This document shows, in pieces, positions 1 through 64,000 of a stretch of 64,000 nucleotides of DNA. A program made the position numbers and the translations under genes. The notes under the pieces were generated by a model, which worked only from the letters and a program-made list of their open reading frames with translations, made no database searches and was not told where the DNA came from. The stretch comes from Spirochaetia bacterium. Lineage in GTDB: Bacteria > Spirochaetota > Spirochaetia > WTKD01 > G963693115. The stretch is taken from contig CBDDCA010000002.1 of assembly GCA_965226055.1 (NCBI GenBank), positions 64,001-128,000 of the forward strand. The letters run 5' to 3'. Positions within the stretch are counted from its first letter, which is position 1. Each line of letters starts with the position of its first letter.

Positions 1-82
1 GTAGATGAAGATAGTATGCCATATCATGGGAGAAGTGATTATATACATAACGGAGAATTTTGGAGTCGTTAGATGATATTAC

Positions 83-1163
83 TGCGGATTCAAGGACTAA
101 ATGCGACAGAAAAGGCTTCAGCAGGGGTCAAAAAATGAAGACATTTTCGTGGTCTATGATTGATAAGCGTTTGTACTTGTAGTATATCACTTTGCTTGAC
201 TCTATGAAACAAAGTCTTCTTAGGAAAGTACTGACGTAATAATCCAATAGAATGTTCGACTAATCCTTTTTCCCAAGCACAGTAAGGAGTACAAAAATAA
301 GAACGAGCATTCAGGCGTGTATTTATTTCAGTATGGAGCATAAATTCACTCCCATTATCATAAGTGAAACTGTTACATAAATGGCGTGGTATGTTCCTTA
401 GAGCAAAGAGCATGCCATACTGTACGGTATGAGCAGTTTTGTCAGGTATCTTATGAAAAAGAACATAACGGGTATGTTTTTCCACTAAAGCAAGCACAGT
501 AGCTTTTGAAGAAGAGCCAACAAGATCTACTTCCCAGTGGCCATATTCATTAGAAACATCGCCTCGTTCGTGTACTGAGACACGATGAGGGATACGAGAA
601 ACAGAAAAAGAACGAGATACTCTTCTTTTTTTGCGTGTTTGGTGCTGTTTTCGCAGATACTGTGTCAAATGAGGAGCAAAACGATAAATAAAGTGATATA
701 TTGTCTCATGACTGATAGTATACTGAGGCATATCAATACTGAGCCTTCCTGCTATTTGTTCAGGCGACCAGCCATCGAATATAAGGTGAAAAACGATATA
801 GGTACGAATAGTATGAGAAGGAATAGAGAGTTTTTTATGGCTCTTATCCCATCGTTTTCTTGCCTGTCTGTGAGCAATGACTTCATTATAGACATGTTTG
901 CCTCCATTGCGTTGTATTTCACGATAGACAGTGCTGCGATGGACACTGAGGCGTTTGGCTATAGCATTGATACTGTACTTTGCATGACGGAGCGTAGCGA
1001 TAATAGTACGATCTTTGTCTGTCAGATGACGAAATGAGTTTTTTGGTATACTCATAAAGGAGACCTCCTAATTTGTTTCGTTTATACAATTATAGAGTGT
1101 CTCCTTTTTTTATTTTTTCTTACTTTTTTTGCTCCTTTGTCGCATTTAATCCTTGAACTCGTG
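83..1163 (-). mobile_element. IS30-family insertion sequence, copy 1 (1081 bp)
   Basis: 26-bp imperfect terminal IRs TGCGGATTCAAGGACTAAATGCGACA (83-108) and CACGAGTTCAAGGATTAAATGCGACA (reverse strand, ending 1163); same length and ends as copy at 7702-8782. Confidence 0.93.
90..1055 (-). CDS. IS30-family transposase
   Basis: N-terminal HTH (IAKRLSVHRSTVYREIQRN), WSPEQIAGR, ISHETIY, DDE core GHWEVDLV...TYDNGSEF...WEKGLVEH, INHRPRKCL. Confidence 0.95.
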   Translation of the reverse strand: MSIPKNSFRHLTDKDRTIIATLRHAKYSINAIAKRLSVHRSTVYREIQRNGGKHVYNEVIAHRQARKRWDKSHKKLSIPSHTIRTYIVFHLIFDGWSPEQIAGRLSIDMPQYTISHETIYHFIYRFAPHLTQYLRKQHQTRKKRRVSRSFSVSRIPHRVSVHERGDVSNEYGHWEVDLVGSSSKATVLALVEKHTRYVLFHKIPDKTAHTVQYGMLFALRNIPRHLCNSFTYDNGSEFMLHTEINTRLNARSYFCTPYCAWEKGLVEHSIGLLRQYFPKKTLFHRVKQSDILQVQTLINHRPRKCLHFLTPAEAFSVAFSP

Positions 1164-1248
1164 TACATATAAAGAAATAAAAACACAATAATAGTATATT
1201 ATGTTATAATAAATGTGATACAATACATAATAATAAAAGGAGATGTAT

Positions 1249-4200
1249 ATGGATGAAAGAATAAGTAGCTTGAAAATCGGGGGGGGGGGGGGTACACTCT
1301 CGATATAAGCAAAACCTAACTATACTAGTAGTACTAGCAATAACTACCCTCGTACTCGTAGGATGTTCGGAGGGCAGTAGCAGTTCCTCAGGCGGAGGGG
1401 GAACGCCAGTAACACCGACACTCGCATCAGTGTCCAATGTGCAGATACAAGCAGCAGGCAACGATGGGACACTCTCGTTACGCTGGCAAGCTCCCAGTGA
1501 TGCTACGCATGTAGTTGTAAAAGCTACATCTACTGTACCAGCCCAGTCCATACAGGTGCGTGTTCCTGCAATAGAATATCGTGCATTGTTTCAACAAAAC
1601 AGACCCTACACCCTCAGAGGCTTACATGCTACTACCGATTATACTGTAGAGATAGAAGCCCAAAAATCAGACTCAGGCTCAGACACAGAAGTATCACCAA
1701 AAATAACACGCTCTGTGACAACCCTTAGCGATGAAACTGCACCGCAGGACACCTTTACACAGGTAGCAGTAGAATCAGCAACAAATGGCATAAAGATAAC
1801 ATGGGACAAAGCACTGCTCTCGTTAGGCAAGACAGACATAGCAGAAGCAATAATACAGGTGATAGAAAGCACCACTAATGTAAAAAAAGAAGTAACAGTA
1901 CAAGATGTAACACAAGGAGAAGTAACTATTGCTGTCCCTACTATAGACGGCATAAGCTATGATGTAACAGTAGTATACAGAGATAGCAATGGCAACGAAA
2001 GCACGGCAAAGCAAGCGCTCAGAGGCATAGTGCCATCAGCACTCTCACAAACAGTAACGCCACTTTCTGCATCAGATCTTACAGTAACAGCAAACGATAA
2101 AAGCAATAGCCCAGCCGATGAAAGCCTGCTTATCAAGTGGGATGATAAAGATGACAGCTTTGACTTTTCAAACAAAAGCCTCCAAGTACGCGTTATAGCA
2201 ACCGCAACAAATACAGTAGTAGCAGAGGAGACAATAGACAAAGATACAAGTGCAACAAATGTCAGCGGAGCAAGTGCAGACAACCAAGAGTACGCCACTG
2301 TGTATGTAGCAAAAGATGGCATAGCACTCACAAAACTCTACGGCACGCTTACTTACAAAGTAGAAGTGTATGTCTTTAAAAACGGAAAGTACTCCACTGC
2401 AGTGTCAAAAGAACAAGCAACAACCGACAAAAGCACAGAGCCTGTAAGCAATGTAAGTGCAGTAGGAGGAGCAACAAGCATAGTAGTAGGCTGGCAAGCC
2501 CCCGATGTACGAGACTACGCAGGAGTGAGTATAACAGCAACAGAAAAGGACAGCAGTACCGCGGCAAAGACAGTAACAATAACAGAGAGAACAGTACGCA
2601 ATACACAGATACCAGGCCTCAAAGCAACCACCGAGTATACAGTGGCAGTCGTGTCAATGGACAGTGCAGGCAACAAAGGAACAGAAGCAACAGCCACAGT
2701 AGCCACCGCAGCAGATAGCACCGCCCCCGATGCAGTAACAAGCATACAAGCAAGCTATCCTTTTGTATCAGCAGCAAAGATAGGAACACAGATAACATGG
2801 ACAGCCCCCGATACAACAAAAGCCAATAACAAAGATATAAAAGAGTACAGCGTAAGCATAGCAGAAAAAGGCACAAGCACCACAGTACTGAGCGAGAAGA
2901 AAATACCCTATCCCACAACATCACTCTCTGTCGAAGAACTCACGCAAGGCAAAACATACACCATAACAATACTCACGCTTGATTACTCAGAAAATAAAAG
3001 CACCCAAGCAACAAAAGACATAACCACCCCCAACTCACTCACAGCTCCTTCAGAGGATCTCTTTCAAAACAAGCCTACCCTAGACAAAACAGGAGCAATA
3101 CAAATAAAAGCAACTTTTAAGCAAGCTCCAGGCATAGGGCGATACTACACCCTGCGTATGAAAGATGGAGCAAACTTAATAGCAGAAAAAAGCATAACAA
3201 ACACAGCAACCACCATTAGCTTTGGGATAGCAGATGGCGTAGAAGTACCCAAGAGCCAAGCAAATAAAAAAGACTATCGCTTTGATTTTCTGCAAATAGC
3301 AAATAACAGAGTAAGCCCCGTAACCGCACTGAGTGATGCAGTAGCAGTATACGATAGCACCTCGACAGCACCGCCCGCTCCCAAAGATGCAAAGCTCACC
3401 GTAGAGTCAGTAACACAAACAACTGCAAAAGCAGTCTATACATTTAGTGCAGGAGACATTACTGACACCAACAAAGCTCCCAGTGGAAGCAAACTCACGC
3501 AAGCACAAATACAATACAAAGTATACATAGCAGCAGGAGACCACAGCACAAAGACACTAGACGAAATAAAAGCCCTTGCAGGAGTACAAACAAGAGAGCT
3601 AGCAGGAGATAGCACTCCATTAAAAGCAACATTTATAGGAACAAAAGGAGCAGACTATACCGCAGGAGTAGAAGCGATAAACAGCCTCAATCCCGCCTAT
3701 AGCATAGGAGCATCAGTAACAATAAAGAAAGCAACGCTTACCGCTCCCCCAAGCACACCAAAAGTAACAACCTACACTAACAGTAATGCAGTGGTATTTG
3801 CAGTGCCTACAACAGGAAGCAACAGAGGGAAAAAAGTCATAACAGTACAGCTCAATGCCTCAGCTATAGCAGGAGTGAGCAAAGCAAATGGCAATGCCCT
3901 TGAAGCGACAGATCTTGCCTACTATGTGCTATACCTCAAGAAAGAAGATACCACAGGAAAGCCTGCCAGCGTATCAGCCTTGTGGGCAGTGGAAAAAAGT
4001 AGTGTAAAAGTAGCAAAGTATGTAAAAGCAACAGGAACAACTCAAGACACAATATCCATAGCAATAGTAGACAGCACCAGTGGAAGCAATGCAGGAGCAA
4101 CGCCCATAGAAACAGCAAAAGACTACTACATAGGAGTGAGGATAGTAAACACAACATCCCCTAATTACGATGCAACAAATAGCGACAAGCTCTTTCCTGC

Positions 4201-6001
4201 AGGCTTTTACACCGATGTAACAGAAATAAAGGAAATCTATACTTCCAAAGCAGTAGCACCCAGCCAGTCATTACTCACAGGAAAGCTGGTAGTATCACAG
4301 TCAACAAACACAGCAGGCACAATAAAGCTGGTACTTACCGAGCTAAGCACATTTACAGGAGCAAAAGACTACGATGGCACAAGCATAACAGCAAGCAATC
4401 AGCTAGTATACACAGTATATGGCTTACAGAAAGACACTGACCCTACAGTAGCAGAAGTACTTGCAGGCAGAAAAGTAAACCTAGGCAGTGTAAGTAGCGG
4501 AGTGTACACAGTACCAGCCCTTGCCAGTTTAGGCTTGTCATCAGACACAGCACCAGTAGTAGCAGTAAAAGGAGCGACAAAGTATTACTTTGTGGTAGAA
4601 GTAGCAGTAAAAACAGATACAAGCAAGAAAGTAGCATCCTCAACAGTGGCAAGCGTAACAACCGCATCGCAGGCGACTGCCCCCGCAGAAGTAACAAGCA
4701 TACAAACAAGAGTAGCCCAGACAGGTATGAGAGTATCGTGGACAGCTCCCAGCCTCAGTGCAAGCCACAAAGCAAATACAGGCGATGCCCTAACAGTAGC
4801 ACAAGTATCGTACAAAGTATACAAAGTAGCCAAAAGTGGCAGTGCAAGAAGCGTAACAGCGATAAAAAATGCAGACTCAAGCCCCACAACAGTAGCAGCA
4901 GGAACAACAAACACTACCCTGACAGGATTGACAAATGGAACGACCTACGAAATAGTAGTACAAGCAGTAAACAGCACCGATCCTACAAAAGCATCGACAG
5001 GAGAACGCCACGAGTTTGAAGTAAGTGCAATATCTATAGGAAACATTAGCATAGTATCAGCAGAAGTAGGTACAGCACTAGCATCAAATACTACAAGAGT
5101 ATTAGCAAGCACACCCAGTGGCAATGCCTTTACCTGTGATGCCACCATACTAGAGGCAGATGCAAAGAAAATCAAAAAAGAAACAGGCCTTACAGTATCG
5201 TTTGATCAGAGTAGCAAAACAGTTACCATAACAGGCATAGCAAATAAGTCCAATATACGTGACCCTAATATTACTGAGTATAGCTATGATGTAGCACAGT
5301 GTACAATAACCGCTTCAAAGAAAAAAGTACCAGCCACTATCGTTATACGTACAGATATAAGAACAGCACCATCAGGAAAAGCAGCTACCTATTACAGACC
5401 AACAACAAAATCAGCACTACAAACTATTATCAGTGAAGAAAAAACAAGACAAGGTTCAGGAGGAAACAGTAACCCTAGCCCCAACCTCAACATGATAGAC
5501 ACCAGTGCCATTACTGATATGAATAGTTTATTTAGGGATGATAGTACTTTTAATGGAGATATAACACAGTGGAATACCAGTGATGTAACGGATATGGGGG
5601 CTATGTTTGCTAGTACTAGTGCTTTTAATCAAGATATAGGAGCTTGGGATATAAGCAAGGTTACTAATACGAGTTCAATGTTTGATAATGCTGAAGCTTT
5701 TAATCAAGACATAGGAAACTGGAATGTGAGTAATGTTACGGGTTCAACATTTATGTTTGCTGGTGCTAGTGCTTTTAATCAAGACATAGGAAACTGGAAT
5801 GTGCGGAAGTTTCGTTGGATTGATGCTAATTTTCCATACCTTGCTATATTTAATGGTGCTTCTAAATTTGATCAAGATTTATCATCATGGAAATTGTGTA
5901 GCATATCAAGGATACATCCTAATGATTTCAAAAATTCAGCTATGGAAGGCAAAACAGCACAGTACCCAAAGGTTGCTGGTAGTTCAGCATGTACATCGTA
6001 G
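1249..6001 (+). CDS. Large surface lipoprotein (FN3-like repeats + C-terminal DUF285/BspA repeats), frameshifted at a poly-G tract in the signal peptide region
   Basis: AGGAG RBS at 1238-1242, ATG at 1249; with G14 the frame stops at TAA after 19 codons, with G13 it reads through the lipobox VLVGC into the 1430-6001 ORF; WQAP/WTAP FN3-like motifs; FNQDIGNWNVS repeats; paralogue of 8988-13700. Confidence 0.85.
1279..1292 (+). repeat. G14 homopolymer, candidate phase-variation tract
   Basis: aaaatc-G14-tacac; the paralogue at 55200-55206 has GAGGGGG (7 nt, in frame). Confidence 0.85.
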
Positions 6002-6049
6002 CATATATGTAGACAGAGCTATGGCAAGAAGGTAGAGAAAAGAGGATGA

Positions 6050-6163
6050 GTGGAGCATTCTATTGGATGCTCCATCAGTACTTATACTTTCCTAAAAATT
6101 CCTAAAAACTTGTCTTTCTCTGTAAAACAACGTGATATACTACAAATACAAAGCGTATCAATA
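6050..6163 (+). pseudogene. Degenerate IS30 transposase 3' fragment
   Basis: Translates EHSIG...VKQRDILQIQ versus EHSIGLLRQYFPKK...VKQSDILQVQ in the intact transposases; DNA aligns with about 8606-8710. Confidence 0.75.
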
Positions 6164-6178
6164 GCAGTACTTACTGTT

Positions 6179-7018
6179 TTAGTTAGTACTTGCTTTGGTA
6201 GTACAGCTATTCTTCCATGTAGGTGGTGTATATTTGCTTCCGTTAGTCTTAAAGGCATCTTTACAATACATAACTTTATCTACATTCCATTTAGATAAGT
6301 TTTTATTAAATGGAGTAGTATTTACAAAAGTATCAGTCATGTCAGTTACTTTACTTACATTCCATTTACTAATATCGTCATTAAATTTAGTGGATGCTCC
6401 AAATAAAGATTTCATATTTGTTATATTGCTAGTATCCCAACCTGATATGATTCCATTAAAATTTCCATAAATAGCGTTTTTGTTATCTGATGATAAAACA
6501 TTTTTCAAGGATGTCATTTTACCAATATCAATATGGAGTAAATTAGGAGTATTATTATCAATAGTACCATCATCATTAGTATCCATTATATTCTTTATAT
6601 ACTTATCTAATTCTTCAGGTGTGCTAAAGGATTTTGTATATTTTAATTTCAACTTAAACTGTCCTTTTTGTTCACTGCCTTTTCGTACAAGGTAAATAAC
6701 AAAATCTTTAGTCAAGTCATTAAAATTGCTATCTCTATTGTTATCTGGCGTACCTGATAACTGCACTCCATTATCTACTTTCTTAAGTGAAAGTCCATTA
6801 GGCAAAGGTTTATCTGTAGTATATGTGTCAGATTTATTATATCCATCAAAAGTCATTGTGGATATACTGCTAATAGTCTCATTTATAGAAAGTGTAAATT
6901 CTGGTAATTTTGATAAAACTGACCCTGTGCTTGATGTTGTGTCACTTTCACAACTTGCCAATAAAATACTTGTAATACTAATTACAAGAGTAAAAAATAA
7001 TAATTTTGTTAGTTTCAT
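6179..7018 (-). CDS. Lipoprotein with DUF285/BspA-type repeats
   Basis: Lipobox SILLASC; FNGIISGWDTSNITNM, FNDDISKWNVSKVTDM, FNKNLSKWNV repeats; GGAGG RBS. Confidence 0.85.
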   Translation of the reverse strand: MKLTKLLFFTLVISITSILLASCESDTTSSTGSVLSKLPEFTLSINETISSISTMTFDGYNKSDTYTTDKPLPNGLSLKKVDNGVQLSGTPDNNRDSNFNDLTKDFVIYLVRKGSEQKGQFKLKLKYTKSFSTPEELDKYIKNIMDTNDDGTIDNNTPNLLHIDIGKMTSLKNVLSSDNKNAIYGNFNGIISGWDTSNITNMKSLFGASTKFNDDISKWNVSKVTDMTDTFVNTTPFNKNLSKWNVDKVMYCKDAFKTNGSKYTPPTWKNSCTTKASTN

Positions 7019-7152
7019 TTTGAAACCTCCTTCTTTAATTTTTAGTTGTATATGCAGTTAAAATATAGAGATTTGCACTAATATTTTTCTGTATCTGTGT
7101 TAATGATAGAAATATTTACTAATGTCTTTAATTTTTGATAAATCAGATTGAT

Positions 7153-7641
7153 TTAGTCTAATTTTGTTACATAGCTTAGCCTCTTAAATGGTATAGTAGT
7201 GTCTTGTGCATACTTTTGTTTCTCATATGCTGTTTTAGGATTTTTATTTCTTACCTTTTTTATCAAATCATCTTTATGATGTTCTATGATTTTATCTGCA
7301 TTAATTTCTTTTGCCACATTATTACCTTTCTCAGACAAGGATATTGGGCTGTTGCTTTGAACAAAAGATGCTACTTTTATTTCTTTTGAACCCAAAATAG
7401 TCCCTATTGCTTCTAGTATTTTCCATGGAATATCTCCCATTTTATTATTGAGAGATTTTATGTCATTATTAAGAGATTTCATATCATTTTTTATTTCAGT
7501 AATATTTTTTTCATTATTAGCTATTTTTTCCTTATATTTCCCAGTCATTATAAAATAAGAAATTACTGGGACCAGTACACCGATGCTACTTATAATAATT
7601 GTTATAATAAATTTTACAGTTTCACTCATAATAAAAAACAA
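7153..7641 (-). CDS. Hypothetical membrane-anchored coiled-coil protein (possibly 3'-truncated)
   Basis: N-terminal TM helix followed by IKNDMKSLNNDIKSLNNK heptads; very AT-rich. Confidence 0.55.
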   Translation of the reverse strand: MFFIMSETVKFIITIIISSIGVLVPVISYFIMTGKYKEKIANNEKNITEIKNDMKSLNNDIKSLNNKMGDIPWKILEAIGTILGSKEIKVASFVQSNSPISLSEKGNNVAKEINADKIIEHHKDDLIKKVRNKNPKTAYEKQKYAQDTTIPFKRLSYVTKLD

Positions 7642-7701
7642 TAACCTTACTTAATTATAACACATGTATTAGAATATATCAACATAACTGGCACTTTCAA
7701 C

Positions 7702-8782
7702 CACGAGTTCAAGGATTAAATGCGACAAAGGAGCAAAAAAAGTAAGAAAAAATAAAAAAAGGAGACACTCTATAATTGTATAAACGAAACAAATTAGGAG
7801 GTCTCCTTTATGAGTATACCAAAAAACTCATTTCGTCATCTGACAGAGAAAGATCGTACTATTATCGCTACGCTCCGTCATGCAAAGTACAGTGTCAATG
7901 CTATAGCCAAACGCCTCAGTGTCCATCGCAGCACTGTCTATCGTGAAATACAACGCAATGGGGGCAAACGTGTCTATAATGAAGTCATTGCTCACAGACG
8001 GGCAAGAAAACGATGGGAACAGAGTCATACAAAACACTCTGTTCTTTCTCATACTATTCGTACCTATATCGTTTTTCACCTTATTTTCGATGGCTGGTCG
8101 CCCGAACAAATAGCAGGAAGGCTCAGTATTGATATGCCTCAGTATGCTATCAGTCATGAGACGATATATCACTTTATTTACCGTTTCGCTCCTCATTTGA
8201 CACAGTATCTGCGAAAACAGCACCAAACACGCAAAAAAAGAACCATATCTCACTCTTTTTCTGTTTCTCGTATCCCTCATCGTGTCTCAGTACACGAACG
8301 AGGCGATGTTTCTAATGAATATGGCCACTGGGAAGTAGATCTTGTTGGCTCTTCTTCAAAAGCTACTGTGCTTGCTTTAGTGGAAAAACATACCCGTTAT
8401 GTTCTTTTTCATAAGATACCTGACAAAACTGCTCATACCGTACAGTATGGCATGCTCTTTGCTCTAAGGAACATACCACGCCATTTATGTAACAGTTTCA
8501 CTTATGATAATGGGAGTGAATTTATGCTCCATACTGAAATAAATACACGCTTGAATGCTCGTTCTTATTTTTGTACTCCTTACTGTGCTTGGGAAAAAGG
8601 ATTAGTCGAACATTCTATTGGATTATTACGTCAGTACTTTCCTAAGAAGACTTTGTTTCATAGAGTCAAGCAAAGTGATATACTACAAGTACAAACGCTT
8701 ATCAATCATAGACCACGAAAATGTCTTCATTTTTTGACCCCTGCTGAAGCCTTTTCTGTCGCATTTAGTCCTTGAATCCGCA
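7702..8782 (+). mobile_element. IS30-family insertion sequence, copy 2 (1081 bp), inverted relative to copy 1
   Basis: Same 26-bp IRs: CACGAGTTCAAGG... at 7702 and ...CCTTGAATCCGCA ending 8782. Confidence 0.93.
7810..8775 (+). CDS. IS30-family transposase
   Basis: 321 aa, near-identical to 90-1055; amino-acid differences confined to the N-terminal half. Confidence 0.95.
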   Translation: MSIPKNSFRHLTEKDRTIIATLRHAKYSVNAIAKRLSVHRSTVYREIQRNGGKRVYNEVIAHRRARKRWEQSHTKHSVLSHTIRTYIVFHLIFDGWSPEQIAGRLSIDMPQYAISHETIYHFIYRFAPHLTQYLRKQHQTRKKRTISHSFSVSRIPHRVSVHERGDVSNEYGHWEVDLVGSSSKATVLALVEKHTRYVLFHKIPDKTAHTVQYGMLFALRNIPRHLCNSFTYDNGSEFMLHTEINTRLNARSYFCTPYCAWEKGLVEHSIGLLRQYFPKKTLFHRVKQSDILQVQTLINHRPRKCLHFLTPAEAFSVAFSP

Positions 8783-8868
8783 GCCTCGTGTGATTCTTCT
8801 TTTTCATAGCATCTCTATTGTAGCATTATTATCACTTTTTGCTATGCATTTTTGTGTAATCCAGTGTA

Positions 8869-8882
8869 TTTTTTTTTTTTTT
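8869..8882 (+). repeat. T14 homopolymer upstream of lipoprotein promoter region
   Basis: 14 consecutive T about 105 bp before ATG 8988, upstream of TATAAT boxes near 8920 and 8942. Confidence 0.6.
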
Positions 8883-8987
8883 AATTTTCAGGCATAACAC
8901 AAAAAATAGTATTTTTGCTATAATGATACTTGTGTACTGTGTATAATGGCAATTATACAATAAATAGATAATTATAAGGAGAACATT

Positions 8988-11900
8988 ATGAAAAAAAGTA
9001 ATGAAAAACTAAACTATCAGATAAATAGTAAGCTGAACATATTTATAGTTGTTGCGCTATTTTTAGTGCTAGCAATGACTATCCTCGTACTCGTAGGATG
9101 TTCGGAGGGCAGTAGCAGTTCATCAGGCGGAGGGGGAAAACAGGTAACACCGACACTCGCATCAGTGTCCAATGTGCAGATAGAATCAGCAAGCAACGAT
9201 GGGACGCTCTCGTTACGCTGGCAAGCTCCCAGCGAAGCCACGCATGTAGTCGTAAAAGCTACATCAACAACGCCAGCACAATCAATAGAAGTGCGTGTTC
9301 CTGCAATAGAATATCGTACATTGTTTCAACAAAACAGACCCTACACCCTCAGAGGCTTGCATGCTACTACCGATTATACTGTAGAGATAGAAGCCCAGAA
9401 GTCAAACTCAGGCTCAGATACAGAAGTATCACCAAAAACAACCCGCTCTGTGACAACATTGACAGATACAACGAAACCTCAAGATACCTTCAACAAGGTA
9501 GCAGTAGAATCAGCAACAAATGGCATAAAGATAACATGGGACAAAGCACTGCTCTCGTCAGGCAAAACAGACATAGCAGAAGCCATAGTACAGGTGATAG
9601 AAAGCACCACTAATGTAAAGACAGAAGTAACAGTACAAGATGTAACACAAGGAGAAGTAACTATTGCAGTGCCCACCATAGACGGCATAAGCTATGATGT
9701 AGTAGTAGTATACAGAGATAGCAATGGCAACGAAAGCACGGCAAAGCAAGCGCTCAGAGGCATAGTGCCATCAGCACTCTCACAAACAGTAGCAGCACTG
9801 CCAGAGGCAGATCTTACAGTAACAGCAAACGATAAAAGCAATAGCCCAGCCGATGAAAGCCTGCTTATTACGTGGGGAAACTTTACCTTTACAGATAAAA
9901 ATCTCCAAGTACGAGTGATAGCAACAGCAACAAATACTCTCATAGCATACGAAACAGTGAGCAATAGTAGTACAGCCAAACTCAGTTCTGCAAGTGCAGA
10001 CAACCAGGAGTACGCCACTGTATATGTAGCAAAGGACGGTATAGCACTCACAAAACTTTACGGCACGCTTACTTACAAAGTAGAAGTGTATGTTTCTAAA
10101 AATGGAAAGTACTCCACTGCAGTGTCAAAAGAACAAGCAACAACAGACAAAAGCACAGAGCCTGTAAGCAATGTGAGTGCAGTAGGAGGAGCAGATAGCA
10201 TAGTAGTCGGCTGGCAAGCCCCCGATGTAAGAGACTATGCAGGAGTGACTATAACAGTAACAGAAAAAGACGGTCCTGCAAAGACAGTAACAATAACAGA
10301 GAGAACACTAAGAAACACGCAGATAACAGGCCTCAAAGCCACTACCGAGTACAGCATAGCAGTACAGTCACAAGATTACACAGGCAACAAAGGAGCAAAA
10401 ATAACAGCAACCACCACCACAGTAGATGATGGCATCGCCCCCGATGCAGTAACAAGCATACAAGCAAGCTATCCCTTTGTATCACCCACAAAGATAAGCA
10501 CACAGATAACATGGACAGCCCCCGATACAACAAAAGCCAATAACAAAGACATAAAAGAATACAGCGTAAGCATAGCAGAAAAAGGCACAAGCACCACAGT
10601 AGTAAATGAGAAAAAAGTAGCCTATCCCACAACAGCACTCTCTGTAGAAGAACTCACACAAGGAAAAACATACACCATAACAATACAAGCAATAGACTAT
10701 GCAGGAAATAAAAGCACACAAGCGACAAAAGACATAACTACTCCGCAACCCACAGCTCCGTCAGAAGATCTTTTTCAAAACAAGCCTAGCTTAGACACAA
10801 CAGGAGCAATACAAATAAAAGCAACCTTTAAGCAAGCTCCAGGCATAGGAAGCTACTACACTCTGCGTATGTACGATGGAGCTACACTGGTAGCAGAAAA
10901 AAGCATAACAGCAAGTGTAACAGCCATTAGCTTTGGGATAGCAGATGGCTTGGAAGTACCTAAGGTACAAGCAAATGCCAAGAATTATCGCTTTACCTTT
11001 TTGACAATAGCAAATAACATAGTAAGCCCTGTAACTACTCTTTCCGATACTGTGGCAGTATACGATAGTACCTCAACAGCACCGCCCGCTGCAAAAGATG
11101 CAAAGCTCTCCGTAGAGTCAGTAACACAAGTAACAGCAACAGCAGTCTATACATTTAGTGCAGGAGATATTACTGATACTAACAAAGCACCCAGTGGAAG
11201 CAAACTTACACAGGCACAAATACAGTACAAAGTATACATAGCAGAGGGAGATCACAGCACAAAAACACTAGAGGCAATAAAAGGCCTTGCAGGAGTACAA
11301 ACACAGAATATAGCAGGAGACAGTACCTTACAAGTAAGATTTATAGGAACGAAAGGAGCAGACTATACTGCAGGAGTAGAAGCGATAAACAGCCTCAATC
11401 CCTCGTATAGCATAGGAACATCAGCAACAATAAAGAAAGCAACGCTTACCGCACCACCAAATACCCCAAAAAGCACCACCTACACTAACAGTAACGCAGT
11501 GGTATTTGCAGTGCCTAGCACAGGAAGCAATAGAGGGAAAAAAGTCATAACAGTACAGCTTAATGCCTCAGCAATAGCAGGAGTGAGCAAGGCAAATGGC
11601 AATGCCCTTGAAGCGACAGACCTTGCCTACTATGTGCTATACCTCAAGAAAGAAGATACCACAGGAAAGCCTGCCAGTGTATCAGCACTATGGGCAACAG
11701 AGAAAAGCAGTGTAAAAGTAGCAAAATACACAAAAGCAACAGGAACAACTCAATCAACCATATCCATAGCAATAGTGGACAGCACCAGTGGAAGCAGTGC
11801 AGGAGCAACGCCCATAGAAACAGCAAAAGATTACTACATAGGAGTGAGGATAGTAAACACAACATCACCCAATTACGATGCAACAAATAGTGACAAACTC

Positions 11901-13700
11901 TTTCCTGCAGGCTTTTACACCGATGTAACAGAAATAAAGGAAATCTATACTTCCAAAGCAGTAGCACCAAATCAGTCATTACTAGCAGGAAAGTTGGTAG
12001 TATCACAGTCAACAAATACTACAGGCACAATAAAGCTGGTACTTACCGAGTTAAGCACATTTACAGGAGCAAAAGACTACGATGGCACAAACATAACAGC
12101 AAATAACAAGCTAGTATACACCGTGTATGGCTTACAGAAAGACACTGACCCTACAGTAGCAGAAGTACTTGCAGGCAGAAAGATAGATATAGGCAGTGTA
12201 AGTAGCGGAGTGTACACAGTACCAGCCCTTGCCAGTTTAGGTTTGTCTGCAGACACAGCACCAGTAGTAGCAATAAAAGGAGCGACAAAGTATTACTTTG
12301 TGGTAGAAGTAGCAGTAAAAACAGATACAAGTAAAAAAGCAGTATCGTCAGTGGCAAGTGTAACAACCGCATCACAAGCGACAGCCCCAGCAGAAGTATC
12401 AACTATACAAACAAGAGTAGCCCAGACAGGTGGCATGAGAGTATCGTGGACAGCTCCCAGCCTCAGTGCAAGCCACAAAACAAACAAAGGAGCTACCCTA
12501 ACAGTTGCACAAGTATCGTACAAGGTATATAGCATTGCCAAAAGTGGCGATACAACAAGAAGCGTAGCACAGATAAAAGCAAATGCTAATACAGCAACAA
12601 AAAACATAGCAGCAGGAACAACAAACACTACCCTGACAGGATTGACAAACGGAACGACCTACGAAATAGTCGTACAAGCAGTAAACAGCACCGATGACAC
12701 AAAAGCATCGACAGGAGAACGCCACGAGTTTGAAGCAAGAGGAATAGCTATAGGAAACACTAGCATAGTATCAGCAACAGTAGGTACAGCACTAGCATCA
12801 AATACTACAAGAGTACTAGCAAGCACACCCAGTGGCAATGCCTTTACCTGTGATGCAAACATACTGGAGGCAGACGCAGAGAAAATCAAAAAAGAAACAG
12901 GCCTTACAGTATCGTTTGAACAGAGTAGCAAAACAGTTACCATAACAGGCATAGCAAATAAGTCCAATATACGAGATACTGCTATTACTGAATATAGCTA
13001 TGATGTAGCACAGTGTACCCTTACTGCATCAAAGAAAAAAGTGCCAGCCACTATCGTGATACAGACAGAGCTAAGAACAGCACCATCAGGAAAAGCAGAG
13101 GCCTATTACAGACCAACAACAAAATCAGCACTACAAACTATTATCAATGAAGAAAAGACAAGACAAGCTACAGGAGGAAACAACAACCCTAGCCCCAACC
13201 TTAACATGATAGATACCAGTGCTATTACTGATATGAGTCTGTTATTTAGGGATGATAGTACTTTTAATGGGGACATAACACAGTGGAATACAAGTAATGT
13301 AAATACTATTTCATATATGTTTTCTAAAGCAAGTGTTTTTAATCAAAATATAGGAAGCTGGAATACAAGTAAAGTTACTGATATGGGTGGTGTTTTTGAT
13401 AAAGCAAGTGCTTTTAATCAAAATATAGGAAGCTGGAATACAAGTAAAGTTACTACTATAGGTGGTATGTTTGCTGATGCTACTGCTTTTAATCAAGATA
13501 TAGGAAACTGGAATGTAAAGAATGTTACTGCTTTACTTGCTATATTTTACAATGCTTCTGCATTTGATCAAGATTTATCATCATGGATATTTTGTGGTGC
13601 ATCAACAAGTTCCCTTGATTTCAAAAATTCGGCTATGGATGGGAAAACAGCAAAGTATCCAACATTCAAGCGAGCAGATGATCCAGCATGTACATCATAG
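8988..13700 (+). CDS. Large surface lipoprotein (FN3-like repeats + C-terminal DUF285/BspA repeats), intact
   Basis: AAGGAG RBS, lipobox VLVGC followed by Ser/Gly tether, FN3-like WQAP/WTAP motifs, 25-aa FNQNIGSWNTSKVT repeats; 1570 aa. Confidence 0.9.
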   Translation: MKKSNEKLNYQINSKLNIFIVVALFLVLAMTILVLVGCSEGSSSSSGGGGKQVTPTLASVSNVQIESASNDGTLSLRWQAPSEATHVVVKATSTTPAQSIEVRVPAIEYRTLFQQNRPYTLRGLHATTDYTVEIEAQKSNSGSDTEVSPKTTRSVTTLTDTTKPQDTFNKVAVESATNGIKITWDKALLSSGKTDIAEAIVQVIESTTNVKTEVTVQDVTQGEVTIAVPTIDGISYDVVVVYRDSNGNESTAKQALRGIVPSALSQTVAALPEADLTVTANDKSNSPADESLLITWGNFTFTDKNLQVRVIATATNTLIAYETVSNSSTAKLSSASADNQEYATVYVAKDGIALTKLYGTLTYKVEVYVSKNGKYSTAVSKEQATTDKSTEPVSNVSAVGGADSIVVGWQAPDVRDYAGVTITVTEKDGPAKTVTITERTLRNTQITGLKATTEYSIAVQSQDYTGNKGAKITATTTTVDDGIAPDAVTSIQASYPFVSPTKISTQITWTAPDTTKANNKDIKEYSVSIAEKGTSTTVVNEKKVAYPTTALSVEELTQGKTYTITIQAIDYAGNKSTQATKDITTPQPTAPSEDLFQNKPSLDTTGAIQIKATFKQAPGIGSYYTLRMYDGATLVAEKSITASVTAISFGIADGLEVPKVQANAKNYRFTFLTIANNIVSPVTTLSDTVAVYDSTSTAPPAAKDAKLSVESVTQVTATAVYTFSAGDITDTNKAPSGSKLTQAQIQYKVYIAEGDHSTKTLEAIKGLAGVQTQNIAGDSTLQVRFIGTKGADYTAGVEAINSLNPSYSIGTSATIKKATLTAPPNTPKSTTYTNSNAVVFAVPSTGSNRGKKVITVQLNASAIAGVSKANGNALEATDLAYYVLYLKKEDTTGKPASVSALWATEKSSVKVAKYTKATGTTQSTISIAIVDSTSGSSAGATPIETAKDYYIGVRIVNTTSPNYDATNSDKLFPAGFYTDVTEIKEIYTSKAVAPNQSLLAGKLVVSQSTNTTGTIKLVLTELSTFTGAKDYDGTNITANNKLVYTVYGLQKDTDPTVAEVLAGRKIDIGSVSSGVYTVPALASLGLSADTAPVVAIKGATKYYFVVEVAVKTDTSKKAVSSVASVTTASQATAPAEVSTIQTRVAQTGGMRVSWTAPSLSASHKTNKGATLTVAQVSYKVYSIAKSGDTTRSVAQIKANANTATKNIAAGTTNTTLTGLTNGTTYEIVVQAVNSTDDTKASTGERHEFEARGIAIGNTSIVSATVGTALASNTTRVLASTPSGNAFTCDANILEADAEKIKKETGLTVSFEQSSKTVTITGIANKSNIRDTAITEYSYDVAQCTLTASKKKVPATIVIQTELRTAPSGKAEAYYRPTTKSALQTIINEEKTRQATGGNNNPSPNLNMIDTSAITDMSLLFRDDSTFNGDITQWNTSNVNTISYMFSKASVFNQNIGSWNTSKVTDMGGVFDKASAFNQNIGSWNTSKVTTIGGMFADATAFNQDIGNWNVKNVTALLAIFYNASAFDQDLSSWIFCGASTSSLDFKNSAMDGKTAKYPTFKRADDPACTS

Positions 13701-13719
13701 TAGATACATAGAAATACAC

Positions 13720-13755
13720 CTATAGCAAGAAAGGAATGTTCCTTTCTTGCTATAG
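13720..13755 (+). terminator. Perfect hairpin after the lipoprotein gene (putative terminator or stabiliser)
   Basis: CTATAGCAAGAAAGGAA-TG-TTCCTTTCTTGCTATAG; no U-tract. Confidence 0.55.
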
Positions 13756-13835
13756 AACCTCAAGAGTAGCAAAAAAGTATTTCTAAGGCATTTTTGATAG
13801 AGCGTACGAGAAAGTAATACTCCATGAATCTGCAA

Positions 13836-13867
13836 CTCCTTTGTCGCAATTAGTCCTTGAATCCGCA
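13836..13867 (+). mobile_element. Solo IS30-type terminal inverted repeat
   Basis: CTCCTTTGTCGCAATTAGTCCTTGAATCCGCA matches the IS30 ends at 1133-1163 and 8757-8782. Confidence 0.8.
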
Positions 13868-14417
13868 GAATGCGAGTAGGGAACAGAGAAGTGAATATAA
13901 AGAAATAAATAGTAGAATAGAAAAACTACAGATGTTTACAGTAGAAATTAAGGGAGAAATATCTCAAACTCGGAAAGATGTAGATACAATTAAAGAAGAA
14001 GTATCTCAAATTCGGAAAGATGTAGATACAATGAAAGGGGAAATATCTCAAATTCGGAAAGAGGTAGATGTAGTTAAAGGAGAGGTATCTCAAATTCGGA
14101 AAGAGGTAGATACAGTTAAAGGAGAGGTATCTCAAATTCGGAAAGAGGTAGATATAGTTAAAGGAGAAGTATCTCAAATTCGGAAAGATGTAGATACAAT
14201 GAAAGGGGAAATATCTCAAATTCGGAAGGATGTAGATACATTAGAGGATAGGCAGACAAAACTAATAAATGAAATAACGAATAGAAATAGTGAAGCAGAT
14301 GGATTTAGTAAAATAGAAGCAGGTATGATAAGAATGTTTGCAAAAAATGCTGACAAAAAAGGGTTATTAGACGATAAAAGCGAATATAGTGATAAAAACG
14401 ATAATAATGAATCGTAG
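13857..14417 (+). CDS. Coiled-coil tandem-repeat protein, probably 5'-truncated at the IS end
   Basis: Seven 14-aa repeats KGE(I/V)SQIRK(D/E)VD(T/V/I)x; the ORF start lies inside the IS IR. Confidence 0.6.
   Translation: MNPQNASREQRSEYKEINSRIEKLQMFTVEIKGEISQTRKDVDTIKEEVSQIRKDVDTMKGEISQIRKEVDVVKGEVSQIRKEVDTVKGEVSQIRKEVDIVKGEVSQIRKDVDTMKGEISQIRKDVDTLEDRQTKLINEITNRNSEADGFSKIEAGMIRMFAKNADKKGLLDDKSEYSDKNDNNES
13950..14243 (+). repeat. 7 x 42-bp coding tandem repeat
   Basis: Unit like AAAGGAGAAGTATCTCAAATTCGGAAAGATGTAGATACAATG. Confidence 0.9.
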
Positions 14418-14723
14418 TATAGTGTTTATTGATATACACTAAACACTGTTACATGTAATGTTATCTTGCCTCTTTTTCAACAAACTCAGTACGAGTGTTA
14501 GTTTTTCAATGTAATCTGCTAAGAGTTCACTAGTGAGTATATGCAATTCCCAAAGATATGCAATTTGACATGTATATACCGCTACTCTATACTTACTATA
14601 GGGACTTACTAAAGGGATTACTGAAAGGTTGCCAATTATTACTTTGAGGCTATATGGTATACTCTCATCCCTGTAGTAATGTAATTGTGGTGATGGGATA
14701 AATAGAAAAGAAGGTATGTATTC

Positions 14724-15905
14724 ATGCAAAGAGAAGCTATATTATTACTTGACGATACCATGTTTTTTCGTGGAATTTCTTTTGCGTATCCTGCATATAC
14801 ATTGGAAAAACTTGAAGAAAATATAAAAAAACAAAATTTTCATGGAGTAGGAGAACTCATATTTACCACATCTATGTCTGGATATGTAGAGTATATGACT
14901 GACCCTTCGTATACAGGACAAATTATTTGTTCTACCTATCCACTTGTAGGAAATTATGGGGTAGAGGATGAGTGGTCAGAATCGAGTAATACAGTACATT
15001 CTAACTATATTTCTCTCTCTGCACTTGTTGTACATGAACTATATAGAGGCCCAGTGATAAATAATAGAAAAACGCTTGAAGAATGGATGCTAGAACAGTC
15101 TATTCTGGGATTAGAAAAAGTAGATACAAGAGGACTTACAAAATATATACGAGACAAAGGTGCAAAGAATGCAGCAATAGTATCATTAGATCCTAGTAAT
15201 GCAAACGAAATACAAAGAGCTGCTCAGTTGTTATCTCAATTACCTCCTATGGAAGGACGAAATTTAGTTTCTTCTCTTGCTACTCAATGGCAAGAATATA
15301 ATCCACATGGAGAAGAAATATGCACAGTAATAGTATATAATTGTGGAACAAAGAACAATATTATACATCTTTTAAGAGAAAAAAATTGTAAGGTTATCGT
15401 TGCTCCAAATAATGCCAGCTCTGAAGAAATACTTGCAAGAAATCCCGATATGGTATTAGTATCAAATGGTCCTGGTGATCCTGCTGTGTTGAATGAACAA
15501 GTAAATGTTATTTGCAATCTTCATGAAAAAACAGTGTTGTGCGGTATTTGTTTAGGAAATCAATTATTGGGACTATCCCTTGGTGCAAGAACATATAAAA
15601 TGGTGTTTGGGCATCATGGGGTAAATCATCCAGTACAAGATATGCTAAGTTCGAAATTATATATAACCAGTCAAAATCATGGCTTTGCACTTGATGAGAA
15701 AAGTTTACCAAAAGGATCGGATATATGGTTTAGAAATATAAACGATAACAGCGTGGAAGGTTTTTTTAATCAGCAAAAAAAAGTATACAGTGTTCAATTT
15801 CATCCTGAAGCATGTCCAGGACCAACAGATGCAAATTGGATATTTGATTTTTTTATTCAAAAAGCAATACTGCTTAAAACGCAAAAACATAAAAATGAAA
15901 TATAG
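14724..15905 (+). CDS. carA: Carbamoyl-phosphate synthase small subunit
   Basis: GELIFTTSMSGY, SNGPGDP, GICLGNQ, FGHHGVNHPV, QFHPEA. Confidence 0.97.
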   Translation: MQREAILLLDDTMFFRGISFAYPAYTLEKLEENIKKQNFHGVGELIFTTSMSGYVEYMTDPSYTGQIICSTYPLVGNYGVEDEWSESSNTVHSNYISLSALVVHELYRGPVINNRKTLEEWMLEQSILGLEKVDTRGLTKYIRDKGAKNAAIVSLDPSNANEIQRAAQLLSQLPPMEGRNLVSSLATQWQEYNPHGEEICTVIVYNCGTKNNIIHLLREKNCKVIVAPNNASSEEILARNPDMVLVSNGPGDPAVLNEQVNVICNLHEKTVLCGICLGNQLLGLSLGARTYKMVFGHHGVNHPVQDMLSSKLYITSQNHGFALDEKSLPKGSDIWFRNINDNSVEGFFNQQKKVYSVQFHPEACPGPTDANWIFDFFIQKAILLKTQKHKNEI

Positions 15906-15940
15906 AATTTCGTTTTTGTAACAGGATGGAAAAATAATAT

Positions 15941-18900
15941 ATGCCTAAAAGAGAAGATTTAGAGAAAATACTTATTATTGGTTCAGGTCCTATTATTATT
16001 GGACAAGCGTGTGAATTTGATTATTCAGGAAATCAAGCAGTACGAGCATTAAAAGAAGAAGGCTATACTGTTATTCTTCATAATCCTAATCCTGCCACTA
16101 TTATGACAACACCGGGAAATGCACATATAGTGTATTTTGATCCTTTAGAACCTGAGTATCTTATAGATATATTAAAAAAAGAAAAACCTGATGCTATTCT
16201 TCCTACTATGGGGGGACAAAATGCCCTTAACCTTATTATGTCTTTTGAAGAAGGGCAGCTTGAAAATGATTATAATGTTGAGTTGATAGGGGCAGGGTTA
16301 AAAAGTATTTCTCTTGCTGAAGATAGAGGTTTATTTAAGAATCTTATGACTACTATAGGATTACAAAGCCCTGTTTCGGCACTTGTAAAGTACGAAAGAG
16401 AAGCTCTCAAAGTAATTGATCAGGTAGGCTTTCCTGTTATTATCCGTCCTAGTTTTACATTAGGAGGACAAGGGGGGAGTATTGCTTATCATCAGAAAGA
16501 ATTTTCAGAGAAACTTGAAAAAGCTTTGCGTCGTTCGCCTGTAGGTACTGCATTAGTGGAAGAATCTCTTCTTGGTTATCAAGAGTTTGAGTTTGAAGTG
16601 ATGCGGGATAAAGAAGACAATGCTCTTGTAGTATGTGCTATTGAAAATATTGATCCTATGGGAGTACATACTGGCGATAGTATTACTGTTGCACCTGTAC
16701 AGACATTGTCTGATGCTGAGTATCAGGTACTGCGAAGTGCTTCTATTGATATTCTTCGTGCAGTTGGGGTAGAATGTGGAGGATCAAATGTACAGTTTGC
16801 ATACAATCAAGCTACAAAACGACTATTAGTCATTGAAATGAATCCGAGAGTATCACGTTCTTCTGCTTTAGCAAGCAAAGTTACTGGGTTTCCTATTGCG
16901 TGGTCTGCCGCTAAACTTGCGGTAGGATATACCTTGAATGAGATAACAAATGAAATTACTAAAAATTCTACTTCATTTTTTGAACCTGCCCTTGATTATT
17001 GTGCTGTAAAGATTCCTCGTTTTGAGTTACAAAAATTTCCCATACATGAATTAAATACGCAAATGCGTTCTATAGGGGAAAGCCTTAGTTTTGGTACTAA
17101 TTTTTGTGAAGCATTGAATAAAGCAATAAGAGCAATAGAAATAGGCTATGATGGTATAGAAGAGGAGCTTCTATCTCATGAAGAGTTACAAGAAAAATTG
17201 CAGACATTGCATCCAAAGCGTATTTTTGCCATTTATACCAAGTTGTTACGAGAAGGAGAAGAATGTATTCAAAGTGTAAGTGAGCTTACTGGGTATCATC
17301 CTTGGGTATTGTATCAGTTGTTAAGGATATCAAATGTAGAAAAAAAATTAAAGGAATTGTCAAAAGATATACAGAGTGGTAATGTTTCGCAAGTATGTAT
17401 AGATACAATACGCACAGCGAAATATATGGGGTTTCTTAATGAGAAAATTGCTACACTACTTGGAGTAGAAGTAGAACGCATTGAAGAAATATTGCATGCC
17501 TATTCTATAAAAAAAGTATATCGTTGTGTGGATACATGTGCAGCTGAATTTAAGGCGAGTACCCCTTACTATTATGGAAGCTATATTGGAAGCACAGAAC
17601 ATGTTCCTGATAGTGATAAAAATATAGTGATACTTGGCAGTGGTCCTAATAGAATTGGGCAAGGCTTAGAGTTTGATGCTTGTTGTACTTTAGCTGCTTT
17701 TGCGTTTCAGAGAAGAGGTTTTTTGGTAACCATTATAAATAGTAATCCTGAGACAGTCTCTACAGATTATAATGTATCTAATAGTTTGTTTTTTGAGCCT
17801 CTTTCTGCTGAAGATGTATACGATGTGTTACAAGAGAAAAACACAAGAGATATGGTAGTACAGTTGGGAGGGCAAACTCCTATTACTATTATTAAAAAAT
17901 TACAATCAAAGGGTATTAAGCCTATTGGTACGAGTATTGATTCTATAGATATTGTTGAAAGCAGGAAACGCTTTCTTGATTTATTGTATGAAATACAAAA
18001 GGATGTTGATATAGATGTTATCCCAGGTGCTATAGTACATACTATTACAGAGGTAGCAGGTACTGCAGATACTATTGGATTTCCTATACTTATTCGTCCC
18101 TCATATGTTTTAGGAGGGCAATCTATGGTAGTTGTATATTCTCAAGAAGAGCTACAACGATATATTTCTGATAATAGTACTCATTTACAAGAAAATGATT
18201 TGCTTGTTGATAAATACTTAGAGAATGCAATAGAGTATGATGTGGACATTGTTAGTGATAGTGAATCTGTGTACATTGCAGGAATACTACGACATGTTGA
18301 ACATGCTGGAGTGCATTCTGGCGATTCTGCATGTGTCTTTGAGCCGAAGGTATTGCAAGATGAGATAGCTCATAAAATCTATGCTGCAAGTATTGCAATA
18401 GTCAAAAAACTATCAATTAAGGGATTATTGAACATTCAATTTGCAAGTGTAGGTGATAAGCTATATGTGTTAGAGGCTAACCCACGTTCTTCACGTACTG
18501 TCCCTTTTATTTCAAAAACATCAGGAGTAGATATTATTGATATGGCAGTTGCAATATGGACAGGAGAGAAATTGGATGAACAGCCAGTATTTAAGGAACG
18601 AGTAATGGAAGGGTATGAAAATCTTGCGGTTGGATATAGTGTAGAAGGGTATGCTATAAAAGAATCAGTCTTTAGTTTTGATAGATTTGATAATATTGAT
18701 CCTGCATTAGGGCCTGAGATGAGATCCACAGGAGAAGCAATAGGATTGGGGGATAGTTTTGGAGAAGCCTTTGCAAAGGCAAGTATGGTAGCTTCTACTC
18801 ATTTGCCACGAACAGGTACTGTGTGTATGTCTATTGCAGGGAAGTACAAATATAGTGTATTAGAGCAAGCACGGCAATGTATTGATTTAGGATTTGATAT

Positions 18901-19225
18901 TATTGCTACTCCCGGTACAGCAAAAGTATTTCTTGAAAATAATATACCATGTAAGGTAATATCTCGTGTATTTGAGGCAAAACGCAATGAATCAACTATT
19001 ATTGATGAATTACAAAAAGGAAATGTAGATCTCATCATAAACATCTTAAAAAGTGTTGATGCCCACTCTTTCTTAGATGATAAAGATATACGTAATGCTG
19101 CTTTACGTTATAGAATACCGTATATTTCAACTATCCCTGCATTAAATGCAGCCATTGAAGGTATAGAATTTCTTAAGAAAAACAAAGTGAGTGCAAGAAA
19201 ACTACATTATGATAGTAGTCTATAG
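15941..19225 (+). CDS. carB: Carbamoyl-phosphate synthase large subunit
   Basis: MPKREDLEKILIIGSGPIIIGQACEFDYSG, duplicated ATP-grasp halves, C-terminal MGS domain. Confidence 0.98.
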   Translation: MPKREDLEKILIIGSGPIIIGQACEFDYSGNQAVRALKEEGYTVILHNPNPATIMTTPGNAHIVYFDPLEPEYLIDILKKEKPDAILPTMGGQNALNLIMSFEEGQLENDYNVELIGAGLKSISLAEDRGLFKNLMTTIGLQSPVSALVKYEREALKVIDQVGFPVIIRPSFTLGGQGGSIAYHQKEFSEKLEKALRRSPVGTALVEESLLGYQEFEFEVMRDKEDNALVVCAIENIDPMGVHTGDSITVAPVQTLSDAEYQVLRSASIDILRAVGVECGGSNVQFAYNQATKRLLVIEMNPRVSRSSALASKVTGFPIAWSAAKLAVGYTLNEITNEITKNSTSFFEPALDYCAVKIPRFELQKFPIHELNTQMRSIGESLSFGTNFCEALNKAIRAIEIGYDGIEEELLSHEELQEKLQTLHPKRIFAIYTKLLREGEECIQSVSELTGYHPWVLYQLLRISNVEKKLKELSKDIQSGNVSQVCIDTIRTAKYMGFLNEKIATLLGVEVERIEEILHAYSIKKVYRCVDTCAAEFKASTPYYYGSYIGSTEHVPDSDKNIVILGSGPNRIGQGLEFDACCTLAAFAFQRRGFLVTIINSNPETVSTDYNVSNSLFFEPLSAEDVYDVLQEKNTRDMVVQLGGQTPITIIKKLQSKGIKPIGTSIDSIDIVESRKRFLDLLYEIQKDVDIDVIPGAIVHTITEVAGTADTIGFPILIRPSYVLGGQSMVVVYSQEELQRYISDNSTHLQENDLLVDKYLENAIEYDVDIVSDSESVYIAGILRHVEHAGVHSGDSACVFEPKVLQDEIAHKIYAASIAIVKKLSIKGLLNIQFASVGDKLYVLEANPRSSRTVPFISKTSGVDIIDMAVAIWTGEKLDEQPVFKERVMEGYENLAVGYSVEGYAIKESVFSFDRFDNIDPALGPEMRSTGEAIGLGDSFGEAFAKASMVASTHLPRTGTVCMSIAGKYKYSVLEQARQCIDLGFDIIATPGTAKVFLENNIPCKVISRVFEAKRNESTIIDELQKGNVDLIINILKSVDAHSFLDDKDIRNAALRYRIPYISTIPALNAAIEGIEFLKKNKVSARKLHYDSSL

Positions 19226-19256
19226 GAGTAGATGCTTTTATCGTTTTTTACTTGTT

Positions 19257-20849
19257 TTATTGTATGGTATTTTGTAGAGCATTAAAGTAGTATTCTACTC
19301 CATCCATAATAGCACCCCATGATGCTTCAATGATATTTTCGTTTACTCCAATGGTTTCCCAGCTATGTGTTCCATCCGAAAAAGATATAAACACACGAAC
19401 TTTTGCAGAAGTGTTATTTTCAGGATCAATCACTCGTACTCTATAATCAATAAGTTTTATATTGTTAATGGTAGGTAAATCATGACCCAAAGAATGTCTT
19501 AACGCAGTATCAAGTGCTTCAACAGGGCCATTTCCTGTAGCGGCCCCCATAAGTTCTTTTCCTTTATATTGTACAAAAATTCTGCATACTGTCTGGGCAG
19601 GATTAGTAAAGCTCTTAAACTGTTCAATGTGGTAGTTTTTTAATTGTATGATTGATTTCATTTTTCCCAACGCTCTTAGGATGATAAGCTCAAATGATGC
19701 CTCTGCTGTTTCATATTCATATCCATCTTGTTCGCGCTGCTTTAATTCCTGTATAATACCTTGTACAATAGGATCCTTTTTTGAAAACTCACCGTGTTTT
19801 TGTAAATATGCTACTATAGTGGATTTTCCTGCAAGTTCAGAAAGTAAGATACGGCGCTCATTTCCTACTTTTTTAGGCGAAATATGTTCCATAAGCTCTT
19901 TGTTTTTTAATATTACATCTGCATGTTGTCCTGCTTTATGGCTAAATGAAGCACGTCCTACAAATGGATCGCGAGGATTAGAGATAATATTTGCTTGTTC
20001 TGCTACAAAGCGTGATAATGAAGTGAGATGAGTTATTTCGCTTGCACAATGAGCAGTGTAGCGAGTATCTTTTAGTACTAAATTAGGTATTATAGTGCAG
20101 AGGTTTGCGTTGCCTGATCTTTCTCCCCAACCATTGATAGTTCCTTGTATATGTATTGCTCCTTCTTCAAGACATACGAGGCTATTTGCAGTAGCAACAC
20201 CGCAATCGTCATGAAAATGCCCACCAAGTGGTGCAATCGTTTGTTTTGGAAGATTGCTCATAATGTACTGTACTTCATGAGGAAGCGTTCCTCCATTGGT
20301 ATCACAGAGTACCAGTAAATCAGCGCCTGCTTCAGTTCCTACTTTGAGTACTTCAATAGAGTACTCACTATCCAGTTTAGAGCCATCAAAAAAATGCTCT
20401 AAATCAAGAATTACCGTTCTCCCATTCTCTTTGAGTATTCGTACTGATTCAAATGTTGCTTCAAGATAGGCTTCCTTTGATGCACGAATAACATCGTTCA
20501 CATGTGCAATTGATGATTTTGCCACTATAGTAACTATTTCTGTTTCAGCATTCAGAAGAGCATTTATATGATTATCATATTTGATGTCAGATGATATATT
20601 CGTACTTGGTTTTGCTGTAGAACCAAATGCAGCAATTTTTGCGTGTTGTAAATGGAGTTTTTTTACTTGGATAAAAAACTCATTTTCTTTTTCACTGGAA
20701 AGAGGAAACCCTCCTTCAATGTAATCTACTTGAAACTCATCAAGTTTTTGGGCTATTTTGAGTTTATTTTCTAAAGTATAATTGATTTGCATGCCTTGCA
20801 TACCATCACGTAAGCTGGTGTCATATATTTCTATATTTTTACTCTGCAT
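19257..20849 (-). CDS. cimA: Citramalate synthase (LeuA-like)
   Basis: YDTSLRDGMQG, DYIEGG, EHFFDG, LCDTNGG, HFHDD, HKAGQH, SELAGKS typical of the citramalate synthase clade. Confidence 0.85.
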   Translation of the reverse strand: MQSKNIEIYDTSLRDGMQGMQINYTLENKLKIAQKLDEFQVDYIEGGFPLSSEKENEFFIQVKKLHLQHAKIAAFGSTAKPSTNISSDIKYDNHINALLNAETEIVTIVAKSSIAHVNDVIRASKEAYLEATFESVRILKENGRTVILDLEHFFDGSKLDSEYSIEVLKVGTEAGADLLVLCDTNGGTLPHEVQYIMSNLPKQTIAPLGGHFHDDCGVATANSLVCLEEGAIHIQGTINGWGERSGNANLCTIIPNLVLKDTRYTAHCASEITHLTSLSRFVAEQANIISNPRDPFVGRASFSHKAGQHADVILKNKELMEHISPKKVGNERRILLSELAGKSTIVAYLQKHGEFSKKDPIVQGIIQELKQREQDGYEYETAEASFELIILRALGKMKSIIQLKNYHIEQFKSFTNPAQTVCRIFVQYKGKELMGAATGNGPVEALDTALRHSLGHDLPTINNIKLIDYRVRVIDPENNTSAKVRVFISFSDGTHSWETIGVNENIIEASWGAIMDGVEYYFNALQNTIQ

Positions 20850-20878
20850 ATAGTATCCTCGTATGTTAAAAAGGTATG

Positions 20879-22390
20879 TTACTCTTGTTGTAATTCATAA
20901 TGGTTTATTGCATGTATAAATGCTTGGACACTTGCTTCTAATATATTAGTAGAAGAAGCTCGTCCTATGCATTCACGATTATTTATGCTTGTCACGGCTA
21001 CTGCTTCACCTAGTGCATTTGTTCCAGGGCTGATTGCTGTAACATGATATTCTTCAAGAACGATATTATACTCCACTAAAGAAGATATAGCACTGAAGAT
21101 AGCATCAATAGGACCATCTCCTGAGGCTTCTGCTTTTTTTATGTTTCCTTTGTAGCTAATACTCACCACTGCTTTAGGATCTGTTCCAGGTTTAAGAAAC
21201 ATAGAAAAGTCTTCAATTTTGAAAAATTGACTCTGATTATTTTCTATAAAGCTACTTGCTATTACAATAAGGTCGGTATCATAAATTTCTTTTTTCTTAT
21301 CAGCTATTTCAAGAAATTTTTGATATATTTCTTGTATCTGCTGTTCTTCTACATGAATATTAAGATATTGTAATCTATTGCGTAACCCATGTAATCCTGA
21401 ATGTCTTCCTAGTACAATATTTTTGCTTGTGCGTCCAACATAGTCAGGAGTAAGAATTTCATATGTACTTCTATGTTTGAGTATTCCATCTTGGTGGATG
21501 CCTGCTTCGTGAGCGAAAGCATTTTCTCCTATAATTGCTTTATTTCGAGGAATAGGAAACCCAATAGTAGAACTTACTAGTTTTGATATAGAGAAGATTT
21601 TTTTATGATCAACATGTGTTTCTACTCCCCAATAGTCTTTTCTAATACCTAATCCAGTTATCACTTCTTCCATAGCAGCGTTTCCTGCACGTTCTCCAAT
21701 TCCGTTTACGGTAACTTCTGCTTGACGAGCTCCAGCCTTAATAGCACTAAGAGTATTTGCTGTTGCTAATCCTAAGTCATCATGACAGTGTATAGAAATA
21801 GTGATAGCATCTATATTTTTTACATGCTCTTTTAAGTAACGTATATAATCATACACTTCTGTTGGGGTAGCATAGCCTACTGTATCAGGAATATTTACTA
21901 CATCTGCACCAGCTTCAATTACTGCTTGCACTATTTGTGCTAAAAAATCTTTTTCTGTACGTAATGCATCTTCGGGTGAAAACTCTACTTCTGCACAGCG
22001 TTTTTTTGCATATGCTACTGCCCATGTTGCAATATCAATTATTTCTTCTTTTGATTTTTTGAGTTTATATTGTCGATGAATAGGAGAGCTAGCAAGGAAA
22101 GTATGAATACGAGGTTTTTCTGCTGGTTCTAATGCCTTTGCTGCTTGATCAATGTCTTTTTGTACCGCTCTTGCAAGACCAGTGATAGTAGCATTTCTCA
22201 CTTGTTGAGAAATAAGCTGTGTAGCATTGAACTGTTTTGGTGAAGATATAGGAAAACCAGCTTCTATAACATCAATGCCCATATCAGCAAGAGAATGAGC
22301 AATTTTTACTTTTTGTTCAATATCCATTGAGGCTCCGGGAGATTGTTCTCCGTCTCTCAAGGTTGTGTCAAATACTTTTACTTTTTCCAT
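20879..22390 (-). CDS. leuA: 2-isopropylmalate synthase
   Basis: FDTTLRDGEQSPG, HCHDDLGLA, GIGERAGN, HEAGIHQDG. Confidence 0.95.
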   Translation of the reverse strand: MEKVKVFDTTLRDGEQSPGASMDIEQKVKIAHSLADMGIDVIEAGFPISSPKQFNATQLISQQVRNATITGLARAVQKDIDQAAKALEPAEKPRIHTFLASSPIHRQYKLKKSKEEIIDIATWAVAYAKKRCAEVEFSPEDALRTEKDFLAQIVQAVIEAGADVVNIPDTVGYATPTEVYDYIRYLKEHVKNIDAITISIHCHDDLGLATANTLSAIKAGARQAEVTVNGIGERAGNAAMEEVITGLGIRKDYWGVETHVDHKKIFSISKLVSSTIGFPIPRNKAIIGENAFAHEAGIHQDGILKHRSTYEILTPDYVGRTSKNIVLGRHSGLHGLRNRLQYLNIHVEEQQIQEIYQKFLEIADKKKEIYDTDLIVIASSFIENNQSQFFKIEDFSMFLKPGTDPKAVVSISYKGNIKKAEASGDGPIDAIFSAISSLVEYNIVLEEYHVTAISPGTNALGEAVAVTSINNRECIGRASSTNILEASVQAFIHAINHYELQQE

Positions 22391-22436
22391 ACTACCTCCT
22401 TAGATTGTATGTGTCATTAACAATACAGTGAATAAT

Positions 22437-22467
22437 AAAAAAGCCGTCCATGAAGGACGGCTTTTTT
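22437..22467 (-). terminator. Attenuator terminator hairpin upstream of leuA
   Basis: AAAAAAGCCGTCC-TTCAT-GGACGGCTTTTTT on the minus strand, 46 nt before the leuA ATG. Confidence 0.85.
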
Positions 22468-22486
22468 ATCCTTCTTCCTTCTATCT

Positions 22487-22537
22487 TTATGAGATAAGAA
22501 GAAGAATTATTGACTGTATTGTTATATTTCTTTCCAT
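22487..22537 (-). CDS. Leader peptide MERNITIQSIILLLIS (Ile/Leu attenuation)
   Basis: 16 codons with 5 Ile and 3 tandem CTT Leu, lying between a consensus promoter and the terminator. Confidence 0.8.
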   Translation of the reverse strand: MERNITIQSIILLLIS

Positions 22538-22565
22538 AAAAATACCATAGTGTATCTTTCTTTCT

Positions 22566-22594
22566 ATTATAAGTAGAAGAAACAAATATGTCAA
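22566..22594 (-). promoter_or_regulatory. Sigma70 promoter of the leuA-cimA leader
   Basis: TTGACA (22594-22589), 17-nt spacer, TATAAT (22571-22566). Confidence 0.85.
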
Positions 22595-22670
22595 GTGTAA
22601 CGGAAACTCATGGTGCCACTACAAATTATTTTGTGCAAGAAACAATAAAATATATTACAATAAAGTACAT

Positions 22671-23270
22671 ATGGCAAACTCAAACAGTTGGGAAAAAATA
22701 TTTGAAGATTACAATATATTATCTCACAATTTTGACAAATCTCCTTTTGAGATTACCAGTGAAATGATAAAAAAAAGCTGCCAAGATTTTGAAAAAACAG
22801 GTGAGAAAGAAGTAAGAATACTTTGTAAGCAAGATTCAAGAGAAGACAGACCTGATATAATGATAGAGCATGGTTTGTTTTTGCTTCCAATTAAAAATGG
22901 AACATATATCATCTTAAAAGGTGAAGGGTATACTGATATTCCAGATATTACTTTGGAAAGTGAAACATATATTTCTAAATTATCATTTACTCCTGATAGT
23001 GTTAAGGTAGGAAATTCTGAAATGCAACATCTGGATTATGCCTATGCATGTAGTATTGTTCGCACCTTTATGGATGATGAAGATCTCATGCTAACGATAC
23101 GAGGAAGAAAATATACTCCTCAATTTTCATTTAATATAAAAAATCACAAAATTATGGTAGAAAGTGTACAAACAGAAGTAGATGCAGGTTACGAAAGTAA
23201 GGATAAAATAGTCCTTATTGAAGCAAAAAATTCACATACTAAAAATGTAATAAATAGTATTAATGAGTAA
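22671..23270 (+). pseudogene. Putative type II restriction endonuclease, apparently C-terminally truncated
   Basis: PD-(D/E)xK-like motif EVDAGYE...IEAKN only about 12 aa before the stop; overlaps a methyltransferase gene. Confidence 0.55.
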
Positions 23271-24111
23271 TACATATACCCTTATTGAAGGTGATTGCCT
23301 TGAAAAATTAGAACATATAGAAAAAAAATCAATCGATATGATATTTGCTGATCCTCCCTATTTTCTTTCTAATGATGGGTTTACTTGCAAAGGAGGAAAA
23401 GCTGTTAGTGTAAATAAGGGCGATTGGGATAAAAGCATGGGCTTTGAAAACAATATCATGTTTACTGAAAAATGGATTGCCAAGTGTAAAGAATTACTTA
23501 CTGATAATGGTACTATATGGATATCTGGAACAATGCATAATATTTATGCTGTAGGATATATTTTACAAAAATTACATTTTTCAATTATGAATGATATTTC
23601 TTGGTACAAACCCAATGCTCCGCCACATATAGCCTGTAGATATTTCGCTCATGCCCACGAAACACTTTTATGGGCTAAAAAAACAAAAAAAGCAAAGCAT
23701 ACATTTCATTATGAGTACATGAAAAACTGGGATAATACAAAAGATATGATAAAAAATGCTGGAAAACAAATGAGAAGTGTATGGAGCATCCCTTTAACTC
23801 CACAAAAAGAAAAAAAAGAAGGCAAACATCCTACTCAAAAGCCTGAAGAACTTTTACGAAGGATAATTCTATCATCTACCAATGAAGGAGATATGGTGCT
23901 TGATCCTTTTATGGGAAGTGGTACTACAGGTAAGGTTGCTCTAGAATGTAATAGAAATTTTATTGGTATAGAATCTCATAAAGAATATATTGCTATTGCA
24001 AAAAAAAGAATAGAGAACATGTCACAACAGGAAAAGTATTATACACTACAATTTCTTGAAAATGAAAAACTGATAGAGCCTGACTTAGATACAAAAGTTA
24101 CACTAAACTAA
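23263..24111 (+). CDS. Beta-class N6-adenine DNA methyltransferase, DpnA/M2.DpnII-like
   Basis: DMIFADPPYFLSNDG...VSVNKGDWDK, HPTQKP, VLDPFMGSGTT. Confidence 0.9.
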   Translation: MSNTYTLIEGDCLEKLEHIEKKSIDMIFADPPYFLSNDGFTCKGGKAVSVNKGDWDKSMGFENNIMFTEKWIAKCKELLTDNGTIWISGTMHNIYAVGYILQKLHFSIMNDISWYKPNAPPHIACRYFAHAHETLLWAKKTKKAKHTFHYEYMKNWDNTKDMIKNAGKQMRSVWSIPLTPQKEKKEGKHPTQKPEELLRRIILSSTNEGDMVLDPFMGSGTTGKVALECNRNFIGIESHKEYIAIAKKRIENMSQQEKYYTLQFLENEKLIEPDLDTKVTLN

Positions 24112-24179
24112 TATCTTTTGCCTGCTGCGATCTCAAAGACTCAGTGCAGTATTTTTGCATTTGTTTTATACTATGAGTA

Positions 24180-25763
24180 ATGTCTATGTTTTATTCTCAA
24201 GAGGAGACAAAACAATTTCTTAGTACTCATACTATTGTGCCAGTAGTTTCTCTTATACCGATGAACTTTGATAGTTCTCTTTCTATTTTTCTTAAGGTAA
24301 AAGGAAATTTTTTGCTTGAATCGGCTGAAAGTGCCGAATCGATGGGACGATATTCTTTTATTGCAATAGAAGCTCAAAGAAAATTTATACTACAAGAAAC
24401 AAGCGTGGAAGATTGGAAGAAAAATAGCATAAATGGGGAATTTGATCGTATAGCAATAAAACATATGAGAAATCCTCTTGATTACATAAGTGAACAAATG
24501 AAGTTATTTCATGTTGATTCTGATAGTTACTATACATTACCTCCTTTTTGGGGAGGGCTTTTAGGTTATTTTGGATATGAAGGCATTCAATACTTTGAAA
24601 CAATAGAGAATTTACAAAAGAAAAGTTTATTAGATATGCCGCTAGGAATTTTTATTATTCCGCAACAATTACTTGTAGTAGATCATCTTAAAAGACAGCT
24701 CTGGATTATTTCTTATATTGAAAAGCAGGAGCTTGAACAAAGTGGTATATCTTTTGAAAATACTTTTACTGCTATTACGAAAAAACATGAAGAGATTATT
24801 GAAAAAGTAACAGCACCATTACCCTATATTGCGTGGGAATATGAAAAAAGTATTCGAGAACGATCAGCACGTGTACATACTATAAAAAAATTAAATACGC
24901 TAGAAAGACTGAGTGTATTAGAGGATATGTTAGAACCACAATATCATACAAGTGAAGATGAATTTAAAGAAAATGTTCGATATTGTGTAGAAAGAATTTA
25001 TGCAGGAGATATTATTCAAGTAGTGCCTTCTCGTCAAATTTCTATTCATTTTCAACATAAGGATGAAGTCTTATTTTATTTGAGGTTGCGTAATGTAAAC
25101 CCGTCTCCTTATATGTTTTTTCTCCGTTTTGATGATTTTACCATTATAGGAAGTTCCCCTGAAAGTATGGTGTCTCTTGATGAAAATAGAACTATGAGCA
25201 TTAAGCCAATTGCAGGTACTATTCAAAGAGGGAATACAAAAAAAGAAGAGGCTTTGTTACGTACTACTCTTATTTCTGATGAAAAAGAACGTGCTGAACA
25301 TCTTATGCTGGTTGATCTTGCAAGAAATGATCTGCATCGTATTGCGGTTCCCGGTACAGTGACTGTTCCTGATTTTATGCAGATACAGGCTTTTTCTCAT
25401 GTGTTTCATATTGTGTCAAATGTGAAAGGAGAGTTACTTCCTGAATGTAATGGCTTTGATTTGATTAAAGCAAGTTTTCCTGCTGGAACTTTGAGTGGAG
25501 CTCCTAAGATAGAAGCTATGAATATTATTGGAAGAAGAGAATCGTATATGCGAAATATATATGGTGGTATGATAATGGTAATGGGCTTTAATGAGTACAT
25601 AGATTCTTGTATTGCTATACGTACCACTGTAGTCCATAAAAATCGCGCATATTTGCAAGCAGGGGCAGGTATTGTAGCTGATTCAAACGAAGAGAAGGAA
25701 TGGCAGGAAACAGAGCTAAAACTTGGTGCTTTGCTTCAGAGTTTTGTGGATATACGCGAATAA
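24180..25763 (+). CDS. trpE: Anthranilate synthase component I
   Basis: FLLESAE, GRYS, NPSPYM, GSSPE, PIAGT, AEHLMLVDLARND, FPAGTLSGAPK. Confidence 0.93.
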   Translation: MSMFYSQEETKQFLSTHTIVPVVSLIPMNFDSSLSIFLKVKGNFLLESAESAESMGRYSFIAIEAQRKFILQETSVEDWKKNSINGEFDRIAIKHMRNPLDYISEQMKLFHVDSDSYYTLPPFWGGLLGYFGYEGIQYFETIENLQKKSLLDMPLGIFIIPQQLLVVDHLKRQLWIISYIEKQELEQSGISFENTFTAITKKHEEIIEKVTAPLPYIAWEYEKSIRERSARVHTIKKLNTLERLSVLEDMLEPQYHTSEDEFKENVRYCVERIYAGDIIQVVPSRQISIHFQHKDEVLFYLRLRNVNPSPYMFFLRFDDFTIIGSSPESMVSLDENRTMSIKPIAGTIQRGNTKKEEALLRTTLISDEKERAEHLMLVDLARNDLHRIAVPGTVTVPDFMQIQAFSHVFHIVSNVKGELLPECNGFDLIKASFPAGTLSGAPKIEAMNIIGRRESYMRNIYGGMIMVMGFNEYIDSCIAIRTTVVHKNRAYLQAGAGIVADSNEEKEWQETELKLGALLQSFVDIRE

Positions 25764-25795
25764 ATAGAGTATAATAATGCATATAGCGAGGTTGT

Positions 25796-26380
25796 ATGAT
25801 AATAGTAATAGATAATTATGATTCGTTTACCTATAATATTGTAAGTTATTATCAAGGCAAAAAGAAAGATATACGAGTCATACGTAATGATGAGCAGAGT
25901 ATTGAGCAAATAGTATCACAGAATCCAGAATGTATTATTCTTTCCCCTGGACCTAAATCTCCTACAGAAGCAGGAATATGTCTTCGTTTAATACAGCATA
26001 GTGCTGCTATGAAATCACCAATACCTTTGTTTGGGGTATGTTTAGGATGTCAAGCCTTAGCACAAGCCTACGATGCACATATCATTACTGCAAAAAAAAT
26101 GTATCATGGCAAAGTATCGCATATAGAACATGATGGAAAAGGAGTGTTTAGTGGTATAGAAAATCCTATTGTACAAACACGTTACCACTCTCTTGTTATT
26201 GATAAAGCTACATTGTCTCCTGAGTATGAAATAAGTGCTATAAGCGAAGATGGTGAGATTATGGGAATTCGGCATACACGGTTGCCTTTTGAGGGAGTGC
26301 AGTTTCATCCTGAATCTATTTCGTCAGTGCATGGGACTACTATACTTGATAATGCTTTGTCATATATGAAGCGTACATGA
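25796..26380 (+). CDS. trpG: Anthranilate synthase component II (glutamine amidotransferase)
   Basis: IDNYDSFTYN, SPGP, GVCLG, RYHSL, QFHPES; lies between trpE and trpD. Confidence 0.92.
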   Translation: MIIVIDNYDSFTYNIVSYYQGKKKDIRVIRNDEQSIEQIVSQNPECIILSPGPKSPTEAGICLRLIQHSAAMKSPIPLFGVCLGCQALAQAYDAHIITAKKMYHGKVSHIEHDGKGVFSGIENPIVQTRYHSLVIDKATLSPEYEISAISEDGEIMGIRHTRLPFEGVQFHPESISSVHGTTILDNALSYMKRT

Positions 26381-26412
26381 ATATATAAAAGAGAATAGGG
26401 AGTACTATTACT

Positions 26413-27474
26413 ATGTTGAGAGATTGTATTGAAAGTATACTTGAACAAAAGAATATAAGTCTCGTTCAAGCAAAGGCTATTATGGATCAGATAGCAAGCG
26501 GTGCATTATCGCCTGAAGAAATAGCTATGTTTCTTACTGCTATGAGAATGAAGCAGGAAAGTGCAGATGAGATTGCAGGGGTAGTAATGAGTGCAAAAGA
26601 GCATGCTATCTCTTTGCCACTGCTAGCAAAATACGATACATTATGTGATATTGTAGGTACAGGTGGAGATGGAAGTAATACTATCAATATTTCTACTCTT
26701 AGTGGTTTTATTGCAGCAGGGGCAGGAGCGAAGGTTGCAAAGCATGGAAACAGAGCAGTATCTTCAAAATGTGGAAGTGCAGATGTACTTGAAGCTCTTG
26801 ATGTAAATATTCAGGCATCAAAAGAAACAGTAGCACATATGATTGATAAGGCAGGTATGGGGTTTATGTTTGCTCCTCTGTATCATCCAGCAATGAAATA
26901 TGTTGCTCCTGTTCGTAAAGCATTAAAGATACGTACTTTGTTTAATATATTAGGGCCACTTATCAACCCTGCATCTGTTCCAAATATACTTTTAGGAGTA
27001 TACAGTCGTGAAAAAATGGAGCTTATGGCACATGCTCTCCTCCGTTTACATACTGTTCATGCAATGGTGGTATGGTCTCATGACAATACCGATGAAATAA
27101 GTGTGAGTGCAGACACAGAAATCATGGAAGTAAAAAATCTTGAAATAAAACGCTATACTATTCAGCCAAAAGAGTATGGATTTCATTATCAAAAAGAAAG
27201 TGATATACAAAAAGTACAGCAGGAAATACAAGGAGGAAGTGCTACCGATAATGCACAAAAAATAGTACAGGTACTGCAACAAAAGAGTACAGGTGTAGTA
27301 AGAGATATTGGTATAATGAATGCAGCAGCACTGTTGTATGTCTCAGGGCTGTGTTCTTCTATTGAAGAAGGCATTGACAAAGCAAGCGAATCTATTGATA
27401 GCGGAAAAGCCTTGCAATGTTTAGAGAGCATGCGGATGGTGAGTAAAAGCGATATGCAAAGTAATGCTATTTGA
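26413..27474 (+). CDS. trpD: Anthranilate phosphoribosyltransferase
   Basis: DIVGTGGDG, NIST, KHGNRAVSSKCGSAD, FAPLYHPAM, RTLFNILGP. Confidence 0.97.
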   Translation: MLRDCIESILEQKNISLVQAKAIMDQIASGALSPEEIAMFLTAMRMKQESADEIAGVVMSAKEHAISLPLLAKYDTLCDIVGTGGDGSNTINISTLSGFIAAGAGAKVAKHGNRAVSSKCGSADVLEALDVNIQASKETVAHMIDKAGMGFMFAPLYHPAMKYVAPVRKALKIRTLFNILGPLINPASVPNILLGVYSREKMELMAHALLRLHTVHAMVVWSHDNTDEISVSADTEIMEVKNLEIKRYTIQPKEYGFHYQKESDIQKVQQEIQGGSATDNAQKIVQVLQQKSTGVVRDIGIMNAAALLYVSGLCSSIEEGIDKASESIDSGKALQCLESMRMVSKSDMQSNAI

Positions 27475-27526
27475 AAAAATACTATTTTTGTACTGTTAAT
27501 ACTACAATATCCTGTATACTTAAATA

Positions 27527-28261
27527 ATGAATACTACTGTTTCTCCAATAAGCATTTCAACATTACTTTTATTGTTTATTCCTATAAGTATATCACTTGC
27601 TATTCTCTTTCGTAAAAAAGTTGCATTTGGTAATACGCTCTATGCGTTTTTACGTATGATAGTACAGCTTATCATTGTTGGGTTTACATTAAACTTTATT
27701 TTTGCTTCAAATAATGGGTTTTTTGTGATAATAGTACTATTAGTCATGATATTGGTTTCTAGTTGGATATCCATCAGAACTCTTCATAAAGGGAAAAAGC
27801 ATATATTTCCCTCTGCTTTTTTAGCTATTCTTATTGGTGGTGGGTTTCACGTATTTTTTATGACTCAGGTAATTATACGCATTCGTCCTTGGTTTTATCC
27901 TACCTCAATGATACCCTTATCAGGAATGATATTTTCAAGTTCATTAAATGGTATCAGTCTTTTTATTGAAAGATACCAAAGAGAGAGAAATAATGGTGTT
28001 TTTGTACATCAAGCTGAAAAATTTGCATTTCATGCTGCGCTTATTCCTGCAATAAATAATTTTTTTGCGGTGGGGCTAGTATCATTTCCTGGACTTATGA
28101 CAGGACAAATATTGTCAGGCATATCTCCTTTTGTTGCAGTAAGGTATCAGATTGTAATACTTACAATGATTGTAAGCTCACAGATTCTTGTCATATACTT
28201 ATTTTCACGGTTTATTAGAAAAAAACATGAACTATGTTTGTACACAGAGGATAGAGTGTAG
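27527..28261 (+). CDS. UPF0014 / FetB(YbbM)-like ABC permease
   Basis: RMIVQLIIVG, IPLSGMI, VGLVSFPGLMTGQILSG..P..AVRYQI; multiple TM helices. Confidence 0.85.
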   Translation: MNTTVSPISISTLLLLFIPISISLAILFRKKVAFGNTLYAFLRMIVQLIIVGFTLNFIFASNNGFFVIIVLLVMILVSSWISIRTLHKGKKHIFPSAFLAILIGGGFHVFFMTQVIIRIRPWFYPTSMIPLSGMIFSSSLNGISLFIERYQRERNNGVFVHQAEKFAFHAALIPAINNFFAVGLVSFPGLMTGQILSGISPFVAVRYQIVILTMIVSSQILVIYLFSRFIRKKHELCLYTEDRV

Positions 28262-28278
28262 TATACTATACTCATAGT

Positions 28279-29763
28279 ATGATGAGTAAGATTAAATATA
28301 AAGCATATACATTTGATGATGTTCTTCTGCTTCCATCATATAGCGATGTTGTTCCTTCCGAAATTTCCCTTAAAACACAGATAACAAGAAATATTTCCTT
28401 AGAAATTCCCTTAATATCTGCAGCTATGGACACAGTTACAGAAACTAAAATGGCAATCGCTCTTGCCGAACAAGGAGGAATTGGTATTATTCATAAAAAT
28501 AATACCATACAAGAACAATCTGCAATGGTGTCTGCAGTAAAAAAGTATATCTCAGGAGTAGTAAGAAACCCAGTTACTATACCATCGTATAAAAAAGTGT
28601 CAGATCTTATGGATACAATACAGAGGAATCATTTTACTGGTATGCCTGTTGTTGATGAGGGAGTACTAAAAGGCATTGTAACGAGCAGAGATATTCGTTA
28701 TGCTCAAGATCTTTCAGTTTCTATCTCTTCAATTATGACAAAAAGAGAAAGGCTTATTACTGCTACAGAATCTACTTCTTTGGATGATATAAAGCATTTA
28801 ATGTATAAACATAGATTGGAAAAAATTATACTTATTGATAACAATTCTCAGGATACTTTGTTAGGGCTGGTTACCATGAAAGATATTGAAAAATCTATTT
28901 ATTTTCCTTTTGCCACTAAAGATAAAGCAGGAAAATTAAGGGTAGGAGCTGCTCTTGGGACATCACCTGATACAGAGGAACGAGCGGAAGCCTTAGTTGA
29001 GGCAGGAGTTGATATTTTAGTAGTAGATAGTGCTCATGGACATTCAAAAGGAGTGTTGGAAACTGTTCAATATTTGCGTAATCGATTTAGTTCTGTAGAT
29101 ATTATTGGAGGAAATGTTTCTACTCCTGAAGCTGCTATGGCGTTACAGAAAGTAGGGGTTGATGCTATAAAAATTGGTATGGGACCTGGCTCCATATGCT
29201 CAACAAGAATTATTGCAGGAATAGGAGTGCCTCAGATTACTGCTCTGCTTACTATTTATGAGAAAATGAAAGATTCAAATATTCCACTGATTGCTGATGG
29301 AGGAATCCGTTATTCTGGGGATATTGCAAAAGCATTTGCAGCAGGAGCAGATACTGTGATGCTAGGAAGTATGTTTGCTGGCACAGAAGAATCTGCAGGA
29401 GAAATTGAAATATTTAATGGAAGAAATTTTAAGGTATATCGAGGTATGGGATCTTTAGGAGCTATGAATAAGCTAGGTGATAGAAATCGTTATTTTCAAG
29501 ATAAAATTGTAAATGCTAAAACAGTACCCGAAGGAGTAGAAGGAAGAGTACCATATAAAGGGAACATTTCATCGGTTATACAACAGCTTGTAGGGGGAGT
29601 ACGACAAAGTTTAGGGTATACAGGATGTAAGTCTATTTATGAAATGAAAGAAAAGGCTGAGTTTGTAGAAATAACAAATGCAGGCATGCGTGAAAGCCAT
29701 GTTCATGATATACAGATAACAAAGGAAGCACCAAACTATGTGCGTGATTCTTTTTGCTCATAA
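28279..29763 (+). CDS. guaB: IMP dehydrogenase
   Basis: TFDDVLLLP, SAAMDTVTE, CBS pair, GPGSICSTR, YRGMGSLGAM. Confidence 0.98.
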   Translation: MMSKIKYKAYTFDDVLLLPSYSDVVPSEISLKTQITRNISLEIPLISAAMDTVTETKMAIALAEQGGIGIIHKNNTIQEQSAMVSAVKKYISGVVRNPVTIPSYKKVSDLMDTIQRNHFTGMPVVDEGVLKGIVTSRDIRYAQDLSVSISSIMTKRERLITATESTSLDDIKHLMYKHRLEKIILIDNNSQDTLLGLVTMKDIEKSIYFPFATKDKAGKLRVGAALGTSPDTEERAEALVEAGVDILVVDSAHGHSKGVLETVQYLRNRFSSVDIIGGNVSTPEAAMALQKVGVDAIKIGMGPGSICSTRIIAGIGVPQITALLTIYEKMKDSNIPLIADGGIRYSGDIAKAFAAGADTVMLGSMFAGTEESAGEIEIFNGRNFKVYRGMGSLGAMNKLGDRNRYFQDKIVNAKTVPEGVEGRVPYKGNISSVIQQLVGGVRQSLGYTGCKSIYEMKEKAEFVEITNAGMRESHVHDIQITKEAPNYVRDSFCS

Positions 29764-29820
29764 TGAGTATAGTGATATTTCTATTTTCTATAATGTATAT
29801 ACTAAGATAGTATAAAGAGT

Positions 29821-31440
29821 ATGCAAACAAAACAGGATAGTATTCTTATTATTGATTTTGGTTCTCAATATACTCAGCTTATTGCAAGACGAGTGCGTGA
29901 ACAAAATATATTCTCTATTGTTGTTCCTTATACATATACCAAAGAGCAGATACATTCGCTTGTTATCAAGGAACATATGGTGATAAGAGGGATTATTTTA
30001 TCAGGAGGACCTGGCTCTGTTATTGAACATGATCATCCTACTATACCACAGTATGTATTTGAATACGAACTTCCACTGCTTGGTATTTGTTATGGTATGC
30101 AAGCCTTAGTGTTACATGAGAATGGCACTGTCCAATCTTCTGTATCAACACAGTCGTCTCATACATCAAATGGAAACAATGGAGAATATGGAAAAACCGA
30201 TATTTTCTTTGATACGAAAAGCGAGATTTTTTCAAGCATTGTTCAGAAACACAATCATGTTTCTAAATCGATTACTGTATGGATGAGTCATGGAGATAGC
30301 GTTGATACACTTCCTAGTGGGTATACTATACTAGCTCGTACAGAGAACGGTGTTATTGCAGCAATACATCATAAGACAAAAGCAATTCTTGCGTTACAGT
30401 TTCATCCCGAGCTTAGCCATACACAGTATGGTGAAACTATATTAGCGTATTTCTTGTTTGATATGTGTCATTGTTCAAAGACATGGAATATCGCAACATT
30501 GATTGATGATTACATTACTGATATTCAACGCACAGTACAGGATAAGCAGGTGCTTTTAGCTATTTCTGGTGGAGTAGATTCTGCTGTACTAGCATTATTA
30601 CTCCATAAAGCATTGGGCAATAAACTGCATTGCTTTTTTGTTGATAACGGCTTGCTCCGCAAGAATGAAGCTCATATGGTACTACATACTCTTTCTGATA
30701 CTATGGGCTTGACTGTCAAAAAGATAGAAGCACAGCATCTGTTTTTACAAGCACTAGAACACAGTAGTGATCCAGAAGAAAAAAGAAAAATAATTGGGAG
30801 AATGTTTATACAGGTGTTTGAGCAAGAAGCGAAAAGTATTCCTTCTTTAGATTTTCTTGCACAAGGGACAATATATCCTGATTGTATAGAGTCTGCCCGT
30901 TCTCAAGCAAACACAGCACACGTAATAAAATCTCATCATAATGTAGGAGGGCTTCCAGAGAGACTTTCTCTACGATTGTTGGAGCCACTTAGTAATCTGT
31001 TTAAGGATGAAGTAAAAAAGCTAGGAAAAGCGTTAGGACTGGATGACAGTATTTTATACAGGCATCCTTTTCCTGGTCCAGGGTTAGCTGTACGAATTCT
31101 TGGAAAAATAGATGCACATAAAATTCAGAAATTGCAAGCTGCTGATTCTATTTTTATTGAGGAGCTTCATGCGTATAATTTATACCACTCAGTAAGTCAA
31201 GCATTTGCTGTATATATCCCCGTAAAAAGTGTCGGGGTAGTAGGAGACAGAAGATCGTATGAAGATATCATTGCATTGCGAGCAGTTGAGACAGTGGATT
31301 TTATGTCAGCACGATGGGCTGCATTACCACAGAAATTTCTTGCTCATGTTTCTAATAAAATAGTAAATTCAGTACAGGGCATAAGCAGAGTGGTATATGA
31401 TATATCAGATAAACCACCAGCTACTATAGAATGGGAATAG
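29821..31440 (+). CDS. guaA: GMP synthase
   Basis: DFGSQYTQLIARR, SGGVDS, KSHHNVGGLP, KPPATIEWE. Confidence 0.98.
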   Translation: MQTKQDSILIIDFGSQYTQLIARRVREQNIFSIVVPYTYTKEQIHSLVIKEHMVIRGIILSGGPGSVIEHDHPTIPQYVFEYELPLLGICYGMQALVLHENGTVQSSVSTQSSHTSNGNNGEYGKTDIFFDTKSEIFSSIVQKHNHVSKSITVWMSHGDSVDTLPSGYTILARTENGVIAAIHHKTKAILALQFHPELSHTQYGETILAYFLFDMCHCSKTWNIATLIDDYITDIQRTVQDKQVLLAISGGVDSAVLALLLHKALGNKLHCFFVDNGLLRKNEAHMVLHTLSDTMGLTVKKIEAQHLFLQALEHSSDPEEKRKIIGRMFIQVFEQEAKSIPSLDFLAQGTIYPDCIESARSQANTAHVIKSHHNVGGLPERLSLRLLEPLSNLFKDEVKKLGKALGLDDSILYRHPFPGPGLAVRILGKIDAHKIQKLQAADSIFIEELHAYNLYHSVSQAFAVYIPVKSVGVVGDRRSYEDIIALRAVETVDFMSARWAALPQKFLAHVSNKIVNSVQGISRVVYDISDKPPATIEWE

Positions 31441-31442
31441 AG

Positions 31443-32489
31443 TTATTCAGCTTCAATAAAATCTGCAGGGATAAGATAATCTAAATTTGCATGACGAGGA
31501 TCTTTTTTTTGGAGTGATGTTATTCTCTCTATACCAATGTTAGTAATATCTATATTGATAATTTTCCAGCTTTTTGCTTTTTTTTCTAAAAAAAATGTAT
31601 AATTTCGTATTTCTTTTCTTTGATTATCATATACTTTTGATACTAATGCTGCTACTGTTGCTTTTGTGCTTGTTCGTTGTACCTCATCAATAGAAAAGGC
31701 TGTATCTATGAGAAACATATAATCTTCTTGATATGATATATTTTTGATAAATGAAAGAAGTTCCTTGCGTTGCTGATGGTACGCAAGTGTATTGAATTGC
31801 CTTGTATCTTGTACTATATTGAGATAAAATGAATACAGGTCTACAGTACTAAAAAACTCATCCCAGTTGGTGTTTATAGCAGATTGCAATGCTTTTTTTA
31901 CTGCATCTTCAGGATAATAGAATGTTTGTGATATTCTCCCTTCATTTGTATTCTCATTTCCAAATTCAGTTTGAGTAGTGTTTTCAAAGAATGTGGTATC
32001 TTTTACTATTGAAATGAGTATCGGATCAGATGCTGCTTGTATGCTTTTATTATTGAAAGGATAAGGAAAAAAACGTACTGTAATGGTAAATGTTCCCGTA
32101 GAACGAAACTCTAGGTAATTATCAAGCATAATATCAAAAGAATATTTTTTTTCTTGGCTAAGGGATACTGTAGTATGTCCTGTATCTCCATTTGTATAAG
32201 GAGGGGTAGTATTGTTTAACTGTAAGTAATAAAATTGTGTACTAAAAGGGACAGGGAGTTTTAAGTTATCATATGCTTCCACTTTGATATTGTACATTCT
32301 ATTATGTGCCATTTCTATATCTGATGGAAATGGTGAATGCAATGTTACTGTAATTTTTTTAGATTCATTTTCTAAGAATACTACTTTTTCAGGCTCTATT
32401 TGTATGGATATATTATTTGTGTTTTGTTGAGAATGCACGACTATAGGGAATAATATTACAAAAAATAGCATGAGAATAGTATATTTCAT
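31443..32489 (-). CDS. Hypothetical exported protein
   Basis: 348-aa ORF with signal peptide (MKYTILMLFFVILFPIVVHS); no motif recognised. Confidence 0.7.
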   Translation of the reverse strand: MKYTILMLFFVILFPIVVHSQQNTNNISIQIEPEKVVFLENESKKITVTLHSPFPSDIEMAHNRMYNIKVEAYDNLKLPVPFSTQFYYLQLNNTTPPYTNGDTGHTTVSLSQEKKYSFDIMLDNYLEFRSTGTFTITVRFFPYPFNNKSIQAASDPILISIVKDTTFFENTTQTEFGNENTNEGRISQTFYYPEDAVKKALQSAINTNWDEFFSTVDLYSFYLNIVQDTRQFNTLAYHQQRKELLSFIKNISYQEDYMFLIDTAFSIDEVQRTSTKATVAALVSKVYDNQRKEIRNYTFFLEKKAKSWKIINIDITNIGIERITSLQKKDPRHANLDYLIPADFIEAE

Positions 32490-32567
32490 ACAGTTATATA
32501 TATCGGTATATTTATGTCGTAGCTTAAGATAAGCTTAAAAAATATCTTTGTATTACAATAAAGTTAG

Positions 32568-35500
32568 ATGGACTTTTCTCACTTTATAGCAGAACTCAAT
32601 AAGCAAGCACAAGAGACACTTGAACATATTAGGCAGGCTTTTCCTTCTTTTACAAAAGAAGAGAAAAGTATTACTCTGCACAGTGCTCATAGTAGTTATT
32701 TTTCTTATTGGCTACAACAAGCACAGCAGTTTTTTAATAAGAATATGCTTATAGTAACACCTACCGATGAACAAGCATATTTAATGGCACAAGACTTTCA
32801 TCTGTTTGGAAAAGAGGTGTCTGTTTTACCGTCATGGAAAGGAGCTATAGGCAGTGGCATAGCTCAGTACTCCTCAATTTGGGCAGAACGTGCAACAAGC
32901 TTGCATGCTATTGCTCATAATAATCCATCTATAGTACTATGCAGTGTACGATCTTTTTTCCAAATGCTCCCTTCAAAAGAAAATATAAAGAGCATGTCGC
33001 TTTTTGTACAAAAGGAGCAATCTTTAGATAGTACTGAACTTATTGATACATTGAATGCATGGGGATATACAAGAGTTTCGCAAGTTGAAAGTTTTGGGGA
33101 GTTTGCGGTGCGAGGAGAAGTGATAGATATTTGTAGTGACATGTATAACAAAAAAGGGGTAGGTATTCGTATAAACATAGCATATGATGTTGTAGAGCAA
33201 ATTCGAGAATTTTCACTGAATAGTCAGTTAAGCACTCATAGCAAAACGAGTATTCATCTGCACCCTCAAAGGGAGTTTTCGTGGCAACGCGATATGCCAC
33301 ATATACAACAAGATGAAAATGTAAATATGTACAAGCAATGCATAAAACAGGCGTTTCCAGAGATAAACACAAAGTCGCTTATTACGCTTGTGGAAAAGAT
33401 TGAAACTACAGGATATGAAGATAGGCAGTATCTCTATTATCCTTTTTTGCAAGGTACTTATTCGCACATCACTCAATATTTTGAAGAAACTCCATTGGTG
33501 GTATACACACAGTATGAAATGTACCAGAGAGAACAACAACGGTTTTGGGACGAGCTTGAACAAGCGTTTCTTTCTTTTGGGCGTGTCTATCCTATTCCAC
33601 GTGCTTCACGTTTGCGTTCTCTCTTAGATGATGTATGTACTATAGATAGCTCAATTATGGTGTACGCCACAGCAAAGCAAAAAGATAGCATACGTATTGC
33701 AGATGCACCAAATAAGCATTTTGCTTCAAACATGACATATTTTATAAAGCATTGTCAAAAAATGTGTAATAAAGATACAAATAAAGTGTTTGTGTGTGCC
33801 GAAAACGAAGATAGATTAAAGCAGTTGGGTTATTTATGCACAGAAAAACTCACTAATTTAGAAAACTTCTCAATCATCTGTGCAGATTTTTCTCATGGAT
33901 TTTCTCTTACTCATACTACTACAGAACATGAGCTGCAAGTATTTACTGAAATTGATATTTTTGGAAGACGGATGGTAAATGTTGATTCTCAGGCAACTCA
34001 AGCAATTTTCTCTATGGATCAAATGCAGGTGGGTGAGTATGTAGTGCATATTCTCTATGGCATAGGTGCATTTAATGGGATAGTGCGCCGTACTATTAGG
34101 GGAATAGAGCGAGATTATATACATCTTGAATATGCAAAAAAAGAAAAATTGTTTGTTCCGATAGAACAGATGAATATGGTGCAACGGTATATTGGGCAAA
34201 ATGCTGAGCAAGTACAGCTTGATAGTCTGGGTTCGGATAGCTGGCAAAAGAGAAAGAAAGCAGTACAAAAGAAAATCGAAGATATGTCTCATGAGCTGTT
34301 AGAGTTATATGCAAAGCGCAGTAGTTCACAGGGAATAGGATTTTCAAAGATTGATTGGGAGGAACAATTTTTACAAGATTTTGTACACGAAGATACAAAA
34401 GATCAAGCGAGTGCATGGGAAGAAATTAAAGAGGATATGCAAAAATCTGTGCCTATGGATAGATTGCTTGTAGGGGATGTAGGGTTTGGTAAAACAGAAA
34501 TTGCTTTTCGTGCAGCGTTTAGAGCAATAAGCAATGGCATGCAAGTAGTCATGTTAGTGCCAACAACGATTTTAGCAGAACAGCATTACGAAACAGCCTT
34601 AGAGCGCTTTAAGAATTTTCCTGTAACAATAGAAATGCTTTCTCGTTTTGTCTCTAAACAAAAGCAACAGCAAGTGATACAGAAAGTAAAAAATGCTGAT
34701 ATTGAATTTCTTATTGGAACGCATAGAGTGATACAGAAAGACATAGTGTTTGCAAAATTAGGCTTAGTGATTGTGGATGAGGAGCATCGCTTTGGTGTGA
34801 AAGATAAAGAGCGTATTAAACAACTAAAGTACAATGTAGACTGTTTAAGTATGAGTGCCACTCCCATTCCTCGTACTCTCTATCAGTCGCTTGTGCAACT
34901 AAGAGATTTGTCTTCATTACATGTAGCTCCAAAACTAAGAAAGCCAATTCAAACTCACATAGAAAAATTTAATGAAGACACAATAAAACAAGCTATTTAT
35001 AAGGAGCTTGAAAGGGATGGGCAAGTGTTTGTGCTTCATAATAGAGTAAAAACACTTGATAAAATGAAGCTGTTACTTGAAAGGCTTGTGCCTGAAGCAA
35101 CGGTGCTGACTGCAAGCGGACAGATGAACCCTCTTGCCTTAGAAGAAACAATGTATCAGTTTACGCATGGGGCAGCCAATATACTGGTATCAACTACTAT
35201 CATTGAAAATGGTATTGATATACCACGAGTGAATACAATTATTATTGATAGGGCAGATTTTTATGGAATTTCTCAGCTGTATCAGCTAAGAGGAAGAGTG
35301 GGGCGTAGCGACAGACAATCGTATGCGTATCTGTTATATCCCGATGATCTCACTCTGTCAGATCTTGCTCTAAAACGCTTAACTGTGATAAGTGATAACA
35401 CAGAGCTAGGCTCAGGCTTCAATATTGCCATGAGAGATTTAGAGGTGCGAGGAGCTGGTAATCTTTTAGGGAAAGAACAGAGTGGGAGTATCCATGCTAT

Positions 35501-35999
35501 TGGGTATGAGTATTACATGCAGTTGCTTGATAAAACTATGAAAAAGATGAAGCATCAGGATAGCGAAGAAGAAATTGAACCAGTGCTGGAAATAGAATTT
35601 GGAGGCTTTATCCCCGATACCTATATCGCTGAACCCTCGCTAAAAATGTCTTTGTATAAGCAAATTATAAGTACCAATACGATAGAAGAGCATCAGCAGT
35701 TACTGTCTGATATTATCGATAAATATGGAGCTATCCCCCTTGAAATGCAAGGATTACTTTCTTTGTCAACATTACGTATTATATGTAAAAAACTTAAAAT
35801 TACTCAGTTGCGTGAACGTTCTCACAACATTGAGTTACATTTTCAAAAATTATCCCTGCTTCCTGCTGCTAAAATACAACAGTATGTGCAAGATAAAAAA
35901 ATGAAAATACATCCTACGCTTCCTAATGTATTGTTGCTCCCTTGCGATGGATTAACGAAAGAGCAAATATATCAGCATATATGTAGCTATTTTTTATAG
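32568..35999 (+). CDS. mfd: Transcription-repair coupling factor
   Basis: MDRLLVGDVGFGKTE, DEEHRFG, SATPIPRTL, QLRGRVGRS, TRG motif RDLEVRGAGNLLG. Confidence 0.97.
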   Translation: MDFSHFIAELNKQAQETLEHIRQAFPSFTKEEKSITLHSAHSSYFSYWLQQAQQFFNKNMLIVTPTDEQAYLMAQDFHLFGKEVSVLPSWKGAIGSGIAQYSSIWAERATSLHAIAHNNPSIVLCSVRSFFQMLPSKENIKSMSLFVQKEQSLDSTELIDTLNAWGYTRVSQVESFGEFAVRGEVIDICSDMYNKKGVGIRINIAYDVVEQIREFSLNSQLSTHSKTSIHLHPQREFSWQRDMPHIQQDENVNMYKQCIKQAFPEINTKSLITLVEKIETTGYEDRQYLYYPFLQGTYSHITQYFEETPLVVYTQYEMYQREQQRFWDELEQAFLSFGRVYPIPRASRLRSLLDDVCTIDSSIMVYATAKQKDSIRIADAPNKHFASNMTYFIKHCQKMCNKDTNKVFVCAENEDRLKQLGYLCTEKLTNLENFSIICADFSHGFSLTHTTTEHELQVFTEIDIFGRRMVNVDSQATQAIFSMDQMQVGEYVVHILYGIGAFNGIVRRTIRGIERDYIHLEYAKKEKLFVPIEQMNMVQRYIGQNAEQVQLDSLGSDSWQKRKKAVQKKIEDMSHELLELYAKRSSSQGIGFSKIDWEEQFLQDFVHEDTKDQASAWEEIKEDMQKSVPMDRLLVGDVGFGKTEIAFRAAFRAISNGMQVVMLVPTTILAEQHYETALERFKNFPVTIEMLSRFVSKQKQQQVIQKVKNADIEFLIGTHRVIQKDIVFAKLGLVIVDEEHRFGVKDKERIKQLKYNVDCLSMSATPIPRTLYQSLVQLRDLSSLHVAPKLRKPIQTHIEKFNEDTIKQAIYKELERDGQVFVLHNRVKTLDKMKLLLERLVPEATVLTASGQMNPLALEETMYQFTHGAANILVSTTIIENGIDIPRVNTIIIDRADFYGISQLYQLRGRVGRSDRQSYAYLLYPDDLTLSDLALKRLTVISDNTELGSGFNIAMRDLEVRGAGNLLGKEQSGSIHAIGYEYYMQLLDKTMKKMKHQDSEEEIEPVLEIEFGGFIPDTYIAEPSLKMSLYKQIISTNTIEEHQQLLSDIIDKYGAIPLEMQGLLSLSTLRIICKKLKITQLRERSHNIELHFQKLSLLPAAKIQQYVQDKKMKIHPTLPNVLLLPCDGLTKEQIYQHICSYFL

Positions 36000-36029
36000 A
36001 ATACAAAAACCTATATAATAGGAAAAAGA

Positions 36030-36824
36030 ATGCGAAAGAATATCCCTGAGAGCTACAGCTATGTGTATCCTGCTCTTTCTGAAAGAAAAGAATTATCTCA
36101 CTATGCAATACAATCAAATAAAACCTATGCAGTACGTGCAAGCCGAACAACAGATGCACAGAAAAAAGCATACAATAGAGGAATGCAAGAATATGGCATG
36201 TCCTCGCCATTTCTTGAAGCTGACAGTTTACAGAAAAAAATTAGCATGCGAAAGAAACAGTCTTACACAACATGTGTTCTTGACATTGGCTTTGGGAATG
36301 GGAGTACACTCTACAATGCAAGCACTACTTTTTTGGATACCTTGTTTATCGGTATTGAAGTATATGCTGCAGGCATAGGAGCTTTATTAAAAGAGGTATT
36401 GACGCATAATGTAGAAAATATTCTTATATATCATGATGACGCTGTTAAAGTATTATATAACGAAGTGGAAAATGAAAGTATTGATGCTATACATGTATTC
36501 TTTCCTGATCCTTGGCATAAAACAAAGCACAATAAACGAAGAATGGTAAACAAGCAGTTTATGTTGCTTGTATATCAGTTATTACTTCCTTGTAATGGAA
36601 TATTTTGGTTTATAAGTGATAATCCAGAGTATGTACAAGAAGTGCGTACGATAGCACACTCTATTAACACAGCATATGCGCAAACACATGGAATACAGTG
36701 GACTATGCTTGATTATGATGCAAACAAGGAGAGGCTTTACAGTGGGGAAGAACAAACTAAATTTGAACAAAGAGCCCACAGGCTAGGCAATCCAGTACAA
36801 TCTCTTGTGTTGCAAAGAGCATAA
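36030..36824 (+). CDS. trmB: tRNA (guanine-N7)-methyltransferase
   Basis: LDIGFGNG, FIGIEVY, FFPDPWHKTKHNKRR, TKFEQR. Confidence 0.92.
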   Translation: MRKNIPESYSYVYPALSERKELSHYAIQSNKTYAVRASRTTDAQKKAYNRGMQEYGMSSPFLEADSLQKKISMRKKQSYTTCVLDIGFGNGSTLYNASTTFLDTLFIGIEVYAAGIGALLKEVLTHNVENILIYHDDAVKVLYNEVENESIDAIHVFFPDPWHKTKHNKRRMVNKQFMLLVYQLLLPCNGIFWFISDNPEYVQEVRTIAHSINTAYAQTHGIQWTMLDYDANKERLYSGEEQTKFEQRAHRLGNPVQSLVLQRA

Positions 36825-36872
36825 TAAAGATGTATAATAAAGATATATGGTAGAGTATAGCAAACTGTGTTG

Positions 36873-38903
36873 CTACTTCTCTTTCTGTGCATACCGTAAA
36901 AATTCCATGCTATATCTCCCTCTTCCTTCTGTGCTATTTCTTAGTACTGTTGAAAAGCCAAACAATGTACTAAGAGCAGACTCTGCATGAATAATACTTA
37001 TGTTTCCCTTTGTGTCAACATTGTGAATAATGCTATTTCGTACATTTAGAGGTTGCATTGCATCTCCTACAAAATCAGTAGGAACAGTAATAATTACTTT
37101 CATAATAGGTTCCATACATACTACGGTAGCTTTGTGAGCAATAGTATAAAAAGCCTGTGCAGCAGAATAACGAAGTGACATTTCGGCTATACTTTCATTT
37201 CCTTCATAGGATATATCAAGAATATGTACATGGGTGTTTACCATAGGATACCCAAAAGCCACACCGCTTTTCATTGAATCTTCAATGCTGTTTTCGACAT
37301 ATCGTAGCCAAATATCAGCAACAGAGCTGGATACTGCATTACTTATGATATTGCCCTCTTGTTCTGCTGCTCCTACTTGGAGTTCTATGCTTAGCTTAAT
37401 GGCAAGATCGGTTTGTCCGGGAATATGATCTAGTGTATACACTTCACTGTATTGAGAAGTAACCGCTTCTTTATAATTGACAGTGGGATGTCCCTGACGA
37501 ACAGGGAGTTTATAATCATTTTGTATTTTTGTGGCTAATACTTCTAAATGGAGTTCTCCCATGCCAGAAATAAGTATTTGTCCCGTATTTTCATCTTCTT
37601 TATGATGAAAACTTGGATCTTCAATCTCTAATTTTTGTAACACTTCTAATAGTTGTTCTCTATCTGAGAGAGTTTGAACTTCAAGCGTGGTAGAAATGAC
37701 AGGGGCTATGTTCTGAATGCCTTCTAGCATATATGCATCATGAGTAGAGTCGCTAAAGCTCTGTCCTGTAATAAACGATTTAGGGCCAATAAGCACTGCA
37801 ATTTCTCCTGCATGTAACTCTTCGCATTGTGTTGATTTATTGGCATGCATCTTTAAGATACGCAAGACACGTTCTTTTTTTTGTGTATTAGTATTGATGA
37901 CAGTGCTTCCTTTCTTAAGTGTCCCTTTGTATATGCGAACATAATGCATAAGCCCATAATCTTTGTCGACAACAGACTTAAACACAAAGCCAAGAAGGGC
38001 ATTTTTATGCTCTTGCAACGATTTGGTAACATTTCCGCTGGGAGACATTGCATGTAAAAGAGGGGGCGGTGTCTCTTGTGGATAAGGCAAGTACTGGACA
38101 ACAGCATCAAGGAGCGGTTGAACACCAATATTTTGCAAGCTGGAACCACAAAGCACTGGTAGCAGAGCATGCTCTTGCACTGCTTTGCGTAAGGTTTGAG
38201 TTAACTCTTGTTTGCTAATAGCCTCCTCGTTAAGAAATTTTTCGGTAAGCACATCCGAGTATTCTATAATTTTCTCTCTTAAGTGATTGTGCCATGTTTC
38301 TGCTTGTTCTTTATAGCTGTCTCTAATATCTTGTGTGGTATAGATGACTCCGTCACTGTTTTTTTTCCAGAGTATTTCTTTCATCTCCAGTAAGTCTATA
38401 ATGCCCTCAAAATCCTTTTCGCTCCCAATAGGAATGTATAAAGGAAGAGCCTCACTGCTGAGTTTCTCTTGAATATCCTTAAGGACTGCGTAAAAATCTG
38501 CCCCAAGCCTGTCTATTTTATTGATATATGCAATTCGTGCTACATGGTAATGTTCTGCCTGATGCCATACCGTTTCTGATTGTGGCTCAACTCCCGAGAC
38601 AGCACAAAATATGCCAATAGCTCCATCAAGCACACGAAGTGAACGCTCTACCTCAATAGTAAAGTCTACATGACCAGGAGTATCAATAATATTGATACTA
38701 TGCTCGTGCCAATCAATAGTAGTACATGCAGAACTGATGGTAATACCACGATTCTGCTCCTGCTCCATCCAGTCCATCTGAGCCGTCCCCGTATCGACCT
38801 CGCCAATTTTATGCGTCTTTCCTGCAAAAAATAACATGCGTTCGGTAGTGGTAGTCTTTCCCGCATCAATATGAGCAATAATGCCAATGTTGTGAATATT
38901 CAT
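36873..38903 (-). CDS. fusA: Elongation factor G paralogue (stand-alone, EF-G2-like)
   Basis: AHIDAGKTTTTE, RGITI, DTPGHVDF, NKID, GMGELHLE; not in an rpsL-rpsG operon; divergent domain IV. Confidence 0.88.
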   Translation of the reverse strand: MNIHNIGIIAHIDAGKTTTTERMLFFAGKTHKIGEVDTGTAQMDWMEQEQNRGITISSACTTIDWHEHSINIIDTPGHVDFTIEVERSLRVLDGAIGIFCAVSGVEPQSETVWHQAEHYHVARIAYINKIDRLGADFYAVLKDIQEKLSSEALPLYIPIGSEKDFEGIIDLLEMKEILWKKNSDGVIYTTQDIRDSYKEQAETWHNHLREKIIEYSDVLTEKFLNEEAISKQELTQTLRKAVQEHALLPVLCGSSLQNIGVQPLLDAVVQYLPYPQETPPPLLHAMSPSGNVTKSLQEHKNALLGFVFKSVVDKDYGLMHYVRIYKGTLKKGSTVINTNTQKKERVLRILKMHANKSTQCEELHAGEIAVLIGPKSFITGQSFSDSTHDAYMLEGIQNIAPVISTTLEVQTLSDREQLLEVLQKLEIEDPSFHHKEDENTGQILISGMGELHLEVLATKIQNDYKLPVRQGHPTVNYKEAVTSQYSEVYTLDHIPGQTDLAIKLSIELQVGAAEQEGNIISNAVSSSVADIWLRYVENSIEDSMKSGVAFGYPMVNTHVHILDISYEGNESIAEMSLRYSAAQAFYTIAHKATVVCMEPIMKVIITVPTDFVGDAMQPLNVRNSIIHNVDTKGNISIIHAESALSTLFGFSTVLRNSTEGRGRYSMEFLRYAQKEK

Positions 38904-39003
38904 ATATTATAAGTGTAGTATAATACCAGTTTGGAGTGTTGGGGGGAGGCTTTTGTTATTAAATGATTGTGTAAATAATTTAATAATGTGGTATAATGAG
39001 AAT

Positions 39004-40377
39004 ATGGAAGAAGAAAAATTTGATTATAAAGTTGAAAATATTCTTGAATATATTACAGCAGTGAGTGAAATTTATGATGATCTTGCTACTGATGATGATG
39101 AAAAGAATGATAAATATAAAAAAATGCTATTTTTCAGAGGGCATGGAAGTTCAGAATATAAACTCTTACCAAGTCTTTTTAGAGAAAAGAGTAAGTCAAG
39201 AGGTGAGAAAAGAATTCTTGAGGATTATAAGCATCATTTACCAAGAAATATAAACATTAAAGGTTTAGATTTTGATAAAAATAGAGCAGAAATTTTAGCA
39301 GAGATGCAACATTATGGTATTCCTACACGGTTGTTAGATTGGTCACTATCTCCTATCATAGCTCTTTATTTCGCTTTAAAAGGCAGTCATGAAAAAAAAG
39401 AAAAAGGAAAAGATGCTTGTGTGTGGATATTTAATCCTTGGAAGTATTATGATAAAACTATAGGTGAGCAAATTAGGATTATGCAAGTTAGTTTAAAAGA
39501 AGAACTTTTTCGTATAATATATACAAAAAGACTTTATTCTGATTATAGAAGTGATATAGAGGAATGGAAGAAGGCATCTGATCATATAAAAAAAGCATTA
39601 ATTGATAAGCTGAAGGATAAAGATAAACAGGAAATAAAAAAAATTCAACAGAAGATAGAATCTGCTTGTAAAAAATTAATCAAAGAAAAAGAAATAGGTA
39701 AAAAAACATTTTTTAAGAATATAGATAAAAACAAGAAAAGAGAAGATGATGTTAAGAAGTTTATACAAGATGGAATGGATAAAAAAAGGGAGGGTAATAA
39801 AAAAGAATTAAAACATATTAAAGAATATGTAAAATCCCTTGGTATTAAAGAACAAATAATAAATGATGTATTTACTAAATTAGAAGGAGAAATAGAAAAG
39901 AATTATGAACAGATGGACATTGATGTAAATAATATTCTAACTGCTTACTTACATTCTTATTCTTATTCTATATCTTCATTTTCATTAGGACATGCTCTAT
40001 TATCTAGTAACAGCAGGTTCAATGTTTATTACACCTTATTATCAATGCGAGGAGCAATAGAAAGAATTCCTGAAGAAAAAGTATTTCTTAAGATCCTTGA
40101 ATACCCAATAGGATATATTCCATCATACCAAAATGATAGATTAATACATCAGGCATCAGTATTTACAATACACGGAACAGAAATAGATCTTCAGTTGAAT
40201 AAACAAAAAGAGAACTATCAATATTTGCGGAAGATAACTATTCCTGGAGCATTAAAAACAGAGATATTAAAAACATTGCATATGCTCTTTATAAATGATT
40301 ATACTATTTTTCCTGATTTTGAAGGGATGAGTAATCAATTTGAAATAACAAATGGCTTATTCCGTTATCGTGTATGA
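39004..40377 (+). CDS. FRG domain protein with Lys/Glu-rich helical insertion
   Basis: FFRGH...LLPSLFR, MQHYGIPTRLLDWS.SP..ALYFA, NDRLIHQASVFT, TIFPDFEG. Confidence 0.88.
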   Translation: MEEEKFDYKVENILEYITAVSEIYDDLATDDDEKNDKYKKMLFFRGHGSSEYKLLPSLFREKSKSRGEKRILEDYKHHLPRNINIKGLDFDKNRAEILAEMQHYGIPTRLLDWSLSPIIALYFALKGSHEKKEKGKDACVWIFNPWKYYDKTIGEQIRIMQVSLKEELFRIIYTKRLYSDYRSDIEEWKKASDHIKKALIDKLKDKDKQEIKKIQQKIESACKKLIKEKEIGKKTFFKNIDKNKKREDDVKKFIQDGMDKKREGNKKELKHIKEYVKSLGIKEQIINDVFTKLEGEIEKNYEQMDIDVNNILTAYLHSYSYSISSFSLGHALLSSNSRFNVYYTLLSMRGAIERIPEEKVFLKILEYPIGYIPSYQNDRLIHQASVFTIHGTEIDLQLNKQKENYQYLRKITIPGALKTEILKTLHMLFINDYTIFPDFEGMSNQFEITNGLFRYRV

Positions 40378-40480
40378 ATGCAAAGAAGGAGCGGAAGATA
40401 TAAAAAAATCATTTATTTTTTCTTTATATTTAGATATTAATTAGAATTTTATACTATAATTTTCTTTTATTTAGTATCTC

Positions 40481-40522
40481 CTATCATGGATTTTTGAGGG
40501 CACACGAGATGGTAAAACTCCA
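40481..40522 (+). mobile_element. Solo end of the IS481-like element
   Basis: CTATCATGGATTTTTGAGGGCACACGAGATGGTAAAACTCCA resembles 57033-57075 and the reverse complement of 55862-55888. Confidence 0.75.
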
Positions 40523-40540
40523 TTCCCGTGAAATATTCAC

Positions 40541-40569
40541 TTGACATATATAGTGTATATTGATACTAT
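40541..40569 (+). promoter_or_regulatory. Sigma70 promoter of the peptide-ThiF-ThiF-UvrA operon
   Basis: TTGACA, 17-nt spacer, TACTAT with extended TGn; AAGGAG RBS at about 40592-40597. Confidence 0.75.
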
Positions 40570-40603
40570 ATATAATATAACAAATATAATTAAGGAGTAA
40601 TAA

Positions 40604-40807
40604 ATGATAAAGCATAAAAATACCATAGATTTTAATTTTGAAATTCTATCAAAGGCAAAGGAACATGATGCAAGATATTCTTATACTTGTAGCGGAGGTG
40701 TCAGCTATTGTTGTACAAGAACTTGTAGGGGTAATGATCATGTGAGTAATAGCGAAGATAAGTGGGCGACTTACTATAACTTAAATGCAGGAGTTGTACA
40801 ATATTAA
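40604..40807 (+). CDS. 67-aa Cys-rich peptide, putative precursor or substrate of the ThiF enzymes
   Basis: Strong promoter and RBS; core YTCSGGVSYCCTRTCRG; 3' end overlaps the first ThiF gene. Confidence 0.75.
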   Translation: MIKHKNTIDFNFEILSKAKEHDARYSYTCSGGVSYCCTRTCRGNDHVSNSEDKWATYYNLNAGVVQY

Positions 40808-41921
40808 CCTAGATAAAATATATCATCTACGTAATAGCGTAGATGTTTATATTTTTAATAAAAGTATACTTCACTTTTATTTTATCAATACAAGAAAGGA
40901 AGTAAGAATTCAGGTATCTCATGATATAATATCTTTTATTTCCCAATTAGATGGAAAGAAGACAGTAAGAGAGTGCTTATCACAGTTTTCATTAACTGAT
41001 GTTGATGAAAAAAATATAAGTGATTTTTTGCTATTTTTAGAAAAAGAAAATATTATAGCATGTGAATATGAGGATATTTTATTACCTGACCAGATTGATA
41101 GATATACAAGACAAATTACATACATTGAAGATAGTATTTTAGGCAGTAAAGGACAAGCATTACAACAACAGCTTATTAGTAAAAAAGTTTTAATCTTTGG
41201 AGTAGGTTCGGTTGGTAGTGCTATTGCTATTTTTCTTGCTCGTATAGGAATAAAAAATTTTGTTTTAATTGATAAAGATACTCTTGAGTATGGGGATAGA
41301 GTAAGACATCTCTTTTATGAAGAAAAATATGTTCATTCATCAAAATGCAACAGTGTAAAAAAATATTTACAACAGATAGATAGTGATATACAAGTTACTC
41401 CTCATCAGACATTGATACAACCTGATACAGATATAGAAAATTTTTTTGATGGCGTAGATTTTGTTATAAACACTATGTCTACCCCGTATATTCTTTATAC
41501 TAGTTTGAAAATAGAAAAAGAATGCTTAAAAAGAAAAATTCCTCTGTATGTAGCTGGTGGTTTTGATGGGCACTTAGGATCGACAGGTGAATTAATTTTT
41601 CCTCCCCTTACTCCTTGTGTCTCATGTTATATGAATTATTTTTCATCAGCACTTAAAGATTGGAAGCCTAAATATAATGTTGAAGCCATTGATACAAGAA
41701 ACATGAAAAATGCAAATTATGAAACTGGTGGGCTTGCTGGATTATCAATGTTATCTGCTTCGCTAGCAAGTGTAACTATTGTAAATTTTATGGTAGGTAA
41801 CTATCAAAGTATTTTTCGAGGTGAATATGATTTTGAGAATATAAAAATTGATTATATTCAAATGAAAAAAAATAAAGATTGTAAAATATGCAACAAATAT
41901 ATAAACTCAGAAGTTCAATAG
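40785..41921 (+). CDS. ThiF/MoeB (E1-like) family protein 1 with N-terminal RRE/wHTH-like extension
   Basis: DRYTRQ, GVGSVG, IDKD followed by degenerate GDRVRH (instead of SNLxRQ), PCVSC and CKIC Zn ligands. Confidence 0.88.
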   Translation: MQELYNINLDKIYHLRNSVDVYIFNKSILHFYFINTRKEVRIQVSHDIISFISQLDGKKTVRECLSQFSLTDVDEKNISDFLLFLEKENIIACEYEDILLPDQIDRYTRQITYIEDSILGSKGQALQQQLISKKVLIFGVGSVGSAIAIFLARIGIKNFVLIDKDTLEYGDRVRHLFYEEKYVHSSKCNSVKKYLQQIDSDIQVTPHQTLIQPDTDIENFFDGVDFVINTMSTPYILYTSLKIEKECLKRKIPLYVAGGFDGHLGSTGELIFPPLTPCVSCYMNYFSSALKDWKPKYNVEAIDTRNMKNANYETGGLAGLSMLSASLASVTIVNFMVGNYQSIFRGEYDFENIKIDYIQMKKNKDCKICNKYINSEVQ

Positions 41922-42982
41922 CGCTTACCTATAGAAATATTGATCTTGATAAAATAGTCATTGATTTCTTTTTTACTGATATAAGAAAGAATATTTCCAT
42001 AGAGTTTTCTAGTAAAAAAATTTATGATATATTGTTTTTGTTTGATGGAAAAACAACTATTCAAGATATAATTCAGAAAATATCTATAACTAATATAGAA
42101 GCCTTTTTAAAGGTAATTAAAATGCTCAATGAGCAATGTATATTATTAGAAGTAGATACAGAATATAATGAATATTTTAGAGATAACTTTAAAGTATTTC
42201 ATTTTTTAGAAAATTATTATTCAAAGATTAGTAGAGTAAACGAAGTATTTTTAAAAATTAAAAATAGCACAGTGATGATTATTGGGTTAGGAGCAGTTGG
42301 ATCATTTGTTGCTGATATTCTTCTTGCTAATGGCGTAGAGAATTTCATATTAGTTGATAATGATACTGTTGCTATTTCTAATCTCCCAAGACAGTCATTT
42401 TTTGAAAAAGATATTGGTAAGTATAAAATAGATTGTATAGCAGAAAAATTTATGAGTATCAACAGTAATGTAAAAATAGAAAAAATACATGCTTTTTTAG
42501 ATAAAGATTTTTTTACACAGCATAATTTTAACAAGATAGACTTAATTATTAATTGTGCAGATAAGCCATCTGTTGATACTAACTCTCTTATAATAGGAGA
42601 GTATGGAATAAAAAATAATATACCTCATATTATTGGAGGAGGATATAATTTTCATATTTCCCTCATTGCTCAAACCGTAATTCCTTTTAAGACAGCTTGT
42701 GCTAAATGTCTTGATACTCAGCTAAAAGAGATAAATAGTTTTAAGGACACTGATATGAAAAGATTGATAAGAGAAGAACGTAAAATAGGAAGTTTTTTGC
42801 CATTATGTAATATTGCCTCTAGTATTATTTCAATGGAAAGTATAAAAATATTATCTGATTTAGATAAGTATCTTGGGACAGTAAATACACGGAAAGAGTT
42901 TAATGCTGAAACATTACAGATAATTGATAGGATGAAATTTAAAAAGGATCCTAATTGTTCATGGTGTTCAAATAATGGATAA
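41888..42982 (+). CDS. ThiF/MoeB (E1-like) adenylyltransferase 2 with N-terminal extension
   Basis: GLGAVG, VDNDTVAISNLPRQ, NCAD, CAKC and CSWC. Confidence 0.9.
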   Translation: MQQIYKLRSSIALTYRNIDLDKIVIDFFFTDIRKNISIEFSSKKIYDILFLFDGKTTIQDIIQKISITNIEAFLKVIKMLNEQCILLEVDTEYNEYFRDNFKVFHFLENYYSKISRVNEVFLKIKNSTVMIIGLGAVGSFVADILLANGVENFILVDNDTVAISNLPRQSFFEKDIGKYKIDCIAEKFMSINSNVKIEKIHAFLDKDFFTQHNFNKIDLIINCADKPSVDTNSLIIGEYGIKNNIPHIIGGGYNFHISLIAQTVIPFKTACAKCLDTQLKEINSFKDTDMKRLIREERKIGSFLPLCNIASSIISMESIKILSDLDKYLGTVNTRKEFNAETLQIIDRMKFKKDPNCSWCSNNG

Positions 42983-45197
42983 TACAAATATTACATATTC
43001 TAATATACTTACTAATAATCTTAAAGGAATAGATGTAACTATTGCCAAGAATAAAATAACTTGTTTTTATGGAAAGAGTGGTTCAGGAAAGAGTTCAATA
43101 GCATTTAATACAATTAATGCTATTTCAGAGTATGAATATGATAAGCTTCATAATAAAGAAGGGAGTAATTATTCTTTTGTCGTTTCGGATTACAATAATA
43201 TTATTCCATCGGTAGCAATTAGACAAATTAATAAAAATAATAATAGTCTTTCAACTATATATAGTTTTACATATATATCATCTTGCTTAAAAAAAATTTT
43301 CTCATATTACTCTAATATGAAATCTACAAATTTTTCACTCAATAATCTCTATAACTTATGTATTCACTGTAAAGGAATTGGGCATACATACACCCCTAAT
43401 ATTGAATACATCCTTGATAGGAAAAAGCCATTGGTACATCAGCCTATTAAGTATCATAATAAGTCTCGTCAGGATATATTTGATCAAAAATTGTTAAAGT
43501 TTTGTGCATTAAAAAATATTGATATACACAGTACTTTTGATGAATTAAGTACTGCAGAGAAAGATATGATTCTATATGGTGCTTCTGATCAAAAAATTGA
43601 ATTATCCTATCAGGTATATACTAAAGCACATAAAAAAAGAACAAGAAAGGTAAAAGAGCATTATATAGGAATACTACAAGAAATTGAGCAAATACTTGCT
43701 AGTAAGAAAGATATAAAAGAAGAATTTTTGAAACAACAGCCTTGTATGTATTGTAAAGGAGCATTATTTAAAGAAAAAATAAGAGATATTCCTATTTTGA
43801 ATAGTACAATAGGAGAGATTATGCTTCTTGATATTACTGGGTTATTGTCTTTTATTACGAGTAATAAGAGTGGTATTAAAGGGAGTGAGATAAGTACTAG
43901 TTTTAATTCATTGATGAATTTTTTACAAATTATGGTGAACAATAGCTTAGGACATTTATATTTAACTAGGAATATACCTTCTTTATCTGGGGGAGAGTTT
44001 CAAAAAATTCATTTTTGCTCAATACTCAACTCCTCGCTTTCAGGAATTTTGTTTGTAGGAGATGAAATTTCTTCTAATTTACATGTGAGTGAGTATGAAA
44101 ATATATGGAATCAGATTCAAAACATAAAATCAAAAGGGAATACTATCATTTTAGTAGAACACGAAGATTACTTTATTCAAAGAAGTGATATTAAAGTAGA
44201 AGTTGGTCCAAAGGGAGGGGTAGATGGAGGAAGAATAGTTTCAATAAATTCATACAAGAAAAGTCTTGATAGCAGTTTTAGAAATAAGATTACGGCTGAA
44301 ACATTTATAAAAATAGAAGATATCAATATCAATAACATTACCCACATGACAGTCAATATTGCAAAAAATTGTCTAAATTGTATTTGTGGAATATCTGGTT
44401 CTGGAAAAAGCTCTATTTCAAGATACTTACATGATAGGTATCCAAATTTTATTTATATAAATCAAAAACCAATTAATTCAATAAGCAAATCTATCATTGC
44501 AAGTTTTTCAGGTATCTTTACCGATATTAGAGAGTTATATTCTCAAGAGAATAATATTGATATGAGTTATTTTACATTTAATTCAGAAAATGGGCAATGT
44601 CATACTTGTAAAGGGAAAGGGCTTATTGAGGAAAAAATTAGTTTTTCAAATGATGTCATATCATATATGTGTCCTAGTTGTAATGGTGTGAGATTTAATA
44701 ATGATATTTTGCAGTATACATTTAAGGATCATAGTATATATGAGTTATTAAATTTGACAATAGATGAAATAATTTATAGTAATCTTTTTGAAGAGAGTAC
44801 CTCTTTAACAAATAAACTAGCATTGTTTGCTACTTTAGGATTAGGATATTTAACATTATTTCGCTCTGTAAAAAGTATTTCAGGCGGTGAATCACAGCGG
44901 CTTAAAATGATTAAGTATATCAATACCAATATTGAAAATAAATATTTTATCTTTGATGAGCCATTTACGGGAGTAGATAAAAGTAATTTTAGAAATATAT
45001 TACAGCTGTTTGATGAGTTGATTAGAAAATCAGCAACAATTATTATTGTAGAACATAAATTAGAAGCAATTAAGAATAGTGATCACATAATAGAACTTGA
45101 CAGAAATAAAAAAAATGAAGGAAATATAGTATTTGAGGGAAATATAGAACAGATGAAAAAGAGTAAAAAATCTATTATTAAAAATTATTTATTGTAA
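42975..45197 (+). CDS. UvrA-like (short, class II/DrrC-like) double ABC ATPase
   Basis: NNLKGIDV, GKSGSGKSS, LSGGE, second GISGSGKSS, ISGGE, FDEP; Zn fingers CIHCKG, CMYCKG, CHTCKG, CPSCNG; 740 aa. Confidence 0.88.
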   Translation: MDNTNITYSNILTNNLKGIDVTIAKNKITCFYGKSGSGKSSIAFNTINAISEYEYDKLHNKEGSNYSFVVSDYNNIIPSVAIRQINKNNNSLSTIYSFTYISSCLKKIFSYYSNMKSTNFSLNNLYNLCIHCKGIGHTYTPNIEYILDRKKPLVHQPIKYHNKSRQDIFDQKLLKFCALKNIDIHSTFDELSTAEKDMILYGASDQKIELSYQVYTKAHKKRTRKVKEHYIGILQEIEQILASKKDIKEEFLKQQPCMYCKGALFKEKIRDIPILNSTIGEIMLLDITGLLSFITSNKSGIKGSEISTSFNSLMNFLQIMVNNSLGHLYLTRNIPSLSGGEFQKIHFCSILNSSLSGILFVGDEISSNLHVSEYENIWNQIQNIKSKGNTIILVEHEDYFIQRSDIKVEVGPKGGVDGGRIVSINSYKKSLDSSFRNKITAETFIKIEDININNITHMTVNIAKNCLNCICGISGSGKSSISRYLHDRYPNFIYINQKPINSISKSIIASFSGIFTDIRELYSQENNIDMSYFTFNSENGQCHTCKGKGLIEEKISFSNDVISYMCPSCNGVRFNNDILQYTFKDHSIYELLNLTIDEIIYSNLFEESTSLTNKLALFATLGLGYLTLFRSVKSISGGESQRLKMIKYINTNIENKYFIFDEPFTGVDKSNFRNILQLFDELIRKSATIIIVEHKLEAIKNSDHIIELDRNKKNEGNIVFEGNIEQMKKSKKSIIKNYLL

Positions 45198-45284
45198 TAT
45201 AATAGAAAATATAGATGCTTATATAACTTTATTCCCCCACCCAAACTAAACAATAACGCCATAATACACTATAATATAAAATAA

Positions 45285-47213
45285 ATGGTATTTCACTCTC
45301 TCGCAATACATATACTAGAGCAATCTATACAGGCACTCTATGCTCCCATGCTAAAGGAAAGCAATGCCACTGTAGATAATGCTACACTCTCTACTATTAT
45401 GGGTATTCCCCCTAGCATAGACAAAGGAGACGTGGCTTTTCCCATGTTCTTTCTTGCAAAGATTGCAAAGAAAAGCCCGAAAGATATAGCTGTTCAGCTT
45501 GTTGAGTATATTATGAGCCAAAAAGACACACAAAATAGCAATGGTTATAATAATTCTCCAAAAAACTCCCTGCATCTATTACAGAAAGTGCAAGCTGATG
45601 GGGCATATGTGAATGTATTTTTTCAAAGGATAGCCATTACTAAACTGGTACTACAGGATATTGAACAACAAGGACAGCAGTACGGAGCGACACTCCATTC
45701 GATAGCACATGCCTATATTGATGCACAGTATAGCACCGAACCTACGCTAAAAGGCAAACGCATAATGATAGAATATTCTGCCCCCAATACCAATAAGCCC
45801 TTGCACATAGGGCATCTGCGTAACAATGTACTAGGAGAATCTATAAGTCGTATACTAGCCTTTTCTGGAGCAGAAGTGCAGCGAGTCAATCTTATCAACG
45901 ACAGAGGCGTGCATATTTGTAAATCCATGCTTTCGTATCAGATGTTTGCACATGGGGAAACCCCTGCACAAGCACAGCAAAAGCCAGATCATTTTGTAGG
46001 AAGCTACTATGTAAAATACAGTAAGTGGGCAGAACAGCATCCTGAGAAAGCAGAGCAAGCAATAAACACCATGCTACAGCAGTGGGAACAAAACGATCCT
46101 GAAACCCGAGCATTGTGGAAACAGATGAATACATGGGCGTTGGCAGGCATATTTGAAACCTACAAAGTTACTGATATTCATTTTGATACAATTTACTATG
46201 AAAGTGAAACCTACCAGCGAGGAAAAGAAGAAATTCTTAAAGGGTACAAAAAAGGACTTTTCTATAAAGATGAGAAAGGAGCTATACGCCTCTCGTTAAA
46301 GGAAATAGGCCTTGATGAAAAAGTGCTATTACGCTCCGATGGTACGAGTGTGTACATTACCCAAGATGTAGGCACTGCACTGCAACGATATGAAGATTGG
46401 AACTTTGACACACACATGTATGTTGTTGCAAATGAACAAACATATCATTTTCAAGTATTATTTTATTTGCTTAGCACACTAGGCTTTGCTCCTGCCTGTA
46501 ATAACGCCATGCAGCATCTCCACTATGGTATGGTACATCTTCCCGAAGGAAAAATGAAATCAAGAGAAGGGAAGGTTGTCGATGCCGATGATCTTATTGC
46601 TACTGTGTCCTCACTTATCAAAGAAGAAGTATATGAACGCAACAGACACGATGAGTTTGAAGATGTAGAGTCGGTGGTACATAACATAGCATTAGGAGCT
46701 ATCCATTATTATTTGCTTCATGTAAATGCCAAAAAAGATTTATTGTTTAACCCTGCATCTTCTATATCGTTTCAAGGAAACACAGGCCCCTATCTACAAT
46801 ATACCTGTGCAAGAATCACCTCACTCTTACGAGAGTATAATCGCAAGCACAACCTAAAGCACAGTCAAAAGTACAGCACAGACACAGAGACTGCTGAAGC
46901 TCCCGCCCCCCAAGATATGCAAAGCCTCTCCCAAAACTATAGCATGCAAGATGAAGAGTGGAAGCTCATCATAAAGATGGATAATTTTGCCTCCATCATT
47001 ACGCAAGTAATAGAAAAACACGATCCTTCACTCCTAGCGAAATATGTGTACGAGCTTGCAAGCGATTTTGCACGATATTACCATAGTGTTCCCATTGTGA
47101 AAGAACAGAACCCTGCCATACAGTCATTGAGATTGAGAATATGCACAGCACTTTTACAGGTAATGAAAAATGCACTGCATTTGCTGGTCATTCCCTATGT
47201 AGATAAAATGTAA
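45285..47213 (+). CDS. argS: Arginyl-tRNA synthetase
   Basis: EYSAPNTNKPLHIGHLRN, KMKSREG, GNTGPYLQY. Confidence 0.97.
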   Translation: MVFHSLAIHILEQSIQALYAPMLKESNATVDNATLSTIMGIPPSIDKGDVAFPMFFLAKIAKKSPKDIAVQLVEYIMSQKDTQNSNGYNNSPKNSLHLLQKVQADGAYVNVFFQRIAITKLVLQDIEQQGQQYGATLHSIAHAYIDAQYSTEPTLKGKRIMIEYSAPNTNKPLHIGHLRNNVLGESISRILAFSGAEVQRVNLINDRGVHICKSMLSYQMFAHGETPAQAQQKPDHFVGSYYVKYSKWAEQHPEKAEQAINTMLQQWEQNDPETRALWKQMNTWALAGIFETYKVTDIHFDTIYYESETYQRGKEEILKGYKKGLFYKDEKGAIRLSLKEIGLDEKVLLRSDGTSVYITQDVGTALQRYEDWNFDTHMYVVANEQTYHFQVLFYLLSTLGFAPACNNAMQHLHYGMVHLPEGKMKSREGKVVDADDLIATVSSLIKEEVYERNRHDEFEDVESVVHNIALGAIHYYLLHVNAKKDLLFNPASSISFQGNTGPYLQYTCARITSLLREYNRKHNLKHSQKYSTDTETAEAPAPQDMQSLSQNYSMQDEEWKLIIKMDNFASIITQVIEKHDPSLLAKYVYELASDFARYYHSVPIVKEQNPAIQSLRLRICTALLQVMKNALHLLVIPYVDKM

Positions 47214-47371
47214 TCTTTCTTGCTTTGACACACTTTTATATAAGACATTTGTGTATTTTTACTATAAATTACTACATAATCGTATTTTTTATTATTTTGT
47301 AGTGTAATAATTACATCTATGTAATATTTAATGGTATAATAAAAATGCTTATAACTCTAGGAGTATACAAT

Positions 47372-50300
47372 ATGAATAGTAGCACAAAACAAAAAAAGAA
47401 ACAACCAGAACCTCGATATGCATATCCACAAGATAAGGACTTGCACAATGTTAGTCTTGAAAAAGACAGTTGTGGAACAGGATTTATTGTTCATCTAAAA
47501 AAACAAGCCTCGCATACATTAGTACATGATGCTCTTACTATGCTCAAGCGTATGGATCATAGAGGAGCAAGAGGAGCCGAAGTCAACTCTGGGGATGGAG
47601 TTGGCATTATGATTTCTATCCCGCACGAGCTCTTGCAGGAAAAAACAAAAGCACTAGGAATGACCCTGCCAACTGAGGCAGGGAGTTATGCCACAGGCAA
47701 TATTTTTCTTCCAAAAGATAAGGAGCATAGGCAGGAGTGTAAAAAGCATTTTTCAATGCTTGCCGATATGTATGGAGTTGCTATCATTGGATGGAGAACA
47801 CTGGAAGTAGACAATAGCTCGTTAGGAAAATCAGCAAAAGCCTGTGAACCTGTTGTTGAACAAGTCTATCTTGTTGCTAAAAAGGAAGTGTCTTCTCAGT
47901 TACAAAAGCTCAATTTTCAACAGAAAGTATATCTTTTGCAGAAAAAGGCAAGCAATAGCATTCGTGGTTCTCACTATGATCCATATAAATTATTCTATAT
48001 TTGTTCATTATCTTCTGAGACTATTGTATACAAAGGAATGCTTACTACAGAACAATTACAAGAATACTATCTTGATTTACAACATGAAAACTGTAAGTCA
48101 TATCTTGCTCTTGTACATTCCCGTTTTTCTACTAATACCTTTCCTAGCTGGGATAGAGCACAGCCTTTTCGTATGATGAGCCATAATGGAGAAATAAATA
48201 CTCTGCTTGGCAATCAAAACAAAATGAATGCACGTCAGCAGATAATGGAAAGTGCATCCTATGGTGAGCTGTTGTCTGATATATATCCTATTATAGCACA
48301 GGACACTTCTGATAGTGGCGCGCTTGATAATACTATGGAATTTCTCTATAATAATGGATGTTCTCTTGATAAAATCGTATGTATGATGATACCCGAAGCA
48401 TGGCAGCATGATGATCTTATGACAGAAGAAAGAAAGGCAATGTATCAAGCATATAGCTGTATTATGGAACCATGGGATGGCCCTGCTTGTATTACATTTA
48501 CTGATGGTCGTTATGTTGGAGCAGTCATTGACAGAAACGGATTGCGTCCAAGCAGATATTATGTTACCAATCAAGATACTGTTATTATGGCAAGTGAGTT
48601 TGGAGTTGTCGAAGTAGATCAAAACACAGTCATAAAAAAAGATAGACTGCAGCCAGGCAAAGTATTTCTCATTGATACTCATACTCATACAATAGTGAGT
48701 GATGAAGATATTAAAAAGCATTTAGAAACGCAACAACCATATAGTTCATGGCTACAGAATCAGCAAATAAGAATGCAAGACTTAGAAGAGCAGAACATTG
48801 AGACAATTTCAGAAGCAGAGATAGAGCGAAGAACACTGAGTTATGGATACACAAAAGAAGATGCTTTGTTTTTACTAAAACCAATGGTAGAGCTTGCAAA
48901 AGAGCCTATAGGTTCTATGGGAAATGATGTTGCTCTTGCTTGTTTATCAGAACAACCCCGATTACTCTATGATTATTTTAAGCAGTGGTTTGCCCAAGTG
49001 ACCAACCCTCCTATTGATTCAATACGAGAGAGAGTTATTATGAGTATAGGATCGTATATAGGAAGAGAGAGTAATATACTGAACATGGATGAGCATCAAT
49101 GTAATAGGATTTGGATAGATCATCCAGTGCTTACTCATAAAGAATTTTTTAAGTTACAACATTTGAACTATAAAGGATGGAAATCGCGTACTATTGATAT
49201 AAGTTATCCTATTGCTGACGGAGAAGAGGGATTACAAAAAGCAGTAGAAGCAGTAAAAAAGAAAGCCGAAGAAGTGGCAGCAGACGATGTGCAAGTTATT
49301 ATTTTAAGTGACAGGCGTATAAGCAAAGATCGAGTTGCCATGAGTGCTCTTATGGCAGTAAGTGCAGTACACCATCATCTTATTGAGAAAAAATTACGTT
49401 CAAATGTTGCTATTGTCATAGATTCTGGCGAGCCACGTGAGGTACATCATTTTTGTACTCTTATAGGCTATGGGGGAGATGCTATCTTTCCTTATCTTGC
49501 ATTTGAATTACTGTATAAAATGCATGGTGAACACGTTATTGATACCAGCATAGCAAAAGAAGATATTGATAGCCGTTTTTTGAAAGCCATTGAATACGGT
49601 ATATGCAAAGTAATAGCAAAGATGGGAATATCTACCATTGATAGCTATCGAGGTTCACAAATTTTTGAAGCAGTTGGATTAGGAAAGGATGTTATAGACT
49701 CTTGTTTTCAAGGTACTGTATCTCGCCTTGAAGGTATTAGCTTTAAGGAAATTGCAAAAGAATATATGCAACTACATCAAAAAGGCTACAGTGGTACTAT
49801 TGATACTACTGTAGTAGGGGCAAATATTATCAATTTAGGAAACTTTCAGTGGAGAGAAGAAGGATTGCAGCATATGTGGGATCCCGAATCAGTTGCTCTT
49901 TTTCAACACGCTTTACGTGCAAACGATAAAACGCTTTTTGATGCATTTGCAGAAAGACAAAATACACGTTCAGCATCACAGGCTACCATACGAGGCTTAT
50001 TTCGTTTTTCAAAGCAAGAGCCTGTGCCTATTGAAAAAGTAGAACCTGTAAGTGAAATTGTAAAACGTTTTGCCACAGGAGCAATGAGTTATGGCTCAAT
50101 CTCACAAAAGGCACATGAAGCAATAGCGATTGGGATGAACAGAATAGGAGCAAAATCTAACACAGGGGAAGGAGGAGAACTTTCTGAACGATTTATTCCT
50201 ATGGCAAATGGAGATAGTAAGCGTTCTGCAATAAAACAAGTAGCTTCGGGGCGTTTTGGGGTTACCATAGAATATCTTGCAAATTCTGATGAAATACAGA

Positions 50301-51964
50301 TAAAGATGGCACAGGGAGCAAAGCCTGGTGAAGGAGGTGAGCTTCCGGGAAAGAAAGTTCTCACTAAAATAGCACAAACACGACATTCTATACCTGGTAT
50401 TGGGCTTATTAGTCCGCCACCTCATCATGATATATATTCTATTGAAGATTTAGCACAGTTAATTTATGACTTAAAAAATGCTAATCCAGATGCACGTATT
50501 AGTGTAAAACTTGTATCAAAAGCAGGAGTAGGAGTCATTGCAGCAGGGGTAGCAAAAGGAAAAGCAGATCATATTCTCATATCTGGGCATGATGGAGGCA
50601 CAGGGGCATCGCCTCTTACGAGTATTAAACACGCAGGGCTTCCTTGGGAATTAGGGATAGCAGAAACACATCAGGTGCTTGTACGCAATGGCTTACGTTC
50701 AAGAGTTATATTACAGACAGATGGACAACTAAAAACAGGCCGTGACCTTGCGATAGCAGCGATACTTGGAGCAGAAGAGTTTGGGTTTGCTACTTCTGCA
50801 CTTATTGCGTTAGGCTGTATTATGATGAGAAAATGTGAACTAAATACATGCCCAGTCGGTGTTGCTACCCACGATGAAAAGCTAGTAGATAAATTTACAG
50901 GGAAACCAGAATATATTGAACGAATGATGCACTTTATTGCAGAAAATTTACGAGAAGTCATGGCTTCCATTGGCATTACAAAAGTGGAGGATCTTATAGG
51001 AAGAACAGATTTACTTGAAATAGATGAAACTGTCTTAAATTGGAAATCTCGTACCTTAAATCTCAACCCTTTATTAGGAAAAGAAATTGGAGAAGAGGCA
51101 AGTTTGCAGCAGTATTGTAGTATAAGTCAAGATCATGGACTAGATTCTGTACTGGATAGACAAATTTTAGCTGATTTTCAAGAAAGTATTGATACAAAAG
51201 CAGTTCAGAAAAAAGAATATCGTATTAAAAATACTGATAGAGCAGTAGGGACTATTGTGAGTAATGCTATTGCAAAAAAATATGGCTTGAAAGGGTTGCA
51301 CGAAGATAGTATTCAAGTACATGTAGATGGTCATGCAGGGCAAAGTTTTGGGGCTTTTCTTGCACATGGTGTTACATTGCGACTAAGTGGCGATGCAAAC
51401 GATTATGTAGGAAAAGGCTTATCAGGAGGAGTTTTAGAAATAGTACCTCAAGAAAAAAGAGCCTTTGTTCCTGAAGATAATATTATTGTAGGAAATGTAG
51501 TACTCTACGGAGCAGTGTTAGGAAAAGCATTTATTAACGGAAAGGCAGCGGAACGTTTTTGTATACGAAATAGTGGAGCACATGCAGTAGTAGAGGGAGC
51601 AGGAGCACATGCATGTGAATACATGACTGGTGGCCGTGTTCTTATTCTTGGAGAAGTAGGAAGAAATTTTTGTTCAGGTATGAGTGGTGGATTAGTGTAT
51701 GTGTGGGATATAGAAAAAACTGTATCACCTAATTTACATAACCCTCTTGCAAAAATATATAAAATAAATGCGTATGATGTAGATGAGATACAATCAATGT
51801 TGCAAGAACACTATAAAAGAACAGCTTCTTCACGAGCCGAGTATTTATTACATAACTGGGATATTGAAATACGAAACTTTGTGAAAGTAGGCACAGAAGA
51901 ATTTGTTTCGATAATTGATAATCAGAGAGACATGTTACTTGAATCAAAAAAAGGAGCTATATAA
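47372..51964 (+). CDS. gltB: Glutamate synthase large subunit
   Basis: EKDSCGTG, HSRFSTNTFPSW, HNGEIN, QVASGRFGV, AQGAKPGEGG; AGGAG precedes ATG 47372. Confidence 0.98.
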   Translation: MNSSTKQKKKQPEPRYAYPQDKDLHNVSLEKDSCGTGFIVHLKKQASHTLVHDALTMLKRMDHRGARGAEVNSGDGVGIMISIPHELLQEKTKALGMTLPTEAGSYATGNIFLPKDKEHRQECKKHFSMLADMYGVAIIGWRTLEVDNSSLGKSAKACEPVVEQVYLVAKKEVSSQLQKLNFQQKVYLLQKKASNSIRGSHYDPYKLFYICSLSSETIVYKGMLTTEQLQEYYLDLQHENCKSYLALVHSRFSTNTFPSWDRAQPFRMMSHNGEINTLLGNQNKMNARQQIMESASYGELLSDIYPIIAQDTSDSGALDNTMEFLYNNGCSLDKIVCMMIPEAWQHDDLMTEERKAMYQAYSCIMEPWDGPACITFTDGRYVGAVIDRNGLRPSRYYVTNQDTVIMASEFGVVEVDQNTVIKKDRLQPGKVFLIDTHTHTIVSDEDIKKHLETQQPYSSWLQNQQIRMQDLEEQNIETISEAEIERRTLSYGYTKEDALFLLKPMVELAKEPIGSMGNDVALACLSEQPRLLYDYFKQWFAQVTNPPIDSIRERVIMSIGSYIGRESNILNMDEHQCNRIWIDHPVLTHKEFFKLQHLNYKGWKSRTIDISYPIADGEEGLQKAVEAVKKKAEEVAADDVQVIILSDRRISKDRVAMSALMAVSAVHHHLIEKKLRSNVAIVIDSGEPREVHHFCTLIGYGGDAIFPYLAFELLYKMHGEHVIDTSIAKEDIDSRFLKAIEYGICKVIAKMGISTIDSYRGSQIFEAVGLGKDVIDSCFQGTVSRLEGISFKEIAKEYMQLHQKGYSGTIDTTVVGANIINLGNFQWREEGLQHMWDPESVALFQHALRANDKTLFDAFAERQNTRSASQATIRGLFRFSKQEPVPIEKVEPVSEIVKRFATGAMSYGSISQKAHEAIAIGMNRIGAKSNTGEGGELSERFIPMANGDSKRSAIKQVASGRFGVTIEYLANSDEIQIKMAQGAKPGEGGELPGKKVLTKIAQTRHSIPGIGLISPPPHHDIYSIEDLAQLIYDLKNANPDARISVKLVSKAGVGVIAAGVAKGKADHILISGHDGGTGASPLTSIKHAGLPWELGIAETHQVLVRNGLRSRVILQTDGQLKTGRDLAIAAILGAEEFGFATSALIALGCIMMRKCELNTCPVGVATHDEKLVDKFTGKPEYIERMMHFIAENLREVMASIGITKVEDLIGRTDLLEIDETVLNWKSRTLNLNPLLGKEIGEEASLQQYCSISQDHGLDSVLDRQILADFQESIDTKAVQKKEYRIKNTDRAVGTIVSNAIAKKYGLKGLHEDSIQVHVDGHAGQSFGAFLAHGVTLRLSGDANDYVGKGLSGGVLEIVPQEKRAFVPEDNIIVGNVVLYGAVLGKAFINGKAAERFCIRNSGAHAVVEGAGAHACEYMTGGRVLILGEVGRNFCSGMSGGLVYVWDIEKTVSPNLHNPLAKIYKINAYDVDEIQSMLQEHYKRTASSRAEYLLHNWDIEIRNFVKVGTEEFVSIIDNQRDMLLESKKGAI

Positions 51965-53418
51965 TGGGAAAAACAACAGGCTTTATGGAATATGAAAAAG
52001 AATCTATCCAATATCGCGATCCAAAGGAACGCATAAAAGATTTTGATGAATACTTATTATCTTTTCCTGAAGATGAGCGGAAACTACAAGGGGCGCGTTG
52101 TATGGATTGTGGTATTCCTTTTTGTCATTCTTCGTACGGATGCCCTGTAGATAATTTGATACCTGAGTGGAATCATCTTATATATAAAGGGCAATGGAAA
52201 GAAGCATATGTTAGATTGCGAAAAACAAATAATTTTCCAGAATTTACTGGACGTGTGTGTCCTGCCCCTTGTCAAACAGCATGTGTGTTAGGCATTAACG
52301 AAGAGCCAGTTACCATTAAAGATAACGAATATACCATTATCGAAAAAGCCTATGAAGAAGGATGGGTACAGCCTGATCCTCCAAAATTTCGCAATAATAA
52401 AAAAATTGCTATAGTAGGCAGTGGCCCTGCAGGATTAGCTGCAGCAGATCAGCTTAATCATCTTGGGTATACTGTTACCCTATATGAAAGAGATGATAGA
52501 ATTGGCGGCTTACTTATGTATGGTATTCCTAATATGAAGCTCAACAAAGAATTAGTAGAAAAAAGAAATAATATTATGCAAGAAGAAGGCGTTATTTTTT
52601 CATTAAATACGGATATAGGAAAAGATATTAAAGTTCAACAAGTATTAGAAAACAATGATGCTCTATTGCTTACCTGTGGAGCAACAAAGCCGAGAGATCT
52701 TGCTATTCCTGGTCGTGATTTAGAAGGCATACATTTCGCTATGGATTTTCTAAAACTAAATACAAAAAGTCTTTTGGATAGCAATTTATCGGACGGAAAG
52801 TTTATTAGTGCAAAAGGAAAAAAGGTGCTTGTTATAGGCGGGGGAGATACAGGGAATGATTGTATAGGTACTTCTATGCGTCATGGGTGTACTTCTCTAT
52901 TCAATTTTGAGCTTCTCTCTAAGCCTCATCCGCAAAGAAGTGCCCAAGATCCATGGCCTTTGTATCCTCGAGTACTCAAAAATGATTATGGACATGTGGA
53001 AGTACAAGCAAAATTTGGGAAAGATCCAAGAGAATTTTCTATACTCACAAAAGAATTTCTTAGTAAAGATGGAAAAACTGTCTCAGGGGTGCGTACAGTA
53101 AAAGTTGTGTGGGAGAAAAAAGATTCAGCATCACGTCCTGTACCAGTAGAAGTTCCTCACTCAGAAGAAATATGGGATGTTGATCTTGTATTGCTTGCAC
53201 TAGGATTTTTAGGTCCTGAAGATTATCTCATTGACACATTATCGCTTGAACGTGATACAAGAACGAATGTAAAAACATCACTCAATAAGTATGCCACTTC
53301 TTTTGATAAAGTATTTTCTGCAGGAGATATGCGCAGAGGACAATCTTTAGTAGTATGGGCTATACATGAAGGACGCAAGGCAGCAGAAGAAATACATCAG
53401 TATCTTACTCATTCATGA
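51964..53418 (+). CDS. gltD: Glutamate synthase small subunit
   Basis: RCMDCGIPFC, NNFPEFTGRVCPAPC, GSGPAG, GDMRRGQSLVVWAI. Confidence 0.98.
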   Translation: MGKTTGFMEYEKESIQYRDPKERIKDFDEYLLSFPEDERKLQGARCMDCGIPFCHSSYGCPVDNLIPEWNHLIYKGQWKEAYVRLRKTNNFPEFTGRVCPAPCQTACVLGINEEPVTIKDNEYTIIEKAYEEGWVQPDPPKFRNNKKIAIVGSGPAGLAAADQLNHLGYTVTLYERDDRIGGLLMYGIPNMKLNKELVEKRNNIMQEEGVIFSLNTDIGKDIKVQQVLENNDALLLTCGATKPRDLAIPGRDLEGIHFAMDFLKLNTKSLLDSNLSDGKFISAKGKKVLVIGGGDTGNDCIGTSMRHGCTSLFNFELLSKPHPQRSAQDPWPLYPRVLKNDYGHVEVQAKFGKDPREFSILTKEFLSKDGKTVSGVRTVKVVWEKKDSASRPVPVEVPHSEEIWDVDLVLLALGFLGPEDYLIDTLSLERDTRTNVKTSLNKYATSFDKVFSAGDMRRGQSLVVWAIHEGRKAAEEIHQYLTHS

Positions 53419-53476
53419 TCATATATACTAAAAGTAAGTATTAGTATATTGTAGTATACTATATCTTATATAGCAT

Positions 53477-54289
53477 ATGTCAACAATTTTAGATACCATT
53501 ATACAGAAGAAAATACAAGAAGAAGCTCATAAATGGAATATTTTTGATAGAGAGAAAGCTCTTTACCAACATCAGTTACATACAGAGTATAGAATACCAT
53601 CTTGCCTTACTATTGATACTCATAGGAATGCTCCACTCAAACTCATTGCTGAAATAAAACAAGCGTCTCCTTCGCAAGGCATAATCTGTGAAGACTTTGA
53701 TCCTGTAAACATTGCTAGGCAATATGTTACTTCAAAAGCTCATGCAATATCGATATTAACAGAAAAGCATTACTTTAAGGGCAGTCTCGAAGATTTATAT
53801 TCGGTACGAAAAGAAGTTTCGCTTCCTTTGCTCTGTAAAGATTTTATAGTAGATTGTTACCAAGTGTACCAAGCGTATATATATGGGGCAGATATAATGT
53901 TACTTATTGTAGCAGCATTGGATGATTCTATGCTGAGAATGTTATTTGATTATATACGAGGCTTTGGTATGCAAAGTTTAATTGAAGTACACACAAAGCA
54001 AGAGTTAGAAAGAGTGTTTTCTGTATTTTCAAATGAAGAGCTAATACAAGCGCATGCTCTCGTAGGAATCAATAATAGAAACTTACATAATTTTTCTGTA
54101 GATTTATATACAACAGAAAGCATTGCACCATACATTCCTTCCAACATAGCTATTGTTGCAGAATCAGGAATATTTAGTAAGCAAGACGCTATGTTTGTAA
54201 AAAATGCAGGAGCTCATGCAATTCTTGTAGGGCAAGGCATATTACAGCATGGCTCTATATCTACTGTCATTCGGGAGTTGATATCCTAA
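53477..54289 (+). CDS. trpC: Indole-3-glycerol-phosphate synthase
   Basis: IAEIKQASPSQG, SILTE, KDF, GINNRNL, AESGI. Confidence 0.95.
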   Translation: MSTILDTIIQKKIQEEAHKWNIFDREKALYQHQLHTEYRIPSCLTIDTHRNAPLKLIAEIKQASPSQGIICEDFDPVNIARQYVTSKAHAISILTEKHYFKGSLEDLYSVRKEVSLPLLCKDFIVDCYQVYQAYIYGADIMLLIVAALDDSMLRMLFDYIRGFGMQSLIEVHTKQELERVFSVFSNEELIQAHALVGINNRNLHNFSVDLYTTESIAPYIPSNIAIVAESGIFSKQDAMFVKNAGAHAILVGQGILQHGSISTVIRELIS

Positions 54290-54296
54290 CTTTGTT

Positions 54297-55070
54297 ATGA
54301 ATAAAAAAAGTGATAATACATCATTGCATAAGGTACATGTAAAATACTGTGGCTTAAAGACAGTCGATGATATTTTGTGTGCATCAGAATGTAATATAGA
54401 TTATATAGGACTTATGTTTTATAAAAAATCATCACGTTTTCTCTCTATACAACAGGCAAAATCTGTACTGGAGCAAGCAAAAAAACAGAGGAAAGGAATA
54501 TTTTTTCCAAAAGTTGTTGGGGTATTTGTTGATAGCCATTTTGATGAAATTCAAACAGCTATAGCGTATCTTAATTTAGATATAGTTCAGCTGTATTCTG
54601 GATATATAGAATATGCACAATATACATGTCCGTATTGGTCTTCAATACGAGTGAAAGAACATAACGATATTGTTGCTTTAGAAACTATACTTTATGAGAA
54701 AGATAAAGAAGAAAACAGAGGTGTCAATACGGTATCGGATATACAACATAATAAAGGGAGTCTCACCGCTATGAGTGCTCAACAAATATTGCATTCAAAT
54801 GCACTTATTATTGATTCCTATTCTGCTACTGCGTATGGAGGAACAGGGGAAGCATTTAACTGGGATGTACTTAAAAATACAGCTATCTCAATACCCTATT
54901 TTATTGCTGGAGGTATTAGGGAGGAAAATGTCAAAGAGGTACTCATGCATGCTCCATATGGTATTGACATAAGCTCAGGAATAGAAAAAACTCCAGGAGT
55001 AAAAGATCATACGCTTATGAGAAACATAGCAAATATTGTACAACAGTATAATATTTCTGTTATGAAATAA
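54297..55070 (+). CDS. trpF: Phosphoribosylanthranilate isomerase
   Basis: VKYCGL, VGVFV, GGTGEAFNW, IAGGI, IDISSGIE..PGVKD. Confidence 0.93.
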   Translation: MNKKSDNTSLHKVHVKYCGLKTVDDILCASECNIDYIGLMFYKKSSRFLSIQQAKSVLEQAKKQRKGIFFPKVVGVFVDSHFDEIQTAIAYLNLDIVQLYSGYIEYAQYTCPYWSSIRVKEHNDIVALETILYEKDKEENRGVNTVSDIQHNKGSLTAMSAQQILHSNALIIDSYSATAYGGTGEAFNWDVLKNTAISIPYFIAGGIREENVKEVLMHAPYGIDISSGIEKTPGVKDHTLMRNIANIVQQYNISVMK

Positions 55071-55861
55071 CAACACAAAGAAAGTTTTTTATACTACAAT
55101 AACTATTGTATATGATACTATTATGCAATAAAACAAACAGTAAGGAGTATTTGTATGAAAGATAGCTACAAAAGTAAAGGGCTACAGAGCCTGAAAATTG
55201 AGGGGGTACACTCTTGATATAAGAAAAACCTACCTATAGTATTTGCACTATTTTTAGTGCTAGCAATAGCTACCTTCGTACTCGTAGGATGTTCGGAGGG
55301 CAGTAGCAGTTCCTCAGGCAGAGAGGGAACACCAATAACACCGACACTCGCATCAGTGTCCAATGTGCAGATACAAGCAGCAGGCAATGACGTGACACTC
55401 TCGTTACGCTGGGAAGCTCCCAGTGATGCTACACATGTAGTTATAACGACAACATCTATAACGCCATCTATAGTATCAGCACAATCAATACAAGCGTGTA
55501 CTCCTTCAATAGAATACCTTACATTATTTCAACAAGACAGATCCTACACCCTCAGAGGCTTGCATTCTACCACTGATTATACAGTAGAGATAGAAGCCCA
55601 AAAATCAGACGCAGGCTCAGACACAGAAGTATCACCAAAAACAACACGCTCTGTGACAACACTGACCGATGAAACTGCACCGCAGGACACCTTTACACGG
55701 GTAGCAGTAGAGAAAGCATAAAACGATAGTATAAAGCTAACATGGGACAAAGCACTATTATCGTCAGGCAAGACAGACATAGCAGAAGCCACATACAAGT
55801 GATAAAGACAGAAGTATCGGTACAAGATGTAACACAAGGAGAAGTGAGCATTGCTGTCCCC

Positions 55862-57075
55862 TGGAGTTTTACCATTTCGTGTGAACCCTTTTGATAAAAT
55901 CAGTGTACCACAAAATTTCTATTATGCCAAGTGTGTAGAGTTCGTGTTGTAAGGAAAGTATCAACAATAAGAGGGCGCAGAGTAAGCACACAAGGATCCA
56001 GAGAAGGACTTTTTTCTTTGAGTAATATAGCAGGAGAGCCGTGTTTATAAGAGTTATGGCGTTGATGATTAAAGCTATATTGATACTCACTACTTAAGTG
56101 TAAAAAAGTACTGAGAGTAGGATTCTGCATTTTTGCATAGCATTCAGTTTCAATAAGTTTATGAGAAGCCTCGACATCAGAATTGTAAGGAGGAGAAGCA
56201 TATGGGATAGTAGTATGCTGTGCCTCATATGCCGCAAGAGAAGCAACAAAAGCAGACTGTTTTGTACTAAAAGCCCCTGAGATAAACTCAGAGCCATTAT
56301 CAGTTTGAATAGTAATAGAGGAAGTATCAACGTGAAAAGAAGCAAGATGAGTAAGCAGATATTCAATAAACAAAGCGGTGTGAGAAGAGCTTTTTTGAGT
56401 GGCAAAGCATATCCATAAAGCCCCTGTAGCAACATCGCGTGCGGTAATTTGATACTTTGGGAGGCAAAATTTGCGTAATGAGAAGTATAATTCGGGGATA
56501 TCAGTAAGATATTTAATGTCTACTTGTATTTTGTGACAAAATTGAAGTAGTGTTTTCCATAGGCGTGCTTCTTGGTTTCTTTGTGCTTTTTGCTTTTTAC
56601 TTGTCTTATAATACCCCATCTTTCTCAGATACTTAATAATAGTTTTTATGGAATAAGGAATATGATACTCTCGTTTTATATGAGAGGCAATACATCGTTG
56701 ATGATAATGCTGTAATGTTTCGCATATCTCTTTGAGTTTTAACTGATAGTAAAGTATCATAGTATCTGGATGCTCTACTGAAGCAGGACGTCTATCATAG
56801 AGCATAGCTTTAGGCTTCTCTTTGTATCTTTGCAACCACTTGCGTACGGTATTAGGAGATACATGAAAGATACGAGCAGTACTTTTGATACCGTGTTCTT
56901 TTGCAGAAAGTGCTATAGCTAAGCGTACTTTATGCAGTTCTTTTTGATTTCTTGTATTATAAAGTGTAGAGTATATCATGTACTCACCCCCTTTTTTTGT
57001 TTTTGTTTGTTATTTCCATGATAGTATAATTACTATCATGGATTTTGGGGGTTCACACAAGATGGTAAAAGTACA
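55862..57075 (-). mobile_element. IS481-like insertion sequence (1214 bp) with 14-bp target duplication
   Basis: 27-bp IRs TGGAGTTTTACCATTTCGTGTGAACCC and TGTACTTTTACCATCTTGTGTGAACCC; direct repeat GCATTGCTGTCCCC at 55848-55861 and 57076-57089. Confidence 0.9.
55900..56979 (-). CDS. DDE transposase (HTH + integrase core), IS481-like
   Basis: TARIFHVSPNTVRKWLQRY HTH; QVDIKY, QTDNGSEF, NSDVEASH, FNHQRHN; single ORF. Confidence 0.88.
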   Translation of the reverse strand: MIYSTLYNTRNQKELHKVRLAIALSAKEHGIKSTARIFHVSPNTVRKWLQRYKEKPKAMLYDRRPASVEHPDTMILYYQLKLKEICETLQHYHQRCIASHIKREYHIPYSIKTIIKYLRKMGYYKTSKKQKAQRNQEARLWKTLLQFCHKIQVDIKYLTDIPELYFSLRKFCLPKYQITARDVATGALWICFATQKSSSHTALFIEYLLTHLASFHVDTSSITIQTDNGSEFISGAFSTKQSAFVASLAAYEAQHTTIPYASPPYNSDVEASHKLIETECYAKMQNPTLSTFLHLSSEYQYSFNHQRHNSYKHGSPAILLKEKSPSLDPCVLTLRPLIVDTFLTTRTLHTWHNRNFVVH

Positions 57076-58633
57076 GCATTGCTGTCCCCACCATAGACGG
57101 CATAAGCTATGATATAGTAGTATTATACAAAGATAGCAACGGTAACAAAAGTACCGCAAAGCAAGCACTCAGAGGTATAGTACCCTCAGCACTCTCACAA
57201 ACAGTAGCAGCGCTCCCAGAGGCAGATCTTACAGTAACAGCAAACGATAAAAGCAATAGCCCAGCAGATGAAAGCTTGCTTATTAAGTGAGGAAATGTTA
57301 TCTTTACAGATAAAAGCCTCTAAGTACGAGTAACAGCAACAAATATTCTCATAGCATACGAAACAGTGAGCAATAGCAGTACTGCCAAACTCAGATCTGC
57401 AAGTGCAGACAACTAAGAGTACGCCACTGTATATGTAGCAAAGGACGGCATAGCCCTCACAAAACTCTATGGCACGCTTACCTACAAAGTAGAAGTACAT
57501 GTCTCTAAAAATGGAAAGTACTCCACTGCAGTGTCAAAAGAACAAGCAACAACAGACAAAAGCACAGAGCCTGTAAGCAATGTGAGTGCCATAGGAGGAT
57601 CAACAAGCATAGTAGTAGGCTGGCAAGCCCCCGATGTACGAGATTATGCAGGAGTAACTATAACAGCAACAGAAAAGGACAGCACCCGATGCAGTAACAA
57701 GCATACAAGCAAGCTATCCCTTTGTATCAAATACAAAAGTAGGCACACAGATAACATGGACAGCCCCGATACAATAAAAGCCAACAACAAAGACATAAAA
57801 GAATATAGCATAAGCATACAATAGAAAGGCACAAGTACTGCAGTACTGAGTGAGAATAAAATACCCTATTCCACAACAGCACTCTCTGTAGAAGAACTCA
57901 CGCAAAGCAAAACATATACAATAACAATACTCAGCTATGATTACTCAGAAAACAAAAGTAGCAAAGCTATACAAGACATAACCACACCTCACTCACTCAC
58001 AGCTCCCTCAGAAGATCTCTTTCAAAGCAAGCCTACACTTGACACAAGTACAGGAGCAATACAAATAAAAGCAACTTTTAAGAATGCTCCTGGCATAGGA
58101 AGATACTACATCCTGCGTATGAAAGATGGCACTACACTGGTAGCAGAAAAAAGCATAACAGGAATAGCAACCATCACTAGCTTTGGGATAGCAGACGGCT
58201 TAGAGGTACCCAAGAAACAAGCAAATGCCAATAATTATCGCTTTGATTTTTTGCAAATAGCAAATAATAGAGTAAGCCATGTAACCACTCTTGCTGATGC
58301 AGTAGCAGTATACGACAGTACCTCAAAGCCACTGCCAGCTCCCAAAGATGCAAAGCTCTCCATAGTGTCAGTAACCCAAACAACCGCAACAGCAGTCTAT
58401 ACATTTAGTGCAGGAGACAGTACTGATACTAACAAAGCACCCAGTGGAAGCAAACTCATGCAAGCACAAATACAATACAAAGTATACATAGCAGCAGGAG
58501 ACCATAGCACAAAGACACTAGACGAAATAAAAGTCCTTGCAGGAGTACAAACACGGGAGCTAGCAGGAAACAGTGCAGAATTAAAAGCAATATTTATAAG
58601 AAAGAAAGATGCAACATATACTGCAGGAATAGA

Positions 58634-59395
58634 AGAGTAAGCCATGTAGCGATGCATAACAAAGCCTATGCGGTGCATGACAGCTTTTGGGAGGAATACT
58701 ATCCTCCCAATGGCTGGGGATGTCAGTGTTATGTGGTGAGCATGGACGAAGAAGAGCTACAAGAGTATAGCATTGTAAAAGCTGATGCACTTGATACACA
58801 GCGATTAGCAAGTACTACTCCACAAGAATGGAAGCAAAACAGTGCTTTAGAGACACTTGTACCCCGCTTTGGAGAGATGAAGTATTTGCAAAGCCGTCCT
58901 GATGTGATGAAACAGATACAAAGTGCCTATGCAAAGGATATGAGAGGGAGTGCCTTGACCAGTGGTGAATTGGCATCCCTTGCAAAGAAGATAGCAAACT
59001 ATGGCAAAGGCAATCAAGTACCCAATGTACCAGTGCTATTGGGAGCAATGAGTGATGAAGTGTGGGATGCAGTAAAAACAAAACTGCCTGAAGTAGATGT
59101 ACGACTGCAGGGCACCACAGAAGATGTTGCGCATGCAATGCGAGAGAAGAAGGTGCATAAAGTGCCTGATGAGGCACTAAAGCATGTAAGTAGTGTGATG
59201 AGTGAGCCTGATGTGGTGTATGAAGAAGACAACGAGCTTATTTTTTGGAAAGAAGTAGAGAAAGAGAAGTATATACGAGTAGCGTTTGGCTATAAGAATA
59301 AGAAGTTATTGCGTATGAGGAGTTTTGATTATTTAGAAGGATCGTTAAAGAAAGATGATGTATTAAAAAATAAGGTGAAAGTGTATGAAAAATAA
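58634..59395 (+). CDS. Phage MuF (Mu gp30 / SPP1 gp7) minor head protein, 5'-truncated, with C-terminal BECR/PBECR-like nuclease extension
   Basis: RVSHVAMHN...DSFWEEYYPPNGWGCQC MuF core end; C-terminal AH..R...EPDVVYE..LIFWK..RSF pattern. Confidence 0.75.
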   Translation, partial: RVSHVAMHNKAYAVHDSFWEEYYPPNGWGCQCYVVSMDEEELQEYSIVKADALDTQRLASTTPQEWKQNSALETLVPRFGEMKYLQSRPDVMKQIQSAYAKDMRGSALTSGELASLAKKIANYGKGNQVPNVPVLLGAMSDEVWDAVKTKLPEVDVRLQGTTEDVAHAMREKKVHKVPDEALKHVSSVMSEPDVVYEEDNELIFWKEVEKEKYIRVAFGYKNKKLLRMRSFDYLEGSLKKDDVLKNKVKVYEK

Positions 59396-59397
59396 AA

Positions 59398-59471
59398 TGA
59401 TTGCATGGGGGGGCTCGAACCCACCTTTTGAGGACACGCCTCTAAGCCATCCTGTTGCCATCATGCAATCA
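59398..59471 (-). ncRNA. 74-nt tRNA-like RNA with a non-canonical anticodon arm
   Basis: 10-bp closing stem TGATTGCATG/CATGCAATCA, GG-containing D-like loop, GAGG-CGTGT-CCTC mini arm, T-arm GTGGG-TTCGAGC-CCCCC stacked on the acceptor stem. Confidence 0.65.
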
Positions 59472-59482
59472 CTCTATATAAG

Positions 59483-59511
59483 AGTATGAAAGAAACTGAC
59501 AATAAAGTCAA
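59483..59511 (-). promoter_or_regulatory. Sigma70-type promoter for the tRNA-like RNA
   Basis: TTGACT (59511-59506), 17-nt spacer, CATACT (59488-59483), 11 nt before the RNA's 5' stem. Confidence 0.65.
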
Positions 59512-59529
59512 GTAAAAAAGGAGAGTAAA

Positions 59530-59967
59530 ATGAAAAGAATGTTTTTAGTCTTTTTGATTTTATCGAGTGTGCTGTTTTCTGTATTTGCAGAAGACATTGA
59601 AAATGTAAAGTTTAAGAGAGTGTACGATGGGGATACTTTTTTCGTAGACATTGATGGTGTGCCTGATGTCTTTGGGGAGGGGGTAGGAGTGCGATTACGG
59701 GGAGTAGATACTCCCGAAATACGTGGCGATTGTCCTACTGAGAAAGCACTGGCGTATCAAGCAAAAGAATATGTGGCAGCGGTGCTTGAGAGTGCTGAGC
59801 GCATTGATTTACTAAACGTAACGAGAGGGAAATACTTTAGAATTGTGGCGTCTGTTGTGGTTGATGAGAAAATACATATAAGTGAAGAGCTCATCCGCAA
59901 GAGGCTTGGAGTAAGATACTACGGGGGAAAGAAAACAAAGAGCTGGTGTAATGGAGGGAGCGGGTAA
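59530..59967 (+). CDS. Secreted thermonuclease (SNase / micrococcal nuclease family)
   Basis: Signal peptide; RVYDGDTF, VRLRGVDTPE, GKYFRIVA. Confidence 0.9.
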   Translation: MKRMFLVFLILSSVLFSVFAEDIENVKFKRVYDGDTFFVDIDGVPDVFGEGVGVRLRGVDTPEIRGDCPTEKALAYQAKEYVAAVLESAERIDLLNVTRGKYFRIVASVVVDEKIHISEELIRKRLGVRYYGGKKTKSWCNGGSG

Positions 59968-60110
59968 TGTTTTGGATTGGGGTTTTTGTTGGCATAGGGA
60001 TCGTTGTAATAGCAGCGGTGGCATGTGTGATCGTAGCAAAAGGACTTACATACAAGTACAAGCACTCTAAAAATGGCTCTCGCATTCCATCAGGAAAGTA
60101 CAATGATTAG
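59967..60110 (+). CDS. 47-aa single-TM protein MFWIGVFVGIGIVVIAAVACVIVAKGLTYKYK...
   Basis: TAATG stop-start coupling to the nuclease gene, GGAG RBS, TM helix plus basic tail; absent from the ORF track. Confidence 0.55.
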   Translation: MFWIGVFVGIGIVVIAAVACVIVAKGLTYKYKHSKNGSRIPSGKYND

Positions 60111-60143
60111 CATTGTTCGAAAGAGGTTTCAAGGGAGGAAACA

Positions 60144-60362
60144 ATGAAAGTATTGTTGATTATTTTAGGATTGGTATGTATTCCTTTTGCGGTTTACTAT
60201 TTATGCAACCTAATAAAGTGGTGTGTAGGATTTTTGGTTACAGTGCTGGTAGTAATGGCATTGTTTCTTGCTTGGATATTCCAGCATTGCACCAAGAAAG
60301 TACTGTTATGGGTACTCTTTGGCATAACGATAGCGGTGTTGTTATTGCTCTTTGCATGGTAA
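60144..60362 (+). CDS. 72-aa very hydrophobic membrane protein
   Basis: GGAGG RBS; about three hydrophobic segments. Confidence 0.6.
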   Translation: MKVLLIILGLVCIPFAVYYLCNLIKWCVGFLVTVLVVMALFLAWIFQHCTKKVLLWVLFGITIAVLLLLFAW

Positions 60363-60380
60363 AGAGAAGGAGTTGTGAGT

Positions 60381-61319
60381 ATGAAGATATTGATATTTAG
60401 GCCTGGCAAATGGAACGGGATACAGTTTAGTAAAGAGTTTTGTATAGCACTTGCAAAGCGGTATAATGCACAAAAAGGGGCAGTAAAAGCACCGCTGGTA
60501 ATAGGGCATCAATGGCAGACGAAGATTGAAAATGAACTTGCAGAAGGCTGGGTAACGGAGCTAGAATATACTGATTCGGGTATTGTATATGCTCTGTGTA
60601 ATGAGGTGAGCGAGAACTTGAAGGGGTATATAGAAGACAAGCGATTACGCTATGCGTCTATAGAGTTTAAGTATAGTGTTGGGAAAGATGAAGCGATAGA
60701 AAATCCTGATTTATTGCGGGTAGCATTGTTAGGGCGTCATGCCCCTGCAGTGAAAGGAGCGAGAATAGTAAAGTTTTCAGAAGAGAAAGAAGACGATACG
60801 TATCGTACCAGTGTAAATTTTGATATGAGTGAGCAAGGGGGAGTAGTATCCTCTTTCGAAGAACATACAAATATTCCAGAAACAAAGGAGGAAGATATGA
60901 ATGAAGTGCAACAAATGCAAGAAACACTTGCAAAAAACGAGGTAGCGCTTGCAGAGAAAGACAAGCGAATAGCAGAGCTTGAAGCAAAGGAGAAGCTCCG
61001 CGAAAGTGAAGCGTTTGCTGATAGTTTGGTAAAAGAAGGCCGTCTTACGCCATCGCAAAAGGATGCAGTAGCAAGTTTACATGCAAGCCTCAGCGGTGAG
61101 CAGCAAAAGCAGTATGGGCAGACGCTCAAAGCAAGTCCTGTGCTTACGCAGTTGAGTAAACAAGAGACAGTATCAGATACTACAGGATCACTGTCGCTCT
61201 CTGACAAAGTAAAAGCATATCAAGCAAAGCATGGGATAGGAAGCTATGCTGATGCACTACAACGGCTTTCGTTAGAAGATGCTGAGTTTGCAAAACAGCT
61301 TAAAGCAGAGCAGGGCTAG
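60381..61319 (+). CDS. Mu-like prohead protease / scaffold
   Basis: IFRPGKW, APLVIGH, AEGWV, RYASIE, VALLGRHAPAVKG; coiled-coil C-terminus with GRLTPSQ. Confidence 0.85.
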   Translation: MKILIFRPGKWNGIQFSKEFCIALAKRYNAQKGAVKAPLVIGHQWQTKIENELAEGWVTELEYTDSGIVYALCNEVSENLKGYIEDKRLRYASIEFKYSVGKDEAIENPDLLRVALLGRHAPAVKGARIVKFSEEKEDDTYRTSVNFDMSEQGGVVSSFEEHTNIPETKEEDMNEVQQMQETLAKNEVALAEKDKRIAELEAKEKLRESEAFADSLVKEGRLTPSQKDAVASLHASLSGEQQKQYGQTLKASPVLTQLSKQETVSDTTGSLSLSDKVKAYQAKHGIGSYADALQRLSLEDAEFAKQLKAEQG

Positions 61320-61374
61320 AGTGCTATATTGCTATGCAATATATGAATACTACACAAAAGATAAGGAGTAATAT

Positions 61375-62325
61375 ATGACAGGAGAAATGTCACCAGAGAT
61401 TTTAGCAAACATCTCATCAGATTATACAAAGGAAGCAAGAAAAGGGCTGGTTTCCCCTATACTGTTTCCAAGAACAGAAGTACAAGAAGCGACAGGGAAA
61501 TTTCCACTCTTTGACAGGGCTGATTTGCTGTATGTACCCGATGCGAAACTTGCCAAGAAGAAAGATAAGGCAGTAGAGGTAGAACAAACACATTCATTTC
61601 AAGCGTTTGCGTGTGAGCAATATGCCTTAAAAGAATCTATTGCAAACAGCCAGATAGAAAAAGCAAAAGGTCCCTTTCCTCGCGTTATCGGAAGAACGGT
61701 AGAGCAACTGGTGGTAAAATTAGAGCTTGCGCAAGAGAATAGAGTGGCGACTACTGTAAAGGCACTCTCAGGTAATAACGCTACCACGCTTGCAGGCACT
61801 GGGAATGCAGAAGCAAACAAATGGGACAACGCAGGCTCTCCTGGAGGAAAACCTGTTTCGGTAATCATGGAAACCTTAGACAATATGACCATACGAGGCA
61901 ATACTCTTGTGATTCCTCGTTCGGTATGGCAAAAATTGCAATACCACACTGATGTTACGGGCAAGCTACCAGGGACCATGTACCAAACGCTCACGGTAGA
62001 AGCGTTAAAGGCGATATTTACTGTTGAGAATGTTGTGATTGCTAGTGGGCAAATCAAGACAACAAAGAATGGGAACATTGATGTGATTTGGGGCAACAAT
62101 GTTGTTTGTGCCTATGTTGATAACACAGGAGACCCTGATCAGCCTACGGCAGGACACACTCTCATCAATGAGTATGCAGAAGGCGGGGTAGATGGCTGGA
62201 TAGCACGCTCGTGGCAAGATGAAGCCATCGGTGTTACTGGGGGGACTTGGTTTCAAGTAGGACATGAAGTAGATGAGTTGTTAGTAGCAAAAGATTTAAT
62301 TCATGTTATCAAGGATGTAATATAG
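61375..62325 (+). CDS. Major capsid protein
   Basis: 316 aa directly after the protease; LANISSDY, ILFP..EV, QENRVA, NTLVI, IWGNNVV. Confidence 0.78.
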   Translation: MTGEMSPEILANISSDYTKEARKGLVSPILFPRTEVQEATGKFPLFDRADLLYVPDAKLAKKKDKAVEVEQTHSFQAFACEQYALKESIANSQIEKAKGPFPRVIGRTVEQLVVKLELAQENRVATTVKALSGNNATTLAGTGNAEANKWDNAGSPGGKPVSVIMETLDNMTIRGNTLVIPRSVWQKLQYHTDVTGKLPGTMYQTLTVEALKAIFTVENVVIASGQIKTTKNGNIDVIWGNNVVCAYVDNTGDPDQPTAGHTLINEYAEGGVDGWIARSWQDEAIGVTGGTWFQVGHEVDELLVAKDLIHVIKDVI

Positions 62326-62333
62326 AGGATACT

Positions 62334-62753
62334 ATGGCCTATTGTAGCAGTGCAGATTTGAAAGAGCGGTACACCTCAGAAAGAATAGACGCATGGTCAA
62401 ACAGCGATGCTACAATAGTGTCAAAAGTGTGTGAGGATACGAGTGCTGAGATTGATGGCTATATTGTAGGGGGAGGGTATCCTCTGCCTCTCTCTGATGT
62501 GCCTGCACTGGTAAAGACACATGCAATAAGCATGGCAGTATATCGGTTATTGTCTCGTTATGGGTTTATGGGCCAAGACGATCCAGGCGAAGAGGGAATA
62601 AAAGACGGGTATGCTCAGGCAATACGGTATTTTGAGCAAGTAGCAAAAGGCACATTACCACTGCCTGTTGCAACAGTCAATACGGATGAGGACAAGAGAG
62701 TATCGGTAGCAGTGAAAAGTTATACCAAACTTGATTTAGGGGGCTATGTATGA
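62334..62753 (+). CDS. Mu gp36-like head-tail adaptor (DUF1320)
   Basis: MAYCS..DL, EIDGY...YPLPL..VP, AVYRL, Y..AI..FEQVAKG. Confidence 0.85.
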   Translation: MAYCSSADLKERYTSERIDAWSNSDATIVSKVCEDTSAEIDGYIVGGGYPLPLSDVPALVKTHAISMAVYRLLSRYGFMGQDDPGEEGIKDGYAQAIRYFEQVAKGTLPLPVATVNTDEDKRVSVAVKSYTKLDLGGYV

Positions 62754-63178
62754 GAGTGCTACAGATACAAGGAATAGACAAGGCAGTTGCGCTTATTTCG
62801 TCTCTGAAGAGAAGCCAGACAATAGAGAAGGTGCTTGAGAGTGTAGGGCAAAGCGTACGTACTGTAAGTAAGCATGCTATTGAAAGTCAATCAAGTCCTG
62901 ATACAAAACAGCAATGGCAGGCAGTAAAAGAGAAGACAAAACGACAGAAGGGATGGAAAAGCCCTTTGTATAGAAGTGGTGATTTGTGGCGAGAGGCAGG
63001 AGAGTATGAGACAGACAATACTACCTTAGCAGTGTTGTATGGCATAGAATACGCAAAGTATCACCAAGAAGGGACGAAGCATATACCACAACGGAGATTT
63101 TTACCAACACAGGAGTTGTGGTATACAAAGAACATAGAAAAAGCGTTGAGTACTGTAGTGAGGAAGATGCAATTATGA
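62750..63178 (+). CDS. Phage virion morphogenesis protein (Mu G / P2 S-like)
   Basis: SPD...W, LYRSGDL, EYAKYHQEGTKHIPQRRFL. Confidence 0.85.
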   Translation: MRVLQIQGIDKAVALISSLKRSQTIEKVLESVGQSVRTVSKHAIESQSSPDTKQQWQAVKEKTKRQKGWKSPLYRSGDLWREAGEYETDNTTLAVLYGIEYAKYHQEGTKHIPQRRFLPTQELWYTKNIEKALSTVVRKMQL

Positions 63179-63597
63179 ATATGATAGAGACAATAAAGAA
63201 TGATGTACAATCATTCTTACGCACGAGATGCAATATAACGGCTACTCATATACACCAGCATGCAAAAGATGAGAAGCAAGCATTATATAAGAGAGCGTAT
63301 CCTGTAGTGAGTATTATTACAGGAGATGAACGATTTGAGAATAACAATAGTTATGAAGTGCGGGGCACTCGCACCATTCCCATAGAGATACGAATATGGG
63401 AAACAACAGAAAAGAAAGCAATGGATATAGCAGAGAAGGTACTGTCAAAGCTCCCTACGAGCTGGCGGTATGAGGGAAACGATGGAAGCATTGATATTAT
63501 AGGGGTTACCCACAGCGACCATATCGCAAATATGACAGAATACTATGCGTGTTTTATCACGATTGACTTTAGTATGCAAGTAATACAAAAGACATAA
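63175..63597 (+). CDS. Putative phage tail-completion protein
   Basis: ATGA overlap with the previous gene; position in module; YPVVSI motif. Confidence 0.55.
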   Translation: MNMIETIKNDVQSFLRTRCNITATHIHQHAKDEKQALYKRAYPVVSIITGDERFENNNSYEVRGTRTIPIEIRIWETTEKKAMDIAEKVLSKLPTSWRYEGNDGSIDIIGVTHSDHIANMTEYYACFITIDFSMQVIQKT

Positions 63598-63607
63598 GGA
63601 GGAAAAT

Positions 63608-64000
63608 ATGTCACTTAATTATACAACAGCTGATAGCAACACTGGGCGAACGATTGGATCCAGTGGCAAAATCTATTTAATGGATTTTGAAAAAAATGCT
63701 ACCAATAATGGTAATATTGAAATTGGTACATGGTTTCAAGTAAAAGCAAAGAAAGCACAAGCTTCTGTGCTTTCAGACTTAGAAATAGGGCAAATTGTGC
63801 GTGCAGGAAAACAGCTTGCGTTATCGGGAGGGGATGAAGTGTTAGAGTTTACGCCTGTTGAGTCGGGGGTTGCACAGGGCATTACAGGAGACTTAACGAA
63901 AGAAAAGTACGATGTTACTACGCAAACAGACACCACCACTACTTACGAAATGTCTCGTATTGTAGAAGGCTCAGGCAGTATGGATATTGTACTGCAAACA
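63608..64000 (+). CDS. Putative phage tail tube protein (partial, runs off the window)
   Basis: AGGAGG RBS, open frame MSLNYTTADSNTGRTIGSSGKIY...KYDVTTQTD...; position after neck genes. Confidence 0.55.
   Translation, partial: MSLNYTTADSNTGRTIGSSGKIYLMDFEKNATNNGNIEIGTWFQVKAKKAQASVLSDLEIGQIVRAGKQLALSGGDEVLEFTPVESGVAQGITGDLTKEKYDVTTQTDTTTTYEMSRIVEGSGSMDIVLQT

Follow-up and report, generated by a model that had tools for sequence, protein, structure and literature searches.

The window analysed here, a stretch of 64,000 nucleotides from a Spirochaetia bacterium, contains a self-contained mobile cassette that encodes a ribosomal peptide together with two ThiF adenylyltransferases of the MccB/PaaA type, accompanied in some loci but not in others by a UvrA-like ATPase and by a JAB peptidase. 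In the window (40604-45197) it consists of genes for a Cys-rich peptide of 67 aa, for a pair of ThiF/E1-like enzymes and for a UvrA paralogue of 740 aa, and the four-gene arrangement of the original prediction was confirmed by the open reading frames (Table 1). Since the arrangement recurs in 68 loci of other genomes, it is far beyond chance. No such system is named in Pfam, NCBIfam or PADLOC and none was found in the literature searched; the check for an existing class, which would have removed the novelty, therefore returned no system-level class from these three resources. As a possible function, tentatively preferred at slightly under even confidence, the ThiF pair would ATP-activate the C-terminal carboxylate of the peptide and thereby yield a product that stays in the cell and targets DNA, probably as a defence against phages or mobile elements.

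Gene Layout, Insertion and Expression Signals

Table 1. Features of the cassette in the window.
Feature	Position	Strand	Basis
Promoter-like site, TTGACA-17 nt-TACTAT, TG before the -10 element	40541..40569	+	10/12 matches
Shine-Dalgarno AAGGAG, 6 nt before the peptide ATG	40592..40597	+	direct sequence reading
Peptide, 67 aa	40604..40807	+	ORF call
ThiF1	40785..41921	+	ORF call; PF00899; fold match to MccB/PaaA
Terminator-like hairpin, 9-bp stem and T-rich tail	40824..40855	+	17 nt past the peptide stop, inside the ThiF1 5' end
ThiF2	41888..42982	+	ORF call; PF00899; canonical E1 motifs
UvrA-like double ABC ATPase, 740 aa	42975..45197	+	ORF call; UvrA models; alignment to the genome's own UvrA

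With the assigned start codons, neighbouring genes in the window overlap by 23 nt (peptide/ThiF1), 34 nt (ThiF1/ThiF2) and 8 nt (ThiF2/UvrA-like). The claim that all four genes overlap thus holds for the window, but the tight peptide/ThiF1 overlap is specific to it: in the other loci the peptide gene and ThiF1 are set apart by a hairpin-bearing spacer or by the JAB gene. The cassette lies inside a low-GC insertion and is absent from a same-genus genome, in which both flanks are present with 93-97% identity and 973 bp with a different gene replace the 4863-bp cassette; a search of 40 relatives did not find it. Inspection of the island by ORF and Pfam revealed no exporter, protease, YcaO or dehydrogenase, as had been noted originally. 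A TOMM/LAP cyclodehydratase was considered and rejected: YcaO is missing from the island and from the recurring neighbours, and TIGR03603 was matched only with E 2.2e-6 and 27.6 bits (cut-off 187.65).

The near-consensus promoter and the ribosome binding site proposed for the peptide gene are both present, but promoter-like sites are no commoner in this AT-rich stretch than in shuffled sequences (55 found versus 47.7 +/- 6.9), so that the promoter is plausible and not statistically distinctive. The hairpin is probably an attenuator. Hairpins with a dG <= -12 follow the peptide stop in 41/50 loci compared to 19/100 control windows, with a median dG of -17.25 kcal/mol in the loci versus -8.6 in the controls, while the P values overstate independence, since related loci were compared.

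Distribution and Co-conservation

The 68 related loci, fetched from species-representative genomes, are spread over at least seven phyla (Bacteroidota, Firmicutes, Fusobacteriota, Proteobacteria, Actinobacteria, Spirochaetes and Patescibacteria). Both ThiF genes are found in 65 of them, and among these 65 the UvrA-like gene is present in 41 and absent with adequate flank in 13, the other 11 loci being truncated. A small upstream ORF was obtained from 59 of the 68 loci and ends with QY in every case, which bears out the expectation of a conserved small ORF at homologous loci. A RadC/JAB peptidase gene lies between the peptide gene and ThiF1 in 18/68 loci, which are of the Firmicutes type and do not include the window; it matches PF04002 (E ~1e-30), and its HxH..D motif is intact in 18/18 copies. 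Clustering of the flanking ORFs of the 68 loci showed that only ThiF, peptide, UvrA-like and JAB genes recur, and neither this clustering nor the 208 immediate neighbours contained a recurrent exporter or leader peptidase. Moreover, ThiF1, ThiF2 and the UvrA-like protein have correlated matrices of pairwise identity across 32 loci (Spearman 0.64-0.77; the observed values were reached in 0/500 permutations), with P values that overstate independence because of the relatedness of the loci.

The Peptide and the Twin ThiF Enzymes

The cassette peptides are about 60-75 aa in length and share a leader with the motif FEE[IV], a Cys/Ser/Thr core of the form C-x6-8-CC-x3-C, and a Trp and a G-x-x-Q-Y C-terminus that are both invariant. 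In the window peptide these parts correspond to the leader (F12 in an F-E-[IV] context), the Cys-rich core YTCSGGVSYCCTRTCRG with C29, S34, C36, C37 and C41, a follower helix with W54, and the tail G63-V-V-Q66-Y67-COOH within the end YYNLNAGVVQY. The five core residues, W54, G63, Q66 and Y67 are invariant in an alignment of 56 sequences; the residue before the invariant Gly is A, G or S. The C-terminal residue is Tyr in 56/56 aligned peptides and Phe in two divergent members, and in divergent members the core varies, with the leader and a W..FL....G.[IV]Q[YF] end retained. Across phyla, the peptides are 28-44% identical. The family comprises 52 clusters among 1.84 billion representatives, always small and with the match running to the protein C-terminus. 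The structure model of the peptide is of low confidence (pLDDT 55); it contains one helix at 51-60 and no beta-grasp fold.

The ThiF domain PF00899 is matched by ThiF1 and ThiF2 with E values of 1.5e-32 and 5.9e-39 and starts at about residue 123 in both, which leaves an N-terminal extension of ~120 aa on each enzyme, in line with the ~100 aa described before. By sequence, the closest solved relative of ThiF1 is MccB (E 1.4e-17), and its AlphaFold2 model (pLDDT 83.7) matches MccB and PaaA at full length including the N-terminus, over ~372 columns (Foldseek E 1e-18 and 2e-15), whereas MoeB and ThiF cover ~280 columns. Judged by this modelled fold, the ThiF1 extension is a peptide clamp of the MccB/PaaA type, in line with the earlier idea of an RRE-type N-terminus. 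ThiF2 is a paralogue with 24% identity over residues 2-361, and this full-length homology to ThiF1 suggests that it has a clamp domain as well. It shows the canonical E1 motifs GxGxxG, DxD, SNLxRQ, GxxK, NCAD and CxxC...CxxC, which are conserved in 47-48/48 copies. In the window enzymes, S232-T233 of ThiF1 replace the D-E pair of the family (Asp in 50/51 locus copies), with the other family motifs conserved, and ThiF2 has Lys where 47/48 copies have Arg102. Because of these exchanges, the window copy of the cassette may work differently or weakly.

The UvrA-Like ATPase

The UvrA-like protein matches the UvrA models NF001503 and TIGR00630 with E 1e-119 to 1e-121, yet far below their cut-offs. 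Aligned to the 947-aa UvrA of the same genome (14-112 to 15-111; 116-739 to 267-936), it is devoid of the canonical 112-266 region, which by analogy with Ecm16 would be the UvrB-binding domain. It keeps the insertion DNA-binding domain PF17755 (146-242) and two zinc modules, and there is no variation among 42/42 copies in the Walker A, Walker B, signature and H-loop motifs or in the four CxxC motifs. With two intact ABC sites, the loss of ~112-266 and the retained PF17755 and zinc modules, it resembles Ecm16, DrrC and UvrA2, short UvrA paralogues without a UvrB-binding domain (for Ecm16, according to PMC10192343). This is the architecture of a short UvrA paralogue, with a putative role in resistance to a DNA-binding compound. 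PDB matches include Ecm16 (7SH1, E 7.5e-68) and UvrA2 (2VF7, 5e-68) as well as canonical UvrAs (1e-82 to 2e-72); since the protein is no closer to the former than to the latter, a place in the Ecm16/UvrA2 clade does not follow. In contrast to Ecm16 and DrrC, which belong to clusters for polyketides or non-ribosomal peptides in actinobacteria, the cassette ATPase accompanies a ribosomal peptide system, and it does so in Gram-negatives, Firmicutes and other groups.

The gene had been proposed as immunity factor or as sensor/effector. An obligatory role of either kind is excluded, since the gene is not universal: it is absent from the 13 loci with enough flank, and in 5/5 such genomes searched there was no cassette-type copy elsewhere, only UvrA genes of canonical size or larger.

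Relation to Known Systems

MccB of microcin C7 and PaaA of pantocin A share with ThiF1 the two-domain architecture of clamp and adenylation domain, and their systems likewise have a small peptide gene directly upstream. The cassette shows three features of the MccB/PaaA-type class, namely a ThiF/E1 domain with its motifs, a fused N-terminal clamp and a co-encoded short peptide, together with a putative ATP-dependent modification of that peptide. It differs in having two tandem paralogous enzymes instead of one and a linked UvrA-like ATPase, in a peptide that ends with Gln-Tyr and not with Asn and has no Glu-Glu-Asn motif, and in the absence of an exporter, of MccD/E/F-type tailoring or immunity genes and of a PaaB oxygenase. 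A microcin C-like peptidyl-nucleotide was rejected as a candidate product, as the C-terminal Asn it needs is replaced by Tyr or, in the two divergent members, Phe.

By described mechanism, the cassette can furthermore be likened to ThiF-like macrocyclases from RiPP pathways of streptococci and enterococci, which are reported to adenylate a C-terminal or side-chain carboxylate that is then captured intramolecularly, with attack by the Trp indole nitrogen for IndF (PMC12150305), by a Cys thiol for GrcB (PMC12596934) and with a precedent for amine attack in EnfB (PMC11256085). The invariant Trp, the four invariant Cys and the invariant C-terminus of the cassette peptide would suit such chemistry. 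However, the IndF, GrcB and EnfB clusters have a peptidase and a transporter, required in their discovery according to PMC12150305, and the cassette has neither.

Proposed Mechanism and Competing Explanations

In the preferred reading, the peptide would be transcribed in excess of the ThiF enzymes because of the attenuator after its stop codon. ThiF1 and ThiF2 would act jointly, probably as a heterodimer, their N-terminal clamps gripping the F-E-E-[IV] leader, the follower helix with its Trp, or both. ThiF2, with its canonical catalytic set, would use ATP to adenylate the alpha-carboxylate of the C-terminal Gln-Tyr, the only universally conserved carboxylate of the peptide, and the acyl-adenylate could be captured by an internal nucleophile, either the thiol of a core Cys, following the GrcB precedent, or the indole nitrogen of the invariant Trp, following that of IndF; both the adenylation site and the nucleophile are putative assignments from residue conservation. 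The outcome would be a macrocyclic peptide that is presumably kept inside the cell, as no exporter is present, and that may act at DNA, from which the UvrA-like ATPase would clear it or on which it would direct it. A defensive role of the cassette, against phages or mobile elements of other kinds, is likely because it sits in defence islands and moves horizontally.

Several observations speak against this preferred reading. A DNA-toxic product with an obligatory UvrA-type immunity is hard to sustain for the UvrA-less clade, given the 13 loci without the gene and the 5/5 genomes without a spare copy, and the peptide core of this clade is nearly the same. The cross-phylum identity of the peptide is unusual for a RiPP precursor and agrees no less well with a tag or with a conserved product of cofactor-like kind. 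JAB peptidases are the classic partners of E1-like enzymes in conjugation systems, not in RiPP pathways, and their presence in 18 loci is therefore a further argument. Taken as a whole, the earlier interpretation is partly supported: the conserved small ORF, the clamp fold of ThiF1, the lack of a system-level class in PADLOC, NCBIfam and Pfam, the missing exporter and the defence-rich flanks agree with it, and the UvrA-less loci, the peptide/ThiF1 overlap peculiar to the window and the missing D-E pair of the window ThiF1 do not.

In an explanation that we consider unlikely, the peptide is a ubiquitin-like tag: the ThiF pair adenylates its C-terminus, or Gly63 after loss of the last four residues, an amine or other nucleophile on a protein of phage or host, on the UvrA-like ATPase or on nucleic acid receives the peptide, and RadC/JAB processes or reverses the conjugate. 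E1-like enzyme and JAB are a hallmark pairing, the invariant Gly four residues from the end, following A, G or S, resembles a Ubl Gly-Gly site, and conservation extends over the entire peptide, as in a functional tag. CBASS Cap2/Cap3, Bil, 6A-MBL and PRTRC share the E1-like adenylation domain with the cassette, E1-JAB-Ubl systems share JAB and the defence-island or mobile-element context, and the ThiFs weakly match the CBASS Cap2, 6A-MBL cap2_3 and PRTRC ThiF models, all far below family cut-offs. However, neither an E2 nor an E1 catalytic-Cys domain is present, PADLOC E1-E2 models (E >= 5.6e-19) cover the adenylation domain of the ThiFs only, and their clamps and closest relatives by sequence and fold are those of the RiPP enzymes MccB and PaaA, not of Ubl E1s. 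The modifier is equally atypical: it ends with Gln-Tyr instead of Gly, has no beta-grasp fold in the low-confidence model (pLDDT 55), and its invariant Q66 and Y67 would be odd in a discarded extension. JAB, moreover, is missing from the window and from 47/65 loci with both ThiFs. The Ubl conjugation and defence class (Cap2/3, Bil, 6A-MBL) was rejected on these grounds, including the limits of an E1 part only and of JAB in 18/68 loci.

A still less probable explanation is an antimicrobial, bacteriocin-like RiPP against the DNA of competitors, which lysis or a transporter encoded elsewhere would set free, with the UvrA-like protein as self-resistance as for DrrC and Ecm16. The leader-core-follower anatomy, the Cys/Ser/Thr-rich core with its variation among divergent members and the MccB/PaaA-type enzymes agree with it, short UvrA paralogues mark gene clusters for DNA-binding drugs (PMC10413001 and PMC10192343), and Atlas gave weak leads, scored 0.82-0.86 and thus short of 0.9, to precursor clusters of Cys-rich bacteriocins. 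Against it, neither exporter nor leader peptidase recurs in the 208 neighbours or the 68-locus clustering, the core hardly differs between phyla, in contrast to that of competitive bacteriocins, the neighbours are defence and mobility genes rather than biosynthetic ones, and the presumed resistance gene is missing from about a third of loci.

The ABC/SMC-type partner ATPase also recalls DndD of DNA phosphorothioation. A sulfur-relay or cofactor pathway, in which the peptide is a carrier adenylated and thiocarboxylated like ThiS and MoaD, or binds a metal or cluster through its four Cys, and feeds a DNA-directed modification with the UvrA-like ATPase, would further accord with ThiF2 motifs closest to ThiF and MoeB (SNLxRQ, NCAD, CxxC pairs), the four invariant Cys and the high conservation suiting a cofactor-like product, but is very improbable in view of the Gln-Tyr end in place of Gly-Gly, the missing beta-grasp fold in the peptide model, RiPP-type clamps (ThiF1 by model, ThiF2 by homology) that ThiF and MoeB do not have, and flanks and ORF clustering without a linked cysteine desulfurase, rhodanese or downstream transferase.

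Defence-Island Context and Possible Significance

At least 33 of the 208 immediate neighbours are known defence proteins by PADLOC matches (at least 22/123 and at least 11/85 in two sets, as raw, uncontrolled counts), among them RdrA/B, MkoA/C, PglZ, BrxL, GajA, DndB, restriction-modification enzymes, pVip, Hhe, AbiE, DRT and a CBASS effector, and integrases and transposases recur in the flanks. The missing exporter and the defence-rich flanks fit an intracellular or defence role, for which the island location would argue by guilt by association. No named system of PADLOC-DB v2.0.0 was matched by the cassette itself: the ThiF and UvrA-like matches are generic (for the latter mad3, an ABC ATPase, 1.7e-40), and the peptide had none.

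[quoted passage not shown] If true, an intracellular RiPP would serve as immune effector against phages and plasmids in the defence islands of many phyla, and this immunity would be carried by Enterobacter, Klebsiella, Acinetobacter and Pseudomonas, among others. A plasmid copy from Acinetobacter adjoins BREX-1, and the window copy adjoins an FRG/PDC-S15 gene.

Recurrence of the Cassette Across Bacteria

The analysis shows the cassette of peptide, ThiF1, ThiF2 and UvrA-like genes (window 40604-45197) to be a mobile, self-contained peptide-modification unit of the type of MccB (microcin C7) and PaaA (pantocin A), which has no export function and lies among defence genes. Relatives of ThiF1 number 134 at E <= 0.001; the 119 listed apart from the window's own protein share 33-46% identity with it, and their alignments span 87-99% of the query and take in the N-terminus. 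When one genome was scanned for each species, 68 related loci were found in Bacteroidota, Firmicutes, Fusobacteriota, Actinobacteria, Spirochaetes, Patescibacteria and Alpha-, Beta- and Gammaproteobacteria, with carriers such as Pseudomonas, Pantoea, Enterobacter, Pectobacterium, Acinetobacter and Rhodobacterales. Both ThiF genes are present in 65/68 loci and 3/68 are partial. The co-occurrence of a small ORF with the ThiF and UvrA-like homologues, as proposed in the original prediction, was recovered, 59 upstream small ORFs (55 distinct) being extracted, all with a QY terminus. The UvrA-like gene, proposed as a further member, is indeed found in 41 loci (36 immediately downstream, 5 upstream) but is absent from 13 that have at least 2.5 kb of downstream and at least 3 kb of upstream flank; another 11 are cut by contig ends, including L036, which holds a fragmented copy. 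As five genomes without the UvrA-like gene hold UvrA genes only of canonical size or larger, the three-gene core of peptide and two ThiFs stands alone. A RadC-like JAB gene lies between peptide and ThiF1 in 18 loci, with PF04002 at E ~1e-23 to 1e-30 in 3/3 proteins scanned and the HxH..D motif intact in 18/18. All-vs-all clustering of the flanking ORFs gave no recurrent family besides ThiF, peptide, UvrA-like and JAB.

Across 32 loci, the pairwise identities of ThiF1, of ThiF2 and of the UvrA-like protein vary together (matrix correlation, Spearman 0.64-0.77; 0/500 permutations reach the observed values); because the loci are kin, this shows co-inheritance and not independent events. Chance adjacency of unrelated genes is ruled out by recurrence and co-evolution. 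The UvrA-like linkage is kept despite changed gene order: in four Pseudomonas loci (L038, L041, L054, L081) the gene is found upstream of the peptide but on the other strand, and in L047 upstream on the same strand, adjoining an IS-type integrase. In the Tyzzerella-labelled L036 (4472-6691) it consists of several tblastn pieces in different frames and has the look of a decayed gene; the peptide, JAB and ThiF genes next to it are intact. ThiF1 relatives were found in none of 50,697 phage records; two of 72,556 plasmid records were positive, and one of 5,426 E. coli genomes matched, only with a 21% piece, which is the ABC gene. For the Enterobacter-type cassette, the peptide is recorded on 1000 or more contigs labelled Enterobacter cloacae or Klebsiella pneumoniae.

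Genomic Neighbourhood

To describe the surroundings, 208 immediate neighbours (two per cassette side, at least 120 aa) were scanned, 123 from loci L017-L054 and 85 from L054-L081; 15/223 candidates were left out (8 from L082-L084, 3 spurious cassette-overlapping ORFs and 4 near-duplicate sister-locus rows). PADLOC (E <= 1e-10) assigned at least 22/123 and at least 11/85 neighbours to defence proteins, raw counts and not enrichment, which are lower bounds drawn from the best 25 families per set. The first set contains RdrA, RdrB, MkoA, MkoC, PDC-S01, PDC-S37, PglZ, BrxL, GajA, DndB, DUF499 and components of type I and II restriction-modification; the second contains pVip, Hhe, PD-T7-1, PD-T7-5, AbiEi, AbiEii, MzaA, a DRT reverse transcriptase and a SAVED-HNH effector. 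Among the flanking genes, Pfam further identifies integrases, transposases, recombinases and GmrSD. On plasmid pXBB1-8, pglZ-brxL of a BREX-1 system is followed by the cassette. An FRG gene of PDC-S15, a candidate defence family of PADLOC, adjoins the cassette both in the window, directly upstream within the same low-GC island, and in locus L025, directly downstream (12840-14090). The claim that an exporter is missing agrees with these data: neither Pfam among the 208 neighbours nor the flanking-ORF clustering gave a recurrent transporter, and Pfam gave no recurrent peptidase among these neighbours.

The Peptide

In an alignment of 56 sequences C29, S34, C36, C37, C41, W54, G63, Q66 and Y67 are invariant, and F12, S30, G31, T38, R39 and L58 are at least 90% conserved. 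The leader contains F-E-E-[IV], the core reads CSGxRSDCCTRxC (position 35, Asp, is Tyr in the window peptide and Ala in several others), the linker is variable in length, and the follower is W-x-x-[FY]-L-x-x-x-x-G-x-[IVL]-Q-Y-COOH. The C-terminal alpha-carboxylate is the sole carboxylate conserved in all peptides. When 1.84 billion representatives were searched with the profile, only 52 clusters were returned, 40 at E <= 1e-10, among which no convincing fusion was found; their members are nearly all 44-133 aa long and the profile ends at the last residue of the protein. Divergent members keep leader and follower; what varies is their Cys/Ser/Thr core (for example CSNTCTSHGCSAHCTQKC), and in two of them the C-terminus is QF. 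AlphaFold2 with the peptide alignment gave one helix at 51-60 (pLDDT 55, pTM 0.21), from which the peptide looks like a flexible precursor and not a beta-grasp domain. The window peptide matches nothing in Pfam, NCBIfam or PADLOC, and named public copies, among the up to 15 members listed for each of eight clusters, are all called 'hypothetical protein'.

The ThiF Enzymes

Both enzymes carry the N-terminal extension of the original prediction, PF00899 beginning well inside each protein (Table). The best solved relative of ThiF1 by sequence is MccB (E 1.4e-17, residues 70-370), followed by a PaaA match at 6e-9. The ThiF1 model (pLDDT 83.7) matches the folds of MccB (E 1e-18) and PaaA (2e-15) over ~372 columns, whereas MoeB and ThiF cover only ~280; judged from this model, the extension is the MccB/PaaA peptide clamp, in keeping with the RRE-type kinship that had been proposed. 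Homology between ThiF2 and ThiF1 spans residues 2-361 (24% identity). ThiF2 keeps G133xG135xxG138, D157xD159, N165/R168 (SNLxRQ) and K180 in 48/48 copies, NCAD (D225) in 47/48, and the zinc cysteines C271, C274 and C357 in 48/48 and C360 in 40/48. ThiF1 is more derived, with R-H for R-Q and N-T-x-D-E-P in the family. At the D-E position, which we take to correspond to the Mg-binding Asp130 of MoeB, the window ThiF1 has S232-T233, while Asp is found in 50/51 locus copies. The Ser-Thr variant also occurs in one separate metagenomic ThiF1 relative (46% identity), so it is a lineage trait and not recent decay; given this altered position, ThiF2 is the likelier catalytic subunit in the window. The NCBIfam matches of the cassette proteins are all far below the family cut-offs. 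A complex prediction of ThiF1, ThiF2 and peptide returned a score of 0.00 ('no answer') and counts neither for nor against binding.

The UvrA-Like Protein

The protein matches UvrA models at E ~1e-120, yet below cut-off, and retains the UvrA DNA-binding insertion domain (Pfam). The window genome encodes a separate canonical UvrA of 947 aa elsewhere, to which residues 14-112 align at 15-111 and 116-739 at 267-936; by this gap, it lacks ~155 canonical residues. Ecm16 (7SH1) is described, in the available part of its report, as having neither the UvrB-binding domain nor its zinc module and as needing the insertion domain for DNA binding (PMC10192343). Its ATPase activity is reported to respond only to DNA with bound drug. 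Similarity of the UvrA-like protein to Ecm16 or UvrA2 (E ~5e-68 to 7.5e-68) does not exceed its similarity to canonical UvrAs (1e-82 to 2e-72). The two Walker A and two Walker B motifs, the LSGGE signatures and H-loops (two of each) and four CxxC pairs show no variation in 42/42 members. A PADLOC match to 'mad3' was judged generic ABC-ATPase homology, MAD3 being, in the accessible text, the ATPase of an OLD-like module (PMC13662399).

Proposed Mechanism and Alternatives

We propose that the ThiF pair would adenylate the invariant C-terminal carboxylate of the peptide and that an intramolecular Cys or Trp would then capture the acyl-adenylate, by analogy with GrcB and IndF. The product would be kept inside the cell and act at DNA, with the UvrA-like ATPase as a frequent accessory that may protect or target DNA. 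Defence-island location, the missing exporter and the link to a DNA-binding UvrA paralogue suggest that the modified peptide works inside the producer; the mechanism as a whole is tentative, and we place it slightly short of an even chance. The main rival is a ubiquitin-like tagging system, to which the JAB gene of some loci and the conservation of the peptide would be suited, but the cassette offers no E2, the peptide shows no beta-grasp fold and its Gln-Tyr end is invariant, and we consider tagging unlikely. Trimming of the last four residues by the JAB protein to expose Gly63 stays part of the tagging rival but is disfavoured, given the invariance of Q66 and Y67 and the fact that most loci are JAB-less. 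Less likely again is a secreted bacteriocin; look-alikes of the peptide to bacteriocin precursor clusters in the ESM Atlas (0.82-0.86) are sub-threshold and a lead only. A sulfur or cofactor system is very improbable. Microcin C-like chemistry was rejected as the peptide has no terminal Asn, and TOMM-like cyclodehydration as there is no YcaO.

The cassette is rated as belonging with ThiF-like RiPP-type systems, and that it represents a categorically new defence mechanism is rather doubtful. ThiF-like adenylyltransferases are a growing source of new peptide chemistry, and MccB, PaaA, GrcB (PMC12596934), IndF (PMC12150305) and EnfB (PMC11256085) are each presented as a single enzyme in the available parts of the cited papers. 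At only 3-5 genes and some 4.7 kb, the cassette would extend this group by a version with two enzymes, working on a peptide that is conserved to an unusual degree and in which a Trp and the C-terminal Gln-Tyr are invariant. If the modified peptide acts inside the producer, it would form a link between RiPP biosynthesis and prokaryotic immunity. No name for the peptide or system was found in the Pfam, NCBIfam and PADLOC v2 models, and the published literature searched held nothing joining ThiF/MccB with UvrA, RiPP, JAB or defence. The accessible portions of ThiF-RiPP reviews mention no UvrA, excinuclease, two ThiF, tandem or heterodimer, and those of the EnfB paper neither UvrA nor two ThiF-like enzymes (PMC11256085). 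As far as its available text goes, a worldwide RRE-ThiF fusion survey was restricted to clusters having a protease and a transporter, unlike the cassette, which has neither; Figure S1 of the survey presents a 27,400-member RRE-ThiF network with unannotated clusters, which may already contain the ThiF family of the cassette (PMC12150305).

Gene Layout and Insertion in the Window Genome

Features of the cassette and its surroundings (window coordinates)
Feature	Position	Strand	Basis
EF-G-like GTPase paralogue, 676 aa	36873-38903	-	
FRG-domain protein, 474 aa	38953-40377	+	PF08867 E 3.4e-21; PDC-S15 E 1.3e-44
~44-nt element	40481-40524		
Promoter-like TTGACA-17-TACTAT, extended -10 TG	40541-40569	+	motif scan
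Shine-Dalgarno-like AAGGAG	6 nt 5' of peptide ATG	+	sequence reading
Peptide, 67 aa	40604-40807	+	ORF call
Hairpin, 9-bp stem and T-rich tail	40824-40855	+	hairpin scan, window
ThiF1, 378 aa	40785-41921	+	ORF call; PF00899 from residue ~123 (Pfam)
ThiF2, 364 aa	41888-42982	+	ORF call; PF00899 from residue ~123 (Pfam)
UvrA-like ABC protein, 740 aa	42975-45197	+	ORF call; UvrA models, PF17755

The four ORFs are co-directional and, as originally described, all overlap, by 23, 34 and 8 nt with the start codons used. The near-consensus promoter and ribosome-binding site of that description are present as sites, but promoter-like sites near the cassette (55 vs 47.7 +/- 6.9 in shuffles) are no commoner than chance. 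A hairpin of <= -12 kcal/mol lies within 100 nt after the peptide stop in 41/50 other loci vs 19/100 control windows inside ThiF genes (median -17.25 vs -8.6 kcal/mol), a pattern that fits attenuation, which would give peptide mRNA in excess of enzyme mRNA.

The cassette is an insertion in the window genome. The stretch from about 38950 to 45200 has a GC content of ~27% instead of 37-40%. The same-genus genome, G001, has counterparts of the left flank (36850-39442, 93% identity), the end of the FRG gene (40022-40374, 72%) and the right flank (45238-47289, 97%); its FRG homologue is kept with a divergent middle part. Window 40375-45237 (4863 bp) is replaced in G001 by 973 bp with a different cargo gene, so that the site behaves as a variable hotspot. 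This gene, between the FRG gene and argS (581-1255 of the G001 region L090), is a 224-aa membrane-protein ORF with several hydrophobic segments. A ThiF2-type gene was found in 0/40 relatives searched, the best match elsewhere (E 3.2e-17) being confined to the ThiF domain. Scans for Rfam families and tRNAs around the locus gave no match, the ~44-nt element directly upstream of the peptide promoter included. This element has a single copy in the window and, at <=3 mismatches, a single one in the draft genome to which the window belongs; in G001 it matches 12 or more dispersed sites with an identity of about 92-93%. It may be a genus-specific repeat marking the insertion border. The left border of the island is formed by the EF-G-like paralogue, whose start lies only ~50 nt from that of the FRG gene.

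Follow-up and report, generated by a model that had tools for sequence, protein, structure and literature searches.

A stretch of 64,000 nt from a Spirochaetia bacterium, hereafter the window, contains the remnant of a gene for the phage head protein MuF. Immediately behind this remnant, on the opposite strand, lies a small element that can be folded like a tRNA. Does this element correspond to a tRNA gene, to the scar of an integration event, or to an RNA gene of the phage itself? In the last case, would the RNA act together with the protein whose gene it adjoins? MuF (gp30 in phage Mu) is a widespread and little-understood phage head protein. To our knowledge, the RNase-fold domain at its C-terminus (MuF-C) is known from computational prediction only, and we know of no RNA partner of this domain.

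The element, its orthologue and the state of the prophage

The initial annotation had placed a 74-nt element on the minus strand, 2 nt behind the MuF stop codon, with a T arm (TTCGAGC loop, one mismatch in the stem), a D-like loop carrying GG, an arm of 4 bp and 5 nt, and no CCA. The coordinates and every one of these features were found (Table 1). The four helices follow one another in cloverleaf order and the third hairpin stacks on the closing stem (P1). No CCA is encoded at the 3′ end, where TTTTATTTTT comes next. Taken without comparison, the sequence features of the element do not exceed chance by much. Its single-sequence fold has a z-score of -2.06, a stability equalled by 5 of 200 shuffles; z-scores of the elements are weak as a whole (-2.06, -1.0, 0.0, -0.95, and -0.88). 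A promoter scan around the locus gave 7 sites in 3 kb, where 6.5 were expected. The element is judged to be real because of its comparison with relatives.

Table 1. Coordinates, in the window, of the RNA element, its signals and the neighbouring genes.
Feature	Position	Strand	Remarks
MuF (Mu gp30-like minor head protein) pseudogene remnant	58553-59395	plus	residues 1-126 missing; one in-frame TAA
Residual MuF ORF	58652-59395	plus	247 aa; phrog_220, E 3.3e-16
MuF-C/PBECR-like (RelE/BECR-fold) domain, predicted	59048-59392	plus	115 aa
U-rich tract (TTTTATTTTT...)	59384-59397	minus	directly after P1; overlaps the MuF stop and last codons
MuF stop codon	59393-59395	plus	TAA
tRNA-shaped RNA gene	59398-59471	minus	74 nt; 2 nt past the MuF stop
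Closing stem P1	59471-59462 with 59407-59398	minus	10 bp, TGATTGCATG/CATGCAATCA
T arm	59424-59408	minus	GTGGG-TTCGAGC-CCCCC; one U.C mismatch in the 5-bp stem
Mini hairpin	59442-59430	minus	GAGG-CGTGT-CCTC; 4 bp, 5-nt loop
D-like arm	59459-59445	minus	GGC-AACAGGATG-GCT; loop with GG
Sigma-70-type promoter-like site	59483-59511	minus	TTGACT-17-CATACT; -10 ends 11 nt before P1
SNase-family nuclease gene	59530-59967	plus	Pfam E 8e-8; PHROG endonuclease; hydrophobic N-terminus
Two small hydrophobic ORFs	59967-60362	plus	47 and 72 aa; same insert as SNase; no Pfam family
Mu-like head maturation protease/scaffold	60375-61319	plus	Mu-type head module
Major head protein	61375-62325	plus	Mu-type head module; gene order identical in G004

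When the DNA of 61 genomes was searched (G000 and 60 relatives), the element was matched in a single other genome, G004, which belongs to another genus. Two stretches of G004 were retrieved, namely a 66-nt element at 85% identity and 56 nt of MuF motif. In this genome, an intact prophage carries the element at the same place and on the same strand, overlapping the MuF stop by 1 nt. The 33 nucleotides at the 5′ side of the element, through GAGG, are identical in the two genomes except for one inserted base, and the flanking DNA cannot be aligned; identity between the two MuF proteins is as low as 49%. In P1, three outer pairs differ on both sides between the two sequences, as does one pair of the T stem, and the closing stem of G004 holds two U.U mismatches. 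Closer relatives were searched for by means of the exact conserved D-loop pattern, unmatched in metagenome or viral contigs, and by a MuF protein scan of metagenomes, in which no relative exceeded 28% across most of the query. After these searches, the only close orthologue of the window element is that of G004.

The promoter-like site TTGACT-17-CATACT, which the initial annotation had seen as aimed into the element, is present. It is backed by the corresponding site of G004 (TTGACT-17-TATTCT, with the same -35 hexamer and spacing) and by position-specific sites before related elements (see below). The U-rich tract behind P1 may be a 3′-end signal. No terminator was called at this tract by the terminator scan, and such a tract is no general feature of these RNAs (a mean of 4.3 T in the first 10 nt behind the RNA, versus 2.8 further on). 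The possibility that the element serves as a plus-strand terminator of MuF was also considered and was rejected, no such terminator being called by the scan.

Comparison with G004 also informs on the prophage. Homology to the full-length MuF of G004 is limited to residues 127-416, starting at window position 58553, so that the earlier claim of a deletion of the rest of MuF is borne out by a 5′-truncated gene with an in-frame TAA. The portal of G004, used as a query, was unmatched in the genome of the window, which is 89% complete. The phage of the window is a remnant, with MuF truncated and no portal found, whose RNA gene and putative promoter are intact. In G004, the gap of 123 nt between MuF and the head protease gene contains the RNA and its promoter-like site, with no listed ORF of at least 60 aa, and the protease gene comes directly after the RNA. 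According to this comparison, the SNase gene of the window is a moron inserted between the promoter of the RNA and the gene of the head protease, and it is missing at that place in G004. The next gene, described earlier as a secreted nuclease, thus has an SNase domain and a hydrophobic N-terminus and is part of an insert. No immunity ORF lies directly downstream of MuF, either in the G004 gap (ORFs of at least 60 aa) or in the window, where the next ORF is the SNase gene.

Likeness to tRNA

With tRNA genes, including those of phages, the element has in common the order of the four helices, a 5-bp T stem, a T loop that agrees with the tRNA consensus (TTCGAGC), a GG in the D loop (AACAGGATG) and a length of about 74 nt. 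It differs from them in its arms and its 3′ end. The anticodon arm, with its 5-bp stem and 7-nt loop, is replaced by a mini arm of 4 bp, the loop of which has 3-5 nt (GAGG-CGTGT-CCTC in the window, GAGG-GTT-CCTC in G004). Further, instead of a 7-bp acceptor stem with discriminator and CCA, the closing stem has 10 bp in the window, where it is followed by TTTT, and 7-14 bp in relatives. ARAGORN, a tRNA finder that the initial annotation had proposed as a check, detected 0 tRNA genes in the window, and the element is not regarded as a tRNA gene. An Rfam scan of window positions 58000-60500 gave no tRNA match at E≤10, and no Rfam 15 match was obtained at the element in the window, at 14 loci, or at the loci of phages B3, TJ1 and KS10.

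The T arm of the window element is close to those of the host tRNA-Leu, tRNA-Lys and tRNA-Ser, with 16 of 18 positions identical to tRNA-Leu(caa). Such a likeness might be expected of an att remnant left by integration at a host tRNA gene, an origin that had been named from the start as fatal to the idea of a functional RNA. We give this origin almost no credit. The T-arm similarity that speaks for it is generic. The element is present as a single copy in the genome. Among 37 host tRNAs, matches are confined to 13-18 nt of the T arm, apart from one gapped stretch of 26 columns corresponding to the D/anticodon-arm region of tRNA-Ser(tga). Moreover, the element sits within the head module of the intact G004 prophage and of phage B3.

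Conservation, strand and transcription in Mu-like head modules

In other head modules of the Mu type, too, cloverleaf RNA genes on the opposite strand adjoin the stop codon of MuF. With a detector score of at least 32, they were found at 30 of 122 long-type MuF stops and at 35 of 727 control sites (about a quarter versus about 5%), and at none of the 18 short MuF loci, which are those without the C-terminal domain; these counts come from a detector that misses some elements. Phage Mu has no such element, and no clear cloverleaf was seen in BcepMu and phiE255, where a short MuF is overlapped by gene G, or in KS10. The initial annotation had called for a search for conserved structure and covariation beside MuF homologues; such structure is present, and one subfamily covaries. 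In an alignment of eight spirochaete sequences, 89.8% of the cells are paired and 15 of 24 pairs are changed on both sides. None of 500 shuffles reached a covariation as high, and controls slid along the sequence were 36-55% paired. For the type represented by Pseudomonas phage B3, RNAalifold returned the four-helix cloverleaf without being given a structure.

A covariance-type description of the whole family met with difficulties. Model R1, seeded with four near-identical gammaproteobacterial elements, is too narrow: it retrieved its own seeds plus L029 and L074 and, in 151 genomes of its order, itself only. Model R2, built without the window sequence, gave over 151 genomes one match, antisense and 11 nt from a MuF stop (the gap observed for the G011 element). 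With filters off, the top R2 match in 5 kb has the exact coordinates and strand of the window element and is weak (13.2 bits, E 0.08); with default filters the element is missed. Across subfamilies, MAFFT misplaces the closing stem, and for this reason there is no single family-wide model. It is by architecture and context that the window element is linked to the wider family; its model score is not strong. The T loop and the GG-bearing D loop are kept in several subfamilies, and many members have a third hairpin that is not a T loop. The position at the MuF stop is maintained while the next gene varies, being the protease gene in G004, the SNase gene in the window, a C39-like gene in G011 and gene G in B3.

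One may imagine that these elements are phage tRNA genes in decay, functionless at present. The likeness of the T arm to host tRNAs would fit, as would the two tRNA calls, Gly-gcc and Leu-gag, that ARAGORN makes among 40 related elements, each with mismatches in its acceptor stem. However, there is no consistent anticodon identity among the related elements, nor a decoding loop in any of the different lineages. Elements are conserved across phyla with compensatory changes, the promoter is kept, and the identity of the 5′ 33 nt in two genera, but for the one inserted base, stands out against flanks that cannot be aligned. Decay is, in our opinion, improbable.

Several observations bear on the strand. 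The helices of the curated alignment contain 15 G-U against 3 A-C combinations, which favours the minus strand, and G-U pairs are invariant in the B3 type. On the raw detector output, this count (126 versus 108) was too noisy, and the curated alignment and an energy test were used instead. In the energy test, 37 of 47 elements fold better as the minus strand, versus 86 of 188 control segments taken inside MuF. Promoter-like sites occur 19 times in the minus orientation and 0 times in the opposite one, with a -10 box ending 2-14 nt before P1 in 13 of 46 elements. In phage TJ1, the interval from the element to the MuF stop contains an intrinsic terminator of the minus strand. Altogether, comparative analysis strongly supports a small RNA gene, derived from tRNA or converging on it and devoid of a decoding loop, in which a short and variable hairpin replaces the anticodon arm and CCA is missing. 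It supports as strongly an RNA read from the strand opposite to the late genes, starting a few bases past its own predicted promoter and ending at the MuF stop. To this extent, the tRNA-shaped and non-decoding RNA gene opposite MuF that had been proposed is upheld by its fold and by its conservation near MuF homologues.

The transcription signals may also be read in another way. The convergent promoter, together with a structured and stable antisense transcript, would keep transcription of portal and MuF apart from that of protease and capsid, through interference or termination, the shape of the RNA mattering for its stability only. In many loci, the ribosome-binding region of the following gene is adjacent to the -35 box or shares bases with it, and the TJ1 terminator lies at the appropriate place; phage Mu has a late promoter before gene I, which would go in the same direction. 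On the other hand, four covarying helices, conserved loops and a T loop exceed what stability needs. The RNA barely overlaps coding sequence and therefore would have little to pair with, and no plus-strand terminator was called at the window element. A purely cis-acting or antisense role thus seems rather unlikely.

The MuF C-terminal domain and the possible roles of the RNA

The initial annotation expected a BECR-type match for the C-terminal domain. RelE-like structural matches were obtained, with PBECR3 present only below cut-off. The AF2 model of the domain has a pLDDT of 80.8, and its top Foldseek/VIA matches are BrnT, RelE, HigB, YoeB and YafQ. These matches are weak (E at least 0.03; Z from 6.7 to 4, where even 6.7 may arise from a common arrangement), and they include an entry of HigB1 with the ribosome. 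Among the PBECR/MuF-C Pfam families (PF18812, PF18819), PBECR3 gives E 7.6e-4 and 19.8 bits, under its curated cut-off of 30, and the MuF_C match is likewise below its cut-off. Of 26 aligned homologues at E≤0.01, 5 match MuF_C, 3 PBECR3 and 3 PBECR2. A histidine, residue 161 of the residual ORF, is nearly invariant in the 26 aligned sequences, and RS or RT motifs are present (Arg-Ser at 223-224 in the window), following the definition of the catalytic residues in the passages on MuF-C of Iyer 2017 (PMC5512222). Modelling and alignment point to a probable RelE/BECR-like fold with conserved His and Ser/Thr. The polymorphic toxin suggested earlier gives way to a standard MuF-C/PBECR domain, also found in proteins of the Mu gp30 type (Iyer 2017, PMC5512222, same passages). 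RNA binding or RNase activity is predicted there for MuF-C.

The candidate catalytic His is found in 24 of 29 RNA-positive loci versus 25 of 65 RNA-negative ones, and the Ser/Thr in 20 of 29 versus 18 of 65, all these counts ignoring kinship. Considering these figures together with the position of the RNA, a functional link between the RNA and MuF-C may be envisaged. In the model that we tentatively prefer as the best explanation as a whole, the RNA would be the cognate partner of the MuF-C domain, acting as a decoy or inhibitor. The T loop and GG-bearing D loop of many members lead one to expect a tRNA-like elbow. Since its promoter is independent of late transcription, the prophage would produce the RNA. 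Mimicking a tRNA in shape, the RNA would occupy the RelE-like domain as a decoy without being itself consumed, and a virion-borne or incoming RNase could thereby not reach its genuine RNA targets. An RNA would then provide a kind of immunity, in place of a protein. It should be reminded that the loci are homologous head modules, so that the shared position may reflect inherited synteny. Furthermore, it is not obvious why the producing cell would need an inhibitor of an RNase that the phage delivers.

In a second model, the RNA would have nothing to do with MuF. It would be an accessory RNA (a moron) expressed from the prophage and acting on host machinery that recognises the tRNA elbow, for instance as a decoy for tRNA-targeting defence nucleases or as a sponge for enzymes that process or modify tRNA. 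Its place behind MuF would then be inherited synteny only. The sigma-70-type promoter proper to the RNA, facing away from the late genes, would agree with this model, and so would the T loop and GG D loop conserved in several subfamilies. The stretch between the RNA and the protease gene gathers inserts, and the RNA survives in the degraded prophage. Conversely, the RNA tightly adjoins the MuF stop while downstream neighbours change, none of the 18 short MuF loci scored, presence correlates with the catalytic His, and the third hairpin of many members has no T loop. We regard such an independent RNA as unlikely, though not strongly so.

A third model makes the RNA a working partner of MuF-C, packaged in the head or bringing the domain to its target. 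In one version, a composite tRNA mimic would result, with the protein in the role of the absent anticodon arm, much like SmpB with tmRNA. The linkage evidence (position, detector counts, His correlation) is common to this model and to the decoy, and the shrunken and variable arm is precisely the anticodon arm. Folds of the RelE type work in the A site of the ribosome, and the HigB1-ribosome entry is among the structural matches of MuF-C. RNA binding is predicted for inactive MuF-C in the passages devoted to this domain by Iyer 2017 (PMC5512222). Nevertheless, there is neither CCA nor discriminator, the closing stem has 7-14 bp rather than 7, and persistence of the RNA gene in the window, where MuF is a pseudogene, fits a partner role less well. 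This particle, too, has in our view a minor chance of being the right answer. Far less probable still is its extreme form, where RNA and MuF-C, present in the virion or made early, would enter the A site as a composite mimic and cut or block host translation. If true, phage effectors made of RNA and protein would gain a new class, and a BECR-fold RNase would for the first time be known to have an RNA partner.

Coming back to the preferred decoy model, its relation to known systems can be specified. The initial annotation had compared the locus to a type III toxin-antitoxin pair. With ToxIN, CptIN, TenpIN and AvcID, it shares a small structured RNA, the proposed neutraliser, beside a predicted endoribonuclease. 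The comparison fails in other respects, as there are no tandem repeats (58600-60400), the RNA lies downstream, is antisense and has a promoter of its own, and the toxin fold is RelE/BECR-like and a domain of a virion protein. The tRNA-like domain of tmRNA with SmpB offers another parallel, that of a tRNA-like RNA without anticodon arm beside a protein of decoding-site type; the likeness would be one of function only, as the element has no mRNA-like part and the protein is RelE-like, not SmpB-like. The phi29 pRNA and the Mu-gpT-DE motif are non-coding RNAs tied to phage head genes. The present element has no Rfam match and differs from them in position (behind MuF, antisense) and in shape. In the MuF polymorphic toxin-immunity modules, at least as presented in the relevant part of Jamet 2017 (PMC5576092), immunity genes lie directly downstream of the MuF toxin genes. 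The slot behind muF and the effector domain are alike, whereas here the slot holds an RNA gene on the opposite strand, not a small ORF, and the C-terminus is the conserved MuF-C. If the RNA is an inhibitor, it would take the role played by proteins in polymorphic-toxin immunity. As for MuF-C/PBECR itself, weak Pfam matches, fold and His plus Ser/Thr motif agree with Iyer 2017 (PMC5512222), in whose passages on the domain an RNA partner is not named. A conserved tRNA-shaped RNA gene attached to muF provides a concrete candidate ligand for MuF-C.

No description of such an RNA was found in the literature searched, and the family is not in Rfam. From its sequence, the element looks like an undescribed phage RNA, found in Mu-like phages of unrelated bacteria. 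In Pseudomonas phage B3, it lies beneath the annotated 'ORF34', and the question is therefore open to bench work with a standard phage-host pair. Between head genes, some small ORFs annotated as 'hypothetical proteins' probably correspond to RNA genes of the opposite strand.

The element of the window and its orthologue

On the strand opposite to the MuF frame (MuF being a Mu gp30-like minor head protein), the window carries a tRNA-shaped cloverleaf. The initial annotation had described it accurately: the stop codon, the gap, the arms, the loop and the promoter-like site are all present, and the 3′ end is devoid of CCA, the bases after the P1 partner being TTTTATTTTT.

Features of the element and its surroundings (window coordinates; P1, closing stem)
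Feature	Position	Strand	Sequence or remark
MuF-frame ORF	58652-59395	+	TAA stop at 59393-59395
74-nt element	59471 to 59398	-	begins 2 bases past the MuF-frame stop
Element part 1, closing stem P1		-	TGATTGCATG, then AT
Element part 2, D-like arm		-	GGC-AACAGGATG-GCT, then TA
Element part 3, mini hairpin		-	GAGG-CGTGT-CCTC, then AAAAG
Element part 4, T arm		-	GTGGG-TTCGAGC-CCCCC, single U.C mismatch
Element part 5, P1 partner		-	CATGCAATCA; TTTTATTTTT comes next
Promoter-like site TTGACT-17-CATACT	59511-59483	-	directed into the element

By itself, the window sequence is little proof of the element, since ARAGORN found 0 tRNAs over the window, an Rfam search at E<=10 gave no tRNA match, the fold z-score is -2.06 (an equally good fold in 5 of 200 shuffles) and promoter-like sites at the locus are no commoner than in shuffled sequence (7 found, 6.5 expected). 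The single-sequence fold z-scores of related elements are weak (-1.0, 0.0, -0.95 and -0.88).

When the DNA from 58652 to 59967 was searched in 61 genomes (the window's own and 60 relatives), the only other genome matching the element or MuF was G004, which belongs to the same family but to another genus. One match, of 66 nt and 85% identity, corresponds exactly to the element, and a second, of 56 nt, to a MuF motif; the remaining DNA matches of the query concerned its SNase part. G004 contains an intact Mu-like prophage with terminase, portal, full MuF (417 aa), element, head protease, which begins 123 nt past MuF, and major head protein. Its MuF shares 49% identity with that of the window. 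Up to and including GAGG, the 5′ 33 nt of the element are the same in both genomes except for one inserted base, and all three outer P1 pairs are altered on both sides (UGA/UCA to GCG/CGC). In the T stem, A-U replaces both the G-C of pair 3 and the U.C mismatch; the mini hairpin retains its stem with a loop of 3 nt. A scan of 500 bp in G004 returned a single promoter-like site, TTGACT-17-TATTCT, which precedes the element by 9 nt on the minus strand.

The MuF gene of the window is broken. As had been proposed, the rest of MuF is deleted: homology is limited to residues 127-416 of the G004 protein, starting from 58553 and with one in-frame TAA. The G004 portal used as query had no match in the window's genome (89% complete), and the head genes downstream of MuF look intact. 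The truncated MuF is preceded, at a distance of about 1.6 kb, by an insertion-sequence transposase (HTH and rve integrase core; 55900-56979, minus strand), possibly a trace of the event that removed the left part of the prophage. Ser/Thr-rich ORFs occur at 55257-55721, 57531-57824 and 58119-58640; the last has no Pfam or PHROG family and reaches the MuF remnant, overlapping its first homologous codons in another frame.

The possibility that the element is a remnant of integration at a host tRNA, matching its 3′ end, has a negligible probability. The element is present once in the 2.25-Mb genome, and its ungapped matches to the 37 tRNAs and the tmRNA are confined to the T arm (13-18 nt, the best being tRNA-Leu(caa), 16/18), in addition to one gapped stretch of similarity to tRNA-Ser(tga).

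A conserved cloverleaf with strand bias and a positioned promoter, tightly linked to MuF-C-bearing genes

Among 240 MuF loci gathered from genomes, viral contigs and metagenomes, many have a structured element directly after the MuF stop. Read on the minus strand, it is closed by a stem of 6-14 bp and has two hairpins inside, with a third one stacked on this stem; in several lineages the third hairpin is a textbook T arm (GGTTCGAnTCC). A crude detector, requiring a closing stem and an adjacent hairpin on the minus strand (positive at a score of at least 32), retained 30/122 long-type MuF loci versus 35/727 control sites in the same loci (Mann-Whitney p 1e-10), 15/49 metagenome loci, including three duplicate pairs, and 0/18 short MuF genes, lacking the C-terminal domain. 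About one quarter of the long-type loci score, against about 5% of the controls, and the detector surely misses some elements. Because the elements were selected for having a closing stem, its 100% pairing in seven gammaproteobacterial and betaproteobacterial sequences is partly by construction.

The conserved structure expected beside MuF homologues was found in a good alignment of eight termite-gut spirochaete elements. With a four-helix structure, 89.8% of 177 cells are paired and both sides change at 15 of 24 pairs; 0/500 column shuffles attained any of four measures, and slid partners gave 36-55% pairing. For the phage B3 type (Pseudomonas phage B3 and three environmental sequences), RNAalifold, with no structure supplied, returned a four-helix cloverleaf with 29 pairs and 6 double changes.

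A covariance model built from the eight spirochaete elements, the window's one being left out, strongly matched two further members (L183, 86.7 bits; L017, 52.5 bits). Over 151 whole genomes of the class it gave a single match, in G011, on the strand opposite to a MuF gene of 413 aa and at a distance of 11 nt from its stop. Because this search was not anchored on MuF, the match is an independent check, in a single case. The model did not find the window element at default filters; with filters off, this element is the top match in 5 kb (59399-59470, minus strand), weak (13.2 bits, E 0.08) and based on closing stem and T arm alone. In view of this weak match, the window and G004 elements are filed as a putative divergent variant of the family, on architecture, position, strand and promoter.

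Other arrangements were noted. In a Helicobacter pullorum prophage (L179 3160-3630), a GTGGG-GTGGCAA-CCCAC hairpin adjoins the MuF stop on the minus strand, followed by a 460-nt gene-free region, possibly an enlarged or otherwise distinct form of the element. In Burkholderia phages BcepMu and phiE255 (L176, L177 3381-3596), a short MuF is overlapped by gene G and no element follows MuF; their 200-nt G-to-protease spacer holds GGTTCGAACC and, in phiE255, also an annotated 44-aa minus-strand ORF (gp7).

Concerning the strand, G-U pairs outnumber A-C pairs 15 to 3 in the helices of the spirochaete alignment, and three G-U pairs are invariant in the B3 type, with others in its closing stem. When only Watson-Crick pairs were used to set the boundaries, folding was better on the minus strand in 37/47 elements (Wilcoxon p 5e-4); control segments within the MuF ORF show no bias (86 favour minus, 102 plus). 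Promoter-like sites upstream of the elements number 19 in minus orientation and 0 in the opposite one, and the -10 ends 2-14 nt upstream of the closing stem in 13/46 loci, further ones being seen by eye. Phage B3 has a correctly placed CTGCCA-17-TATAGT, and Curvibacter phage TJ1 a canonical intrinsic terminator in minus-strand orientation between element and MuF stop (L264 2748-2860). Taken together, the G-U excess, the minus-strand folding, the positioned promoter-like sites and the TJ1 terminator point to a putative separate minus-strand transcription unit. Locus L041 likewise shows the cloverleaf, then a canonical minus-strand intrinsic terminator ahead of the MuF stop; in phages of this type, the RNA 3′ end would probably be set by termination.

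The RNA is constant at the MuF stop and the next gene varies: protease in G004, SNase in the window, C39-like in G011, gene G in B3. Similar N-termini, the only criterion used, suggest a C39-like next gene for at least some of the termite-gut loci as well. The stretch between the RNA promoter and the head protease gene gathers unrelated inserts (window 59530-60362; G011 locus, L260 848-1450). The former contains the SNase nuclease and two small hydrophobic ORFs, an insert that is missing from G004; the latter is a gene for a 200-aa C39-like peptidase (Pfam E 7.9e-4, below cut-off). The B3 element (L262 2740-2825, minus strand) lies beneath an annotated 32-aa 'ORF34' of the other strand, which is probably a mis-annotated RNA gene. 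The region L262 2740-2869 corresponds to NC_006548 about 18971-19100, where 'ORF34 hypothetical protein' stands between MuF (ORF33) and gene G (ORF35).

The C-terminal domain of MuF

The window ORF matches PHROG 'minor head protein and DNA pilot' (E 3.3e-16), and is matched over 85% of its length by MuF of SfMu and two Yersinia Mu-like phages and over 80% by that of Escherichia virus Mu_3F6. As to the anticipated PBECR relationship, the last 115 residues match PBECR3 at 19.8 bits, below the Pfam cut-off of 30. Pfam matches of 26 homologues were MuF_C (5), PBECR3 (3) and PBECR2 (3). The AF2 model of the domain (pLDDT 80.8) has two helices and a four-stranded sheet, and its best structural matches are BrnT, RelE, YoeB, HigB and YafQ (Foldseek E 0.03 or worse; VIA Z 6.7 to 4), which is consistent with a predicted RelE-like fold, though not strongly. 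In the alignment of homologues, a His is nearly invariant and the last strand holds an Arg/Thr-Ser/Thr motif, in agreement with the PBECR active site described by Iyer et al. 2017 (PMC5512222). According to the same authors, Mu gp30 itself has a C-terminal inactive PBECR domain, MuF-C, for which RNA binding is predicted. The 'fused nuclease' is so the normal end of the MuF family, and the idea of a swapped-in toxin is not borne out.

The candidate catalytic His occurs in 24/29 loci of high RNA score versus 25/65 of low score, and the Ser/Thr in 20/29 versus 18/65; given the relatedness of the loci and the shortcomings of the detector, this correlation serves as a lead rather than a test.

Likeness to tRNA and possible roles of the RNA

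The element shares with tRNA the helix order and junction lengths, but in many proteobacterial elements the third loop has 9 nt and is not a T loop. Among 40 element-bearing loci, ARAGORN called two tRNAs, Gly-gcc (L024) and Leu-gag (L180), both with mismatched acceptor stems; at a looser setting, calls disagree between near-identical copies. A 7-nt anticodon-like loop is kept in one lineage, a close relative having one base fewer. These calls and this loop are consistent with an origin from a phage tRNA gene in which the decoding arm would have become dispensable. That the elements are simply decaying tRNA genes seems very unlikely.

We see in the element a predicted tRNA-like RNA of phages whose conserved pairing with the RNase-fold domain of a virion protein is new. 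Its synthesis from the prophage would not depend on late transcription, and by binding the RelE-like domain the RNA would serve as a decoy or inhibitor with the shape of a tRNA; this is the leading, though tentative, reading. Jamet et al. 2017 (PMC5576092) place the immunity genes of MuF toxins immediately behind the toxin genes, a position taken here by an RNA gene. The type III toxin-antitoxin-like pair suggested initially departs from the canonical layout, as there are no tandem repeats and both side and strand are wrong. In the window, the RNA gene survives beside a dead MuF. An immunity-like or MuF-independent role accounts for this one case better than that of a cofactor would. Among the rival readings, we consider an accessory RNA acting independently of MuF and a working RNA-protein particle each unlikely. 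A cis or antisense regulator appears less likely still.

The element has no counterpart in Rfam 15, whether searched in the window, in 14 MuF loci or in the B3, TJ1 and KS10 loci, and no description of such an RNA was found in a literature search largely confined to openly available journals and to main texts. One viral contig has an Rfam sRNA-Xcc1 match (L103 1934-2036; 61.9 bits, above the gathering score) some 760 nt past the MuF stop; this match is unrelated to the element.
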